Shown here: in pieces, positions 1 through 64,000 of the stretch
How positions within the stretch are numbered: the first letter of the stretch is position 1
How the letters are laid out: each line of letters begins with the position of its first letter
Assembly: GCA_030264375.1 (NCBI GenBank)
Contig: JASCQW010000001.1
Coordinates: 112,170,318 to 112,234,317, forward strand
Direction of reading: 5' to 3'
Source: Carcharhinus longimanus
Taxonomy: Eukaryota
Length of the DNA: 64,000 nt
The notes under the pieces: model-generated
Databases searched by the model: none
What the model was told of the DNA's origin: nothing
Seen by the model: the letters and a program-made list of their open reading frames with translations, nothing else
Made by a program: the position numbers and the translations under genes

Positions 1-22
1 CCCCCCCCCCCCCCCCCCCCCC
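1..22. repeat. Poly-C tract
   Basis: Run of C at the window start. Confidence 0.9.
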
Positions 23-1721
23 ACCCCGCTTTTGTGGTGAGCTGAAAACACTGAGATCTTCCGATCCTGGTGCTTTCAGCACATTCCTTGTCTGTAGTTA
101 CCAACCAACCAGCCGCCAAGATGGGCCAAATGGCCTCTCTCTGTACTGTAGGGTTTCTATGATTTTTATAAATGGTCTACCCTGTATCCTCAGACTATGA
201 CCTCTGTTCTTTTCAGCTCTTCTAAATGCAAAAACTTGAGCTCCCTTTTGATACTAAAAACATTTTTGAATTTGGCTTCATGCAGTTTACATATAAGTTT
301 TCTGAAATTGATCAAGGACAATCTTGTTCATGGTATGGTCGCTGCCCTGTGCAGCCGAGAGGAAATACAACGTTTAAAAAAAAATTGCAATAGGTTGCTA
401 GTGTGGTATTCTCCTGAAAATGTAATTCGGGTACTGCTAATATTGCAATTGATGTGTTTACTGTTAACACTCCAGCCTGTTTTAAGAAATGAACAGATGA
501 ATTCTAAAACATACTGAAATATAAGTGTAGACTTGGTAGATGTCCAATTCTATCAGATGGATCTTTTTGACTGCTGGCAATTGCTAATGCATAAAGTAGA
601 TGTACAGCTTGTACTTTAGTGAAGTAAAGTACATTCTGTAAGTAATTATAATCAATCGATGACAATCCAATTTATTTGTGCACAACTGAGGTCATAATTA
701 CAGCAAGTTCCTATTGGAAATAATTGACGTTCCAAGCTGGGTTAATGATAAATCGTGAAAGTGGAACAGAGTAGTTTGGTATTTTGGTGGTACAGCAGTT
801 ACTGCCATTTGACAAACTTAACTTTTAAGTAAATGGCACTTGAGTTTTTATGTAGGTCTGTTTGGTGAATTGTTGACCAAATTAGCTTCTAAATCCTTGG
901 ATAAGAGCTGTTCATATGGCACTAATGTGACATGAAGGAATAATTGATGATCTTTGTTGAGTATGGTCTTTTTAAGCAGCTTTGACGCATGGTTGAAGTT
1001 TTGTATACAATATCTTTCTACTTAGTGGATGCATGCTACTAATAATTTATTGTAGAGCAAGATGACATATTTGTGTCCTGATTGACATGCAGGAAGTGGC
1101 CTTTTCCTCTTGCTGTTGATGTGCAATTAACTAAAATTATACAGGAATTTGAATCATTTTGAAGTGAGGTATTGCTTGAAAAATTGGAACATATATTTAA
1201 TGTCTTTGTTGATGAATATGAAATTGTAACACCCTACAAGTCAACTGCCGAAATATATGACGATTTACTAATCCCTGTTGTATGAGCAAATTTTCAAATA
1301 AATACAGATGATTTTAACTTCATTCATGAAGCTAAGAATAAACGATGCACTTGATGGATATTGGATCTATTGTTTGGCTACATTTCAGTTACATTTTGTT
1401 ATGTTGGAATGGAATAAATGATGAAATCTTTTAATTTTATACTATCCTTGATACTGATTTTATGATTACATGTAGTGACATTTTGATTTTATTAATGGAA
1501 ATGTTAATGGTCCACAATTTCAAGTTGTGTTTTATGTAGAGATTGTAAATCAGTTGTTTGGCTTATGAAGTTATGAACTTGATTTTATGCCATGCCCCTT
1601 TTTACGAAATGAAGGGGATGCAAAGGAATATGTTAGGAAATGGATTCGAGATGTATTACTAGGGCGGGTTGTGTGCTTTTGTATTCAGTATTATATGGTT
1701 TGTACATGCAGACGGAGTGGA

Positions 1722-2029
1722 AGTTTAAAGTTTACTTATTAGTGTCACAAGTAGGTTTGTGTTAACACTACAATGAGGTTACTGTGAAAATTCCCTAGTC
1801 GCCACACTCTGCCTGTTTGGGTGCACTGAGGGAGAATTTTAGTATGGCCAATGCACCTAACCAGCACGTCTTTTGGACTCTAGGAGGAAGCTGGAGCACC
1901 CAAAGGAAACTCACACAGACATGGGGAGAATGTGCAGACTCCGCAGAGACAGGACCCAAGCCAAGAATTAAACCTGGGTCCCTGGCGTTGTGAGGCAGCA
2001 GTGATAACCACTGTGCCACCATGCCGTCT
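1722..2029 (-). mobile_element. tRNA-derived V-SINE, tail type B
   Basis: Minus strand reads ggcatggtgggcacagtggttatcactgctgcctcacaacgccagggacccaggttt (A/B box-like head), then the V-domain, then tail cctacttgtgacactaataag. Confidence 0.85.
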
Positions 2030-2924
2030 GGTATTGGGTCGAGGAAAAATGAAGGGACTGTAGAATGAGGAAGTATTAGGATTGATAGTTTTGAAGGTTG
2101 ACAGTGATGCAAGGCCATTGGGCATGTGAGTGGAGTCTAGAAAGTCAGAGATTTGTGTGTCATGATCTGGGAGTATCAGGAGTACTGTGATCAGTACTTT
2201 TGATAGTGAGACTATGGGGGTGAGATGCTAGTGCCCTGATGCCTTGTTGGGGGCATCATGAGAAGTGATAGGTGTATGATATCAAAGTAGAGAGAAGGGT
2301 TTGCCAGATTCTGGAATGACAGGCTTTGGGAGGATTGGGCCAAAAATTATTGGCTGTGGGAATGGGATTTGGTAGTATTTTTATGGAAGCGGTGAATGAA
2401 AAGGCTTCAAGCTTTATTGAGTTACCCTGGTCCAGTAATCTATCAAAGATACTTTGAGCATTGTGGGATTTTTGTTTGACTTGGAATTTTTTTGGTCGGT
2501 GATGAAGCAGCATGTAGCTGTGCACAAAGTTTTCGCAGGCTACAGAGCAGTGACTGACTATCAGAGGATACCTATTTGTGTGACATCCTCTGAGGAACAT
2601 GTATTTTTATCTTTGACTAATTGAAGCAGTGAGGTTCTTCAAGCAATCAGATTGAAGAATCCTCACTACATCACAAGTCCAAACTGGAAGTATAAAGCAG
2701 GAAATATAACATAAATTTTAATTGCATACAGAAGGTGAAATAAAGAGGAGGCTACAGAGGTGACTCCTCGTGTTCAAATTTAATGTAGATACAGATTGAG
2801 TTTTAACATTTGTTGAATTGCAGGTCTCCTGTTCTAGTCTCCTTTTAATGCATGGAATTGGTTTGGTGCATCTGACCCAACTCTCCCAATTTAGCCAACC
2901 ATGTTTCTAATTTATCTCATTCCG

Positions 2925-5455
2925 ATTTCAGAAAGGCAAATAACATAGCAAAGGAGGTGGGGTTGCCCTGATAGTAAGGGATGACGGAACGGTATTCATG
3001 AGAGTCTGTCTTCTGAAGATCGAACAGGTAGAATCAATAAGGGTGAAAATTGGGTTTAGCAAGAATCAGCGAACACTGATGGGAGTAGTTTATAAGCTTC
3101 CTAATAATGGTTATACCATTGGGCAGAGAATTAAACAATTAATTATTGCAGCCAATAACAATAGAAATGTAATAACTGTGGGGGACTATGCAGACTGAAA
3201 CAATTAAATTGGCAAGAATGGTCTGGAAGATGAGTTTGTAGAATTTTTTATCATAGCTTCTTGGAGCAGTATGTAGTGGAACTGACTAGGGATAAAGTTA
3301 TCTTAGATTTAGTGTGGTGTAACGAAGCAGGGTTAATTAGTAATGTCGTAGTAAAAGGTCTACAGGGAAATAATGACCTTGATACCATTCAATTCCACAT
3401 TAAGTTTGAAAATGATGTTTTCCAATTGCAAACACAAATCTTAAACTTAAAGCCAGTTACATCAGTATGAGGGGTGAACGGGCTAAGATTAATTGGGTAA
3501 GTAGACTAAAAGGTGTGGAGGTAAATTAACAGTGGAAAACACTTAAAGAAACAATTAAAATGTTTAAGAAGGATACATTCTACTTAAGAACAAACACTTG
3601 GCAAGAAGGAGTCATCCATGGCTCACTCAGGAAGTTAAATATAGAATTACATTAGAAGAACAGGCTTTCAATGTTGCAAAGAACAGTAGCAGATTTGGAA
3701 GATTGGGAGTGTTCTAGAAAGCAGCCACCGGCCACCAAAAACTTGATAGCTAGGAATATAAAAACAGATTGCAAGAGCATTTAAAAGTATATAAAAAGGA
3801 AAGGGGTGGCTAAAGCAAACGTCAGTCCCTTAGAAGCAGAGGCAGGAGAAATTATCATGGGGAAATGATGGAGGCATTGAACATATGTGTTATCTGCCTT
3901 AAGAGAAAATGCTGGAAAATCTCAGCAGGTCTAGCGGCGTCTGTAAGGAGACAAAAGAGCTGACCTTTCGAGTCCAGATGACCCTTTGTATCTGCCTTCG
4001 CAGCAGAAGATACAAGTTCTAAACCAGAAATAGACAGTAACCTCTGGGCTAAAAGATAGTGTGGAAATTAATATCAGCAGAGATAAAGTATTAGAGAAAC
4101 CTAAGGGACTAAAATCAGACAAATCCTTGGGGACTTGAGGCTAACGCCCTAGAGGTCTAAAAAATATAGCTGCAGAGGTAGTGGATGTGATAGCTATAAT
4201 TTTCCAAAATTCCTTAAATTTGGATCAGTTCCACTAGGCTGGAAGTTGGCAAATGTTATACTGCTTTCAAGAAAGTAGGGAGCAAGGAAATGGTGAATTA
4301 CTGGCCAATTAGACTAACAAATTTTGGAAAATGCTGGAATTTAGAATTAAGGAAGCCGTAACTATATACTTAGCAAAAACATGTTGCTATATTTTTCTAA
4401 AGGAAAATCCTGTTTGGTAAATTTATTAGAGGTTTTTAACGATATTATTAGTAGGATAGATAGAGAGGAACCAATAGATGTGGTATGGCTGGATTTCCAA
4501 AAGAGATTTAATAAGGTGTCACAACAAAAGTTAGTAGGTAGATAAAGGCTCATGGTTTTGCGGCTACAGGATTGGTTAATGAATAGAAAACAGAGTGAGC
4601 ATACACAGGGCATTTTCAAGTTTGCACACAATGATTAGTGGAATGCTGCAAGAATCAGTGCAGGGGCCTCAGCTATTTGCCATTTTTATTAATTACTTAA
4701 ATGAAGAGTTGGAGAATAAGTTTGCTGATGATACCAAGTTAGATAGAAAGGTAATCTGCAGGGAGGAAACAAGAGAGGCTGCAAAGAGATGTAGATAGGT
4801 TAGATGAATGGGTAACAAGTTGGCAAATAGAGTATAGTGTAGAGAAGAGTGAAGTTATCCACTTGGATTGTAAGAAAAAAAAGATTTCTTTAAAAGGTGA
4901 GAAACTTTTCAGAGTTGATGTTCAGAGACTTGAATGTGCGTTTTCAAAGAAAGCAGAATGCTAATACTCGACTGCAGTAAACAATTAGAAAGGCAGATGG
5001 CTTGTTGGCCTTTATTACAAAGGGATTGGAGTCCAAGAATAAATAAGTCTTGCTACAGTTGTGTGGGGTTTTGGTGAGATTACATTTGGAACACTTGCGC
5101 AGTTTTGGTCTCCACATTTAAGAAATATTTATTTGCTTTGGAGATGGTACAGTGAAAGTTCACTAGATAGGTCAACCGCCTCATTGCAGGGACCAATGAT
5201 GAGAGGCTGGGTAAATTGAGCTTATATTCTCTGAAGTTTAAAAGAATGAGAGGCGATCACATTAAATCCTGCAAAAATCTTGATAAGGTGAACACTTTGA
5301 GATTCTTTCCATTGGCTAGAGAATATAAAACATAGGATATGGGGAATGGGCCAGAAAATAGAGTTGAGGCCCAATATCAGCCACAATTGTATGAAATAGT
5401 GGAGCAGGCTCGATGAGCTGTGTGGTCCATTCCTGCTCCTATCTCTTATGTTCTA
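2925..5455 (+). mobile_element. Decayed CR1 LINE ORF2 (endonuclease end, RT, 3' tail)
   Basis: GGGVALIV, ILDLVWCNE, DVVWLDFQK, QESVQGPQLF and KFADDTKL motifs in broken frames; CR1 tail tcctgctcctatctcttatgttct. Confidence 0.9.
3901..3988. mobile_element. Penelope-like terminal fragment nested in the CR1
   Basis: Flanked by a 10-bp direct repeat TATCTGCCTT (3891-3900, 3989-3998); same family as the fold-back at 22222-22425. Confidence 0.75.
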
Positions 5456-7309
5456 TCAAAACTTGCTCACAAAACAACTGTTAAGTAAATGTTAGGAGAT
5501 GAATTCACACATGACCACATGAGCATGGGTAGTTCAGTGATGTAGCACCACTGGAGTTAATCTGCCGGTCTGTATTTTCTATTGTGTAGTCTCTCCAACA
5601 AAATTTTAAATATTTTATCTCACAACAACCAATTTTTTTTAAAAAAGTGTTTTTTTTAAAAAAAGAGGGGATTTTTCTCTCAAAGTGCAAGGAGCTGTGT
5701 AATGTGCATGTATGCAGGACCACATCTCAAATTCTTGTGTGATTGGCTTTATCTCCTCAATGACAGCGCCCTCTACCCCTGACTGTCTACTGATCACCCA
5801 CATGGCAAGCATTTTCAAATAATCTCTGTACAAACATGTTAAATCTGTATAAATTAACTATTGAAGCAGTTGTCGTAGCAGGCAGCATTCGTTTAATCAA
5901 CAGAAAAGGAAGTATTAAGCTACAGTTCTCACTTCTTAAAATTGGTGGTAGTCTTTTTGGACTATCAGGAGAAATCTGTGTCTTTTCAACACTGTACAGA
6001 CAAATCTTTATATATGAATTTGTGTGACTATCGAGTGAAGCCAGGATTATCCTCAACTACTACCTCTGAGGTTAAAAAAGGCTACTGATATTGACTGCAA
6101 TGCTCACTGATTTGTGACATTGGTCGCTTGAACAAGGCCTTGGTGCAATACCTCTGCAAGGAGGCAACAATTTATTTGAGGAGGGAACGAAGCAGGTGAG
6201 TAAAGTAGGGGAGGGCAGAAAGCAACCTATTGTGGACTACATAAGAACTGATAGAAATGTTCGTCAAAAGCTAAGAAAATCAAATGCTAAGATTTATACA
6301 AGTAACAATGAGGTAGCATTAGCTACTAATGTCTTCAGCTAATAATTGGATTTGTTTCTCCAGGATGGTTTTCATTATGGTGATACAACTCATTTTTCTT
6401 AAATGGATCAAATAACTCCAGCGCTAATCGTTTTTGCATAAACAACTCGTATTCTATCATTTTATATCCAGACACACTGCTATGCCCGTTAATGGACATT
6501 ATCTGAAACACAGCCATACAAATTGCTTCTTTCAGATCCAGCTTATTATACTATCTTTGATGAAAACCACTGTATTAGTTTGCATAATGCTATTTTTAAC
6601 AGAATAGTGGCATCTGGTTTACTGAACAGAATGGGTGAATTGCGTTGCCATTTTGTCCATGTCAGTGTTCACTGGTGTCTCCTTTCCTGTTGAGTGAAAT
6701 TTTGAAATCAAACTGCAAACCTCAATGAGAGCAAGTTGAAGTGAGCCCTAAAATTTTCTAGGTCAAAGTATGCTTTGCCACGAAAATGAAACAATTGCTT
6801 ATTATTCATGGTTTACTTGAGTCCATTGTACATTCAGTTATTTAAACTAAGTCCTGCTTCTTGGAATGTTATCGGTAATGGAAATAATCTTACCTTGATA
6901 AAATTTGTTTTGGTGGAATAATAAAGCATCTTATGCATTCAATATAATGGGCAGGGCAAATCAAGACTAAGGCGACTTGACTGCAGCATGTGGCTGGCAT
7001 CTCCTCGCTGCAATGCTTTCCTCTTATCAGTGTTACCTTTGTGTCTTTAACGTCTGTTCGCATAGCTGAGCGACATGACCTGAACATCATTTGAAGGCTT
7101 AAATTCAGGTCACTGTGCTTCTCATCAGATAATCCTTTTTATAAATAGGCCAGCTTAGGAATAGCAGGTTCATAAGAAACATTAATTCCATTTGAAATCC
7201 AATAGACTAATGTATTGTCATATTTGTGAAATGTGTATTTATGCAGCCAGTACAATCAAGATTCTGTCTCTTTTGCAAAGTTTCTATAGCCACTAATGTT
7301 CCACCAACA

Positions 7310-7445
7310 GAAATAGTATAATACAGTCAGTGTGGGAAATCTGAAAAAGAAACAAAGTGCTGGAGACATTCAGCGGGTCAGACAACATTTGTGGAGAAGT
7401 TAAGCAAGGTTAAATTTTTAAATCTAGGACCCTTTCATCCGAACT
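7310..7445. mobile_element. Penelope-like terminal fragment
   Basis: ggaaatctgaaaaag..gtgctggagacattcagcgggtcagacaacatttgtggaga resembles 22190-22320. Confidence 0.5.
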
Positions 7446-7489
7446 AAACAATTGAATGCAGCTAGTGCTACAAATATTCTCCTTGAAAG

Positions 7490-7812
7490 TCATAGAAACC
7501 CTACTGTACAGAAGGAGGCCATTCAGTTCATTGAGCTGCACCTACAACAATCCCACCCAGGCCCTCTTCCCGTAACTGCACATATTTACTCTGCCAATCC
7601 CTCTAACCTATGCATCCCTAATGAACACTAATGGGCAAGTTAGCACAGCCGATGCACCTAACTCACCCATCTTTGGACTATGGGAGGAAACCAGAGCACC
7701 TGCAGGAAACCCATGCAGACATGGGGAGAATGTGCAGTGACCCAAGCAGGGATTCAGACCCAGATCCTTGGAGCTGTGAGGCAGCAGTGCTAACACTGTG
7801 CCACTGTACTGC
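7490..7812 (-). mobile_element. HE1-like V-SINE, CR1-type tail (type A)
   Basis: tRNA-like head, V-domain, tail aatggcctccttctgtacagtagggtttctatg. Confidence 0.85.
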
Positions 7813-8261
7813 AACAAAAGCGTATTTCAATTAACATCTCTGAATTATGGGTGCCGACTAATAACAAATGGAGACTGTGACTACATTTTGTAGAAAAATA
7901 TTTTTCTAAATAATACTACCTGTCAGGTCCAACGGCATGATATGCTTGTAGAAGCATTGTACAAGTAGGCCTTTGTGGAACTTCCTGTGAAAGTGGAGAC
8001 TGTTTCAGTGATTACGAACACCCTAATATATATATTCTTTTTTTTTGCTAAAGACACATCACCATACAAGTGGGGTGTTTTTGCTGAATACACAAAGTTG
8101 CATGGAATATAAGTGATGTGCATGTTGGGGTTTTAATGACGTAAATATTGAGAGAGATTTTCACATCATTATACTCAGTGCAAACCTTATGCATATGGGC
8201 ACTTTAACAATGAAAAATCAAGTACTGAGCAGAAGAGTTGCATGTGAGCTTGTGGTCAAGT

Positions 8262-8465
8262 CAGTCATTCTGTAATTAAGGTCTGGAATGCGTTGCCTGA
8301 GAATGTGATGAAGGCAGATTAAATCAAAGCATTCAAAAACAAGTTAGTCTGTATCTGAAGAAGAACAGTTACGGGGAGAAGGAGAGAGAATGGTGCTAAG
8401 TGAATTGCTCATTTGGAAAGCCAGTGCAGACACGATGGGCTGAATGGCCACCTTCTACAATGCAA
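8262..8465 (+). mobile_element. CR1 3' end fragment
   Basis: tctggaatgcgttgcctgaga...gatgggctgaatggccaccttct. Confidence 0.7.
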
Positions 8466-9494
8466 CACTGCTGTATATCAGGTGGTTGGCTGCCAAAAAC
8501 ATTTTGTATTAAAAAAAGGCATTAAAAATGCAAGGATGAAGAGATGATAAATTTGAACAGGGAAACTGTTGTGCCAAGTACTGTCCAAACTTTTGGGTAC
8601 CCTATCATTAAAGGTTATTAAATTTAGAAGATGTGCAGAATAAATTTGTTAAGATTATATTAGACATAAGGTACTGCTTGAGAGATGTGAGAAACTGGGG
8701 CTCATTCAATTAAAGCAGAGAAAATGATGAGGATCTTCTTTGTAGGTTTCTAAAGTTATCAAATGTTGAGAAAAATATTCTCTTGTTGGCCAATTTTTGA
8801 TGAGATGTCTCACTTTAATGCTTTCCTCACTCACAATAACTATATTAAAGTTATTTAAGTAGAAGGTTGTTGGAGCATGAAATGCTTTGCATAGAGTGTG
8901 GCCATAGTTGAGACAATTATATAGTTTGATAAGTATTTGAAGTAGAGAGAGATGCCAAACCGTGGTAGAGCCTAAGTGGTGGGATTAATCTTGACCTGCT
9001 GCAGCGAAGAGCTGGCATAGAAATTGCTTTGTCCTGGCTTTTATGGAGAAAAATCTGTTTTAATATTACGTGATAGATTGGACAGAATTTTGTTTCTGAA
9101 TGCATTTCAAGTGACTTGGATTTCCAGCATTTGTCTCATGCTGTATATAAATGCACTATGGCATATTCTGTATTTAGGGGTCTAAAACGCTCCATTTCTT
9201 TTTACAGCTTGGGAAACTGAAACCGATTAGAAATTTGCTTAACCAAATGTGTTTTATGACCACGATAATAAGTTTGTTGCATGCAATGTGATGAAAGGTC
9301 CACTGCCTGACACAAATTCGCTTCTTGGGTCTCCATATCAGCTACTTGTATCTATTTAATAGCTCTGGCCTAACTGAATTTTGATTATACAACAATGTGC
9401 ACGAGTCTAAGTCAAATGATAATTAATTACTGGAAGTGGACAGTAGCTATAAACCAGCAACGTTAATTTCATCTGAGGCAACAAAGTGGACTCT

Positions 9495-9632
9495 AGCTGT
9501 CACTGTAATATTACATTCTGTACCTTTTTTCTTTTCTTCTCTATGTATGGTATGTTTTATCTGGATAGCACACAAGAAACAATACTTTTCACTGTATACC
9601 AATAAAGGTGACAATAATAAATCAAATCAAAA
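9495..9632 (+). mobile_element. Rex1-like LINE 3' tail
   Basis: caatacttttcactgtatac..gacaataataaatcaaatcaaa; the same tail occurs reversed at about 12555-12710 and 32878-32921. Confidence 0.6.
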
Positions 9633-10854
9633 GCAATTTTGAAGTGCCTAATCAGAGTGGAAGGAAAGATATGTGAGATTGGGTGGGAACAGGAGCAGAC
9701 ATTTCAGCATGACTGGCTTTTTAATTCAACTATCTCATTATTATTTTACTTCTGGGTTTGGTATTAATTGCACACCAGCGGGCGTGATGAGAACACACGA
9801 TGCAGACTCAACTGCAAAACCTAAAGGGCCGAACCAAAGGTGGAACTTGGAGAAGGCAGGAGTCTGATCAAGAAGAGACAGAACATAAGAACCAGGGGCA
9901 GGAGTGTTCTTATGTTCTCCCTCTTCTTGATCACACTCCTACCTTTATGGATGCAGATGGTCAAGATCTGTGCCTCAGTTTCACAATGGATACTTGATGG
10001 ACTGCGAGGATGAATGTCGAGAGAGAGCGAGAATCCTGCTCCTCTCAAAAAAGAAAGCATGGTTGGTGATGGCACAGGGGGTAAGCAGAAGTGCTGTTAT
10101 GCTACCCTCCTGACAGTGCAGGAAAAACTTCAATGATCTAACCAGATCACAAGAGCTGAGCACACTTTCACATTTACTTACATCCTGCTGTGCACATTAT
10201 TCCATCTCTCAACTGTTTTGTGTCAAGCCTACTCCGTCACATCACTTAACTTGACAATGCACCCATCCTTCTTTGTGTATTTCCTCATATCTCATTTGTC
10301 AATTCACCACTCACNNNNNNNNNNNNNNNNNNNNNNNNNNNNNNNNNNNNNNNNNNNNNNNNNNNNNNNNNNNNNNNNNNNNNNNNNNNNNNNNNNNNNN
10401 NNNNNNNNNNNNNNNNNNNNNNNNNNNNNNNNNNNNNNNNNNNNNNNNNNNNNNNNNNNNNNNNNNNNNNNNNNNNNNNNNNNNNNNNNNNNNNNNNNNN
10501 NNNNNNNNNNNNNNNNNNNNNNNNNNNNNNNNNNNNNNNNNNNNNNNNNNNNNNNNNNNNNNNNNNNNNNNNNNNNNNNNNNNNNNNNNNNNNNNNNNNN
10601 NNNNNNNNNNNNNNNNNNNNNNNNNNNNNNNNNNNNNNNNNNNNNNNNNNNNNNNNNNNNNNNNNNNNNNNNNNNNNNNNNNNNNNNNNNNNNNNNNNNN
10701 NNNNNNNNNNNNNNNNNNNNNNNNNNNNNNNNNNNNNNNNNNNNNNNNNNNNNNNNNNNNNNNNNNNNNNNNNNNNNNNNNNNNNNNNNNNNNNNNNNNN
10801 NNNNNNNNNNNNNNNNNNNNNNNNNNNNNNNNNNNNNNNNNNNNNNNNNNNNNN

Positions 10855-10879
10855 CACACACACACACACACACACACAC
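10855..10879. repeat. (CA)n microsatellite next to an assembly gap
   Basis: CA run directly after the N block. Confidence 0.9.
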
Positions 10880-10974
10880 CCTCACCCCAGCAAATCACAA
10901 CTCATCCAACACTCAGTCATATTGACTTGTATTTCACTCACTGAAATTACCTTACCTAACCAGTATGACTCTAG

Positions 10975-12530
10975 ATCATGGTATAAAATTCACCCTTTGA
11001 AGCCGTCACAAAAGCAGGGATTGACTTATACACCAAATGCACAATGTGGGTGGTGATTTTGAAATGTGAGGAAAAAAACTAAACATTGGTAATTAAAAAT
11101 TCATTTATTGAATGAATTGATTGTACAGAGTTGGTTAACCGCAGGCAAAGTGTTTTAAAACTGAAATTCATCATCATCAGCAGCTGACGTAGAGTTCATC
11201 AAATTCATTCTGAGTCACTTTGACTGTGGTTTTATTTGGTACTTTTACTTTGAGTCATCCTTCTACACCAAATCACCTCCCTCTACATCCATCGTAATAG
11301 ATGTTCTGCATTTTTTTTGGACGATTCACAATTTGATAATGAAACCACACATGAACCAGAGTAGCAAGTATATTACCAACCAGTGGGAAAGTTTTTTTCT
11401 TTAACCATCCATCTATTCTATTCATTATGACACGATCCATGAATGGTTTGTTGAGGTACACATCCAAAGGTTAGACCTTCTGTATAATTGCATTTTGGGT
11501 GTTATTTCTTTGCGAGTACCTCTAGACTTCCGACCTCATTGGTTATATGCGTTTTGAACATGTCGCACGCTACTAAATGGGCCACTGAGACACCTGTTCC
11601 GTACATTATTGATCTATAACTTCATTCCATTCTCATCCATACCATTGTCATGGACATGCAAATAAATTTCCTGTGGGAAACATGGCTTTATGTTTGAAGC
11701 CATGTATAAGGCTTTACTTTCATTCCATCAGCCATGCAGACTTGTGCCACCATGAATCTTGTCTTCTCATGTCCTGTGGGTTTCATTCAAACTATTTCAA
11801 ACCTTTCCATTCCACAATTTGATTGCTGGGCGTATCAACATTCATGGGAATTTCATCAATCTTACTGATGTGACTTACGGGTCCATGTGTTTTGTTGCTG
11901 TCTGATGATGAATTGCTCAGATTGGTCATGTGTCCATCTCTTGGTAATCTCTGAGTGATTTTGGTTTTCTGTTGCATCAGTAAGACTGTTTCATTCCATA
12001 AAGCAGCTACATCAACTAATGTTTGGTCTGAAATCTTTACTGGTCTCGGTTTGATTTGGCCCTATTGCCTTACCTTTCTGGTGATGGTGTCTCCATTCTG
12101 GCGTTTTTTTGAAGACACATTCCAACACATCTCAAGGTCAGTTCAGTGGCTGGTCACTGTTCTCATGGCGCAGGTTTTGTCATCCTCCTCAAAGTGGATT
12201 CGTCCTTCCATTCTCACCAGTTTTCGACTTGCACCCAACCCTCTCGATGCAGCAGTTATTTCATGAATTAGCAGATGTTTGACTTTTAGCTTGAAATCAG
12301 CTTCATAACTGCTACAGTTTTGCTGGAAGACCCATTTCTGATAGGTACCCTCCATCATGTGATGTGCAGATTGTTCTGTGTTGGTGTGCCTTAAACTTAC
12401 CATGCATCATTTTTGCAACAGTTAGTAGTGTTCATTTGATCCCATATGTTGCCATTCAATACAAGATAAGTAAATCATGCATTTCCAGTGAAAAAAATTG
12501 TGAAAAATTGGAGGTGAAATTGAACGTGAG
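10975..12530 (-). mobile_element. Decayed pogo/Tc1-mariner DNA transposon with POGK-like transposase
   Basis: Minus-strand broken frames give YEADFKLKV..AASRGLGASRKLVR (Brinker-type HTH), IDEIPMNVDTPS, PTGHEKTRF and PLDVYLNKPF, matching the pogo DDD motifs MDETP, TTGHEK and QPLDVxxNKPF. TIRs were not resolved. Confidence 0.8.
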
Positions 12531-12554
12531 TATAGCATTTCATAGCTTAAATTT

Positions 12555-12710
12555 TGATTTTGTTATTGTCATATGTATTAGTATACAGTGAAAAGTATTG
12601 TTTCTTGCATGCCGTACAAAGTATACCATTCATAGAGAAGGAAAGGAGAGTGCAGAATGTAGTGTTAATCAGAGCTAGGGTGTGGAGAAAGATCAACTTA
12701 CTGTGAGGTA
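12555..12710 (-). mobile_element. Rex1-like LINE 3' tail
   Basis: Reverse-complement match to 9495-9632. Confidence 0.6.
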
Positions 12711-13607
12711 ATACAAAATTGTGTTGTGAAGTTTCTGTTCTTTAGTAGAAAAATTTATTATTGTGAATTTTATTATTTCACTCCTCTTCCCTGTTATGCA
12801 CATTCTTGGTTTCTGGGGCCAACTCACCTTCTAACTTGGCTTGATGGTGAATGGGATAATGTGAATTGGTGCGGTCATGGATGAGATGGTTGTTTGTAGG
12901 GCTGCTTTGTGTCAGTGGCATTGAAGGGAGGGGGTGGTGTGGTAGCTGGGGGTGGAAGAGTGACCATTGCATGTTCTCGTGATACCAATTCACTGGTGCA
13001 ATCTCAGTGAACTTTAGAATTAATAAGGGCATCTTGAGCAGCAATGTGAGTAGCTAATGTAGATTCCTGTCATCATTTTTCACTACCTCCTCTTCCTGGT
13101 CCTTTAATTCATCTGCAGAGGATCTGCAATCTGTACCTTGTTCCTTCTACAGGTCCAAACCTGCAGAGTGCTCCACACCACAGAAATGCTGGACACCCAC
13201 ATTGGTGCATATGGAAGGGAGTCTCTAGGTTTGTCAAGATATCAGACATCTGGTAGTCATTTGGCATTTATTGTAATGCTGCTGAATTTTATTGGTAGAG
13301 TTTCTAGTAGGTGTCAACAGTCAAATTTGAAGTGATTTTCCTTGTCTCCTTGCAGTCGTCCTGCAAATCTGTTTGCAGGTCCAAAGACATCAGGGCATTT
13401 GGATTGCCAGCCGACAAAGCATCATGACCATCCTTGGGAACCCTGTGCACGGATGCATAATAATCTTACCGGCTGTATGTTGATGGAATAGAAATTTTTC
13501 TGGTTTACCAATACCCCCTGATTTTTTTTTTGCGGGGGAGGGGTTGTGGCTGTCACAGAAGCAGGTGGATGCATAAAGAGCAGAAAATGCTGGAAAACAA
13601 ACCATCA

Positions 13608-13882
13608 TTTCTGGGTGTATTCCAACTTGGTATGGCTCCAGCTCTGACCTAGAACGTATTAACTATAAAGGGCTGTGAACATAGCCCAGTCCATCCACAC
13701 AAACCAGCCTCCCACCCATTGACTCCATCTACACTTCCTGCTGCCTCAGGAAAGCAGCCAGCAATAATCAAAGGACCCCACGCACCCTGGACATATTCTC
13801 AACCACCTTCTTCTGTCGGAAAAAAGATACAAAAGTCTTAGGTCACATACCAATCAACTCAATAACAGATTCTTCTTTGCTG
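13608..13882 (+). mobile_element. Rex1-like LINE ORF2 C-terminal fragment running into a gap
   Basis: acttggtatggc..gcccagtccatc..ccattgactccatctacacttcctgctgcctcaggaaagcagcc, typical of the 3' part of this clade as I recall it. Confidence 0.6.
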
Positions 13883-14066
13883 NNNNNNNNNNNNNNNNNN
13901 NNNNNNNNNNNNNNNNNNNNNNNNNNNNNNNNNNNNNNNNNNNNNNNNNNNNNNNNNNNNNNNNNNNNNNNNNNNNNNNNNNNNNNNNNNNNNNNNNNNN
14001 NNNNNNNNNNNNNNNNNNNNNNNNNNNNNNNNNNNNNNNNNNNNNNNNNNNNNNNNNNNNNNNNNN

Positions 14067-14212
14067 GAAACATTCAGCAGGTCAGGGAGCATTCTGTCGA
14101 GAGAGAAAAATCGAGTTCATTTACCTGAAATGTTAACTCTGTCTCCTGACCTGAATATTTTTAGCATTTTTTCCCTTTTATTTCCAGCTTCTGCAGTATT
14201 TTGCTTCTGTAG
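14067..14212. mobile_element. Penelope-like fold-back fragment
   Basis: cattcagcaggtcagggag ... ctcctgacctgaatatttttagcatttt: imperfect inverted arms. Confidence 0.5.
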
Positions 14213-16050
14213 TTTGTTCAGGACATGTATTCAGGAATGTGGTGCCATGAAGGGTTTAAAAATAGGCCAATTATTTTTTTTCTGAAAAGTGAGGCTTGCA
14301 AAGATTTGCAACGGCAAAACTCTTTTGGGTACTTTAATAATGCTGGATAACGAGATAAATAATTGAGGACAGTTTGTTTCCTTACTCATGTCATGCTAGC
14401 AGTTTTTTTTCCCAGTTTGACCTTGTAGTTGGGAAGATGAATCGACAATTACTGCATAGCCTGTCAGGATTCTGACATTGCAATGGTGAGTGTGTATAAT
14501 ATATGCACGGAGGGGGGTTTCATCTTGTGCTGAAGCCAGGAGGCAGCAAACTGTCAATCTCACAGTCAAGCTAAAACTCATTACAGTTTTGCAATGGCTC
14601 ACGGTGTGATGGATGTTCCGATAAATTCCATTAATCTGTGTAGCTACACCTGGGCTTGCTTATTGGAAATGAGCATTTTGGTAATTCCTGTAATAGAGAC
14701 AGGTTTGCGGATTTCAAGCACTGATGTAAACTGGACAAATATCTTGAGTGCTTTGTTATTTTGTGGTAATTTTTGATTTTGATTTTTAAACTTGTGTGTA
14801 TCATGTAAGTCAAGTGCATTAAGAAATTTAAGGCCCACCCATTCTTCCACTGACTGTGGTGTAAACTTCAAATATCAGTTGGTTAGGATAACTCAGTGGT
14901 GGAGGAATGGAAGCAGTCGGTTTTGGTTCTCGTTCCCCTTAATGACAGTATATTTTATCAGCCAGTCTGCTCAATGCAGTGCCAACTGAGATTAGTAACT
15001 CTGAACTCTGGCAGATGGCCTCAAGTGATATCCCAAGGGCCATCTGTCTAGTTTTTTTTCTTCTTTTGGTTCTGAATGTTTGGCTTCTAAAATAACACTT
15101 TAACCAAGTTAAATACTGGAGCCAAGCCAGAGGAAGTGTCAAGTGCCTGAATCGTGCAGCTGAGTGCAGTGAAATGAGAATTATTTCACCCCAAGTTTAA
15201 GGATAAAATTGGTAGCAGCCTGAATAATAAACTGGAGCCTGTTTTAATGCTGTTAAATTAGCATGTAGAAGTGTTTATTTTGTAACTGTAAAGTACTGAT
15301 GTGTAAGTTTTTTTATTTTACCCATTTATATAAACTTCCTGTTTTGTTTTAATACACTATGCATTTATGTAGTGTTTTCTCGCATCTTGGGGTTGCCTCC
15401 AAAGACCTCACGTTGTTGATATCTGCAGTGATACAACATAGAACCAGCAACCATTTTACATATGGTAAAATCCTATAAAAGTAGTGAGGTGATCGACTTT
15501 TATAGGGGAGATCACTCCAGCAATGTTTGTCAAGCTGGCTGCTAATGCATACTGAAACGATAGGTGTGTGACTGGGGTGGTATTGCGTCAGAGTCAACGA
15601 CCAAGTGCAATGGCAGCATTTGATCACGTGTGTGCAATAAGGGGCCTGAAAAAACAAAACTGACGTTAGTGGGAGTCAGAAGAGGAAAACCTCCACTGGA
15701 TAGAATCCCACCTGGCACAAAGGAAGATAGTTGTAATGGTTGGAAGTCAATCACCTCAGTTCCAGGACATCAGTGTAGGAGACTGACGTGTAAAGCTAAA
15801 GAAACGTCCGTTCTGTTTCTCCCTACTCCCTCAAAATTTTATTCTGTCTTCAAACATGCTAGAACAAAGCACATCCTTTTACATAGCGTGTGCACAATTT
15901 TGCCACCTCTCACACCTCAACCACAACCTCAGACAAGAGGTGTGTGAGATAGTTGATGCTGCAGATTTCACATTTTGAGAAGATCTTGAATCGCAGTGGC
16001 ATCAGAAGCCAAAATACATTTGGAGTCCTTTCTCAATCAAGAAATCAATT

Positions 16051-16233
16051 TGGCTGGATTTTCCAGCCCTTCCTGCCGGCGAGATCTTCCAATCCCACTG
16101 ATATGAACAGAAGATTCAAGATATGCAGTTGCCAGTGTTGGACAAGGGTACGCACAGTAAATAGTAAATTCAATGGTCCGTTGCCTCTGCCACTGCGAAA
16201 CCCACAGCAGGGGAGGTTGGAAAATTCCAGCCA
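16051..16233. mobile_element. MITE with short TIRs (Harbinger-like)
   Basis: tggctggattttcc ... ggaaaattccagcca near-perfect terminal inverted repeats; TSD not clear. Confidence 0.55.
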
Positions 16234-16424
16234 AAGTAACTATGCCAAACTAGCTAAAAATAGTCAAGTTTCCAAACAAAAATGAGACCCTTTCTCTACA
16301 GCAATTACAGAACAGATTTACCTTGTACTAACTTTCAGATATTGCCCAAATACATAAGTAGATCCCAAATGCACTTTTTTATCTTTCATTTTGCAGAGCT
16401 AATGGCAAACTCACCAGTGATTAG

Positions 16425-17441
16425 AGTCATACCTGGCACAAAGGAAGGTGGTGGTGGTTGTGGTTATTGGAGATCAATCATCTTAGTTCCAGTGCATCAC
16501 TGCAGGAGTTCCTCAGGGCAGTGACCTAGGCCTAACCATCTTTAGCTGCTTCATCACTGATCTTCCATCATAAGGTCAGTGGTGGGGATATTCACTGATG
16601 ACTGCACAATGTTCAGGACCACTTGCAACTCCTCAGATATTATAGCAGTCCATGTCAAAATGCAGCAAGACCTGGACAAAATCCAGGCTTTAGTTGACAA
16701 CTGGCAAGTAGCATTTGTGCCACACAAGTGCCAGATGCAAATCCCCAGTTAGAGAGAAAGTAACCATCATGCCTTGACATTCAATGACATTGCAATCATT
16801 GAATCCCCCACTGTCAACATCCTCATGGTTACCATTGACCAGGAACTGAACTGGACTAACAATGTAAATACTGTGGCTACATGAGTAGGTCAGAGGCTAC
16901 GAATCGTGCAGCAGGTCACCACCTGCTTGCCCAATACCTGCCCAGCATCTACAAGACAAAGGTCTCGTATGATTGAATACTGTGCATTTGCCTGGATGAA
17001 TACTGCTGCAACAGCACTCATCCAGGACAAAGCAGTCCACTTGAGTGATACCCCTTCCACAAACATTCACTTCTGCACCACCAACAAACCACTGCAGCAG
17101 TGCCTGCCATCTACAACATGCAGTGCAGAAACTCACCAAAGCTCCTTGGGCAGCACCTTCTAAACCTATGATGCTACCATCTAGAAAGACGAACGTTGCA
17201 GATACCTGGGAAAAGCATCACCTGGAAGTTCCCCTCCGTCACTCACCATCCTGACTTGGAAATGTATTGCTGAGTCAAAATCATGAAACTCCCCCCCTCA
17301 CGGTGCTGTGGATGTACTTGCACCTTATGGACTGCAGCAATTCAAGAAAACAGCTCACCACCACCACCACCTCAAGGGTGACTAGGGATGGGCAAAAAGT
17401 GCTGGCCTAGCGAGAACACCCACATTCTGTAAATGAATAAA
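16425..17441 (+). mobile_element. CR1/L2-group LINE, RT to 3' tail, decayed
   Basis: GVPQGSDLG..FSCFITDL and FTDDC motifs; tail ctagggatgggcaaaaagtgctggcc..cacattctgtaaatgaataaa. A related fragment lies at about 15360-15780. Confidence 0.8.
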
Positions 17442-19329
17442 GACAATGCCAATCTGAATAATAGAGGAACAGAATTTTGTTGCTGATGTGATTCAAATTA
17501 TAGCAGTTCTGGAAAGAAGCATTTTAATACAGTTCTTTTTAATGTGTGATAGTATTGTAGTATTTTGTGAATATTTGTGAAGCAAACGCCCTGGCCCAGA
17601 AATTACAGCACGTGTTTGTTAGAAAACTGTGCATCTGAAGACCCAGACTGAACCNNNNNNNNNNNNNNNNNNNNNNNNNNNNNNNNNNNNNNNNNNNNNN
17701 NNNNNNNNNNNNNNNNNNNNNNNNNNNNNNNNNNNNNNNNNNNNNNNNNNNNNNNNNNNNNNNNNNNNNNNNNNNNNNNNNNNNNNNNNNNNNNNNNNNN
17801 NNNNNNNNNNNNNNNNNNNNNNNNNNNNNNNNNNNNNNNNNNNNNNNNNNNNNNNNNNNNNNNNNNNNNNNNNNNNNNNNNNNNNNNNNNNNNNNNNNNN
17901 NNNNNNNNNNNNNNNNNNNNNNNNNNNNNNNNNNNNNNNNNNNNNNNNNNNNNNNNNNNNNNNCTTCCTCCCTCCTCCTCCCACTCCCCTCCCTCCAACA
18001 TCAGCATTGAAAGTACTGTCAAGAGTACCTAGCTTCAGCAATTAGACTGTTCTATCTTAGTTGTACAGTGCAAACTAAATGCTGCCTTGTAGTTTCCTTG
18101 ATATTTGATTTACTTCATTGACTGCTAACTGGTTCAGTGGCTTTATGTAATCTTGTCATTTAAGCTACAATATTGGATTTTTTGATCCAAATCTGCACCA
18201 GATGGTAAAAGTATCCATGTATTTGCTGTATTTTGTACAGAATGACAGGTACCGCTTTGTTTTGAATTTCTGCTTTTTTACATTTTGAACATGATGTTTG
18301 GATGTCTCCTTGTGCTACCTCTAAGGGTTTACTTACAAGCCTTTGTTATGTATCTTGCCCTTGTCCATGTAGCAAACTACAAAGTGGTACAAACGTTTTC
18401 AGCAGCTGCAGTGGACTGGTCTCACAAACATCAGTGAATTTACAGAAGGAGCACATGCAGTGACAAATACCTAAAATCCACAACTGCATGAAAGTTACTT
18501 GGAACGGAGTTCTTTGTAAATGTAGTGTGATCACTGGTATTTATGTACCTGAAATTCAAGTAGCAACATTTGTTTATAAATAGCAACTTAATATAAATTG
18601 GTGTGGGAGCATGTGATTTCAGAATTCACTTTGGCCAATTACAGAATTTGATTTTGTGCTGGTAAATTAAGTCTAGTACATATATTGTGTGCCTGAAATG
18701 GTTTATTGTTGCATGGTAGCAGCATAATTGGATTTCCGATAACCTCATTGATTACAAAACGAAATCTAAGTAGCATGGAAGCTAGATTTGTTAATGCCTT
18801 TAACATCTCCTCCGATTCGTTCACTGTTGCTGAATGGCTGCACTTTAACGTACAGTCCTGACTTTGTCGTCTATTTTGCTTTTGTGTTAACCTTCCCCAT
18901 TGCATATTGCCGTATCCACATTTCTCGTTAAGATTTTTCTGTCAATTGATCACCGACACAATATATTTACAGGCTCTGCCAATGAGACAGTTCTATCCAT
19001 TTAACCACAAGTCTCTTGATACCTTTTGAAAAAAGTTGTCTTTTTAGTAATTACAAATTTATAATTTTCAAAATAATGTCCAAAATTAGAAGTACATTTC
19101 ATACCAAAATGATTAAATTCAAACACTTCAATTCATTGTTTATTCTGTCCCTTAATATCATCATACGTTTTTAACAAAGTACGGCCTGGACTCTTCCAAA
19201 GGCCTGGACTTGGGACTTGGTGTGACATAGCTGAATGCTTTCTGTGCAAATTCAGTGCAGTGAATTACCCTTTATATATTTGGTAAAACTTTAACTAAAT
19301 GCAATTTATTATTTTGTATCAGTCTGTTT

Positions 19330-19716
19330 AAATTTTATTTATTAGTGTCACAAGTACGCTTNNNNNNNNNNNNNNNNNNNNNNNNNNNNNNNNNNNNNNN
19401 NNNNNNNNNNNNNNNNNNNNNNNNNNNNNNNNNNNNNNNNNNNNNNNNNNNNNNNNNNNNNNNNNNNNNNNNNNNNNNNNNNNNNNATGAAGTTATTGGG
19501 AAAATCCCCTAGTTGCCACATTCCAGCACCTGTTCGAGCACAGTGAGGAAAAATTTAGCATGGTCAGTGCACCTAACTAGCCCATCTTTGGACTGAGAGG
19601 AAACCCATGCAGACACGGAGAGAACGTGCAAGCTTTGCACATACAGTGACCCAAGCTGGGAATTGAACCCAGGTCCCTGGCGCTGTGAGGTAGCAGTGCT
19701 AGCCACTGTGCTGCCA
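19330..19716 (-). mobile_element. V-SINE tail type B, interrupted by a gap
   Basis: Same head and tail as 1722-2029. Confidence 0.8.
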
Positions 19717-21092
19717 TTCAGCTTATTTAAAAAAAATTACTCAGTTGCTTTTTAAATTTTCAGAAATTTTATTCAGGTTAAATGTTTATATTTATTTTGT
19801 GTATTTACTCATTTGAGTTAATTCTTCAATAGTTTGAAGATACCAAAGAATGTACCCCAGCTGTTTGCTCACAAGAATATGAAATTATAAAATGTCCTAA
19901 ATAGTAACACCTGTGAGATTGACACAGCCACACATATATTGCCTCAGTAAATATATTATCATTTTCATATAACTATGTATGAGAATAATGCAGATGAAGA
20001 GAAACATATTACATGCCAAGGAGCTAATTTATTAGAAAGTCAGAAGCCAGTGTTGCCAGCCAGTTTACTTCTCCTCGCCTTACTTCTGTCAGACAACAGG
20101 AAGCCACCTACTTGCATCACATTTCCAGCTGTCAAATTCCATGTGCTCTCAAACCCCTGCTTCTCCCTCCACATTGATGCCAAATCACAGGGCCTTCCCA
20201 GCAGCACTACCACAGAGCTCCACCACAGATTTGCCATTGGCAGGATTGCATCAACCTTATGTCAAAGTACATTTTGGATAAATCAAACAATCAATTAAAC
20301 TAAATCAAAATAAACTGAGGGGCAGGTTAAAAGGGGCAGCCCCTGCCTGAAACAAAAAGCAAATCACAAATGAAACTTCATAAAACCAAAAGGTGATTAA
20401 GAGGGTCAGTTGCCCTCAAGTGCATTTGGTGTAATTTAGCTGATCTCAGGTGGTACAGGGGGGAATTTCAGTTGACGTGGTGGTTTCGGGAAATGGGAAC
20501 AGTCAAGTGTGTTTCCTGTTTTTGGTTGTTCGGCGGTGACTCCTGCTGAGAAGGTCCTTTTTAATCAATTGAGACCAGTGTCTCTCTCTATTCTCTTCCA
20601 CTCCTTGCACTCACTGAGAGTGATGGTCTAGACCAGAGGTGGCCACCTTTATGCAGCTGGTGAAGGAAAATTATATCTGATCAAGAACAGCAAATGTTCA
20701 AGGCCAGAGAGTAATTGCTCAGTGTCAAAAGCGAGTGCTCAACAGAGTCATTTAATGTTCAGGATACAGACTGCATGGCATGCCATTACATTCAATAACT
20801 TTATATTAAAAAAAATCTCTGATAGGAACATGCTCAGTGTGGCCTGGCAATTTTGTTTTGCAACATTGTTACACCTTAAATTATAATTACTTTCTTTAAA
20901 TAGAAGGTTGCTAATATACAAAAACTGTATTAATGGGCAACACATTATCATGGCATTTAATCCCTGATTATGAACTAGTTGTGGAAGCAGATTTAATAGT
21001 AATTTTCAAAAGGGAATTGGGGCAAATACTTGCCAAGGAGAAATTTGCTGGCATTTGGGGAAATAGCAGGTGAGTACAACTAATTGAGTAAT

Positions 21093-21403
21093 GGGGTGGC
21101 ATTGTGGCATAGTGGTTAGCAGTGCTGCCTCACAGCGCCAGGGGCCTGGGTTCAATTCTGGACTTGAGTGACTGTCTGTATGGGTTTCCAGTGGATGCTC
21201 CATTTTCCTCCCATAGTCCAATGATGTGCAGGTTAGGTGGATTGGCCAGACTAAATTGTCCCTTTGTCTCACAATATGTAGGTTAGATGGATTCATATGG
21301 GAAATGTGAGAGGTAACAGGAATAGGGTGGAGGAAGGAGAACTGGGTAGGATGTGCTTTTGGGCTGAATGGCCTTTTCTGCACTGTAGGAAGACTCTGAT
21401 TCT
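21093..21403 (+). mobile_element. HE1-like V-SINE type A
   Basis: gtggcatagtggttagcagtgctgcctcacagcgccaggggcctgggttcaattct; CR1-type tail gggctgaatggccttttctgcactgtagg. Confidence 0.85.
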
Positions 21404-21544
21404 TTCAAGAGACCAACAAAGACAAAATGGTTTGTATGGTTCAATAAAACCATATTCTTATTCTTACTCTTCACATAATCAGTATGATCTGTGTTATTTT
21501 TGCTCGCTTGAACAGTAATACGTTTGCATTACCAAAACAAGACC

Positions 21545-21660
21545 TGATGTGGAGATGCTGGTGTTGGATTTGGGTGGGCACAGTAAGAAGTCTGTCAAGT
21601 TCAACAGGTTTATTTGGTATCATGAGCTTTTGGAGTGCTGCTCCTTCATCAGGTGAGGAT
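21545..21660 (-). mobile_element. Penelope-like terminal repeat with a decayed hammerhead motif
   Basis: Minus strand CCTGATGAAGGAGCAGCACTCCAAAAGC; same family as the insertion at 57379-57471. Confidence 0.6.
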
Positions 21661-22188
21661 TCAGGTGTGCCCAAACAAGTCAAGCCTAGTAATGAACGTT
21701 TCTTGTGATAGCCTTTCCTGTTTTTCTCTGTTTTCTTGAAATATAATCCTGTACGCAAAAGTAACAGCTCTGATTTGTGCATCATTCAGAACAGGTCTGC
21801 CTGGAAACAGATAAGGACACAGAAAAAAAATTAGAAATCGGTTGAGAAAAAGTAGTCACATGCAATTGTTGTCTCTTTTAGAACAGTTTTATTCTATTGC
21901 CGTTATTGTGAATTTAATCATTTTTCACTGAAAAGTTGTAACTTCTATAAGAACAGAGAACTTCAACTTTTCTTAGCATTGTAGAGGTTAACTAGAAATC
22001 TTACTTATAGCTGTTTTTGTTCCATCTTTAGCATCATTGAATTGAAAATACTGAAAATGTGTTCAATGCTTGCGTCCCTCTGAATTTACTGCTATGTTGG
22101 TATTTTTTATGAAACTTCATGTAATCATCAGTGAGAAGTGTGAAGTTCAAGCAAACTTAGACTATGCAAGCACACTGTGCATGTAGAT

Positions 22189-22426
22189 AAAAGCAAAATA
22201 CTGTTGATGCTGGAATCAAAGAAAAACAGGAAATGCTGGAAAATCTCAGCAGGTCTGATGGTATCTGTGGAGAGAGAATCGAGCGAATGTTTTGAATCTG
22301 AATTACCCTTTGTCAGAGCTGCACGGATCTCTGACCAAGGGTCATCCACATTCAAAACATTGACTCTATTCTCTCTCCACAAATGTGGTCAGACCTGCTG
22401 AGATTTTCCAGCATTTCCTGTTTTTA
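22189..22426. mobile_element. Penelope-like tail-to-tail fold-back element
   Basis: 97-bp inverted arms (22222-22318 and 22329-22425), outer 37 bp perfect, 10-nt loop. Confidence 0.75.
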
Positions 22427-23604
22427 CTGCGCGCTGTGTCTATGTTCAGGTCACATAACCTATCTCTCAATTGCAGATTTTTTTTCTCGGATGCCAACAA
22501 CATGTTTGCAAGAAAGGACAGATCCAAAATTTGGAGGTTCTGCCAATTTTTTCTTTCATGAGAGCTTTCATAGCACAAAAACAAGAGTGATTACTTTTCC
22601 GGGAGAAAGTGAGTGTATTACATAATGAGGTGTAAGATCAAAAAGAATATTTTCATCCATCTAACTCTTTAATCTGATTTTTACATTTCCTTTGTTTAAG
22701 CTTGAGTTTCATTGACGTTAGCAGTCTCAAAAGAGTGCTTGTAACGTGCTTTGGGACATTGGCTATTCAGGATGAATAATGCAATGGAAATGTAGAGAAT
22801 TGAAAGAAATTGCTCTGAGCTTTATAATCGTTCACTAACCCACGTTCTGATCTTGACATTACTGGCATGTTATATGTAACAAGCATACCTAGCTAAGGTG
22901 TCGTGGCTTTCTGAATAATTGACGTCAGGGAATTTGATAGTTGCACCTTGGGTTTAATATTTTAGCCAACAAGCAGTTCTTCCATTATAGTGCAGTCATC
23001 GGGCACTGTAACACTGGCTGAGACTTGCCCTGAGTATCACAAGTCATGTCTAGGTGAGCAATAAGTATGCACCTCTCTGGATATCTGAACAAAGCTGTGA
23101 TTCAACATCATTACTTGGATCTGAGATTCAGTATTCTGACTGTGCGTTGAAGCTGTCGCAGAGCTGAAAATGGCTCTGCAGTGTATTATTATCCTGGTGT
23201 AGAATTGCTGTAATATCATGGACTCATTTTCAAATTTGCCCTGTTATTCTTAACCACTTCTTGCGCATTGCTTTTCTTTTTGACTGCATTTTTACAAATA
23301 AAGTATTTTTTATCCCTTGCCCGTTTTAAATGAACTGCCAACCTGGTGTCAATCTACTCCTGTTTATAAACTGCTCTTGCTCTGAAAATGGCACCTTCCA
23401 CTGAGTGCAGTAATTGTTATTGTTGGAGCTAACCAGAAGAATGCACTGCTTTACATAGTTAAGAAGGAAGATTATTAATTGGTGAGCACAGGAGCCACAT
23501 GCAACTAACTCTGCTGGTCTCGGTTCCCCTCATGAAATGACCTTTTAGGCAAGGTACCCAAGAGTACCAGATGGCCATGAAACAAAACTCACTGTGATGG
23601 TCTT

Positions 23605-23905
23605 TTAGAATCATAGAATCCCTACAGTACAGAAGGAGGCCATTCAGCCCATTGAGTTTGCACTGACAAGAATACCATCCAGGCCTTATTCCCATAATCC
23701 CACATATGTACACTGCTAATCCCCCTGACACTCGGGTGAATTTAGCACAGCCAATCCACCTAACCTGCACATCGTTAGAGTGTGGGAAGAAACTGGAGCA
23801 CCCGGAGGAATGTGCAAACTCCACACAGACAGTGACCCGATGCAGGAATTGAACCCAGGTACCTGGTGCTGTGAGGCAGCAGTGCTAATCACTGTGCCAC
23901 CCCAT
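23605..23905 (-). mobile_element. HE1-like V-SINE type A
   Basis: Head, V-domain and CR1-type tail as at 7490-7812. Confidence 0.85.
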
Positions 23906-24126
23906 GAGGACAAGAGGAAAAACAAATCACATTGTAATTACCATAAATTATGTTGCGTGCAAAAAAATTCAAATCTTTCTTGCATATGATAACACATTAG
24001 CAATATCCAATCTGCTGTCACATCCCCCATAATTAGGAAAGATTGGAAGGTTATTGCAAGCTCTTCCAGTAACTCCACCCCCATTTCTTTTAGTAAATTA
24101 ACGTGCAAACCATCAAGTGAGTTTCT

Positions 24127-24422
24127 AAAGTTTATTTATTTATTAATCACAAGTAGGCCTACATTAACACTGCAATGAAGATGCTGTGAAAATCCCTTAG
24201 TTGCCACACTCTGGCACCTGTCTGGGTGCACTGAAGGAGAATTTAGCATGGCCAGTGCACCTAACTGGCACATCTTTTGGACTGTGGGTGGAAACCGGAG
24301 CACCCGAAGGAAATCCACACAGATACGGGGAGAGCGTGCAAACTCCGCGCAGAGACCAAAGCTAGGAATCAAACCTGGATCCCTGGTGCTCGGAGGCGGC
24401 AGTGCTAACCACTGTGCCACCA
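24127..24422 (-). mobile_element. V-SINE type B
   Basis: As 1722-2029. Confidence 0.85.
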
Positions 24423-26164
24423 AGACTTATCCACTCTTAAGTATAGCCGGTATATTAAGTATTTCCAGTGCCACCTTCTCCTCAGTTTTCAACCTATCCA
24501 TTAGCTCCACCATAGACACTTTACCAATATTTTACCAGCTTTCTCTTCCTTGGGAAACACCAATGCAAAATACTCATTCTCGTCTCGGTCTGCTCTTCTG
24601 AGCACACGTCACCCTCTTTGTGCCAGGGAAGGTTTCACTCTCCCTTGTATTACCCACTTGCTACCTCAATGCTGGTACAGTATGTTTGAGTTCCTTTATA
24701 TGTTTGTGATGGACGTATGCAATTCATCACAACTTTTGATGCTTACACAAAATACAGTTTGAAAATGTCTTTTTAAAATTTATCCTTGCATGGAAAGTGG
24801 GCATTGCTAGCAATGCCAGTGTTGAAAATGTTTTAAAATTTATTCACAATAACTGTTGACAGCATTTCTGTCATTTGCCCATAGGAGGGAAATTGAGGGT
24901 TAGCTTTACAGGGCCAGAATGAGTGAAGATAAAGGGAAGCAGAGTGCTTACGGGAACTAAAAAGGAATAAGCATTTGGAAACAAGTGTGCATAGTTCTAC
25001 ATTTCTGGCCTCAATGCTGTTCCCCTACATGGAGGATGCTGGCTAATCAGTACATTTTGAAATTGTCAGTTTTGCTGAATTTAAATGTCAGGCTGTTAAA
25101 ATGGGCCTTGTTTTGATATTTATCTTTACACAGTTGACCTTTTAAAAACAAAAGTAAATCATAATGGTGGATATAACTAGCATAGCTTGAAACATTACAT
25201 GTCAAATACATATTTATGTCTTTGGAAGTTTAACTCATTTCCTTTGAAGCTTGAAGAACGCAGCTGGTGTTATTAAGCTGTACCTGAAAGATGTCAAAGC
25301 TGTCTTTAGAGTATGCATAAACTTCTTTTGCTTAAGAAACTGTGGATGGATTTACTGCTGGGAGGAAATTTTAGGTGAAATTACAGAAGAGACGGGAGCT
25401 AAGGCAGCACTCTCAGTACAAAAGTAACAAAAAGTATTATTGTGTTGTTGCAGCTTTGCAGTCTGGTTACACGAAAGTATCAAGTCTCATTGCTTCAAAT
25501 TAAGAAGCAAAAAGAACTTCTTGGCAAAAGGCATTTAGATTTGCTGTGCTGGTAAATAAACAACAAATTGGTTTCTAACCAATTTGGCGTTTGGTATGAA
25601 AAACTGTATCCTTCAGTTGTTCAAAATGTAACAAAATAAGTATTTCAGTAATGTGGTCATTCCAATATATTCACATGGTTTTAAACCATAAATTTATCCT
25701 GCCCTCTTAATGTTGGAATTAACCATACCAAAAGGTTGTGGATGATGGACCAGATAAAAGTTTCAAGCTTGATTCGTCAGACAAAGATATGTAGATCAAA
25801 GGTGGATAATTGGAGGTGAACTTGTGCTTACTTTTTTAACGTGGCATTTATGACGTAGGGTTTTTTTTTTGGAGATTGATCAGTATAAGATCATTTTGAA
25901 GAGTTGAATAATTAACTTATTTCACTGCTAAATTTACAAACTTGATCTGAGCAAAAATCAAGGATTTCATCCTAAAGTTACATTATTCGATGGTGAGGAC
26001 AAGTGGTAATTGCCTTTTTTACATCTGCTTTGAATTAGTGAAGCGTTGGAAATGCTAATCTAGTAAAATACATTTTACTGGAGCTTGATTTTGGTTCTAA
26101 GAAGTTTGTTGGTATTGCTACTTTTAGTTATTAGTAATTTATTTTTTAAATGATGCCTGTAATT

Positions 26165-26476
26165 ACATAGAACATAGAACATAGAACATTACAGCGCAGA
26201 ACAGGCCCTTCGGCCCACGATGTTGCGCCGACCAGTTNNNNNNNNNNNNNNNNNNNNNNNNNNNNNNNNNNNNNNNNNNNNNNNNNNNNNNNNNNNNNNN
26301 NNNNNNNNNNNNNNNNNNNNNNNNNNNNNNNNNNNNNTCAACTGACAAGTCCTCATCAAACTTTCTCTCCGACACTGTGATACAGTCCTTGACTAGCAAT
26401 GCTACCCCACCCCCTCTTCTACCTTCATCTCTACTCCGACTAAAGCATTTGTACCCCGGAACCTGCAACAACCATT
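26165..26476 (-). mobile_element. Young CR1 LINE, mostly hidden in a gap
   Basis: The 3' tail repeat (acataga)n is on the left and endonuclease-region sequence WLLQVPGYKCFSRSRDEGRRGGGVALLVK on the right; 9-bp TSD CCTGTAATT at 26156-26164 and 26477-26485. Confidence 0.85.
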
Positions 26477-26964
26477 CCTGTAATTGTCTAACCAGGAAGC
26501 CAAGCATCTTTTGGGAGAATCTGCTGAACTGAGAGTTTTGTTGGATATTTAGAGAATTGTTAGTTCATTGGAAACAGGGAGAAATTTTCTGCTTCTGCAT
26601 TTTCAGTCTGCGTGAGGAACACATCCCAAAAAATGGTAGGCAGCAGCCAGCAATTTTCCTACTAAAATTAATACAAATTTGTGGACTGGAGGTGTACTTT
26701 TCCCCAAAATATGTGCTCCTGTCAAATATTAGGAACAGGGGAGCAAATAATCATTTCTCTTTTTGATTCTTAAATTGCTTTATTTTGAGCAGATGGGAAA
26801 AGGAACAATACATTTGACAAGCATTTGGAGCAGTTAACACACTTTCAATTTCTTAAAAAAAAAGCTTGTAGAAAAAGTCAATTATTTTTGCAAAACAAAT
26901 TTATGGGTAAGTTCGCTTATCAAATTTACATTTTCCACCCTCTTAACTTCTAAATTATAAATAC

Positions 26965-27150
26965 AAAGATGTGTGGATTAGGTGGATTGACCATTAGTTT
27001 TTCCTTAGTTTCATTAATTGCTCCTTAGTTTCAGGAGGATTAGCTAGGGTAAATACGTGGCATTACGGGGATAGGGCCTGGGGTGGGATTGTTGTTGGTG
27101 CAAGCTCAATGGGCTAAATGGCCTCCCTCTGCACTGTAGGGATTCTATGA
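26965..27150 (+). mobile_element. 5'-truncated V-SINE type A
   Basis: gatgtgtggattaggtggattgacc...aatggcctccctctgcactgtagggattctatga. Confidence 0.75.
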
Positions 27151-28177
27151 TAATATCCATTAGAGTAGATCTAGACATCTTTGTTATTCTTGAGAAACAG
27201 ATATCTTGTGCAGCTTCAACACTTGCAATGAGTTCTTTCCATGTTTTGAATAGTGCCAAAAAATGTGTTCCATCTCAAATCTAAGCATTTATTTTGCCTT
27301 AAAGTAACGATGTTTTCACAAATAATGCAAACATTTTGTTTGGCGGAAAAAGAGGATATGATGCGTGCCTTCAGATCTGAGCATAGCATTACGATTCTTG
27401 TAAAGACACAACTTTTAAGAAAGATGTTTGAATTCCCAGTGACCGACTGAAAGGAACTACATGGCAAAGGATCAGTATTTAAGACCTTTATCATGGCAAA
27501 AAAAAAACTAAAACCAACTAGCTCAAGTATCTGGTAGGCAGCTAGTACTCTAAACTATCACCCCTTTAATTTTTTAACATGACTGAAAACCCCATGCCAC
27601 AGTTGTACTTAGCTTTCCACTCTCTGCAGAATTGCAGTTTTGCAGGAACTTGTCCAACATCATTTCCAGCTTCCAATGAGTTTGCTTCTCCCCATTTTGC
27701 AGGGTTGTAACACTGAGTAACTGTAAGAATGTGTTTCTTCCAGTTTCTGGAGAAGTCCAGGACTGACTACCGGTGATGGGGCCTGCTCTGGTGATGCTTT
27801 CCATTCCTATCTACGTCAGGATGAATCTTCTGGATTCTGTAGATTGCTACCAGATGTGTCTCTTTACCCAGAGATTGTCCTCTCTCCCACATTCTGCCTG
27901 GTAGTCCACAGAAGAAGTACATTTCTTCCCTGCTGAGCACAAGAGCTGCATCCTTTTGTTTCTCTGAGATTTCGGGCAGGAAAAGAAAGACGGTCCCACA
28001 GAGACAGAAAATCTGCTTCAGCTGCTCTTGTCTTTGTTTCTGATATGAACACTTTTTACCTTGTTAGTAATTCTTGACTTGCCCTACCCTTCCCTGTGGT
28101 AACCAAGCACCAGGTATTGTTGTCAGGCAGAATTCAGAACTGATCAGATGACTTTCTTTGCTACCCCTTTTTTTATA

Positions 28178-28450
28178 GGGGTGCAACAGTGGTTAGCACT
28201 GCTGCCTCACAGCGCTAGGGACCCAAGTTCAATTCCCAGCTTGGATCACTGTTTGTGTGTAGTCTCCCCCGGGTTCTGCAGTTTCCTCCCACAATCCAAA
28301 AAAAATGTACTGGTTAGCTGCATTGCTAAAATTCTCCCTCAGTGTACCTGAACAGGCGCCAGTGTGAGGTGTCTAGGGGATTTTCACAGTAACTTCATTG
28401 CAGTGTTAATGTAAACCTACTTGTGACACTAATAAATAAACTTTAAAGCT
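28178..28450 (+). mobile_element. V-SINE type B
   Basis: Head cagtggttagcactgctgcctcacagcgctagggaccc; tail cctacttgtgacactaataaataaactt. Confidence 0.85.
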
Positions 28451-29056
28451 TTAATGTTGAATTAGAGATAGTCCCAGACATTAATCATCTTTTCAAACTC
28501 CGCATTCATGCATGAATAAACAGAAGCAAATTAATTATCAGCATTGTAGAGAACGTGAATTAAAAAATAAGCTACACATAAAATCATTGACCAGAATTTT
28601 ATTTTCAGACACCTACAAATTAGTTTTGATATGAAAATATTCATTAATTTCTTCAAAAAAAGAGTAATATCATGGTGGTATTGATGGATTGATATTTTCT
28701 GAATCTTTATTCATCGAACATGAACTTAACTCATGCAGGGGAGTTCACTTTTAATGATGTCATGAATGCCCAAATAGATGGTGTCAATCAATAATGCTTG
28801 TTTATCGGTGATCCTCGGACTTGGAATATAATTTGTTTCTGAAAATCAGTTCTCAAGTTGAAACTTCCGTTGCAAGTCAGAACTGATGTTCCCATAAGAA
28901 CAATATTATAAATCAGGAATTGGTTCTGAACCAAGGCCTGTTACCCAATTTTCACCATAATATCACAGAATTGTGTGCTTAACCAAATATTAAAAAAGTA
29001 ATATAACAAATTAATATAATATAAACTCTTGGAAACACAAAGATTCACCAATGCAT

Positions 29057-29332
29057 GATCATAGAATCTCTACAATGCAAAAAAAAGGCCATTTGGCCCA
29101 TCAAGCCTGCACCAACAACAATCCCACCCTATCCCCGTAACCACACATATTTGTCCTACTAATTCCCTGAAACATTTAGTATGGTCAATCAACCTAACCC
29201 ACACATTTGTGGGAGGATACCCATGCGGATACTGGGAGAATGTGCAAACTCCACATAAACAATGACCCTACCTAGGAATTGGACCTGGGTCCTTGACGCT
29301 GTGAGGCAGCAGTGCTAGTCACTGTGCCACCT
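29057..29332 (-). mobile_element. HE1-like V-SINE type A
   Basis: As 7490-7812. Confidence 0.8.
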
Positions 29333-29609
29333 GAGAAAAGGAACTGAACATCCTGCATCCAGGAAATGATGCATAGATGAATCCTTGGACGTGTTTTCTT
29401 ATTCCAATGCCTATCTGAGCTTCCACTTGTATTGCCGAGGATATATCATTGGAGTTGTAAAAGCTCATATAGTTCCAGTCAGGCTGAGCATTTTGGTGTG
29501 GCATTTCTATATGCATGTTAGACTTCATTTGTTGTGTTTTTCACGGTTCAACTTCAATTGTTTTATGAAATTTTAGCTCATGGATTATGTGCATATATAG
29601 CCCAACACA

Positions 29610-29900
29610 GCAATTAGGAATTTAAATTTGGCTTATTAAATTGGCTCAAAAGCAAGTATCAGTAATAATAACTGGATTGTCATTAAACCCAGCCGGTTCA
29701 TAAGTATCCTTTAGGAAAGGAATTCCATGCTCCCTAGTCAGCCTTTTCTATATCTCATTCTAGACCCACGATAATGTAGTTGACTTTCGGTTGCCTTCTA
29801 AACAAGCCTACCATACCACTCAATTGTTATGTGCATCTTGGGAATGAGCAATGCAAACTTTTTTGACAGCAATATCCACAGCCCATGAATGAATAAAATC
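29610..29900 (+). mobile_element. Old SINE with a MER6-like body and L2/CR1-type tail
   Basis: ccggttcataagtatcctttaggaaaggaa..agacccacgataatgtagttgact..cccatgaatgaataaaa. The tail matches the LINE at 17380-17441; the family is assigned from memory. Confidence 0.5.
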
Positions 29901-30019
29901 CAACCCTGAGGAATTGATCCTTGCCAATCACTGGCATTTGGTGCCAATATCATATATCCCTGTACGTTTGTACAGTCACAAAAATTGGTGTAATTTATCA
30001 CAAAATGCCAACACTAAAA

Positions 30020-30585
30020 TTTCCAGTCCACCTCCATAACATCTCCCAACTCTATCCTTGCCTCAGTTCATTTTTCCAAGCTTTGTTATCTGTGGACCTG
30101 GACATTCCAAGTAACTCCTGATAGACACCCACGTTCAATTCATGTAAACCTGAGGCTATCTAAACACTGCTACACATGTCCAAACTCGCACCAAGTCCCT
30201 TTCATCTATTGGCCTTGTGTTTACTAACCTGTATTAGCTCCCAGTTGAAATGCCTCTTTTTAAAAAAAAAATTCACACGTTGTTTATCAATCCTTCTGCA
30301 TCTCAGTAACTCGTACAGCTATGCAACTCGCCAAGATATCTATGCTTCTAATTCTAGCCTTTTGAGCATTCTCAACTTTAATTGCTTCAGCAGCCTAGGC
30401 CCTAAGCTCTCAAATTCCTTCTGAAAACCTTTCCCCCTCTTTCCTCCTTTAAGATGTTGCTTAAAACCAAGCTTTTAGTCATCTTCCTTGATATCTCTTT
30501 ATGTGGTGCTATCAAAGTTAATGATGCTCCTGTGAAGTGCCTTGGGACATTTTATGATGTTAAAAGTGCTGTATTAGTACAGCCT
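30020..30585 (+). mobile_element. L2 LINE 3' fragment
   Basis: ccacctccataacatc..cagcagcctaggccctaagctc..ctttaagatgttgcttaaaacc..tgtgaagtgccttgggacattt. Confidence 0.65.
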
Positions 30586-32149
30586 ATTATAACTAGGTCT
30601 TATTTTCTTTGAAAGTGTTTTAAAGTATAGTGCTGTTCTGTGTAAGTAAGAATGGCTTATGGCGTCAATATTTTTGCTAACACCACACTTAGTGCACCCC
30701 CTCTATGTGTGTGCAGGAAGTTGGTTTAATATTTTAAATATAGCTGCTGCTGGTTTCAGTTTTGCATAATGCAAATTGTGCAAACTTGATAATCTATGGT
30801 TGGTGAGGTAATCAAGTTTGAAGGCTGTACATGCAAAACAATACCACAAACTCAGCTTTTTTTTTCAGTCAGACTTTTTTCAAAAATAGACCAAATTGTG
30901 TTTTTTTTAAAACTCCTTGCTCACAGGATTACCTTGATCTGATAGGCTCATAAGTATTGGTGCGGTCCTTAAGTAGTATATTTTCAAAAGTATGTTGCAA
31001 ATGCAGCTGCACTTGCAGTCTTAAAGCACAATTGTTGTTGTAGTGCTTCTAGTCATCACACTTGCCGATATGTGTTTGCATAAATACAAATATTTGTTAC
31101 TCGTGATAGGAAGTGTTCATGTCATTCTTTACACTTTGCAGCTCAGATTATAGTGGAAGATGCCCGTCTCCCATGGTGAACTATTCACGTTGAAAACTTG
31201 TACCATTACATCCACCTTTATGGTAAAGGAAGAAAGTTTGTTCACAACGACAACATTTTAAACATGGGGGCTAAAAAAAGTACGGAATGGTTTGGTCCAA
31301 CTTATTTTTCCTACATTCTTTGTTTTGTAAGGATGTCGAAGATATGGATGGAATGCACCATCAACATTAGGATTTGTCCAGTCCAATCTATGTACCCTTA
31401 ACATTGTGGTATATCATAATTATGACCAAACAATTTTTCTGGCACTGAAAATTATTATTTTACACATGTGGTGTCTGATTCCTGCAGTTTTTATTAATTG
31501 TTAGAGGTTTACAGTCTCTGTCTCTCCCCTTTTCTCTCTCTCGATCCAATCTTTCTCTCTTTCATTTCCATTACCAGGTTAGATATTAAATTCACTATAT
31601 TAATTTACATTTTGTGGTTCTCACTTTGCATGAATGATTCTTCAATCTGATTGGTTAAGGATGACACACCATTGCTTGCTCTTTGCCGCAGATCCCCAGT
31701 GCTCTGTAGAGGGTGCTGTGCTGTTTGGATTCCCTGTAAAACAGCAACTTGCCAGACTGAGTCCTGCAGGAAGTCAGTGACCAAGGTCCGGTCTAACTTG
31801 TAGCAAAATTCGGCCTACTTAATCCTTGTACTATTTGAGATCACACAGAACTGTATTTTATATTCCTTTGCTGACCTCAACTTCGAAGGAAAACAAAGTG
31901 AACATTTTACATTATCGATGCATCAGTAAAATATGGAGATGGACATTGTGTCTTTAATTGTTTAATTATCAAGGACCTCAAAAATGGGTGTTCCTCAAAG
32001 GGCAAAAACAATATATGTATGAAATTATTTGTCAATTCCAATCTTTGAAATCATTACCCAACAGCTAGGATGTCTTTGAACTTAATAGACGTTAAACAAG
32101 CTTTTAGTATATATTAGAGGCAATATTATTCATTAAATATCAATTGAAA

Positions 32150-32462
32150 ATCATAGAATCCTGCAGTGCAGAAGGAGCCATTTGGCCCATGAGTCTGCAC
32201 CGACTGCAATCCCATCCAGGCTCTATCCTCATTACCCCATTCGTTTACTCAAGCTATTCCCCTTGACACTAAGGGGCAATTTAGCATAGCCAATCAACCT
32301 AACCTGCACATCTTTGATCTGTGGGAGGAAACCAGAGGAAGGCCATGCAGACACAGGGAGAATGTGCAAAATCCATACAGACAGTGACCCCAGCTGGGAA
32401 TTGAACCCAGGGCCCTGGCGCTGTGAGGCAGTAGTGCTAACTACTGTACCATCGTGCTACCC
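32150..32462 (-). mobile_element. HE1-like V-SINE type A
   Basis: As 7490-7812. Confidence 0.85.
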
Positions 32463-33071
32463 ATGGATGAAGATGAATGAAAGATTGCTCTGAAACATGC
32501 AGATAGATTGCATTCATCCATTTCACTGAACCAAACAGTCAATCCAAATAATTATAAATGTTTTCACATCTGAAGCGTGAAGTCCAAACGCACACAGGCA
32601 AACCTGAAAACTTTGTTTTCCCAGGGGTAAGCAGGCACTGCCATTGGTTACGAGCACTTTGTCTTACCTGTCATGGATACTTTGGGATAGATCTTAACTT
32701 TTAGTTGGCTAACTGACAGAATGTTACCCAATAGAACTTGTGTGAGGCCTGGACTGTTTTCTGCTGCAAGCAGAAAAGGAGTGTCCTGATGTACTGCCAG
32801 ATCAGAGTCAAAAACTGGTTAGCCTGGCCAAGGTAGAGGTTGGATATGGGGAGGGGCAGACCATTTTATTGAGTGACTTGATTTATTATTGTCACATATA
32901 TTGGAATACAGTGAAAAATGTNNNNNNNNNNNNNNNNNNNNNNNNNGTGCATTCCACATGAATACACATTTGCTCCCCAAGCAGCCAAAAAATAATGATT
33001 TTAATACTTGTGTTTCTGACCCTCTTCTGGACCCTCCAGATTTCACTGAGCAGAGAGCCCATGACAGATGA

Positions 33072-33935
33072 AAATGACATCAGCGTTCATTTATGCCATA
33101 GGCCCACAATTTGCATAAGTTATTAAGGCTCCTGTTGAATTCAGCATTGGCAGACTGGGAACAGGGCAGTAGCTCCATCACCTCTGTTACCTCCATTTCT
33201 GTTGGCTGGAAGAAGTTAAGTTCTTCCTCCTCGCTTTCTCACCCCCAAGACTGATGAATGTTTTGGGAGAGGCTACTTTCAATTTTGGAGAGAAATAAAA
33301 TCTTTGGAACAATAATACTGATGATCCATGTTTTGTAATTTAATCCCTCTTTATAGGTTACAGTATGTTCCAGCAAAAGGACATGATGTCCACAGTGGCA
33401 CTTGGAATTTCTTCTAGATGTCACAAAATCCATTTCTTTGAGTAGAGAAAAGCTTTCAGTTGAAAAGGGCAGAAAATTATAAATAAATAATCATCCTCAA
33501 GGTTGAAAGTGCACATAAAAAGCTAAATGGACAACAGTAGTGTCATTGACATAGAATGGACAAACCCAGGTTCTAAAGCATCCAGAATGAATTTTGAGAG
33601 AGCTTGTTGGATACAAGCTTCTTGTTGGGCCCTGACTTTCTTCTTCTCAATCTCCAGCAACTTCCAAGGCTCAGTTTTATTATATAGAGGTAGCCAGTCC
33701 CTGATGAATGCTTGCATTGCTAAACATGACCTTGTGTTGTGGGCTACTTTGTCCCATTAAAAAGAAATGAAATTGGAATGAGTGGTATGACATTGTTGAG
33801 AAGTGACATTTAAGAAGCCCCCGTCATGATGGAGCTATTTCCCTGTTCCCAGTTTGCCAATATTTAATTCAACAGGAGCCTTGTTAACCTATGCAAATTG
33901 TGGGTCTGTGGCGTGCATGAACACTGATGTTATTT
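33072..33935. mobile_element. Non-autonomous element with 109-bp terminal inverted repeats, family unknown
   Basis: 33072-33180 is the ungapped reverse complement of 33827-33935 with about 16 mismatches by manual count. Confidence 0.7.
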
Positions 33936-33936
33936 A

Positions 33937-34165
33937 GCTGAGATCGGCTAGGTCAGTTGGCTAGACAGCTGTTAGTGATGCAGAATGACGCCAACAGTGT
34001 GAGTTCATTTCCTGTATCAGCTGAGGCTATTCATTAAAGCCCGTCTTCTCAACCTTGCCCCTATCCTGAGGTGTAGTAATCCACAGGTTAAATCAGCACC
34101 CATCAGCTCTCCACCTCAGAGGCGAGCAGTCTATGGTCATCTGGCACTATGGCAACTTCACCTTT
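33937..34165 (+). mobile_element. tRNA-derived SINE of a different family
   Basis: tRNA-like head taggtcagttggctagacag..gtgagttcatttcc; tail ctatggtcatctggcactatggcaacttcaccttt. An L2/CR1-type tail follows to about 34335. Confidence 0.55.
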
Positions 34166-36169
34166 TACTGGTGCTAGCTAAATATCATGGAGCTCCCTTC
34201 CTAATAGCACCATGGGTGCATCCACACAAGATTGACTGCAGTAGTTCAGACAAGCAGCTCACCAAACCCTTATCAAGGATAGTTAGAGATGGACAACAAG
34301 TACCGGCTTTGCCATTCCTTGGCATAATAAAATAAATCCCTCTGTAGTATAAAGCTTGAATATGTCATGCAAAAGCTCTCATGTATGCATTGTGACAATG
34401 CAAAATAAATTGAAGTTACATGAGTGTTTCAAACATGACTTGGACTGAAGAAAAATCACCAGTAAATAGCTTTTCAGTCATATGATAAGCAAGCTCTTCT
34501 ACTTGCATGGATACATTGTGCACACACCTGTCAAAAAATGTATATTTTGTATGTATATTTATACATACAAAAAATGTATATTTTTTTGTATGTATAAATG
34601 TACCTTGGGTCAAGATGGAAAGGGGGGCGGGGGGTGTGCACGTGGTTCAGATCACATCCCAGTCGGGGGGGCCTGTCTCTTGGCTGCCCTTAGAAAACAT
34701 AATTATTTTGACCTCTCGTAGGGTGCCTCAGTTTTGAAGTGTCCGCATGCTGTACCTGCCTTGGTGATGCTCACCTTCATCGGTCGGACAGCAGCCCTAT
34801 GACTGGAAAACAGCTCCTCCAATCTAGATCCCAGCAAATCTGGGCTTGGGGAACACCTTTTGGTCCTGGTATCGAGCCCACAGAAAATTTCTGCCTATTG
34901 AAATATGCATCTAATCGCCATGGTATAATTTGGTGTTCTCATCTGGCATCCCACTGTGTTCTTTGAGAGGTGGATATGATATTAACTGGCCACTGAAGTA
35001 GGAGGTTCAAATCATCCAGGGGTGTGTACCTTTAAGATTTACAGGTAGCTGCTGTTGCATTCTGAGTAGTCAGGACTGTAAGTGGCAGACTTTGCTGTTG
35101 TGGCATCTGTTTTGAGATCTTCACTGAAACATACTCATGTTGCAGACCCTTGAGGTCAGCCTTTATCCTTATTTAAAATTTAGATTCTACGGTAATGCAA
35201 CTCATGGAATAAATACAGAATATCAATTATGCAAGAGGTATTACAAAGCAACACAAGATTACAGGTGGCTAGCAACATTGTTCACAAAACAAAAGCGATA
35301 GATAATTACCAAATCTGGGAGGCACCAAAAAATGTTCAACCTTGGCAGCAGCTGCCAGTGTTCTTATCCCTGTGGAACAACTCATTGTTCTACTTATTGT
35401 GTCTCCCCCCCATTCTTGCATGACCTTCAAAACACCTGACAATTAAAACATTGTGCTGAAGTGAAGTTACACAAAACTAACAACCTCACGTGGTAACATT
35501 AATGAACCAATAAAAACCATTAATCTAACTCTGAGAATGTACATCCTTATTACCTGACTGAATTCTTTTCATAGGGTGGCCTTTTAGCAATGATTTTTGT
35601 AAAAAAAAAATTAGACTGTTTGGTATACAAGGTTAGCTGCAGTCCAGGGGTTTTGATGGCTTGCATAGCATTTTAATTAATCATCTCTTAACTTCCACCT
35701 TAACCTATAATATATGCATGCTATGTCTGGTGATTAGTTTTCATTTTAAGCCTAATTTACGATTTTATCCCAGGATTGATAGTGATATAAGCACAAGTTT
35801 CTGGTCCTATAAAGCAGGCTTGGCGCCACCAATGTGATATCGTAATTAATGGCATTTGAATGAATGAATCATTGGGTCCAGAGTTTATTAGATTTCTTCC
35901 TGTTGTGAACTGTATTGCTTAAGGTGCAAAAGCACATACAATATCAGCATCACTGGATGTAGTTACAGAAATTCCTGATTCCAAGCCTCCTGTTTATAGA
36001 TTGAATATGAATCTAATCTTCGCTTGCCACGGTATCCTTTCCGAAGTGACAAGCCAAAAGGAGGAGGAACAAAAATACCTGCATCTTTTTAATAGTTTTC
36101 AATGCCAAACTTGGCATACTGTTCTAAAATAATTCAAATAAATCTGAAACCAAATTTGTATTTCTATAT

Positions 36170-36418
36170 TAAAAGCAAAATTCTCCAAATTTCTGGAAAT
36201 CTGAAATGAGAACAGATAATGCTAGAAAAAAAGGTTCAGCGGGTCTGGCAACATCTCTGAAGAAAGGAATGGGTTTAATATTTGTGTCCACTATTACTCC
36301 TGTTTGGAAAAATGCAGCTGTTCTGAAGAGTCATATTGGATTCAATATTAACTCAGTTTCTTGCTTCACACATGCTGCCAGAAATGCTGAATTTTTCCAG
36401 TTTCTTCTGTATTTATTG
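36170..36418. mobile_element. Older Penelope-like fold-back
   Basis: Degenerate version of 22189-22426. Confidence 0.55.
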
Positions 36419-37837
36419 CATGTATATATTATATATATATGTATATTATAAATTATATATAATCTTGATAGTAGATGTATGTGGCTACATCCTATTTTAA
36501 ATTGACCCATATTCTCCTTTCCTTCTCATTTATTCCAGTATTTTGCTTGCCTCTCACATTTAGTCTCACTTCTGAGGAATTTTCTTTTGCTTCACCCAAA
36601 TGGGCAGTCATTTGGGAACCCAAGCAGTATATTCATTGTCACAGCTCAAAGTTGGGTTGGATGCTGTTCTCAACTGGATCTGTCCATTTACCCTACGTTT
36701 AACAGTCACTGGATAATGATGAACACTCCGAGATCTGGCTGATTATTTTTTTGTTTTCCAACCCACACTCCTAGTTTGGAGGCTTTTCTGGTTGGTTATG
36801 AGCCCTGTCCCATAACCAGCACAGTCCAGACATCAAATCTGCTTCTTTTCAGTGTGTAAAGTGTCACATAAAACAGTTCAGAAGCCTGCATTGGCACTTG
36901 TTAAATAGCTGTAGTTCATAAGCTGCCAGATACATCCATTTATTTTGTAAATACTTGTAGAGAGATGCATGCTATTAGTAATCGTTGATTCTACAATTGC
37001 TGATTAAAGTAAAAATGGGTTGAATTTCTATTAAGAATATTAGTGTCTGTAAAGTTTATCAAAAGGTGTTGTCGATACTGACTAAGACTTGAATTTTGGA
37101 AAGCTTTTGCACTGACACATTTAGGAGGAGTTGCCATCAGTTTGTAGGAGGGTCATCATTTCTGGAGGTAAAAAGAATTGAACACATCATTACTGATTTC
37201 AGCTGGGTTGGTGGCAGATTTCCAGTTTTGAGATGGGAGTGGAGGGGGAGAAATTCACTGAGGTTCCCAATCTTTCTGACTGACCAAATTGAATGTGGGT
37301 GCCAAGTGAGGGCAGGTCAACTCTCACCTTTTCACTATTTGAATAACCTGCTGATGTGCACTGGCTAGGCTTATGGAAGAATGTCTACTCGCACGATGAC
37401 GGCTGACCAACATCTACAGAACTGCGACAAAATGCAATTCCCCGGTGTAAGGGGACATAATAGAGGGAGCCAAAAGAAGATATAATAGATTTTTTCAGTG
37501 AATTTCAATTATTTTCTAAATAGTTTTTAATGAATTGTGCTTCAGGTTACTTCCCTGAGGCAGGGAGAGGAGAGAAGCAGATGCACCTTGGTAAAACTAG
37601 GATTGCGCTACCATATTCTGTACACCTTAGTGAATGAGAGACAATTTATAAAATGTGCGAACATATTTGTTGGAATGGAATCAGTTTGTTGGGAGTTATT
37701 GGAGTGTGAATTCAGTTAATTCAAGGTGTGAAGGTCCACATTAAACAAGAACAAAAGATAAGCAAGGCGAATGTTACTGTAATAATTAATGTTAGTATTG
37801 ATCAGTTAGCATGCTCTGAATGTCCTTTCAAGCTATG

Positions 37838-38240
37838 TGGGGATGGCACTGCTGCCTCACAGCATCAGGGATTCTGGCTTGGGTCATTGTCTGTGTGGAT
37901 TTTGTATGTTCTCCCCATCTCTGCATGGGTTTCCTCCGGCTGCTCTGGTTTCCTCCCACAGTCCGAAAGACGTGCTGGTTAGGCGCATTGACCGTGNNNN
38001 NNNNNNNNNNNNNNNNNNNNNNNNNNNNNNNNNNNNNNNNNNNNNNNNNNNNNNNNNNNNNNNNNNNNNNNNNNNNNNNNNNNNNNNNNNNNNNNNAGAC
38101 GTGCTGGTTAGGTGTATTGGCTATGCAAAATTCTCCCTCAGTGTGTCCAAACAGGAGCCAGAATGTGAATTTTCACAGTAACTTCATTGCAGTGTTAGTG
38201 TAAGTGTACGTGTGACACTGATAAAAATAATAAACTTTAA
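37838..38240 (+). mobile_element. V-SINE type B spanning a gap
   Basis: Head and tail B present; agacgtgctggttagg is repeated on both sides of the N run. Confidence 0.8.
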
Positions 38241-41200
38241 TAAAACAAAGCAACTTGCTAGGCTTCAACTGCATAAATGCCTGTTGCATTTGAAGATAAT
38301 CTGTACAAAAGAACTGAGTACACAAACAGTGGGAAAATCCCTTCTCTTCCCTACCCTGCTTATCTTAAATAATTGGATCACATCTATTTCTCGTTGCTGG
38401 ATTTCATCAAGGAATTGGGTAGGGGAAATTTGATCCATTTTATTCATCAATACTGTAATGTGACTTGATTAAGGTTTTGTTTTTATACATAGGTTAAAGA
38501 TAAATTTTATTCAACACAGTAGTGGATTATGGCATAATTGGTGACAAAGGAAATTTAGCATTATTCTCTCACCATCCATGCCATTCCTGACAATATACCA
38601 ATATATAGTCAGAAAGCACATTTGGAGCATTCCATCTGATCAGTCTGAACAAATCACTGTAAATTTTGCCTTTTGACATCTCCTTCTCTCCTTTTAATTT
38701 GGACCTATCCACCTTGATTTAATTTTGTATTGAAAAGCTTGGCTTGTAACATCATAAGCATAATTTAAATTCTGCTCACTGTTACACAGATTTTTGCATA
38801 CGCTAGTGGTGAGGTTTTTTATCGATATCCTACCTGGATTGAATCAAAAGCAGGTGATTGTGCCACATCCACACGACTCTGTTATTTGGCTTTACTCATT
38901 GATGTGTTATGCAATCAGAGCCTGAATTCAGTGATATTTCAATTGTTGCACACAACGGTTTTTGTTTTATTTCTTATTCCCTGATCTGAGAGTGCTGTAA
39001 GTGTAGGATGGGGAAGAATGTGTGATATTATGGTGCCTGTAGGGATCTGCAAACCAAAATAACCAAATGTGTGGAATGATCCTCAAAATGAAGAAATTAC
39101 AGGACAAGATTTCAGTTTTATAACTTCAGTATGAGTCAGAATCAATGTAAATTAAACCTAAAATAACAGACAAATGTGATTGGTATAAACTGTAAATTAC
39201 ACCTGGAATAGAGATCATGGAGGTAGGATGCTGTCCACTCCTCCTGTATGATCCAGTTTCAGCCTAATATTTCTTCTGAATAGAATTCCCAATCCTTTTG
39301 TTCAGTGACTCGGCCAACTGTCTGCAGATAGACGCTGTTGTACAGTTAGGGTTTGACAATGCAGTCTTCTCAATATTGCAACTTTACTGTACCTCTTCCG
39401 GGTTAAAGGCCACCACATTTCAGTGAGTTTCTGTTTGACAGTCTCTCCCCCTGGCAACCAGATCACATTGGAATGTCTCCAAGCTGTTTTTCTCTGTTTA
39501 CTTTTATGACATTGAAAATAGTGTTAGTTGCTCAAATTTAATCTTAATTTTGACTTTATCAAATCCTGTTTGGATTGTACTGATTCATTGACATTATTAC
39601 CTATTTCTATTGCTATATGTACGGCAGTTGATTNNNNNNNNNNAACAGGTTACAAAATCACAAAACTGTTGTTGTTCTTCAAGATGTTTGCATTGACTGA
39701 ACCAGAAAAAGAGCAATTAGACAGGGTTTTCACACCCACCTATTAGAGTCCAGAATAAAAAAACTGATCTAATTTTAACCATGAAATATTACTTTCCTGT
39801 GAAAGGTCTTGAGAGATTTTGCAACACTTTGCCACAGCATATCTGAATGTATTGTTTCAGCTCCACCGTATCACAGTAAAAATTTTGAGTATCAGTTGGA
39901 AGGTTTTCTGTCTCATTGTTAAAGTTGAAGAGTCCCAGTTAATCAAGTCCATCCCATAGCTATTCCCTTGTACAAATACAATTCCCTTGACCAAGCATAT
40001 TCCTCTCCCTGGATTGCCTGTAGGGCCTGAATGCTGTGGTGACCAGAACCATGCTTAAAGATACTTGGCGCACAGTCTGAGCGTACACAGCTCCAGCATA
40101 GCTTACTAAGAATTAAGAAATCAAGGAAGTCGTGGAAGGAAGTTGCAGGGGGAGGCGTATGGACTTAAAGTTGAAAATCAGCCATGATTGTATTAAATGG
40201 TAGAACAGGATCAAATGACCGTTTGGTCTACCCCTACTCATATTTCTTAAGTTTTGCATTCTAACATATGCTACGTTGAGTGGGCAAAGTAGCCCTGCAT
40301 CTTACTTTGTTTCTTGTCTTGCACTATTTTGAGATGATGAATCATCTAACATTCTTGCATCTCCTTCAGATGCAACTTTTGTTTATTTTATTCTGCTCCT
40401 AAAGCACCTATTTTTAAATACAAAATACACTTGCTTAATTTGTCTGTATTTGACTGATAAAGATAGAATTGCCTATTTTTGAGAACACTTACTCTTGACT
40501 TGGTCATACCCTGCTTCATTCTTTGCATCATTTTTACAGTTTGCTGTGACTACTATAACCGGCAAAAGTAGATATTGCAGGCTGGTCAGTGTACAACCTG
40601 TACTTAATGTATTGTTAATGAAAGACTCAGTGACTGATTTCAGGTTTTCTGCTGACCTTTGGGAACTTTGACTTCCCGTTATGTTGGCTTCCAATCTATT
40701 ATTCTGTCTTTTTGTCTCTTTTTTTCCCTTTTTGACTAACCGTCTGTACTTCTCATTTTCAGCCTGATTCTCTCTGGCATTGACAAACTGACACCAGTCA
40801 TGTGCTACCCTTTTCAGCTCCATTCTACTCTAATCTTTCAATATCCATAGAGCTCTAGTTTTTGATGCTCCACCTGTTACCTTGTAGGAAAGTACCTCAT
40901 CCCTATCTGGATCAGTTCCTCTTTAAAGGTCACCTGCCCATTGCTCCATTACGTTTCTGCCTACCTGTCCTGTTGTTGACTCTAATTTGCTCCAGCCAGA
41001 TCCCTCCTCAATTTGGACATGGATGGTAGAGGTTTGGGTAATCCCAAGTTCATGCAAGGTAAAGTGCCTGGAGACAAGCTAGCTTTGAATGGACTTGGCT
41101 CACTCAGCTCTCATTTCTAATTTAGTATTACTGAGCCTGGATGTATCTTGCTGTTCTTTGAAAGCTCTGTACTGTCAATAAATTATTGACACCTTTACCC

Positions 41201-42994
41201 TGTTGGTTTTTGCCAATGTTTCATGAAGTAGCTATCAGTTTTATGCCGTAGTTTCACCTGATGCATTGGCTCAGCTTTTGTGGTCAGTGTTGGAGTGATA
41301 CTGTTCACTACTGACCCCAAAGAAAGATGCCCACACAAATGTTGGCGTCATTGTGCTATGGATTTCCCCTTTCCTATTGCGACTTTGATTCTGGTACCAG
41401 CTCAAGGGAATCTCTGGCGTCCATCAACAATAATGCTAAGCAGCCAGTCACGTTAAAGAATTCCCAAGCAGCAAATCAGAAAATAATTTCTCCCACTTTT
41501 TAATCATTTCGCAGAAAATGAAATAAAGATTGGATGTACTCATGGGATTAAGATAGAAGCTAAAATATCATTAACTTTTTTAAAAAAAGAGTTTTTTTGG
41601 CATGATGAAGAATTACAATATTCCACCAATACAAAATTACTTTTTCTGGACCAGAGAGTTTGATCAACAGGAAGTATGAACTTGGCGCAGAGTTTAGAAA
41701 AAAAAACAATTTTGCCTCTTTCAACAAGGTATAACTTTTCCAAGAGATTGTACAGCAATAGTATTGTGGAAGTTCATACCAAATCAAGTAATTTCAGAAG
41801 CTTTCCATCTTGAACAGCTCACCCTGTAGAGGAGCAGGGAATCACTACTTCATTTCCATTTTTAACTGCCTGTGCGTGGATTTTAGTTTTTGCTGCAGTC
41901 GTAATAATGGCAAATGCCGACAGTCATGGGCTTTGAATTGCTACATGTATTAATACTGAAAATGAGGCTCTTATTTTTTCCTTTTATGATCTATCACCAT
42001 AAGTATTTAGGATATCTTGACCATTTTTCAGTGGAAATCATTTGGGAAATAATAGCCAAAATTATGATCCCTTTTCGCCCAGTAAGAACAGGGCATGAGA
42101 AATGCAAAGATTAAACCAAATCCATTACTAGCCTGAGGTGGATCCCTTTCCTCCTGGCACCATTGCAATATAATTGACTTTGGGGTGGGTCAGTGTTCTC
42201 ACTGCAGGCAGGTAGAGGCATAATATAAACTGAAAGGCCATGGCTAGTAATGGTGCTTCACTGTCATTTTGATGATGTCAGAGGCAGCTCACTCTATGTA
42301 GTCAAATGGACAAACTACAGCAGGAATCGCATACTGATTAGAAAAAACGAAGATAAGTTTTGAAAAATGACAGTAATGACAAGGTTTCTCCATGCAGGCC
42401 CAATAAGGATGTTAGGGGCCTCCCAGCCCCAAACTTGCCTCTCCATCCTGTCAATGGTATTAGTGACCAATGCACTTACTGAATGATAACATTATGCTGG
42501 GGGCCTTTGGGTCTTGACAACAGCTAAGACTCTCCTTGATCTAAATGAGACAGTCTTCAAAATAGTGCACTTATCTCGCTGAGATCTCCATGGGGATTGC
42601 CCACCTGCCCTCCCATCTATATCCATAACCCAGTCAGGATGTACACATAACCCAGGAAAAACCATGGCCACAATGTATTGATGCAAATATGGGGGAGAAC
42701 AAAGTCTAGAAGTTGCTAATGTGCTTTCTACAGAGAATGCAGAATGAACTGTTTGTTTGTCTCGGTAATAGAGAAAACACCTCAGCCATTATATTTGTTC
42801 TGTGTTTGCAAAGAAAGAGAGCTAAGATGCAAGTGAAATGCCTTTGAGGCAAAGAGGCCCAGAAAATGCAGGCTCAGAGATAAGGTAATTGGCTGCCAGG
42901 AGTGGCCATTTTGTTCTGAGTGCAGGATATTGGTTTCCAAACATTTGATCAAATTACCTGAGATGGCCCAATCCTTCATTTTAGTGAAGGGTCA

Positions 42995-43337
42995 CAGAAT
43001 CACAGAATCCCAACAGTACAGAAGGAGGCCCTTCCCCCATTGGGTTTGCACCAACTCAGCATCTTACTCGGGCCCACACACCCTCTCACCGTCTGATCCC
43101 TGTATCCACTAATCCCCTAACCTATACAACTTGGCACAGTAAGGAACAACTTAGCATAGCCAATCTACCTAACTTGCACATCTTTGGAGTGTGAGAGGAA
43201 ACCGCAGCAACCAGAGGAAACCCATGCAGACAAGGGAAGAATGTGCAAACTCCACACAGGCAGTCACTTAATGCTAGAATTGAACCTCGGTCCCTGGCAT
43301 TATGAGGCAGCAGTGCTAGCCACTATGCCACCCACGA
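42995..43337 (-). mobile_element. HE1-like V-SINE type A
   Basis: As 7490-7812. Confidence 0.8.
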
Positions 43338-45689
43338 CTTTTTGAAATCTCAGCTCCAATAAGAGCAAGCAAAAATTGCCAATGAACATGCTGACCTTTC
43401 ACATTATTATCCTGTAGCATTATTTCAGACATAAGTTCAAACTAACTCAGTTTTTCTTCTCTTCAAATTGATCTTGATTCAATAGATGGTTATGGAGATG
43501 AGAGAGGCAAAGCTGAACTCGCTACATGTCCACAAGCAGGAGTGTTTTTAATTGTTTTAATATAGGCTGTGTCATGTTTCCCCAACCCTCAAGTTTGTGA
43601 CACCTATTTTTAAAGTGACTTGCTCAAACTCTTAGTATAGAGCTTGGAATTTAGTTTATTCACACATTCAAACCTGGGGGAGATGATCGCAAATTCACAG
43701 ACATAAATATACAGTAAGTGGGATAGAAAGAGGAGTTTTACAACTATGAATAACTTAACATTAAATGAACCTCAGAAACTGGTATCAGTCCATAAAGTTT
43801 CCAGAGTCTAGAAAGTCAAATGGGGGTGGGAGGTTTCCTTCATAGAGATGATCCAGAGGGTTCCTAGCAGAAGGCGGCAGCGCAGAATCACTTTAAAGTA
43901 AATAGCGATGCAATGAGATGGGATTTCTATGCTTAGACTTGGTCTAATTGACCAGCGATAATCAGAGTCTTCCAGATAAACATTCACTGAGGGCTTGAGA
44001 CTTGTTTCAGGTTGCTTGGAGTCCTGCTTGTTAGCCTTTAAGGTTGGAAGCAAATCAGCAGACTGCTTGGTTCTCAGTTCTCCTCTGAATATAGGGATTT
44101 TAAAATCGTCATTTGATTAATGTGATCTCCTCCCTCCACAGTAATTTCATAAAGGGATGTTTGTCTGGTGTTTGGACCTGGCTTTTGTTTTCTCATTTAT
44201 AATGTTCCAGCCATTTGACTCTGGAAGAGTCATTATCCATATTAATGACCCTATCTGGGTTGCTATTTTCTTGCATTGACTCGTGGATTCCGTGAGAGGG
44301 ATAAGCTTATAAAGATGCAAATAGCACCCATTTCGCTTCCATAATTCCTTTTTGGCAATTCCAGTTGTGAAACGGTAGTTTTCGGTGCCTCTGCAGATAT
44401 TGTGAGTTCTGATGGCTCTTTGTTACAGTTCTCCGTTTTGTGGATTTTAATGTGTTTTCACAATGAATTGTGGGATTCCAGACAGATGAGGTTGGAACTC
44501 TTTGATCTAGTAACTTACTGGAAAGTTTCAGACACTGTGGCCATTTTGGGTCTGTAACAACCATCGTTTGATTCTGCAGAGTCAATTTTAAGCAAGCAAA
44601 ACAAATAAAGTTAGATTTGCACAATTTATGATGTCTTTCATGTTTTACTGACATGTCAATATTGAGACAAAATAGAACACCGAGCGTGCAAATTATCTGG
44701 GTAATTTGTTCATTAATCATTAAGTAACAGGTATAAAAGACAAAGCTAGGTACAATAAAATAACTCTCAGCTTAACAGAAGGTTGAAGCTGGGATATCTG
44801 TCAGTAGATGCCTAAACCTGTTCTTTAAATAAAGAAAGATTAATTTACTCTACAGAGGTCCACACATTGTTTTCTACCCCTTTGCAAAAATCAGTGGCCT
44901 GGATTTTGTAAAGAAAGCTGCACAAACAAATCTAGAAATCTCAGTTGAGAGAACTTTAACTGTGTTGATGTACAATTGGTTGCAGTATTGTTTAATAAGG
45001 CTTCCCAGCACCAACTGCAGTGATCAAGCTGTCAAAATTGCCAATTGTTTTATTCAATTCCGACGGACAACTGATCAGGAAATGGAAAGCATTTATAATC
45101 AAATTACATTTTTTAGAAAATGTACAAGATTTTGAAATCAAGATTAGAATATAAACGTATGTTTAAGGTAGAAGCTGAAATAATATCAACAAATACTTCT
45201 AAAAAGTATTTAAAAAGTCTAGTTTCAGAAATCTAATTAACCATAATGGAGACATTTGAAAGCATTCCACCAACATAACATTATCTTTCAGGACTAGACC
45301 AATTGTTCATGATTACTTAACTCTCTACTAAATGCTTAGTTTTACCACATTGAATAAGACATAATTTTTTAATGTGGTAACTTATAGTGATGTGAGGGCA
45401 GAAAAGGAGAAAAACATGCTGGAACAGTTGGATTTTATTGATTACTGGCTCAGGTAGTAAGGAATCTATAATGTTGTGATGAAGCAGTGAATGATGGACC
45501 ACAACGTGAGGATTTCTGTGTTAATTTGCACTGAACTTTGAAGTTGTGGTCAGGTTCAGAAGGTCAACTACATGAACACTGATGATTTGCCTTTAAAAAC
45601 ACTGCAAATTGTTACCTTTCTCCTTAAAGGTATATGGTATGTTGTTCAGTTTCTTTAATCTTTGGCTGAAATAAGTTTTTAATGGGGGA

Positions 45690-45985
45690 GGGGCAGCATG
45701 ATGGCACCGTGGTTAGCACTGTTGTCTCACGGTTCCAGGGACCCGGGTTCAATTCCCAACTTTGAGTCAGCACATTCTCCCTGTGTCTGCATGGGTTTCC
45801 TCCGGGTGCTCCGGTTTCCTCCCAGAGTCCGAAAGATGTGCTGGTTGGGTGCATTGGCCATGCTCAATTCTCCCTCAGTATACCCAAATAAGCGCCAGAG
45901 TGTGGCAACTAGGGGATTTTCACAGTAAGCTCATTGCGGTGTTAATGTAAGCCTACTTGTGACTAATAAATAAACTTTAACTTTA
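45690..45985 (+). mobile_element. V-SINE type B, well preserved
   Basis: ggcaccgtggttagcactg..gggacccgggttcaattccc (A and B boxes); tail B. Confidence 0.9.
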
Positions 45986-47659
45986 TCTTTCCTTGAGGCA
46001 GTAGTACTTTTAGCCTATTGAAAATTATGTTGATGCATGCAATCAGTAATAGACAATCAGGTTATGCTAATTCTCTGTACAGTTTAAAAAATATGTTGAC
46101 CTTTTTATGCATATAGAAAATTAGGAGTTGCAATCATTTTTGTTAGATGTTGGTCATAGTGAGACCTTGGGCTGAATTATTGTCCTCTATTCAGGAAGCT
46201 TGAGTCCAGCTATTTCCAGATGTGGCATTTCCAACTTCAGAAAGGTAGCCTATTCATCTTGAATTTTGGTCTCCTTTTGGCAGCAGGACCCAATTGGCAA
46301 TGGAGGCAGTGAGGAAGCTGAGGTTGACAAGTTAGAAAGCCCACCTCTGTTTATTGGGACAGTAGCCTGTTCTATCCATGTTTGTTAGGCCCTCAGCCCC
46401 ATCACCTAAACCCAATGACTGCTTGATGCCCTCTCATATATCTCCTATGTCCTGTCCATACCTTCATGTCTCCCTCCTTCCTCCATTCCTCCCATGTACT
46501 CTGCATGTCCACTTACCCAGAATTACTACGTGTAGAGCTCATTAATAACACTAGCAAGTCTTTAAAATGCTTGAAATTTTTAAAATATCAGCCTTTCAAA
46601 ATTGGCTTTGATAAAAATGCCCCTCTTACCAGTTCATAAAACTGTCAATGAATGGCAAGTGTTCATACTGCCAATTAGAAAAAACTGTCAAAAAAGCAGA
46701 CTGAAGATATGGCCAGACATCTGTTTTATCAGATGGCCTCATTATATATATGCCTGACTGAGCTCCAAGACTCACTAATACATTCGGCCATGTAGGGCAT
46801 TATTTCATAGCTGCAAAGAAGATTGTTGTTTGATCTTTGTTTGACGTGATTTTTAAAAAAAATCCTGGTTTGCTTATTTGATGTTAAGGATTAGGTGATG
46901 TTAAGTGGATTAAAGCTTCTTTTGAAGTTGATTTGGAAGCACTAATTTTATGAAATTTTATTTCATGTTTCAGAAGCATGCCTGTATTATTCATTGTTTT
47001 CTGTATCTGTTGGATACAAGAAGAGTGCTTCGAGGACTGAAAATATGTCAGGACATTAAATCAATATGAAAATAGGGTCTCCTGCATACACTAATATCTG
47101 GTGCTCCATACTGTTGAATGTAGAAGATGAGTTTATCCACTGGATACAGTACTCTAGTGCATCTAAATCCTTATTCAGTTATAGTCAATTTAATGTCTCT
47201 TGTGTTTTAACAGCTGAGTCTTATGATCAATCATTGCATCAACAACATATGTAACCTCTCAGACAACATCTAATTGTGACTGTTGACATTGGCAAGAGCT
47301 TTTAAATTTGCCTGTCAAAAGGTTCCTGACTCCACAGCAGACTCCCTCCCAAGGTTCACATACCGGCTTGCCTGGCATGGTTCCCACAGCCATCAGCAAT
47401 CCACCTTAATGAGAAAATTGTATTTGGAGCAGGCATTTAAATAGCAAATATGGCATCACTTTACAGGAGCGCCGGGTCATGACCAATCGTGTTTTCTGAC
47501 CCAGTGAAATGGCAGATGGTGGGAATAGTCTGGGAAATACAAAATTGCACCTTCTATTTGGTCCTTCTGGTGCAAGCTTGTTCAGTGTTCGGAGAGGAAA
47601 ATTGAACCCTTTTTTTGTTTCAGGTGATCAATGTTTCCTTCTTCTTCAGTACTAGTGTG

Positions 47660-48470
47660 AAACTTGGAAGCTATGTGCTAGGAGACTGCTGGTTCTAGGC
47701 CAACTGTCACCAGCTGCTTCATCAATTATTTTCTCTTCATCATAACGTCAGTACTGGTGTGATTGAAGTGATCTTTATTCACAATTTCTCAATGTAATGA
47801 GGCAGCTCTCCATGCCTACATTAAGCAAGACTTCAATAAGATACAGACTTGGGCTTGTAAATGTCAAATATATTTATAACACAAGTGTCAAGCAATGACC
47901 ATCTCCAACAATAGAGTCTAATCACTTTTCCCCTTGACATTCAATGACAATGTAGTCATAATTGGCAAAAGAAGTAATGGAAACATGAGAGGAAATGTTT
48001 TCGCGCAGTGAGTGGTTAAGATCTGGAATGCACTGTCTGAGATTGTGGTGAAGGCAGGTTCAATCGAGGTATTCAAAAGGCATTTGAATTGTTATCTGAA
48101 ATTGAAGAATGTGCAGGGTTACGTGGAGAAGGTGGGGGAATGAAACTAGGTGAATTGCGTGTTTGGGAGTTGGCACAGACATGATGGGATGAATGGCTTC
48201 CTTCCATTCTGTAACAAATCTGTGAATCACCTGAACTAAGGGATGATCAGAAGGTTTACTGGCAGCCACGTAATTGCTGTGGTTGCAAGAGACCGACTTC
48301 CCAGAGCTTCTTCGCTACCTCTGAGCACAGGTTAGGCATGTGATGGAATACTCTGCATTAGCCTGGATGGTGCATCTGTAGCAGGGCACCAAGTTCAGAA
48401 TTATTCAAGACGAAGCAGTCTGCTTGATTGGCAGCCCGTCCACCACCTTAAACATGCCCTCTCTTTTATT
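47660..48470 (+). mobile_element. Old CR1/L2-group fragment with a nested CR1 3' end (about 47970-48220)
   Basis: Similar to 16500-17070 (gcaatgaccatctccaaca, ccttgacattcaatgaca), interrupted by tctggaatgcactgtctgag..gaatggcttccttccattctgta. Confidence 0.6.
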
Positions 48471-49394
48471 ATGTACTATTGTTAGAATACATCCTTTAGA
48501 GGATTTGCCAATGCATCTTTGACAACAAATGTTGGAAATCTGAAATAAAAGATTCATCTGTCTTGGAGAAAGGAATGTAATTAACATTTCAGGTCAATAA
48601 TGGCTTTTCCTCACTCCAGATAGATATTTGGGATGACCAACTTTAAAACTGATTTATAGGTGATGCAAAAGGTACATGGAAGGAAGTAAAAGGGAAGTTC
48701 TGTGATAGTGTGGAGGACAGTAGCAATTAAATAACAAATGATGATTGTGCCATGCACAAGGCAAGGTGATAATCCAGTAAGAAAAGAACCTAAAGTTTGA
48801 TTTTACCGGAGGTATAAATGATTAGAGGAAAAGAGCACCGTGAGAAGGAAATAGAGGTAATCTGACAAAGTAGAGAGGGCTGTTGTGTGTGAAGAAAGTG
48901 ACAGGAAGAGGAAATGCAGTGCAGACCACACCCACTGCCTATGTACTAATAGAGGATCATTGTCCAAATTACCAGCTCCACCTCCCCTCCCAATTCCAGC
49001 ATTTGCTTCCCCCAAAAATGATGGTGGTGGCTAAGATACATAATGTTCCCAAATTCAGTTTTTTAAGCCTGGGTGACTATAACAGTGTCCAACAGAAAGA
49101 TGAGATTCTGTTCCTCTAGCTTGCATTGAACTTCATTGAAGCGATATAGGAGGCCAAGAACTGAGTGGGTAGGTGGAGCACCTGGCTCACATTCTTTTAG
49201 GACAGAAATAGTTGTCAACTACAAATAAATTTAATGGACATTTCCTCCTTTCCTTCTGTACTTTGTTTTACCTTTATGAATGTTGATCTCTCAGAGGTCA
49301 ACATCCATTTATGAATCCAACTGAAGTGAAAGAACAGATTCCTTATTGGTTTTGCATTGCTGAACACAATTCTTCATACACCAATTTAAATTAG

Positions 49395-49535
<141 letters not shown>

Positions 49536-49769
49536 TAATTTGCGTTCCACATAAATTTCAATGTAATTGATGTCTTGACATTATCAATACTGAAATTTAT
49601 TGGGCCATCATTTTGTTAAAAAGATGGATGGTGCTTGGCTTTATTTCTCCCTCAATAATTTGCTTAAGCCCCTTCATGATGAGCAGATAAATGCTCTGGC
49701 TGGAGCATTCCAAGTTCACTTTCTGACCTTTATTTAGTCAGATGGATTTGTCCAGGATGTGACCCTGAA

Positions 49770-49940
49770 TCAAGTGAACAGAGATTATTCAAGTGGAAAT
49801 TCTGTTAATACTGCATTGGCCATATTAATGATCTGGATTTGGGTGTACAGAGCATAATTTCAACGTTTGCAGCTGATACAAAACTTGGAAAAGAAATAGG
49901 GGGATAGTAACAAACTATATAGACTGGATGGAATTTAATC
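49770..49940 (+). mobile_element. CR1 RT fragment
   Basis: INDLDLGVQSIISTFAADTKLGK. Confidence 0.65.
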
Positions 49941-52119
49941 TTGGTAATGGGGAAGGTCCATATAGTCTCCACTGGTGATGGCACGACAGGTGTAAGTACC
50001 CATCGGGCACATAACCGGGCAGCATGAATGTTCTGCCCAAGATTCAGGAGGGGAAGATTTGCCTGTCAAGAGCTGTGGTCAGTCAGAGGCTGGCAGTTCT
50101 CCATTGGTGGTAATGGATGAGGATTGTGGGGGTGGGGGATTGCCACATATTGCGGAGACGCTGGTTAGAAGAATGGAGGAAGTTGGCTCTAAGGTACAGC
50201 AGGAATATTTGGATAACTCTACCAAAATAGGGCTGAATGGCCTCCTTTCATGTCGTACCGCGATTTTAAAGTGGGTTTGTATGCAATCCTCTTTGAAAAA
50301 CCATGTTAGTTATTCAAAGGAAAGTCACAGCATTGTGGAAAATATTTGCCAGCAATAAATGTGCTGGTGGTTCAGCAATTTGGGAACAAGCATGCAGACC
50401 TGTCAAGAAACTGTATTTAGTGTGTGTGTTATCTCTGGCCCAGAAGGACATTTTAAAATCTTATTGACTCATGGGGCACATCAGAAATCCCTCGCATCCA
50501 TGGATTCCAGTCTGAAAGTCTATATTGTGGGTAGGTTCTTGTGTTGGCATTAGGTTTAAACTGTTATTGGAACTTTGATATATTAATAGCTGCTTCCCAT
50601 CCCTTTAGAAAAAAAATCTAGTTTTATTTAGGTGGTGTCTGGGGATTCTCTTTCTGGAAAGAGATTAGAACCTAATAATTTATAAATCTCAGTGCATCCC
50701 AGGTGGTATCATGGAACCATTTTAAATGTTGAAAAATGTTAGTCTGACGGAACCAATGCTTATTGCTGTAATTACTATAATCAGCACTTTCCTTCAAAGA
50801 AATGTTAACATTGCTGTTTATATCCTTAAGTTATGGGGTAATGAGACAGTTTCATATGCTAGAGTAACAAATGCTATTTCTTGATATTTCTAGCTATGTG
50901 TACATTGCAACTGTATTTGACCTCCACGTTTTTATGGAATGCATAGTACTATCCCAGGCTATATTTTAATAGGCACGTGGATTTGAAAACTATCTTTCAA
51001 TTTGATCTTTCTTATGAAAGTTGAGTAGTGTTCTTTTAGTTTTATCTTCCATTTGGATCATTTTTAACCGGATTATATTTAATAGACCATTATTCTACCT
51101 CATTGTAATGCATTGTGATACTGGACATGACTCCTGGGATGCTGCTGATGTACTTCCATGGGTTGCTGAAATGTGTTTGGAATTGCAATTCAGTGTTTTT
51201 GCCAGGAGGTTAACTTTGGAGAAGCTGGGAGCCAACTCCAGAGCTCTGCTGAAAGGCATAATTCCATCTGACCTGTTGCTTCTTCCTGACCAGGGAAATG
51301 TTGCAGCCTCTGTCTGGTGTTACTAATGTTCAAAACTGAGTAGAGTGGGATATGGAATCACTACCCTCCCCTCCTTTCTGTGGTGCTGATTGCTGATGTT
51401 ATAATTTAGCACCACCATGCTGATTCTTCATTTAGGCCCAATTTGTACAAACAAAAGGTTACTTCAATCAGAAGTCTCTTGGACACTATTTTCCTTTTGA
51501 ATAGAAAAGATTTTCGTTGTTATGCTCTGTTGGCACAAATTATTTTCCAGTTTAGACACAAGAAATCTAAGCAATTGATATTTCTGCTCTCACTTCCCAT
51601 CCGTGCATGAATCGTGGATTTATTTGAATGTCTTAGAACTCGAATTTCTCCTCGTGTTGTGGTATCTAACAATTGATTTATTCTGAAAAAACACATCCAT
51701 TTTACCTTCTGATCACTGGTGTCTTAACAGTTTAGTAATGGCTCAGTGATGGTGCAAGAGGTTAGTAAGTTTTTAAACTATCAAACATTAAGGCACTCAT
51801 AGAACTATCAGCATTAAGTTAAATGACTTTTAAAATAGGTTTATGACTAACAAGAAAGCAGTTTGCATACATATGAGATGCAGTAAGCGATTTAAACAAG
51901 TGATTATGATTTTAAAACACGCTGATATTTTGAATGTATTAATGTATTTTTAAAGGTATATTGTTCACTTTAGCTAAGGGCAATTTGCTGTGAAGCATTA
52001 GGGCAAAACCATATTCTAAGAGAATGTTAAGGCCTTGAGAATATGCAAGATTTATCAGTAAAATTTTGGATGAAGACAACATTTAATTCACTTAATCATA
52101 TTTCATGAATAGGATTTAT

Positions 52120-52369
52120 TCAATGTCCAGATAAGATGGATACATGCCCAGACATGGAGGCATGTGTTAATCTGGTTTGGCAGTGACCTACAGAGGAACT
52201 CATGGGAACATTAATTTGAACTTTGGGTTAGCGTCTGAGGTTACCAAACATCACGGGAAGTGGGGTCAGCCAAGACAGGAGTTAGTTTCTACGGACTAAC
52301 AAAATGCCATTTTGCCAGAGGGTAAGATACAATTGGCTAAGGTAAATGGCAGGTGGTATTGTTGATTTA

Positions 52370-52411
<42 letters not shown>

Positions 52412-52666
52412 TGATTGATTTATAGCTAATGAAAGGCAGGAGTAATTGATTAAAAAAAACCTATAATTGATCTGTTTTGAATTGTTTACATCAAATTTTC
52501 ATCGGAGATGTCTAGGTGCTTTATCTCAGAGTTGCCCTGACCCTTTGGTTTCTCCTAGCTGCCACTGGTCTAAATAAAAGTTATGTCTTTAAACTGAGTT
52601 AGTGGCTTTGTGAGTCTTGTATTGTCTGAAGTTTCAGCAGTACCGGCCACCTCAGAAACCGCACCA
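52120..52666 (+). promoter_or_regulatory. Putative 5' LTR
   Basis: TATA-like ctataat at 52461, AATAAA at 52573-52578, CA at 52665-52666 shortly before the PBS; contains a (TA)n at 52380-52409. The 5' boundary is a guess because there is no second LTR to compare. Confidence 0.5.
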
Positions 52667-52673
52667 GTCTTTC

Positions 52674-52689
52674 TGGCGAGAGGATATGG
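52674..52689 (+). promoter_or_regulatory. Primer binding site, tRNA-Ser(GCU)-like
   Basis: TGGCGA-GAGGAT versus TGGCGACGAGGAT, the complement of the vertebrate tRNA-Ser(GCU) 3' end; one base deleted. Confidence 0.65.
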
Positions 52690-53159
52690 TCACCGGAGTC
52701 TAATAGCGGGATGTGCCTCCTCAGAAAGGGTGAGTATCTTTACTTTACCGCCCGAGCTGCTTAGAAGGAGAAATGCATCAAGTTGTCGGATCTGTAAGTT
52801 AACCTGTCCGAACGAGCATTTGGGGTCACAAGATTAGTGTCAGTGACTAAAGAAACCGTGTTTAAACAAGAGGGTGTGATAACCAATCTGTGAGTGGAGT
52901 CAAGAGAGCCGCCTGGTGGGATAGACGTAAAAATTATTGGGCACACTTAATCCAAAAGGCCAGGGATGGAATCCTGGTACTGTTTGCTCAGTAGAGCCAA
53001 GAGTGTCGTGCATCAGTTAACGCAAGAGGCAAGAACCAACTGGAGAGGGCATTAGTCAGCCTAGACATTAGAGTGCCCCATGGGACCGGGAGAGAGAAGC
53101 ATTTTTGAGTTATTGGGGTGGAGAACTCAGTAAGGCATCCCCGGTTAGGAGAAATTAGA

Positions 53160-54736
53160 AGACAAGGGTCAAGCTTTCAGCAGGGGGTTAAGGGCTTTGA
53201 CCAGGAGGAATTCCCAGAGAAGGGTCTGTGGAATTGGAAGGGAAAGTGGATAGAAAACAGAAATAGAAATTAGAGAGAGGGAGAGAGAAAGGGCAAGCGT
53301 GTTGGGAAAGCCAGTAATATGAAATTGAAAAACACAGTGAGGTTAGAAGGTCTAGAATGCCCTACTGTGGTCATGTAGAGTATGAAAGAAAGTGTAAATT
53401 TAACATGGGAAAAAGATGATTTGTTAATACAAAAGATAGTAACAGAGCATGATTAATTAGGAAAATGATAGAGAAATGATCTGATTTAGAGATTTCTGAG
53501 TCCCTGAGCAAAAGTCCTGGTGGAAAGCCCAGATTAAACAAAAACCAGAATGGTCGTGGTGATTCACGCTGCTATGATGAGAAATCACCTTCAGAAAGAG
53601 CCAATTAACAAATAGTTAGTCACTGCAAAAACTGTTGGGGAAGACTCTGAAGTGTGCCTATAGAGAGGGCGGTAACCAATTCATCGTATCCCCCAATTCC
53701 AAAGGAGTCAGCTGAGGAGGAAATAGTTTGGGAAGATTTATCAGGAAGGGTAACTCACAGAGATGGAAATTCCCCTAAGGATAATAAGGTGGGATTGCCT
53801 GTTCTGGTAGCACCACTCCATACAATAATAAAATCAACTGGTAGAGGGAGAGGAACAACCACTGTAACTACTGAGGAAGCACCATGTTAGGCAACTGAGA
53901 AGCAGATGCTTATGGATTAATTTAGGTCTATTGTGTCGTTATCACCAAAATTTGTCTTTGGAAAAGTATGGATGAGTTATGAGATGTTTATCATTTGACT
54001 TTGGATGACATAAGAATTTTAGTAAAGGGAAAGTTAGCAGCACCAGCATGGTAATTGTTACCTGAACCTTTAAAAAGGAGAAATTGGATATTTGCAACGT
54101 GTGATAGTGAGGACCAAAGATATGAACAATTAACTGGGTGATAGGGTGAACTATTGGTAAAAGACACACCAGTTGGACAAAGGTAACTTTAGTTAAACAC
54201 GATCCCAAAGAATCCGTAAAAGAATACAGAGAAAGGTAATTCAGGGCTTCTGTAGATAATCGAGGGGTTGAAAATCTTACTAGAGATGACGATATGTTTT
54301 TGGGCTTGCTCAGAGAAGGGTTTCGTCCAGCTCTGACTTGAATTATAGATTTGGGTATTCCAGTAGGAAATAATTATCGGGATGCTATGAATTGGGCTAT
54401 GAAAACAGAATCCAATTACCAGAAAAATCCCAAGATGATTCCAGTACAAATTGGTCAGTCACAACCTAAACTTATAAAGGGCTTTGCCTGTTGAAAGAAA
54501 GGACGTTTTGCTAGGGATTGCCGAAGCAGAGACACAGGAAATAATCTGAGTTACGAAAAACAATACAGCAATTGTCAAAGGTCATAACATGAAAAAATGT
54601 TGGGTGAAAAGGAGGGGTAGAGAAGGACAGGGTAACAACTAGGCAAATTCATCCTCTGAGTCTCAAACCCAAAGTATTACAGCCAGTATTTCAGATGACA
54701 GCAGCTGAATTGCAGAAATTGTTAGGTCAGAAATGA
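53160..54736 (+). pseudogene. gag: Retroviral gag relic
   Basis: Many stops. PVLVAPLHT..TTEEAPC; knuckle relics FAC*KKGRFARDC (about 54483-54522) and SNCQRS*H..CWVK; ends MTAAELQKLLGQK-TGA. The start is uncertain. Confidence 0.7.
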
Positions 54737-56918
54737 CAATTAGCAGCTCTTGAGATTGCAGGTAGAGATCCCCCAGTATGTAGAAGCAGTTTTTGGAAGC
54801 CAACCTACATCGTGTTGGTAGACACTGGGGCATCTATATCGACAACACATTTAAACTTGCCAACAACTGATCAGACCATACAGTTGCAAGAAATAACTGG
54901 GAGAATTAAGACCACGTTATTGAGTGAACTTACTACATTGGAGATTGAGGGTAAAGGGGTCCAGATTTGGATATGTTCAACAGAGGAAGGAAGTATTTTA
55001 GGGATAGACCTGTTCGAACAATTGGGGGCTATAATCGATACCAAGGCAGGTAACGTAAGGTGGCATACGTTGTACAACTGAAATCGATGGGGTGAGAAGA
55101 AAGGTTGCAATACCTCTAGAATAGGGACACTCTGACAAAATTGGGAGAATGGAACAATATAAGGAAATTTGGCTGCACAGTATCCTCAGGCTTGGTCCGA
55201 ACACAAACATGATTGTGGGTATTTAGATGTCCCTCCGATAGCAATTCCCGGAAATGTTCATTGTCCACGTAGACAATACCTCTCAAACTAGAAGCAATGG
55301 AAGCAGTTAAAAAGGTCATTTCAGATTTAGAAAAGCAACAAATAGTAACCAAGATCTCTTTGGAGACTAATTCACCTGTTTGGCCAGTAAGAAAGCCAGA
55401 TGGCAGCTATCGATTAACTATCAATTACACAGCTTTGAATCGCTCTGTGACTCGAGAGCATTCCAAAGTGGTGAATCCAGCTAGCATCCTGAACACCACT
55501 GAATAGAACAGATGATACTTAGAATGCTAGACATAGCTAATGGATTTTGGTCAATTCCTATAACTGAGGAACATCAATATAAGTTTGGAATAACATCAGG
55601 AATCAGCAATGAAGTTGGACCTATCTGCCACAATGATTCCATAACAGTCCAGCGATTTTCCACAAATGCCTGGCACAGGTAATAGAGCCTTTAGAATGCA
55701 GAGGAACAACCATTTTGCGGTATGTGGGTGACATTTTGATAGCAACGAAAGGATAGAATGGGGAGAGAAGGAAGCACAGGCTTTCTCTGATTTAACGCAA
55801 GTTATGTTAAAAGCTCTCCCATTAGGATTATCAGATCTCACTAATCCATTTCACATTTTTTTGTCAGGAAAATGATGGAATGCAAGCTGCAGTGGTGACC
55901 AACAACCTGGAGACAGGTTAAATAAGACTAGTGGGGTACTACTCCATCCAGCTAGATTTAGTTGCTAGAGGTACGCATCAATGTGTGAGAGCACTAGCCA
56001 TGCCTCATGAGCAATAAGTGGTTCAGAGCCACTTACCCTGATGGGAAAAATAATTCTCCACAGTCCTCACTCAATTGTCCAGCTTGTAGAAGCTGGAAAA
56101 TTAAAAGGAGTTTCTGATGGAAGATGTTCAAAATGGGAAGCAAATCTCTTGCCAGTAGACAGGCGTGTAGAAATCAGCAGAGATGTAAGGGAAAATTCTG
56201 CAGGAGGATTGACAGTATGAGGAACAGAGCACGAATGAGTTGCAGAAATGAATTAGGGAGCAAGTGAAGGTTTAGCAGAAGAACCGCTCACAGATGAAGA
56301 GGTGATTAACCTATATGTGGACAGAGCTAGAAAATATGTTAATGGTAAACCCCGCACTACATGGGCAGTGGCAAATGATGAAGGAACAGTGATTTGCAGG
56401 AGAACAAATCCCAGGGAGTAATTCAGCACAAGTAGCAGCAGCTTTAACTAAAATTGTAGCATGGAGCATCGGAAAACGAGTTAACATTTATACAGACAGC
56501 CGACATGCTTTTGGGGTAATTCATGACCATGTGACAGCTTGGAGCAGGCGAGGTTTCATTCCATCAAGCAGTGGACATGTACAGCGTGAGAATTTGGTTA
56601 ATGATTGAATCCAAGCCGCCTGTAATCCCTTAGAAGCAGCTATAATCAAAGTGCAGGCGCACAAGAAAATTAAGAGTCAAGCACAGAAGGGAAGCAGTCA
56701 AGTTGACAAAACAAGATTTATTAGAACAGAATTGGAAAGGGACAAAAACAGATGTGGCAGCATTACAAGTTAATGATATCACAGATATTAATGTGAAGCA
56801 AGTACAGGAACAAGTGTCAGAGGAAGATGGCGTACGAAGAAAAAGGAAAATAATAGCATCAGAAGCAATACAGCAAACCTTGTTAAAAGTATAGCATGGA
56901 TTAGCTCGTACAAGTAGA
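54737..56918 (+). pseudogene. pol: Retroviral pol copy A: protease, RT (internally deleted), tether, RNase H, start of IN
   Basis: LVDTGAS, ILGIDL, NSPVWPVRKPDGSYRLTINY, LDIANGFWSIP, LPQ*FHNSPAIFH, YVGDILI, VGYYSIQLDLVARG, NLYVD, NIYTDSRHAFGVIHD. Confidence 0.92.
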
Positions 56919-57165
56919 ACAAAGAACAAAGAACAAAGAACAACCCAGCACGGGAAACAGGCCCTTCGGCCCAACAAGCCCGCGCCGCCACNNNNNNNNN
57001 NNNNNNNNNNNNNNNNNNNNNNNNNNNNNNNNNNNNNNNNNNNNNNNNNNNNNNNNNNNNNNNNNNNNNNNNNNNNNNNNNNNNNNNNNNNTGCACCTGC
57101 AGGCTGGGTTTTTGCGACTCATGCACAAGGACCCCGAGGTCCCTCTGCACCGTCGCCTGCTGCAG
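56919..57165 (-). mobile_element. CR1 3' portion spanning a gap
   Basis: (agaacaa)n tail, gggccgaagggcctgttt, and QRDLGVLVHESQK after the gap. Confidence 0.85.
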
Positions 57166-57378
57166 TTAGGAATCAGCAATACACTTGGATTCATCTGCCA
57201 TAGGGATTCCATAACAGTCAGCGATTTTTCACAATACATGGCACAGATAATAGAACCTTGAGACTATGCAGGAACTATCATCTTGTACTATGTGGATGAC
57301 ATTTTGATAGCATCAATAACACATTGCTGTGCCGTACACAGAGCGATTCAAGCAATTCACAAAGCTGGTCTTATGCTA

Positions 57379-57471
57379 CATGATGCCGGCGTCGGACTGG
57401 GGCAAACACAATAAGAAGTCTCACAACACCAAAACTGGTTGGACTTTAACCTGGTGTTGTGAGACTTCTTA
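57379..57471. mobile_element. Short Penelope-like insertion with an internal hairpin
   Basis: 8-bp TSD TTATGCTA (57371-57378, 57472-57479); removing it restores the RT frame KAGLMLNPSTAQLGQEQVTYLGH. Confidence 0.8.
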
Positions 57472-58592
57472 TTATGCTAAATCCTAGCACAGCACAGTTG
57501 GGGCAGGAACAGGTGACGTACCTGGGACATGTTATATCCCGAGGTTAAAAAACAGATTCCAGAAGATCGAAAGAAAGCTATGCTTTGTTTGCAAACACCA
57601 CTTGCGGCACAAGGGGCGAGACAAGAGTTAGGACTTTTTAATTATTACAGGAATTTTGTGGAAAATTATGCAGTGTTGGCAAAACTCTTCTGGATTTGAT
57701 TAAAGGAGGAAGGATGCAATGAAAAAATAGAATGGGGAAAGGAGGAAGCAAGGCTTTCTTCAATTTAGAACAAGCTATGGTAAAAGCCCCTGCATTAGGA
57801 CTATGGGATTTTACTAAATATTTCACATTTTCTGCCAAGAGTATGATGGTGGTAGCCCAACAACATGGGCACAGATTAAGACTGGTAGGGTATTACTCTG
57901 CCCAACTAGATTTAGTTGCCAGGGGTATGCATCGATGTGTGAGAGCACTCGCATTGCCTCATGGGCAGTAAGTGTTTCAGAGTCACTCATCCTGATGAGA
58001 AAAATAATTCTCCACAGTCCTCACACAATTGTCCAGCTTTTAGAAGCCGGGAGATTGAAAGGACGGAAGATGTTCAAAATGGGAAGCAAATCTCTTGCCG
58101 GGGAACAGGCATCAGCAGAGATGTAAGGGAAAACCCTGCAGGAGGATTGAGAGTGCAAGGAACAGAGCATGACTGTGTTACAGGCGCGAACGAGGGAGAA
58201 AGTGAAGGTTTAGCAGAAGAACCACTCAAGGTGATTAACCTATGAGTAGATGGAGCTAGAAAATATATAAAGGGAGAACACCACATTGCATGATAAATGA
58301 TGACGGAGCAGTGATTACAGGAAAATAAATCAGAGGGAGTAATTCAGTACAAGTAGCAGAGTTGTTATCTTTAACGAAAACTTTAGAATGGAGCAAAGGG
58401 AAATGAGTTAACACTTAGACAGACAGTAGATATGCTTTTGGGGTAATGCATGAATAAAAAGCTTGGACAGACGTGGTTTCAATACATCAAGCGGGGGTCA
58501 CGTACAGCATGGGAATTATATTACAAATCTAACCCAAGCGATTATATTACAAATCTAACCCTAATCAAAGTGCAGGCTCGTAACAAGATTAA

Positions 58593-58706
58593 GGCCAGAA
58601 TTTTATCAGCGTGCTGAGGGTGGGCAAGGCTCATGGAATGGCATCCTCCATTGGCCTCAGGCGGGATCTTACGAGCCTCATGGGGCAAGGTGGTAAAATT
58701 CTCAGA
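58593..58706. mobile_element. PIF/Harbinger-type MITE
   Basis: Absent from copy A; TAA duplicated on both sides; ends ggccagaatttta / taaaattctcaga. Confidence 0.7.
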
Positions 58707-59426
58707 TAAGAGTCAAGCACAGAAGGGAAATAGTTAACCTAACAAAACGGCAAAATGTTCATTAATACAAAATTTGAAAGGAACTCAAACAGCAAGTGCG
58801 GTCGTATTACAAGTTCGTGACGTTACAGACATTAATGTGAAGCAAGTACAGGAACAAGTGTCAGAGGAAGAGAAGCAGAAGTGGGTAAAAGAAGAGGGAC
58901 AAAAAGATGGTGAATGGAGAAGAGGAGAGAAAATAATAGCACCAGAAACAAACTTTGTTAAAAGTACACAATGGATTAGCTCATACAAGCAGAGATGAAA
59001 TGGTCAGCTTAGTTGGAAATCGTTGGTGCTGGAAAGGTGTGGGAGGAGGCATAGCAAATTTTTGTTAGAGGCTGCACAGTGTGCCTTGGTGGAATTAGGA
59101 CGTCACCACAGGGTTAAGATGTGGTCCCAAAGGACCAGGGGAATATTTGCTGATGGATTTCACAGGACAACCATTTGGAGTAAAAGGGAGGATTTATTGT
59201 TTAGTAATTATTGGTCAGCTTGCTCGATGGGTTGAAGTATTCCCATGTAAGTATGCCACAGCCAAAACTGTAGCTTTGATATTGGTGAATGAAATAATAC
59301 GAAGGTGGGGAACGCCTCTTCAGATAGACTTAAGACCAGGGATCTCACTTCACAGGAAGAGTTTTAAGAGAAGGCTGTAGAATGTTAGGGATGCCATATC
59401 ACCCAGAGGGCTCAGAAACGGTAGAA

Positions 59427-59694
59427 GACCAGTGCCCCACAAGGCTGTGTCCTCAGCCCTTTAATATACACTTTATACACTGACGACAGCATGGCCAAAT
59501 TCCTCTCCAACTCGATTTTCAAGTTTGCTGATGACACCATCGTAGTGGGTTGGACCTCAAGCAATGACAAGACAGAGTACAGGAACGAGGTAGAGAGTCT
59601 GGTGAACTGGTGTGATGACAATAATCTCTCCCTCAATGTCAACAAAATGAAGGAGATAGTCATCGACTTCAGGAAGTGTAGTGGAGGACATGCC
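59427..59694 (+). mobile_element. Rex1-like LINE RT fragment
   Basis: Open frame APQGCVLSPLIYTLYTDD..KFADDTIVVG..WCDDNNLSLNVNKMKEIVIDFRK. Confidence 0.85.
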
Positions 59695-59793
59695 NNNNNN
59701 NNNNNNNNNNNNNNNNNNNNNNNNNNNNNNNNNNNNNNNNNNNNNNNNNNNNNNNNNNNNNNNNNNNNNNNNNNNNNNNNNNNNNNNNNNNNN

Positions 59794-59921
59794 NGAAGTA
59801 CTAGGCCACTCCCGGAACCTCCAAGAGCAGCCCACGCACGACCCACCGTGTGCATGCCCCTCGTTTCACAATGAGGTGGACCTCCACCTGCGGAATAAAA
59901 GACAAAAACGTTAATCACATT
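59794..59921 (-). mobile_element. Probable CR1 5' region / start of ORF1
   Basis: Minus strand SCVGCSWRFREWPS resembles the CxxC..W..RE start of CR1 ORF1; bounded by the GTAGA repeat at 59922-59926. Confidence 0.5.
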
Positions 59922-60870
59922 GTAGAGATACAATGGTCAAATTAGTTGGAATTTGGTGGTGGAAAGGTATGGGAGAAATGATAGCAAAATTCTGTCAGAA
60001 ATGTTTACAGTGCACGTTAGTGGAACCAGATCATCACTGCAAGGTTAAGATGGGGAACCAGCTGAGACCCAAAGGACCATGGGAATATCTGCAGATGGAT
60101 TTTACGGGACCATCACCTAGAGCAAAAGGGAAGACTTATTGGTTAGTAATTATTGATCGGTTCAACGATTGTTGAAGCATTCCTACGTAACAGCCAAAAC
60201 TGTAGCTTTGATGTTGGTGAATGAAATAATACCTAGGTGCTGAATGCCCCTTCAGTTTGACTCAGGCCAAGAAACTCATTTTACAGGAAGAGTTTTAAGA
60301 GAAGTCTGCAGAATGTTAGGGATAAGACAAAAATTTCACATACCATATCACCCACAGAGCTTAGGCATGGTAGAACGAATGAATTAAACACTGAAGAATA
60401 GTTTAACCAGGGCCATTTTAGAGGAAGGAAACAATTGGGTACAGGCTTTGCCTGCAATATTGTTATGACAGAGAGCTACACCATCCTGAGGAATAGGATG
60501 AACCCATTTTGAATTGATGACTGGTAGGTCAATGTGCCTCCCTAAGGATGTAATAACAGGGGGAGGAGAACTTGAAGTTGGCCGAGAAGCAGTGTGTCAG
60601 TGTACGAGAGATTTAGTAGACCATTTACATATTCTCAAAAATTAGGTAATCATTCAACAGCCACATGGAGATTGGATCAAATTGGCAGTGGAGTACATTC
60701 CTAAATTACCTACACCAGGGGATAATGTAATGGTGAAACTCATGATAGATAAAAAAGAGCTAGGGATCAGATGGGAGAGGCCATTTAGCATGATGGTGAC
60801 AGGACAAATGTACCCTAATTGATGAGTAGTACAGTCCACGATAGCGACCTTAAACACAGCTGAAACCATA
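59922..60870 (+). pseudogene. pol: Retroviral integrase, continuation of copy A
   Basis: CQKCLQC, GPWEYLQMDFTG, LVIIDRF, THFTG, FHIPYHPQSLGMVERMN*TLK, WVQALPAIL, FELMTGR, RWERPF. Confidence 0.9.
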
Positions 60871-61599
60871 CCCCAGTAATAACAAAATTGACCCAGAGGG
60901 TGGATAATCTTGTAGAATAGGGGATCATCACAGCTTTTATAGTCACATTACTGATAACAGGGATAATTTGGATTTGCAGATGATTTATTAGATTGGGCCA
61001 GATTATGATGCTTGGATAATAGAGGAAATTGAAATGATTTAGTTAATGTGATACTAACTCAAGTGCTGCTGGGCACTTTAAGTTTACAGCATATCTGATA
61101 TACAATTTGTGAGATCTGAGAAATTTCAGGTAGATTCCCCCAGAAGTGGCGCTGTGGGTAAAGTTCCACACAGTTAACCAAAGGAAGATGTGAATACCGT
61201 CAGCTAANNNNNNNNNNNNNNNNNNNNNNNNNNNNNNNNNNNNNNNNNNNNNNNNNNNNNNNNNNNNNNNNNNNNNNNNNNNNNNNNNNNNNNNNNNNNN
61301 NNNNNNNGTTGTGAATACGGTCAGCTAAAACAGTACAAGTTGGTTTTGGGTTTGGGATGGGTGGGGTGGGTATGGGACTGGGGGTGGTCTATTGGTATCA
61401 TTTAGTAGCTAGATGTCAAAAAGAGGGTGAAGAGGATCAGCACCAGAGGCTGCAGAAGAGTATTTGAATTTGGGAGCTGGATCCTTAGGGAAAGGAAATG
61501 AAGACATCAGGAGTCTAAAGGGATGAGAGCAGCAGCAGCAGTTGGGATGTTGCGCCACACCAGTCTTTTGGAAAATGATCTTGAGACTTGGTTGATTGA

Positions 61600-62510
61600 C
61601 TTTTACCCCCTCCTATTTTTCACCTGCATGCTACCTCAGTGACATTATCTGAAAATAATCTGTTTCTACATGTATGCTGGGACACCCAGCTCTACTTCAC
61701 TGCCATCTCTCTCAGTCCCTCCATTGTCTCTAATTTTATAAGGCTGCTTGTCAGGCATTCAGTTCTGGATGAGCAGAAATTTCCTTCAGCTAATTATTGG
61801 CAAGACTGAAACCATTGTTTTTAGTTCCACTGCACTGTGTTCCATAGCTATCAACCCCATCTATCTTTCTGCCAACTTTGAGGCCATACTGGACTGTCTG
61901 CAACGTTGGTATCAAATTATGCCCTAAGATAGCTTCTGACACATCTCTGCATTCTGCCTATTTCCACCTTTGTATAAATGCCAACTGCACCCTGTCTCAA
62001 AAGGAAAAACCCTGGGTGATACCACCAGACCAACCCCTGCTCACTTCACCCCCAGCCCCACACCAAACCCAAGACCATCGTGTACTTGCTTGAAATCTGA
62101 AATAAAACAGAAAATGCTGGAAAGAATCAGCAATTCTGGCAGCAGATGTGGAGAAATTAACACTTAACATTTCAGGTCAAGATTCCATTAACTCTGTCTC
62201 TCTGTCTGTGCACTTGTGGAGTATTTGCAGCACATTCTATTTTTATTCTCCCCTTACTCAGCTCTTCTTCTGCTGAAACTCTTATCCATGCCTTTGTTGC
62301 CTGTAGCCATGACTATTTTAACGCCCTCCCGTCTGGCCTCCCACATTCTAACTTCCATAAACTTGAAGTCATCAAAAACTCAGCCACCCATGTCCAATCT
62401 TGCATCAAATCCTGTTCACCTATCACTCTTGTGCTCACTGAACTACATTGGCTCCCAGTTAAGGAATATCCTACTTTTAAAATTCTTATCCTTGTTTTCA
62501 AATTCCTCCA
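61600..62510 (+). mobile_element. L2 LINE RT/C-terminal relic with a nested Penelope-like fold-back (about 62085-62250)
   Basis: YMYAG-TQLY (decayed YADDTQLY), gcaagactgaaaccattgtttt, actacattggctcccagt. Confidence 0.7.
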
Positions 62511-62519
62511 TACTTGACT

Positions 62520-63150
62520 GGGAGTTTGGATATGAGCAGCTGAGCTTTGGGCGACCTCAAGTTCATGAAGGGTAGAACGTTGAAGAGCAGGGAGGAGTGG
62601 ATCGAAGTAGTCAAGTCTGGAGGTTACAAAGTCATGGATGAGAGTTGTAGCAGCAGATGAGGTGAGGTAGGGTGGAGTTGGACAGTGTTACTAGCAAGCT
62701 TGGTGATGGTACAAAGCTCCTCCTAGGTTAAGTATAGCACTGAGATTACATACAGTCTTGTTTAGTCTCAGCCAGGCAGAGGAATGGAGTCGGTGGCTAG
62801 CGAATACAGTTTTGTAATGGGTACTGAAGGCAATATCTCCACTCCTCATGATATTTAATTGGGGGGAATTTCTGACTGTCCAGTACTGAATGCCAGTCTG
62901 CTAATTTAGAGACAGTGGAGGAATTGACAGAGATGGTGGCGTGCTGCATCACATCAGTGTACATGTAATGACTGAGCTGTGTTGGAGCTTGTGGGTGAGA
63001 AATAGAGAGGATGCATCCTTGGGGGAACAGTGCAGCAGCGGGGAAAGAGGCTATTGCAAATGATACAATGGCGATGATTAGACAGTGAAGAATGAAACCG
63101 GATTAATGCCATCCCTCCTAGCTGGATCATAGTGGAGAGGGGTGATGTTG
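62520..63150 (-). mobile_element. Old L2-like relic in the opposite orientation
   Basis: agtcaagtctggaggttacaaagtcatggatgagagtt..agcagcagatgag is the reverse complement of the motif at about 62260-62315. Confidence 0.5.
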
Positions 63151-64000
63151 GCAAATTTGAAGAAGAGAAGAACTGACCCTGAGAGAGAGAACAATTTCAG
63201 CTAACATGGAAGCCAGGAGTTGAAGTTGGTTGGTCAGCATCTTAGTGAGCTGGGTTGCAGGAGGTGGAACACCTGGTTGAGATAAGCTACAAGACAGCAT
63301 ATGAAGGGAGATAGGAGAGAGATTGGAGAAAATAAAGTTCAGGGTTAGAAAAAAGTTAAACGTTAGAGGAAGTTTGGCCTGGTGCAGTAAAAAAAATGAA
63401 GGGAAGTCAGCTGATCAGCATTTCATCCTTAATGGCGAAGCAGTCTACAAGTTCCTTGCATTTCTACTTGAAGATTAGGGTAAAGGAGATGGGGAGAGGA
63501 GTCTAAGATGGCAATTTACTGTAGGTGAAACAAGCCATCTTAAATGTGGAAAATATACCTCCTGTAAATTACATCCTGAAGTCTTGTCTTGTTATAAAGG
63601 AGTTTGGTGAATTAAATTGTTATATCAAAATCATTGCCCCATCATCGTGGGACCAACCTTTGGAGATTCAGCGGCACCCACCAAATGTCCATTGACTTTC
63701 AGTGGGACTGGACAATCCTGGAAGTGGGAGTGGCTGGAATATCATGCTCTGTGATTTTACTGATCGGTGTTAGGGTTTTTGAGGCCAACTATATAGTTCA
63801 CTGCTGTCTGACACATCAAAAATAGTCTTCCATATTCCAGGCTAACTCTTGTGTCTCTAACTTTGACCATTTCTTAACCAACATTAAATAACCTCAAAGG
63901 CATGATTGGCATTAAAATACTTGTTTGTATTGAACAGTTGGTGAAAACACTTGTGTATGTTTCTGAAAGAGTAACAAAAGGGGGAGCACTTCAAACTGTG

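Follow-up and report, generated by a model that had tools for sequence, protein, structure and literature searches.

A decayed shark endogenous retrovirus of probable snakehead-retrovirus affinity, with a type I readthrough hexamer behind its gag stop

The endogenous retrovirus (ERV) described here lies in a 64-kb window of Carcharhinus longimanus DNA (the whole stretch analysed, 64,000 nucleotides). Sequence comparison suggests, with a probability of roughly 0.85, that it belongs to the snakehead-retrovirus-related grade (clade Huo), in a sub-lineage with the published elements Rh_ty_ERV4 and Ch_my_ERV12/Pe_si_ERV12. It is heavily decayed and long dead, codes for nothing intact and now undergoes neutral decay. 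In most respects the element is ordinary, the exception being a stop-codon bypass signal that is best known from plant viruses and also present in a living-looking relative, the metagenome contig L056. The observed part of its life cycle consists of sequence signals and their order; judging from these, the ancestor would have been transcribed from its LTR, primed on tRNA-Ser(GCU), packaged its RNA through a two-knuckle nucleocapsid, produced Gag-Pol by readthrough of one in-frame stop and expressed env from a spliced RNA.

Layout, decay and distribution of the element

The element comprises a 5' LTR, a primer binding site (PBS), a gag region in which two zinc knuckles survive as relics, and pol in the form of three overlapping pieces, all on the forward strand. 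An earlier note had described one ERV spanning 52120..61560; its parts are indeed present, but they do not form a single clean provirus, as there are three pol pieces, LINE-like inserts, 100-N gaps and no 3' LTR. The 5' LTR (52124..52670, start approximate) begins with TG at 52124, includes a TA microsatellite and carries AATAAA at 52573. In run X1, the bin 52420-52759, which overlaps this region, reached a summed contig depth of 826, compared to about 5-11 for single contigs. The putative PBS (52674..52691) is Ser-like, as previously proposed, matching the 3' end of tRNA-Ser(GCU), taken from the primer in PMC9072684, at 14/18 positions with one gap, as opposed to 8-11/18 for five other PBS. 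Although no second site of this kind exists in the window, 0.3 arise per shuffled window, so that its position directly behind the LTR carries the weight. Just 3' of it, the sequence G/GTGAGT (52730..52735) resembles a major splice donor and may have acted as such; the snakehead retrovirus SnRV has a splice donor after its PBS in the same arrangement. The PBS of the elephant shark element CmiERV-I presumably corresponds to a Ser-type tRNA as well, of an isoacceptor other than that of the window ERV.

The decayed gag (52800..54733, start approximate), with the C-terminal part of its capsid near 54159-54420, has no Pfam match and resembles REV Gag (E 0.02) and L056 Gag (E 0.002) weakly. Both CCHC relics reported earlier were recovered, at 54480..54521 (two of four ligands, internal stop) and 54564..54600 (three of four ligands, frameshifted), but an intact CX2CX4HX4C motif is absent from all frames of the window. 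Relic 1 matches lentiviral and betaretroviral nucleocapsids (best E 6e-4 among 242 viral ORFs), and relic 2, by translation, has the position and downstream residues of the second knuckle of Rh_ty_ERV4 and of the SnRV knuckle.

Pol piece A consists of the N-terminal part of the reverse transcriptase (RT), recognized by motifs and Pfam (55279..55750; RVT_1, E 5e-7; thumb deleted), a tether plus RNase H (55747..56710), and, by sequence, the start of the integrase (IN; 56711..56918). Piece B (57168..59426) extends from the LPQG motif of RT to the thumb and on through tether and RNase H to the first half of the integrase, interrupted by a hairpin insert of 101 nt (57379-57479) that is flanked by a duplication of 8 nt, and piece C (59924..60850) contains integrase with a C-terminal RWE.PF segment. 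The RT motifs NSPVWPVRKPDGSYRLTINY (55369-55428) and LDIANGFWSIP (55527-55559) were found as previously noted, and so were the tether and a separate RNase H (Pfam RNase_H in copy A, E 6.5e-7; a weak tether match to RT_RNaseH_2 in copy B, E 0.078). LPQ(G)FHNSP retains FHNSP (55637-55651) but has its G replaced by a stop, and YVDD occurs only in piece B (57289), whereas piece A reads YVGD (55721).

The three pieces, which lie 18.6-20.3% apart, are members of one family and probably originated by an old internal duplication or as nested copies. At about 20%, the distance of A from B resembles that between paralogues, which removes the objection to a duplication. Separating A from B is a LINE-like high-copy insert on the reverse strand (56919..57167; depth >1e5); it spans a 100-N gap (56992-57091) and matches a repeat at 26165. 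Between B and C, the segment 59427..59912 (forward strand) contains a LINE RT fragment (Pfam RVT_1, E 3e-11), a 100-N gap (59695-59794) and, according to the depth table, a second repeat. As both junctions fall at 100-N gaps within high-copy repeats and neither is spanned by any of the contigs listed, the A-B-C order could be a scaffolding artefact that joined fragments of different loci across LINE inserts. We consider this quite unlikely: run X1 contigs match parts of both A and B with 0 differences, so these two pieces do exist, and the sequences flanking the first gap look like parts of one LINE.

Downstream of pol, a hydrophobic stretch (60921..60977, forward strand) may be a relic of an env leader, although it has no match among the 242 viral ORFs or in Pfam and no env body was found. 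Between 60800 and 62300, neither a 3' LTR nor a match to env nor a polypurine tract that convinces was found, and the bin 61260-61599 appears from its contig depth to be single-copy. The 64-kb window is devoid of tRNA genes, and 51500-62500 of Rfam families. Word-index queries built from pieces of the window gave little (3 matches among 286 candidates, and 1/37), an Atlas search returned generic integrase clusters only, and P0003 had no close relative in the viral collection. Contigs of three other organisms match the window ERV with divergences of about 3%, 3% and 8%, equal in the element and in the single-copy DNA close to it; for paralogous contigs, the difference is 14-17.5%. The ERV seems to be common to at least four organisms up to 8% apart and, given this distribution, could serve as a minimum-age marker.

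Placement among retroviruses

The earlier note had located the element in the neighbourhood of ERV4, lokiretroviruses and SnRV, and of these the snakehead-retrovirus grade stands. In three RT trees, built without Rh_ty_ERV4, turtle ERVs, CmiERV-I, ERV-L/ERV-S, ERV4 and fish foamy-like ERVs, the window ERV falls inside the retroviruses to the exclusion of lokiretroviruses and Gypsy (99/96, 100/98, 98/96) and outside the class I+II branch (99/98, 100/99), with L056 as its sister in one of them (98/92). It lies apart from the clades of foamy viruses, class I/II, loki and Gypsy, at a base shared with SnRV-grade sequences that is not resolved; no starred branch joins it to SnRV. The earlier expectation of an RT outside gamma/epsilon viruses and Gypsy agrees with all three trees, and in AU tests on RT alone Gypsy was the sole grouping rejected (p 0.03), compared to p values of 0.47 for foamy, 0.079 for loki and 0.059 for class I. 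The presence of a tether and a second RNase H likewise marks the element as Retroviridae-like as opposed to Ty3/Gypsy, and its RT groups with retroviruses at 98-100 bootstrap. In the IN tree, it joins a clade with the terrapin protein P0004 and five other proteins (98/93).

RNase H gives a different picture. In its tree, the window ERV takes a position intermediate between class I and the remaining sequences (96/93 and 97/90), with an identity of 33-40% to class I versus 26-28% to SnRV, and the RNase H of L056 is nearest to class I and P0169/P0172 (41-46%). Together with the missing RT link to SnRV, this contrast between an SnRV-like RT and a class-I-like RNase H would fit a separate genus-level lineage, comprising the window ERV, L056, Rh_ty_ERV4 and the turtle ERVs, that bridges the SnRV grade and class I and has been wrongly lumped into Huo. 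However, the RNase H alignment has 138 columns only, and retroviral RNase H is non-monophyletic according to PMC7947760, so that we regard such a lineage as unlikely; as it has already been sampled in print, the issue is also partly one of naming.

The RT motifs were originally described as foamy-like. DxxNGFW and YVDD are indeed present but not foamy-specific, as they also occur in SnRV, ZFERV-2, lokiretroviruses and frog, coelacanth and turtle ERVs. The pairing of such motifs with a knuckle is not unique either, as SnRV carries both together with a knuckle and the consulted part of the CmiERV-I data combines DxxNGFW and FVDD with one. A foamy-related (clade Tu) virus that retained its zinc knuckles, intermediate between foamy viruses and orthoretroviruses, would explain why foamy proteins give the best PDB matches to the RT and IN pieces and why the AU test on RT does not reject a foamy grouping. 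Yet the PDB match lists contain no competing SnRV-grade protein, RNase H is only 15-20% identical to foamy, and placing it together with foamy and loki is rejected at p 0.04 (p 0.068 for foamy alone). The knuckles, the in-frame gag-pol arrangement and the Ser PBS are each unlike foamy. Spumaretrovirinae have a tRNA-Lys (or Asn/Thr) PBS, and the window ERV matches the foamy PBS at 9/18 positions, compared to 14/18 for tRNA-Ser(GCU). That foamy Gag lacks zinc knuckles, as had been stated, is borne out by the foamy loci examined (0 CCHC) and by the available text of PMC5210030, which describes the Gag of Spumaretrovirinae (clade Tu) as devoid of a Cys-His box, in contrast to the two relics found here. 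Moreover, foamy Pol is started independently of gag and in another frame, according to the consulted text of PMC8278194, whereas the window ERV has a shared frame around one stop. A foamy origin is therefore highly improbable, and in our snakehead-related placement the 'foamy-like' motifs represent old shared characters, not a hybrid.

The other two suggested groups do not fit. The RT of lokiretroviruses, which is sister to that of all retroviruses, reads CPFG instead of LPQ.F and is split from that of the window ERV by 98-100 bootstrap; a paramyxovirus-F-like Env is a further lokiretroviral character. Crocodilian/turtle ERV4 is reported in the part of PMC4299795 consulted to have no Gag zinc finger and no GPF/Y motif after integrase, as opposed to two knuckle relics and RWE.PF here. 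A 5-bp target duplication is a further ERV4 character. ERV-S/ERV-L (class III) share the Ser PBS and the in-frame TGA but, in the source material available, differ by having no Cys-His box, by YIDD and by a dUTPase, compared to knuckles and YVDD in the window ERV.

The gag-pol stop and its context

A frame check showed that the end of gag and the protease (54737..55100; DTGA at 54821; Pfam RVP, E 0.007) share one reading frame, separated by a TGA that is directly followed by CAATTA (54734..54742), the TMV-type (type I) readthrough hexamer. CARYYA follows only 4 of the 494 stop triplets in the element. An identical hexamer is found after the gag stop TAG of L056/L057. As the exact hexamer thus follows the gag stop in both the window ERV and its RT sister, it is tempting to speculate that there is a fish-and-turtle retroviral lineage, SnRV-like in its RT and class-I-like in its RNase H, some members of which make Gag-Pol via the TMV type I signal (stop-CAA-UUA), a proposal whose chances we put slightly below even.

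Several observations speak against this proposal. The independent cases number two only, L057 being 98.8% like L056; the stop of Rh_ty_ERV4 is followed by CGG; the hexamer translates in both cases as Gln-Leu, a pair that could be preferred at a protease cleavage site; the window copy is decayed; and L056 also has a fold downstream of its stop (z -2.3). Folding 3' of the window ERV stop is no better than in shuffles (z -0.64). In the viral contigs scanned, TAG-CAA-TTA preceded a protease motif at 34 loci, 0/34 with RT. In the portions of the readthrough reviews available to us, neither text nor table records a type I motif for any retrovirus, and the accessible part of a 2026 review confines the CAAUUA-type signal to plant viruses, although the insect virus Providence virus is described, in the literature consulted, as already using type I readthrough. 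Should the CAAUUA context be what drives readthrough from gag into pol, a signal that this review, as far as seen, limits to plant viruses would be in use in a lineage of vertebrate retroviruses.

Comparison with related elements

The element had been proposed as a possible undescribed elasmobranch family, but Rh_ty_ERV4, a consensus from whale shark that belongs to the same lineage, was published in 2018, and we view the window ERV as one further decayed member of a sparsely sampled region of retrovirus phylogeny. At the nucleotide level, it may nevertheless be an unnamed family. Rh_ty_ERV4 and the turtle element Ch_my_ERV12, both consensus sequences of the snakehead-related clade Huo (Xu 2018, PMC6001957; membership read from the text order of S2 Fig, not from the drawn tree), appear to be its closest published relatives, with 50-55% identity over 74 RT residues (37/74 and 41/74 in the N-terminal part), compared to 33% for SnRV over the same segment. 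The values for the two consensus sequences are hand counts over S2 Data segments of about 400 characters, as are those for the DIANGFW block (17/23) and the thumb start (22/33) of Rh_ty_ERV4. In the same segments, Rh_ty_ERV4 resembles the window ERV block by block in its RT motifs, in two tandem knuckles, in the protease DTGA and, by translation, in a gag end (MTA.ELQ.LL) followed by an in-frame TGA before the protease. It differs in the CGG (type II) that follows this TGA in place of CAATTA, and its amino-acid identity of about 50-70% in the counted blocks indicates that it is not the same nucleotide family. The turtle elements Ch_my_ERV12, Pe_si_ERV12, Ch_pi_ERV20 and Ma_te_ERV13 share D[IV]ANGFWSIP and a similar tether with the window ERV in the S2 Data segments, but read VPQG instead of LPQG.

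The trio of motif, CCHC Gag and Ser PBS, highlighted previously, is on our reading also found in the published CmiERV lineage I of the elephant shark (Han 2015, PMC4422223), which in the consulted part of Dataset 1 shows DISNGFWSIP, LPQGFHNSP, a CCHC Gag, an in-frame TGA and a Ser-type PBS, but differs in having one knuckle, FVDD and an RNase H and integrase that by eye are of the frog/coelacanth type. SnRV (L001, P0170) has DISNGFW, LPQGF, YVDD, a knuckle followed by CW.KGGG and an in-frame gag stop, with identities of 41% (piece A) and 32% (piece B) in RT, 26-28% in RNase H and 25-31% in IN; its single knuckle, other PBS and stop context (TAG GGC) set it apart. The metagenome contigs L056/L057, finally, share with the window ERV an RT 46% identical to piece A, a class-I-like RNase H and the CAATTA after the stop, and differ by one knuckle, a TAG, another PBS and open gag and pol, with no env on the contig.

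Decayed state of the element

In three-frame translation, the span 52000-61700 is a purine-rich retroviral fossil full of stops, whose few open reading frames of more than 120 codons all lie in inserts or on the opposite strand. Self-comparison of the window revealed three overlapping pol pieces: A, running from the protease to the start of the integrase with the thumb deleted; B, from the middle of the reverse transcriptase (RT) to the middle of the integrase; and C, comprising integrase. Their overlaps differ at 27/145, 177/872, 46/240 and 78/388 aligned bases, and LINE-like inserts with 100-N gaps occupy both junctions. Pfam matched seven of 15 frame pieces (protease, RT, RNase H, tether, integrase), bearing out the tether and separate RNase H of the earlier note, although the tether match is weak. 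The RT motifs quoted there are likewise present, but YVDD is confined to the second pol piece, the first reading YVGD; two CCHC relics are visible, but neither is intact (2/4 and 3/4 ligands kept). The Ser-like primer-binding site (PBS) held up, the site at 52674 fitting tRNA-Ser(GCU) best among six candidates (14/18), and a putative splice donor lies downstream of it. We take the PBS of CmiERV-I, an elephant shark lineage, to be of the Ser tRNA type. A search for env found no match among 242 ORFs of fetched retroviruses, and self-comparison found nothing like the 5' LTR at the element's 3' end.

A second stretch beginning TGGCG, at 61149-61158 past the end of pol, presumably resembles the 3' end of another Ser tRNA, possibly by chance. 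Short hairpin-forming inserts (inverted repeats) occur at 57379-57479, flanked by an 8-nt duplication, and at 22222-22425. A second purine-skewed block at ~2900-5300, unrelated to the ERV, is presumably a decayed CR1-type LINE.

Matching contigs from other organisms

The stretch is present, whole or in part, in 22 runs from 11 studies, and contigs were compared for four of these runs (30 contigs listed). Among the contigs listed, run X1 matches parts of pieces A and B exactly, and two coded source organisms (B and C) diverge from the window by ~3% and a third (F) by ~8%. F, for instance, shows 200 differences across 2605 gag-pol bases and 56 across 691 at 61426-62116. Further contigs diverge by 14-17.5%, where the 80% cut-off censors the figure. 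Because divergence is equal within the element and beside it, these data suggest a single old orthologous insertion under neutral evolution, its junction being proven by none of the listed contigs. Summed contig depth, which does not equal copy number, is far greater at the LTR end than in the interior of the element, a pattern that many solo LTRs would produce. At the repeat 59795-59912, depth is very uneven from run to run (13103, 7357, 2469 and 173 in bin 59900-60239), possibly reflecting lineage-specific expansion.

Phylogenetic position

Using the integrase piece as query, a profile search returned 150 reference proteins, and a search with a frog relative 120 more, including P0170, identified as the pol of snakehead retrovirus (SnRV) by its match to the published alignment; viral contigs supplied SnRV, foamy, gamma, epsilon, delta, beta and lentiviral genomes. 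The group labels are our own, assigned by motif matches or on general background. RT trees (44 of 74 rows, omitting 30 near-duplicates and extra Gypsy or class I rows) paired A with B (99/95 under LG+G4, 99/96 under LG+C20) within retroviruses to the exclusion of lokiretroviruses and Gypsy (99/96 and 100/98, respectively). Both lie outside foamy viruses and the class I+II branch, in an unresolved base that also holds SnRV and elements from frog, coelacanth and ostrich. The best trees agree in keeping the RT outside Gypsy and class I, as the earlier note had expected; AU tests rejected only the Gypsy grouping (p 0.03), and not those with class I (0.059), lokiretroviruses (0.079) or foamy viruses (0.47). 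When added to the RT tree, the metagenome contig L056 became sister to A + B (98/92). An integrase tree built from 51 of 109 rows, whose bootstrap had not fully settled, clustered B and C (98/93) with database proteins P0006, P0003, P0004 (terrapin), P0011, P0008 and P0014. In the RNase H tree, for which 43 of 74 rows were used, the element fell between class I and all others, and a grouping with foamy viruses plus lokiretroviruses was rejected (p 0.04). Separately, the pol proteins P0169, which represents 3937 member sequences, and P0172 were placed by RT trees as the sister of classes I and II combined (95/90).

Gag-pol stop and published relatives

The sequence establishes the order LTR, PBS, donor site, gag, in-frame stop and pro-pol. 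By analogy with established retroviral biology, the element would have been primed by tRNA-Ser, packaged through its knuckles and expressed as Gag-Pol by stop readthrough, with env translated from spliced RNA. The stop context is TGA-CAA-TTA (54734-54742). In L056, a 601-codon open gag frame is followed by TAG-CAA-TTA and a 1180-codon open pol frame; the context lies at 2915-2923 there and at 2467-2475 in L057, a contig 98.8% alike. The share of CAATTA among all hexamers is 0.12% for the element and 0.02% for L056. The type I (TMV-type) readthrough context is UAGCAAUUA (PMC13517186), and CARYYA is effective after UGA too (PMC3542737). The accessible text of the former review limits animal viruses to types II and III and gives other contexts than type I for SnRV, SSSV and two ERVs; that of the latter assigns type I to plant viruses and Providence virus, and type III to gamma- and epsilonretroviruses. 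Within a limited literature search, neither text contained a retroviral type I context.

It is possible, if somewhat doubtful, that a fish-and-turtle lineage combining an SnRV-like RT with a class-I-like RNase H includes members using type I readthrough for Gag-Pol. Against such a signal, the stop contexts are TGA-CGG in Rh_ty_ERV4, a whale shark consensus, and TGA-CAT in CmiERV-I, as far as these sequences are accessible; moreover, the CAA-TTA codons may be retained for Gln-Leu, and independent cases number only two. The readthrough context is the aspect of the element that deserves follow-up.

The metagenome scan that yielded L056 reduced 165 pattern matches to 12 loci. L056 (1112-6460) has open gag and pol, one knuckle and a class-I-like RNase H; the contig lacks both env and an LTR pair. 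Two lokiretrovirus-type loci with a CPFG motif, L058 (~2597-2603) and L059 (~3938-3944), carry TGA-CTA, the type II readthrough context, ahead of a long pol frame.

The window feature is real, and the element is, with a probability of roughly 85%, a new, decayed addition to a lineage that is published but little studied. The proposal of an undescribed elasmobranch group is not supported, as the lineage is already in print with Rh_ty_ERV4 (Xu 2018, PMC6001957), although at the nucleotide level the element may be an unnamed family. An elephant shark lineage clustering with SnRV has also been published (Han 2015, PMC4422223). No dedicated account of the shark lineage was found beyond these two; subscription papers, Repbase, Dfam and parts of the supplements lay outside the search and may bear on novelty. 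According to the accessible text, cartilaginous fish viruses are basal in none of the major clades (PMC6001957), and a zinc finger is possible in Ovex1- and SnRV-related ERVs and absent from ERV4 (Chong 2014, PMC4299795). In the S2 Fig of Xu 2018, Rh_ty_ERV4 and the turtle consensus Ch_my_ERV12 stand, by label order only, near the end of the block of clade Huo, the SnRV-related clade (PMC6001957). In the accessible CmiERV-I sequence, we read the RT motifs and a CCHC Gag (PMC4422223); with its PBS taken to be of the Ser type, it would combine all three features pointed out in the earlier note. Over ~400 characters per entry, Rh_ty_ERV4 is the sole S2 Data entry with YRLTIDYT, GFHNSPAIF, AQLGQ and IPEDRK, and by hand count it shares 37/74, 17/23 and 22/33 identical residues with the window element in the RT N-part, DIANGFW block and thumb start (PMC6001957); Ch_my_ERV12 shares 41/74 in the first. 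The start of the Rh_ty_ERV4 nucleotide sequence, translated here, contains two knuckles, the same gag end as the window element and an in-frame TGA.

Follow-up and report, generated by a model that had tools for sequence, protein, structure and literature searches.

The element and its parts

The window, i.e., the whole stretch of 64,000 nucleotides that was analysed, carries on its plus strand, to which all coordinates below refer, the remains of a retrovirus. Its heavy decay is directly visible, and its motifs, compared by eye, suggest an endogenous retrovirus whose nearest resemblance is to the snakehead-retrovirus (SnRV)/Ovex1 group. At its 5′ side, about 100 nt past the AATAAA (52573–52578) of a probable 5′ LTR, lies a primer-binding-site-like sequence starting TGGCGA (52674–52691), which presumably resembles a serine-tRNA site; no tRNA genes were found in the window. 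Decayed gag (matrix/capsid region, 52950–54480), with many stops and frame breaks and an uncertain 5′ limit, sits between the primer site and the nucleocapsid; the reading-frame model described below covers 54150–54570, and five pieces from 52950–54480 matched no Pfam family. Next come two decayed CCHC-type nucleocapsid knuckles, at about 54480–54521 and at 54564–54600, the first weakly matching lentiviral Gag/NC chains (best E 0.0098) and the second, read by eye, split across two frames. The gag C-terminal tail (54608–54733) is open and runs up to TGA 54734–54736, and the retroviral aspartyl protease follows (54737–55078, with LVDTGAS at 54812–54832 and a different homologous frame for 54777–54803). 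Protease homology is observed directly as a Pfam RVP match (E 2.1e-4, 22 bits, cut-off 20.7); when the protease by itself was compared with PDB, no retroviral match appeared.

The pol of this junction-bearing copy (55273–56918) comprises RT with the motif LDIANGFWS, lacking approximately 100 residues near 55750, then tether, RNase H, and the start of integrase. From 54806 on, its decay amounts to 13 stops in 672 codons, nine of them TGA, and six frame switches. A second related pol fragment (57165–59426) extends from the C-terminal half of RT to integrase, is 75–81% identical to the first copy over the longer matches, and has no gag/pol junction; a third (59915–60819), recognized by Pfam and relatives, holds the integrase zinc finger, core, and C-terminal domain. 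These two fragments begin inside RT or integrase, and blastn of 52750–54900 and of 54600–54900 against the window gave no other match that could be a second junction copy. Over the three fragments, which are colinear with relatives P0016–P0019, the order PR-RT-tether-RNase H-IN with the retroviral dual RNase H is found, with the Pfam families RVP, RVT_1, RT_RNaseH_2, RNase_H, Integrase_H2C2, rve, and MLVIN_C; because the pieces are short, most of the scores fall under the curated cut-offs.

Two other identities were considered and rejected. In spumaretroviruses, Gag has no Cys-His knuckle and Pol has a separate start in another frame; here, knuckle remnants are present and gag probably continues in the frame of the protease, which argues against a foamy virus. 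The best PDB matches of relative P0005 were foamy RTs (E 9e-18), and an ESM Atlas search with the same protein returned generic protease/RT clusters only. In two lokiretrovirus passages of the supplement to PMC7947760, Pol has a long protease–RT stretch and CPFGYSNSP in RT, whereas here the protease adjoins RT and the motif is PQ-FHNSP.

Reading frame at the gag/pol junction

The plus strand at 54731–54742 reads AAATGACAATTA, i.e., AAA TGA CAA TTA, and re-inspection returned the same letters as the original prediction. CAATTA (54737–54742), directly 3′ of TGA, codes for Gln-Leu; it fits CARYYA exactly and is identical to the hexamer of TMV. TGA CAA TTA thus has the stop followed by CAR YYA that defines a type I (TMV-like) signal, except that the stop is UGA and not UAG, the usual natural type I stop. 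TGA is the sole stop of its own frame across 54608–55078 (157 codons); the frame is open over 54737–55078, and LVDTGAS begins at 54812, its L lying 26 codons past TGA, as originally stated. The claim that TGA and LVDTGAS are in frame stands for the net frame, which is a direct observation, but it overlooked two compensating frame breaks between them. Residues 2–11 of relative P0013 align to 54777–54806 with 80% identity in a frame other than that of TGA and DTG, and the frame model likewise favours the displaced frame at 54777–54803, so at least one break lies between TGA and DTG and a second, compensating one is required if TGA is the stop of the pol frame.

The frame model is second-order and codon-position-specific and was trained on 14 homologous pol pieces; its leave-one-out accuracy was 19/20 at the length of 54608–54733 and 18/19 at a margin of at least 2. 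In the gag tail, the TGA frame scores best, by 11.7 log units, and on this score the tail would share with DTG the net frame of TGA, across the two compensating breaks. A search for a homolog of the tail found none, so this assignment comes from composition, as judged by a pol-trained model. The TGA frame is also preferred at 54604–54640 (by 3.6), sliding 45-nt windows support it as far as the one starting at 54735, and in the 13 codons 3′ of TGA it is ahead by just 1.3 log units. The two other frames contain five and seven stops within 54560–54812; no alternative frame is open, and entry into pol by programmed -1 frameshifting was rejected on this ground. Given that the gag tail scores best in the TGA frame and that TGA is the only stop of this frame in 157 codons, TGA 54734 is probably the genuine gag terminator of the element.

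The reading that we favour, with fairly good confidence, is that TGA 54734 was the original gag stop of a now dead SnRV/Ovex1-like ERV, in which gag and pro-pol formed one frame and were joined by leaky readthrough of UGA-CAAUUA; both the ancestral role of the stop and the mechanism are what we infer from the features above. In the active virus, most ribosomes would halt at this TGA, giving Gag, and for a few percent of them a near-cognate tRNA would insert an amino acid at UGA, giving Gag-Pro-Pol. The UGA-CAAUUA 3′ context would by itself make the stop leaky, perhaps with the assistance of a downstream stem-loop. CARYYA was reported to stimulate UGA too (PMC3542737), so UGA in place of UAG does not exclude function; it was also reported to be functional in mammalian systems, and UGA followed by CAAUUA-derived contexts gave >15% readthrough in HEK293T reporters (reviewed in PMC13517186).

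Junctions and proteins of relatives

An in-frame stop occurs at all eight published junctions compared (fish, frog, and SnRV-like); it is UGA in six, UGA-C in four, and UGA-CA in two, and none of the eight has CARYYA. The junctions are UAG-GGC in SnRV, UGA-AGA in SSSV, UGA-CGA in ZFERV, and UGA-AGU in RMEV (PMC13517186), UGA-CAG-GAU in XtERV-S (PMC8278194), UAG-GGC in zebra finch Ovex1 (PMC2717909), and, in two elephant-shark CmiERV elements read by eye, UGA-CAU-GUU (SnRV-like; PMC4422223) and UGA-CUC-UCA. Since readthrough of an in-frame stop is the normal layout in relatives, the original view that simple CARYYA readthrough would be unusual for a vertebrate retrovirus is overstated; what is unusual is the hexamer.

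Protein searches agree with a stop before the protease in relatives. All ten protease/Pol relatives retrieved start at or within the protease and carry no fused Gag; six of the 12 protease-search matches (P0002, 4, 6, 7, 11, and 12), which were long, multi-stretch, and of low identity, were left out. No fused Gag-Pol was found among longer proteins, either with the junction read-through query (0/869 candidates) or with the integrase read-through query (0/511), which is weak evidence. A profile search gave five matches among 7999, of which four were the relatives and none had Gag; P0020 was left out of them (E 2.4e-4, 34% covered). A lone 20-residue match in a scan of prokaryotic genomes (L001) was taken as chance. 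Among the matches listed for 9-nt stop+CARYYA strings in the available text of the supplements to PMC7947760 and PMC4299795, none was at a junction, and line breaks in this text may hide some.

Origin of the hexamer

From the composition of the element, the probability of CARYYA after a stop is 0.0020–0.0030, and that of exact CAATTA is 0.0004. The hexamer match is thus rare for one pre-chosen site, and it is insufficient as sole evidence. Stop+CARYYA occurs at four of the 494 stop triplets on the plus strand of the element in any frame (54633, 54734, 57212, and 60188) and at 18 of the 6867 on both strands of the window. The nearest example, TAA CAACTA (54633–54641), lies 101 nt upstream of TGA, off-frame, in a frame with seven stops in 54560–54812, and serves as a chance control; it and the other two sites are clearly incidental. 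The decay observed is about 10–17% per site. In a simulation of decay, the motif was seen in 39–61% of cases if ancestral, vs. 0.2–0.3% in random context and approximately 1.1% in UGA-C context, which gives a likelihood ratio for an ancestral motif of about 35–55 against the UGA-C background and 160–225 against random context. For a single damaged copy, selected design and coincidence come out about equally likely. The original proposal that Gag-Pol may have been made through CARYYA readthrough is accordingly sustained in one part, as the frame model and the layout of relatives indicate that TGA is probably a real terminator and its context is reported to be leaky; in the other part, whether the full CARYYA was selected or extends by accident a UGA-C context that is frequent among these retroviruses, the odds are about even.

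One explanation accepts the same junction and differs on the signal alone: the stop is real, the hexamer is coincidental, the general leakiness of UGA-C acted together with RNA structure on the 3′ side in a type II-like manner, and the first two residues of the protease region are simply what CAATTA codes for. It is a plausible account, with a chance somewhat below even. The relatives with UGA-C or UGA-CA and no YYA are in line with it, as are the incidental sites, and within the element RYYA follows CA with a probability of 0.036–0.038. However, the exact TMV hexamer stands at the single stop picked out by frame analysis, and the likelihood ratios favour an ancestral motif. The structural part of this explanation depends on a long stem-loop predicted at 54757–54844 with ViennaRNA, which models no pseudoknots. 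Its predicted stability is weakly supported and not significant (z -1.8, with 31/500 shuffles as stable and rank 8/96 windows): two fixed windows at the junction gave z -0.26 and -0.51, not significant, and the best-placed 90-nt window, picked by eye, gave z -1.8 to -2.2. No Rfam recoding family was found in 54500–55100 at E<=5, nor anything relevant. With a modest stem-loop predicted to begin approximately 21–25 nt 3′ of the stop, the word “simple”, in the sense of structure-free, that the original prediction had applied to readthrough goes too far.

Other possible positions of the gag stop

It is unlikely that TGA arose after insertion, by a nonsense mutation of a spacer codon, and that the true junction was a fused ORF, a frameshift, or another stop (e.g., TAG 54640). 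Premature stops make up 1.9% of pol codons, mostly TGA, which predicts roughly one such stop among the approximately 55 codons between NC and protease, and the frame in which the second knuckle ends is terminated by TAG 54640, with G as the next letter, resembling a type III context. Yet the model leaves that frame earlier, already preferring the TGA frame at 54604–54640, a junction stop is present in relatives, TGA is the sole stop on the most parsimonious path, and the stops in the other frames leave none open for a programmed shift; in addition, CARYYA would follow a decay stop approximately 0.3% of the time and follows none of the 13 decay stops in pol. It is quite unlikely that the true gag stop is TAG 54741 (TAG CAG CTC, 54741–54749), which shares its frame with the displaced piece of protease, with a break just upstream leaving TGA off-frame: the number of breaks is equal, 54777–54803 is homologous in the same frame, 54744–54775 is a near tie (0.7 log units toward the TAG frame), and SnRV and Ovex1 also use UAG, but the sliding windows back the TGA frame up to the start at 54735, this frame yields G-R-D-P before the first protease strand (by eye, cf. 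G-P-R-P-F in CmiERV and G-D-Q-R-P-Y in XtERV-S), and the residue preceding that strand is the initiator in three relatives, which the CAG of the TAG frame is not.

Significance

A 2026 review limits the readthrough contexts of animal viruses to types II and III (PMC13517186, section 2.1), and a single insect virus figures as type I in a review from 2012 (PMC3542737); neither review contains a type I retroviral junction. For epsilon-like and unclassified fish retroviruses, the cis-signals are described as unknown (PMC13517186). We tentatively propose, at nearly even chance, that an SnRV-like lineage infecting this vertebrate used a selected UGA-CAR-YYA to make Gag-Pro-Pol and reached the tobamovirus type I motif independently; the UGA-C(A) junctions of the frog and elephant-shark ERVs would then be its weaker neighbours. 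If this is true, a vertebrate retrovirus would have a type I readthrough signal, absent from both reviews. A conserved UGA-CARYYA would fill the cis-signal gap with a short linear signal that sets the Gag:Gag-Pol ratio without a pseudoknot, and it would offer a cheap reporter test of recoding in aquatic retroviruses. Without conservation of the hexamer, the locus would be ordinary, a further dead ERV with UGA-C at its junction.

Comparison with known systems

The closest likeness is to the SnRV-like retroviruses, with elephant-shark CmiERV lineage I (Han 2015, PMC4422223) and avian Ovex1 (PMC2717909) as references. SnRV, CmiERV-I, and Ovex1 share with this element gag, an in-frame stop, which is probable here, and a protease directly against RT; by eye, the RT motifs LD(I)xNGFWSIP and PQGFHNSP, the tether with RNase H, and the integrase C-terminal domain are also common to the group. 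A Gag zinc knuckle is found in SnRV and CmiERV-I as here, with two remnants in this element, one in SnRV, and none in Ovex1. The SnRV-like junctions (those of SnRV, Ovex1, and CmiERV-I) differ in not being CARYYA, and the distance from the stop to the catalytic Asp is 40–44 codons in SnRV-like retroviruses and 28 here. In Xenopus XtERV-S, a UGA in frame separates gag from pro-pol and the next codon is CAG, which is CAR, and translational suppression was proposed for this ERV; its second codon is GAU and not YYA, its RT has an ERV-L-type YXDD variant, and it was classed as class III (PMC8278194).

More distant systems share the outcome or the signal. MLV and WDSV produce Gag-Pro-Pol via a suppressed in-frame gag stop, the outcome proposed here; gammaretroviruses use UAG-G with a compact pseudoknot and epsilonretroviruses UAG-R with an extended stem-loop (PMC3542737), the type III pseudoknot being placed 8 nt downstream, whereas the type III arrangement of UAG and a G/purine-rich spacer is not seen here, with UGA-CAA-UUA and no purine context after TGA. 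The soybean Sirevirus SIRE1 would resemble this element as an LTR retroelement with stop-codon suppression. The parallel drawn in the original prediction differs in position: SIRE1 is a Ty1/copia element with the suppressed stop between pol and the env-like gene and not between gag and pol. This SIRE1 stop is reported to use CARYYA. Type I signals are known from tobamoviruses (TMV UAG-CAA-UUA), beny- and pomoviruses, and the insect Providence virus (PMC3542737). These natural cases mostly have UAG, come from RNA viruses other than retroviruses, and are both conserved and proven by experiment, whereas the present stop is a UGA known from a single dead provirus; the hexamer CAAUUA is nonetheless identical, and in both, adenines stand 5′ of the stop.

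Structure and lineage of the element

Remains of an LTR retrovirus span ~52670 to 60900. A primer-site-like TGGCGA occurs at 52674, gag is decayed and retains two zinc-knuckle remnants, both damaged, and pol comprises protease, RT, tether, RNase H, and integrase domains. Pol is present as three overlapping fragments in tandem (54742–56990, 57092–59430, and 59915–60820), which are 75–81% identical over longer matches and are separated by assembly (N) gaps at 56992–57091 and 59695–59794; the gag/pol junction is found in the first of the three only. The tandem arrangement stems either from insertions, nested or side by side, or from the joining of separate loci during scaffolding. The decay of the element, already noted in the original prediction, is evident in the first fragment (copy 1), with 13 premature stops in 672 homologous codons, nine of them TGA, and six frame switches; in its present state copy 1 makes no protein. 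Its K2P distance to the second fragment (copy 2) is 0.21, and decay of ~0.14–0.18 per site fits its stop density. At ~55750, copy 1 is without ~100 RT residues (positions 318–417 of P0016, a protein relative). In copy 2, the RNase H region is broken by ~110 nt at 58590–58706 that have no copy 1 counterpart, and the integrase is split by a LINE-type reverse transcriptase fragment at 59425–59694 (Pfam RVT_1, E 3e-11), immediately ahead of an assembly gap. Past the last integrase piece, neither an env body nor a 3' LTR was recognized; a short hydrophobic stretch at 60820–61200 might be a decayed env start. A second copy of the putative 5' LTR was not found within the 64-kb window. SINE-like repeats, which we take to resemble those of cartilaginous fish, are abundant in the flanks. 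Two inverted repeats, at 22222–22425 (97-nt arms, 10 nt spacing, 88% complementary) and 33072–33935 (109-nt arms, 646 nt spacing, 85% complementary), are probably small DNA transposons or repeats arranged head to head.

Ten proteins were kept as relatives (six of the 12 matches of one search and four of the five of another). Compared by eye, the element's motifs in RT and integrase are close to those of the SnRV-like CmiERV lineage I of elephant shark in the available passages of PMC4422223, and the protease–RT linker is similar to that of Ovex1 in those of PMC2717909. Because these motifs match, the comparison, made on motifs by eye rather than by tree, suggests an SnRV/Ovex1-like element. 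The solved structures nearest to P0005, another relative, are foamy RTs; foamy virus identity is ruled out by the presence of zinc knuckles and an in-line gag. Lokiretrovirus identity was also rejected, as the Pol passages available from PMC7947760 differ in motif and spacing.

The stop codon at the junction

Positions 54731–54742 read AAATGACAATTA, in which TGA (54734–54736) is followed by CAATTA. The Leu of the protease motif LVDTGAS starts at 54812, 26 codons past the TGA in the same frame, which is open to 55078, and the stretch is identified as protease by a Pfam RVP match of 22 bits (cut-off 20.7). The original prediction of a TGA with CAATTA, in frame with LVDTGAS, is literally correct. 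Frames were assigned with a codon-position Markov model, trained on 14 homologous pol pieces, whose leave-one-out accuracy was 62/89 at 39 nt, 31/34 at 93 nt, and 19/20 at 126 nt. It places 54608–54733 in the TGA frame by a margin of 11.7 log units; therefore, the gag tail most likely runs into TGA 54734, the sole stop of its frame from 54608 to 55078.

Between TGA and DTG, the reading is less straightforward. P0013, a third relative, matches 54777–54806 at 80% in a frame other than that of the TGA, and the model also favors this frame there (margin 3.2). This puts the first protease strand out of the TGA frame, so that TGA and DTG share a frame only after two breaks, one around 54776 and the other around 54805, have offset each other. 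Over the 13 codons 3' of the stop, the TGA frame is preferred by only 1.3, and a rival gag stop, TAG-CAG-CTC at 54741, lies in the frame of the displaced strand. However, G-R-D-P in the TGA frame resembles, by eye, motifs that CmiERV-I and XtERV-S carry ahead of their first protease strand, and this likeness tips the balance to TGA. A programmed frameshift into pol was rejected, since the remaining two frames, with five and seven stops within 54560–54812, leave no room for it. TGA 54734 is quite probably the true junction stop.

Chance or signal in the hexamer

The chance of CARYYA is 0.20–0.30% per stop and 3.6–3.8% given CA. On the + strand of the element, 4 of 494 stop triplets are followed by CARYYA, two of these sites being off-frame within pol. 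Another off-frame site, TAA CAACTA at 54633–54641, lies 101 nt 5' of the junction in a stop-rich frame and is a reminder of the chance rate. In forward decay simulation, P(match) was 0.39–0.61 for an ancestral motif, 0.002–0.003 for random context, ~0.011 for UGA-C, and 0.02–0.03 for UGA-CA; with half of the relatives carrying UGA-C, the likelihood ratio for an ancestral motif is of the order of 50–100. The prior is low, with CARYYA at 0/8 junctions of relatives and no type I retroviral junction in two reviews, and a reader's attention might have been caught by any of a number of candidate stops and motifs. By hand calculation, the posterior is ~0.3, 0.6, and 0.9 at priors of 0.5%, 2%, and 10%. 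The proposal of gag/pol readthrough by CARYYA is partly supported: the junction stop is favored by the frame model, the frame relation holds as a net one, and the odds that the hexamer was a selected signal are near even, if slightly on the doubtful side. The meaning of the TMV-type context hinges on conservation across copies.

Proposed mechanism

In the TMV context, UGA is described in the passages available as able to substitute for UAG in reticulocyte lysate. According to the accessible parts of the sources, CARYYA promotes readthrough at all three stops without structure (PMC3542737, PMC13517186), UGA with CAAUUA-derived contexts gives >15% readthrough in HEK293T, and the near-cognate tRNAs usual at UGA are Arg, Cys, or Trp (PMC13517186). 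In the active virus, such tRNAs would decode TGA 54734 in a minority of ribosomes, which would yield Gag-Pro-Pol. The observed part of this mechanism is the sequence, net frame, homology, and decay. A long stem-loop is weakly predicted at 54757–54844 (z -1.8; 31/500 shuffles; rank 8/96 windows) and may have been eroded by decay, so readthrough in the active virus may have been simple or helped by structure.

Comparison with known junctions

The accessible portions of the open-licence literature on CARYYA readthrough, ERV/retrotransposon gag-pol junctions, and snakehead retrovirus report no type I junction in a retrovirus (PMC3542737, PMC3835772, PMC12440569, PMC4977317, PMC3441728, PMC2194720, PMC2829016, PMC13517186, PMC7947760, PMC8278194, PMC4299795, PMC4422223, PMC2717909). 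All ten protein relatives start at or within protease, which fits a stop or shift shortly upstream and counts weakly against a fused ORF. In the parts of PMC13517186 available, which give three post-stop bases each, the junctions are UAG-GGC in SnRV, UGA-AGA in SSSV, UGA-CGA in ZFERV, and UGA-AGU in RMEV. Corresponding excerpts give UGA-CAG-GAU for XtERV-S (PMC8278194), UGA-CAU-GUU for CmiERV-I and UGA-CUC-UCA for another CmiERV, probably scaffold 324 (PMC4422223), and UAG-GGC for zebra finch Ovex1 (PMC2717909). Among these eight, which include two of the three CmiERVs, the partial sources give UGA in 6/8, UGA-CA in 2/8, and CARYYA in 0/8; UGA-C recurs in 4/8, at the aquatic or SnRV-like junctions of ZFERV, XtERV-S, and the two CmiERVs. 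An in-frame stop is present at 8/8 of these fish, frog, and SnRV-like junctions, so in-frame readthrough is not in itself unusual at such junctions; only the CARYYA hexamer is. The most likely reading of the locus is that a now-dead SnRV-like ERV joined gag and pol through an ordinary UGA readthrough stop, here in an unusually strong TMV-type context.
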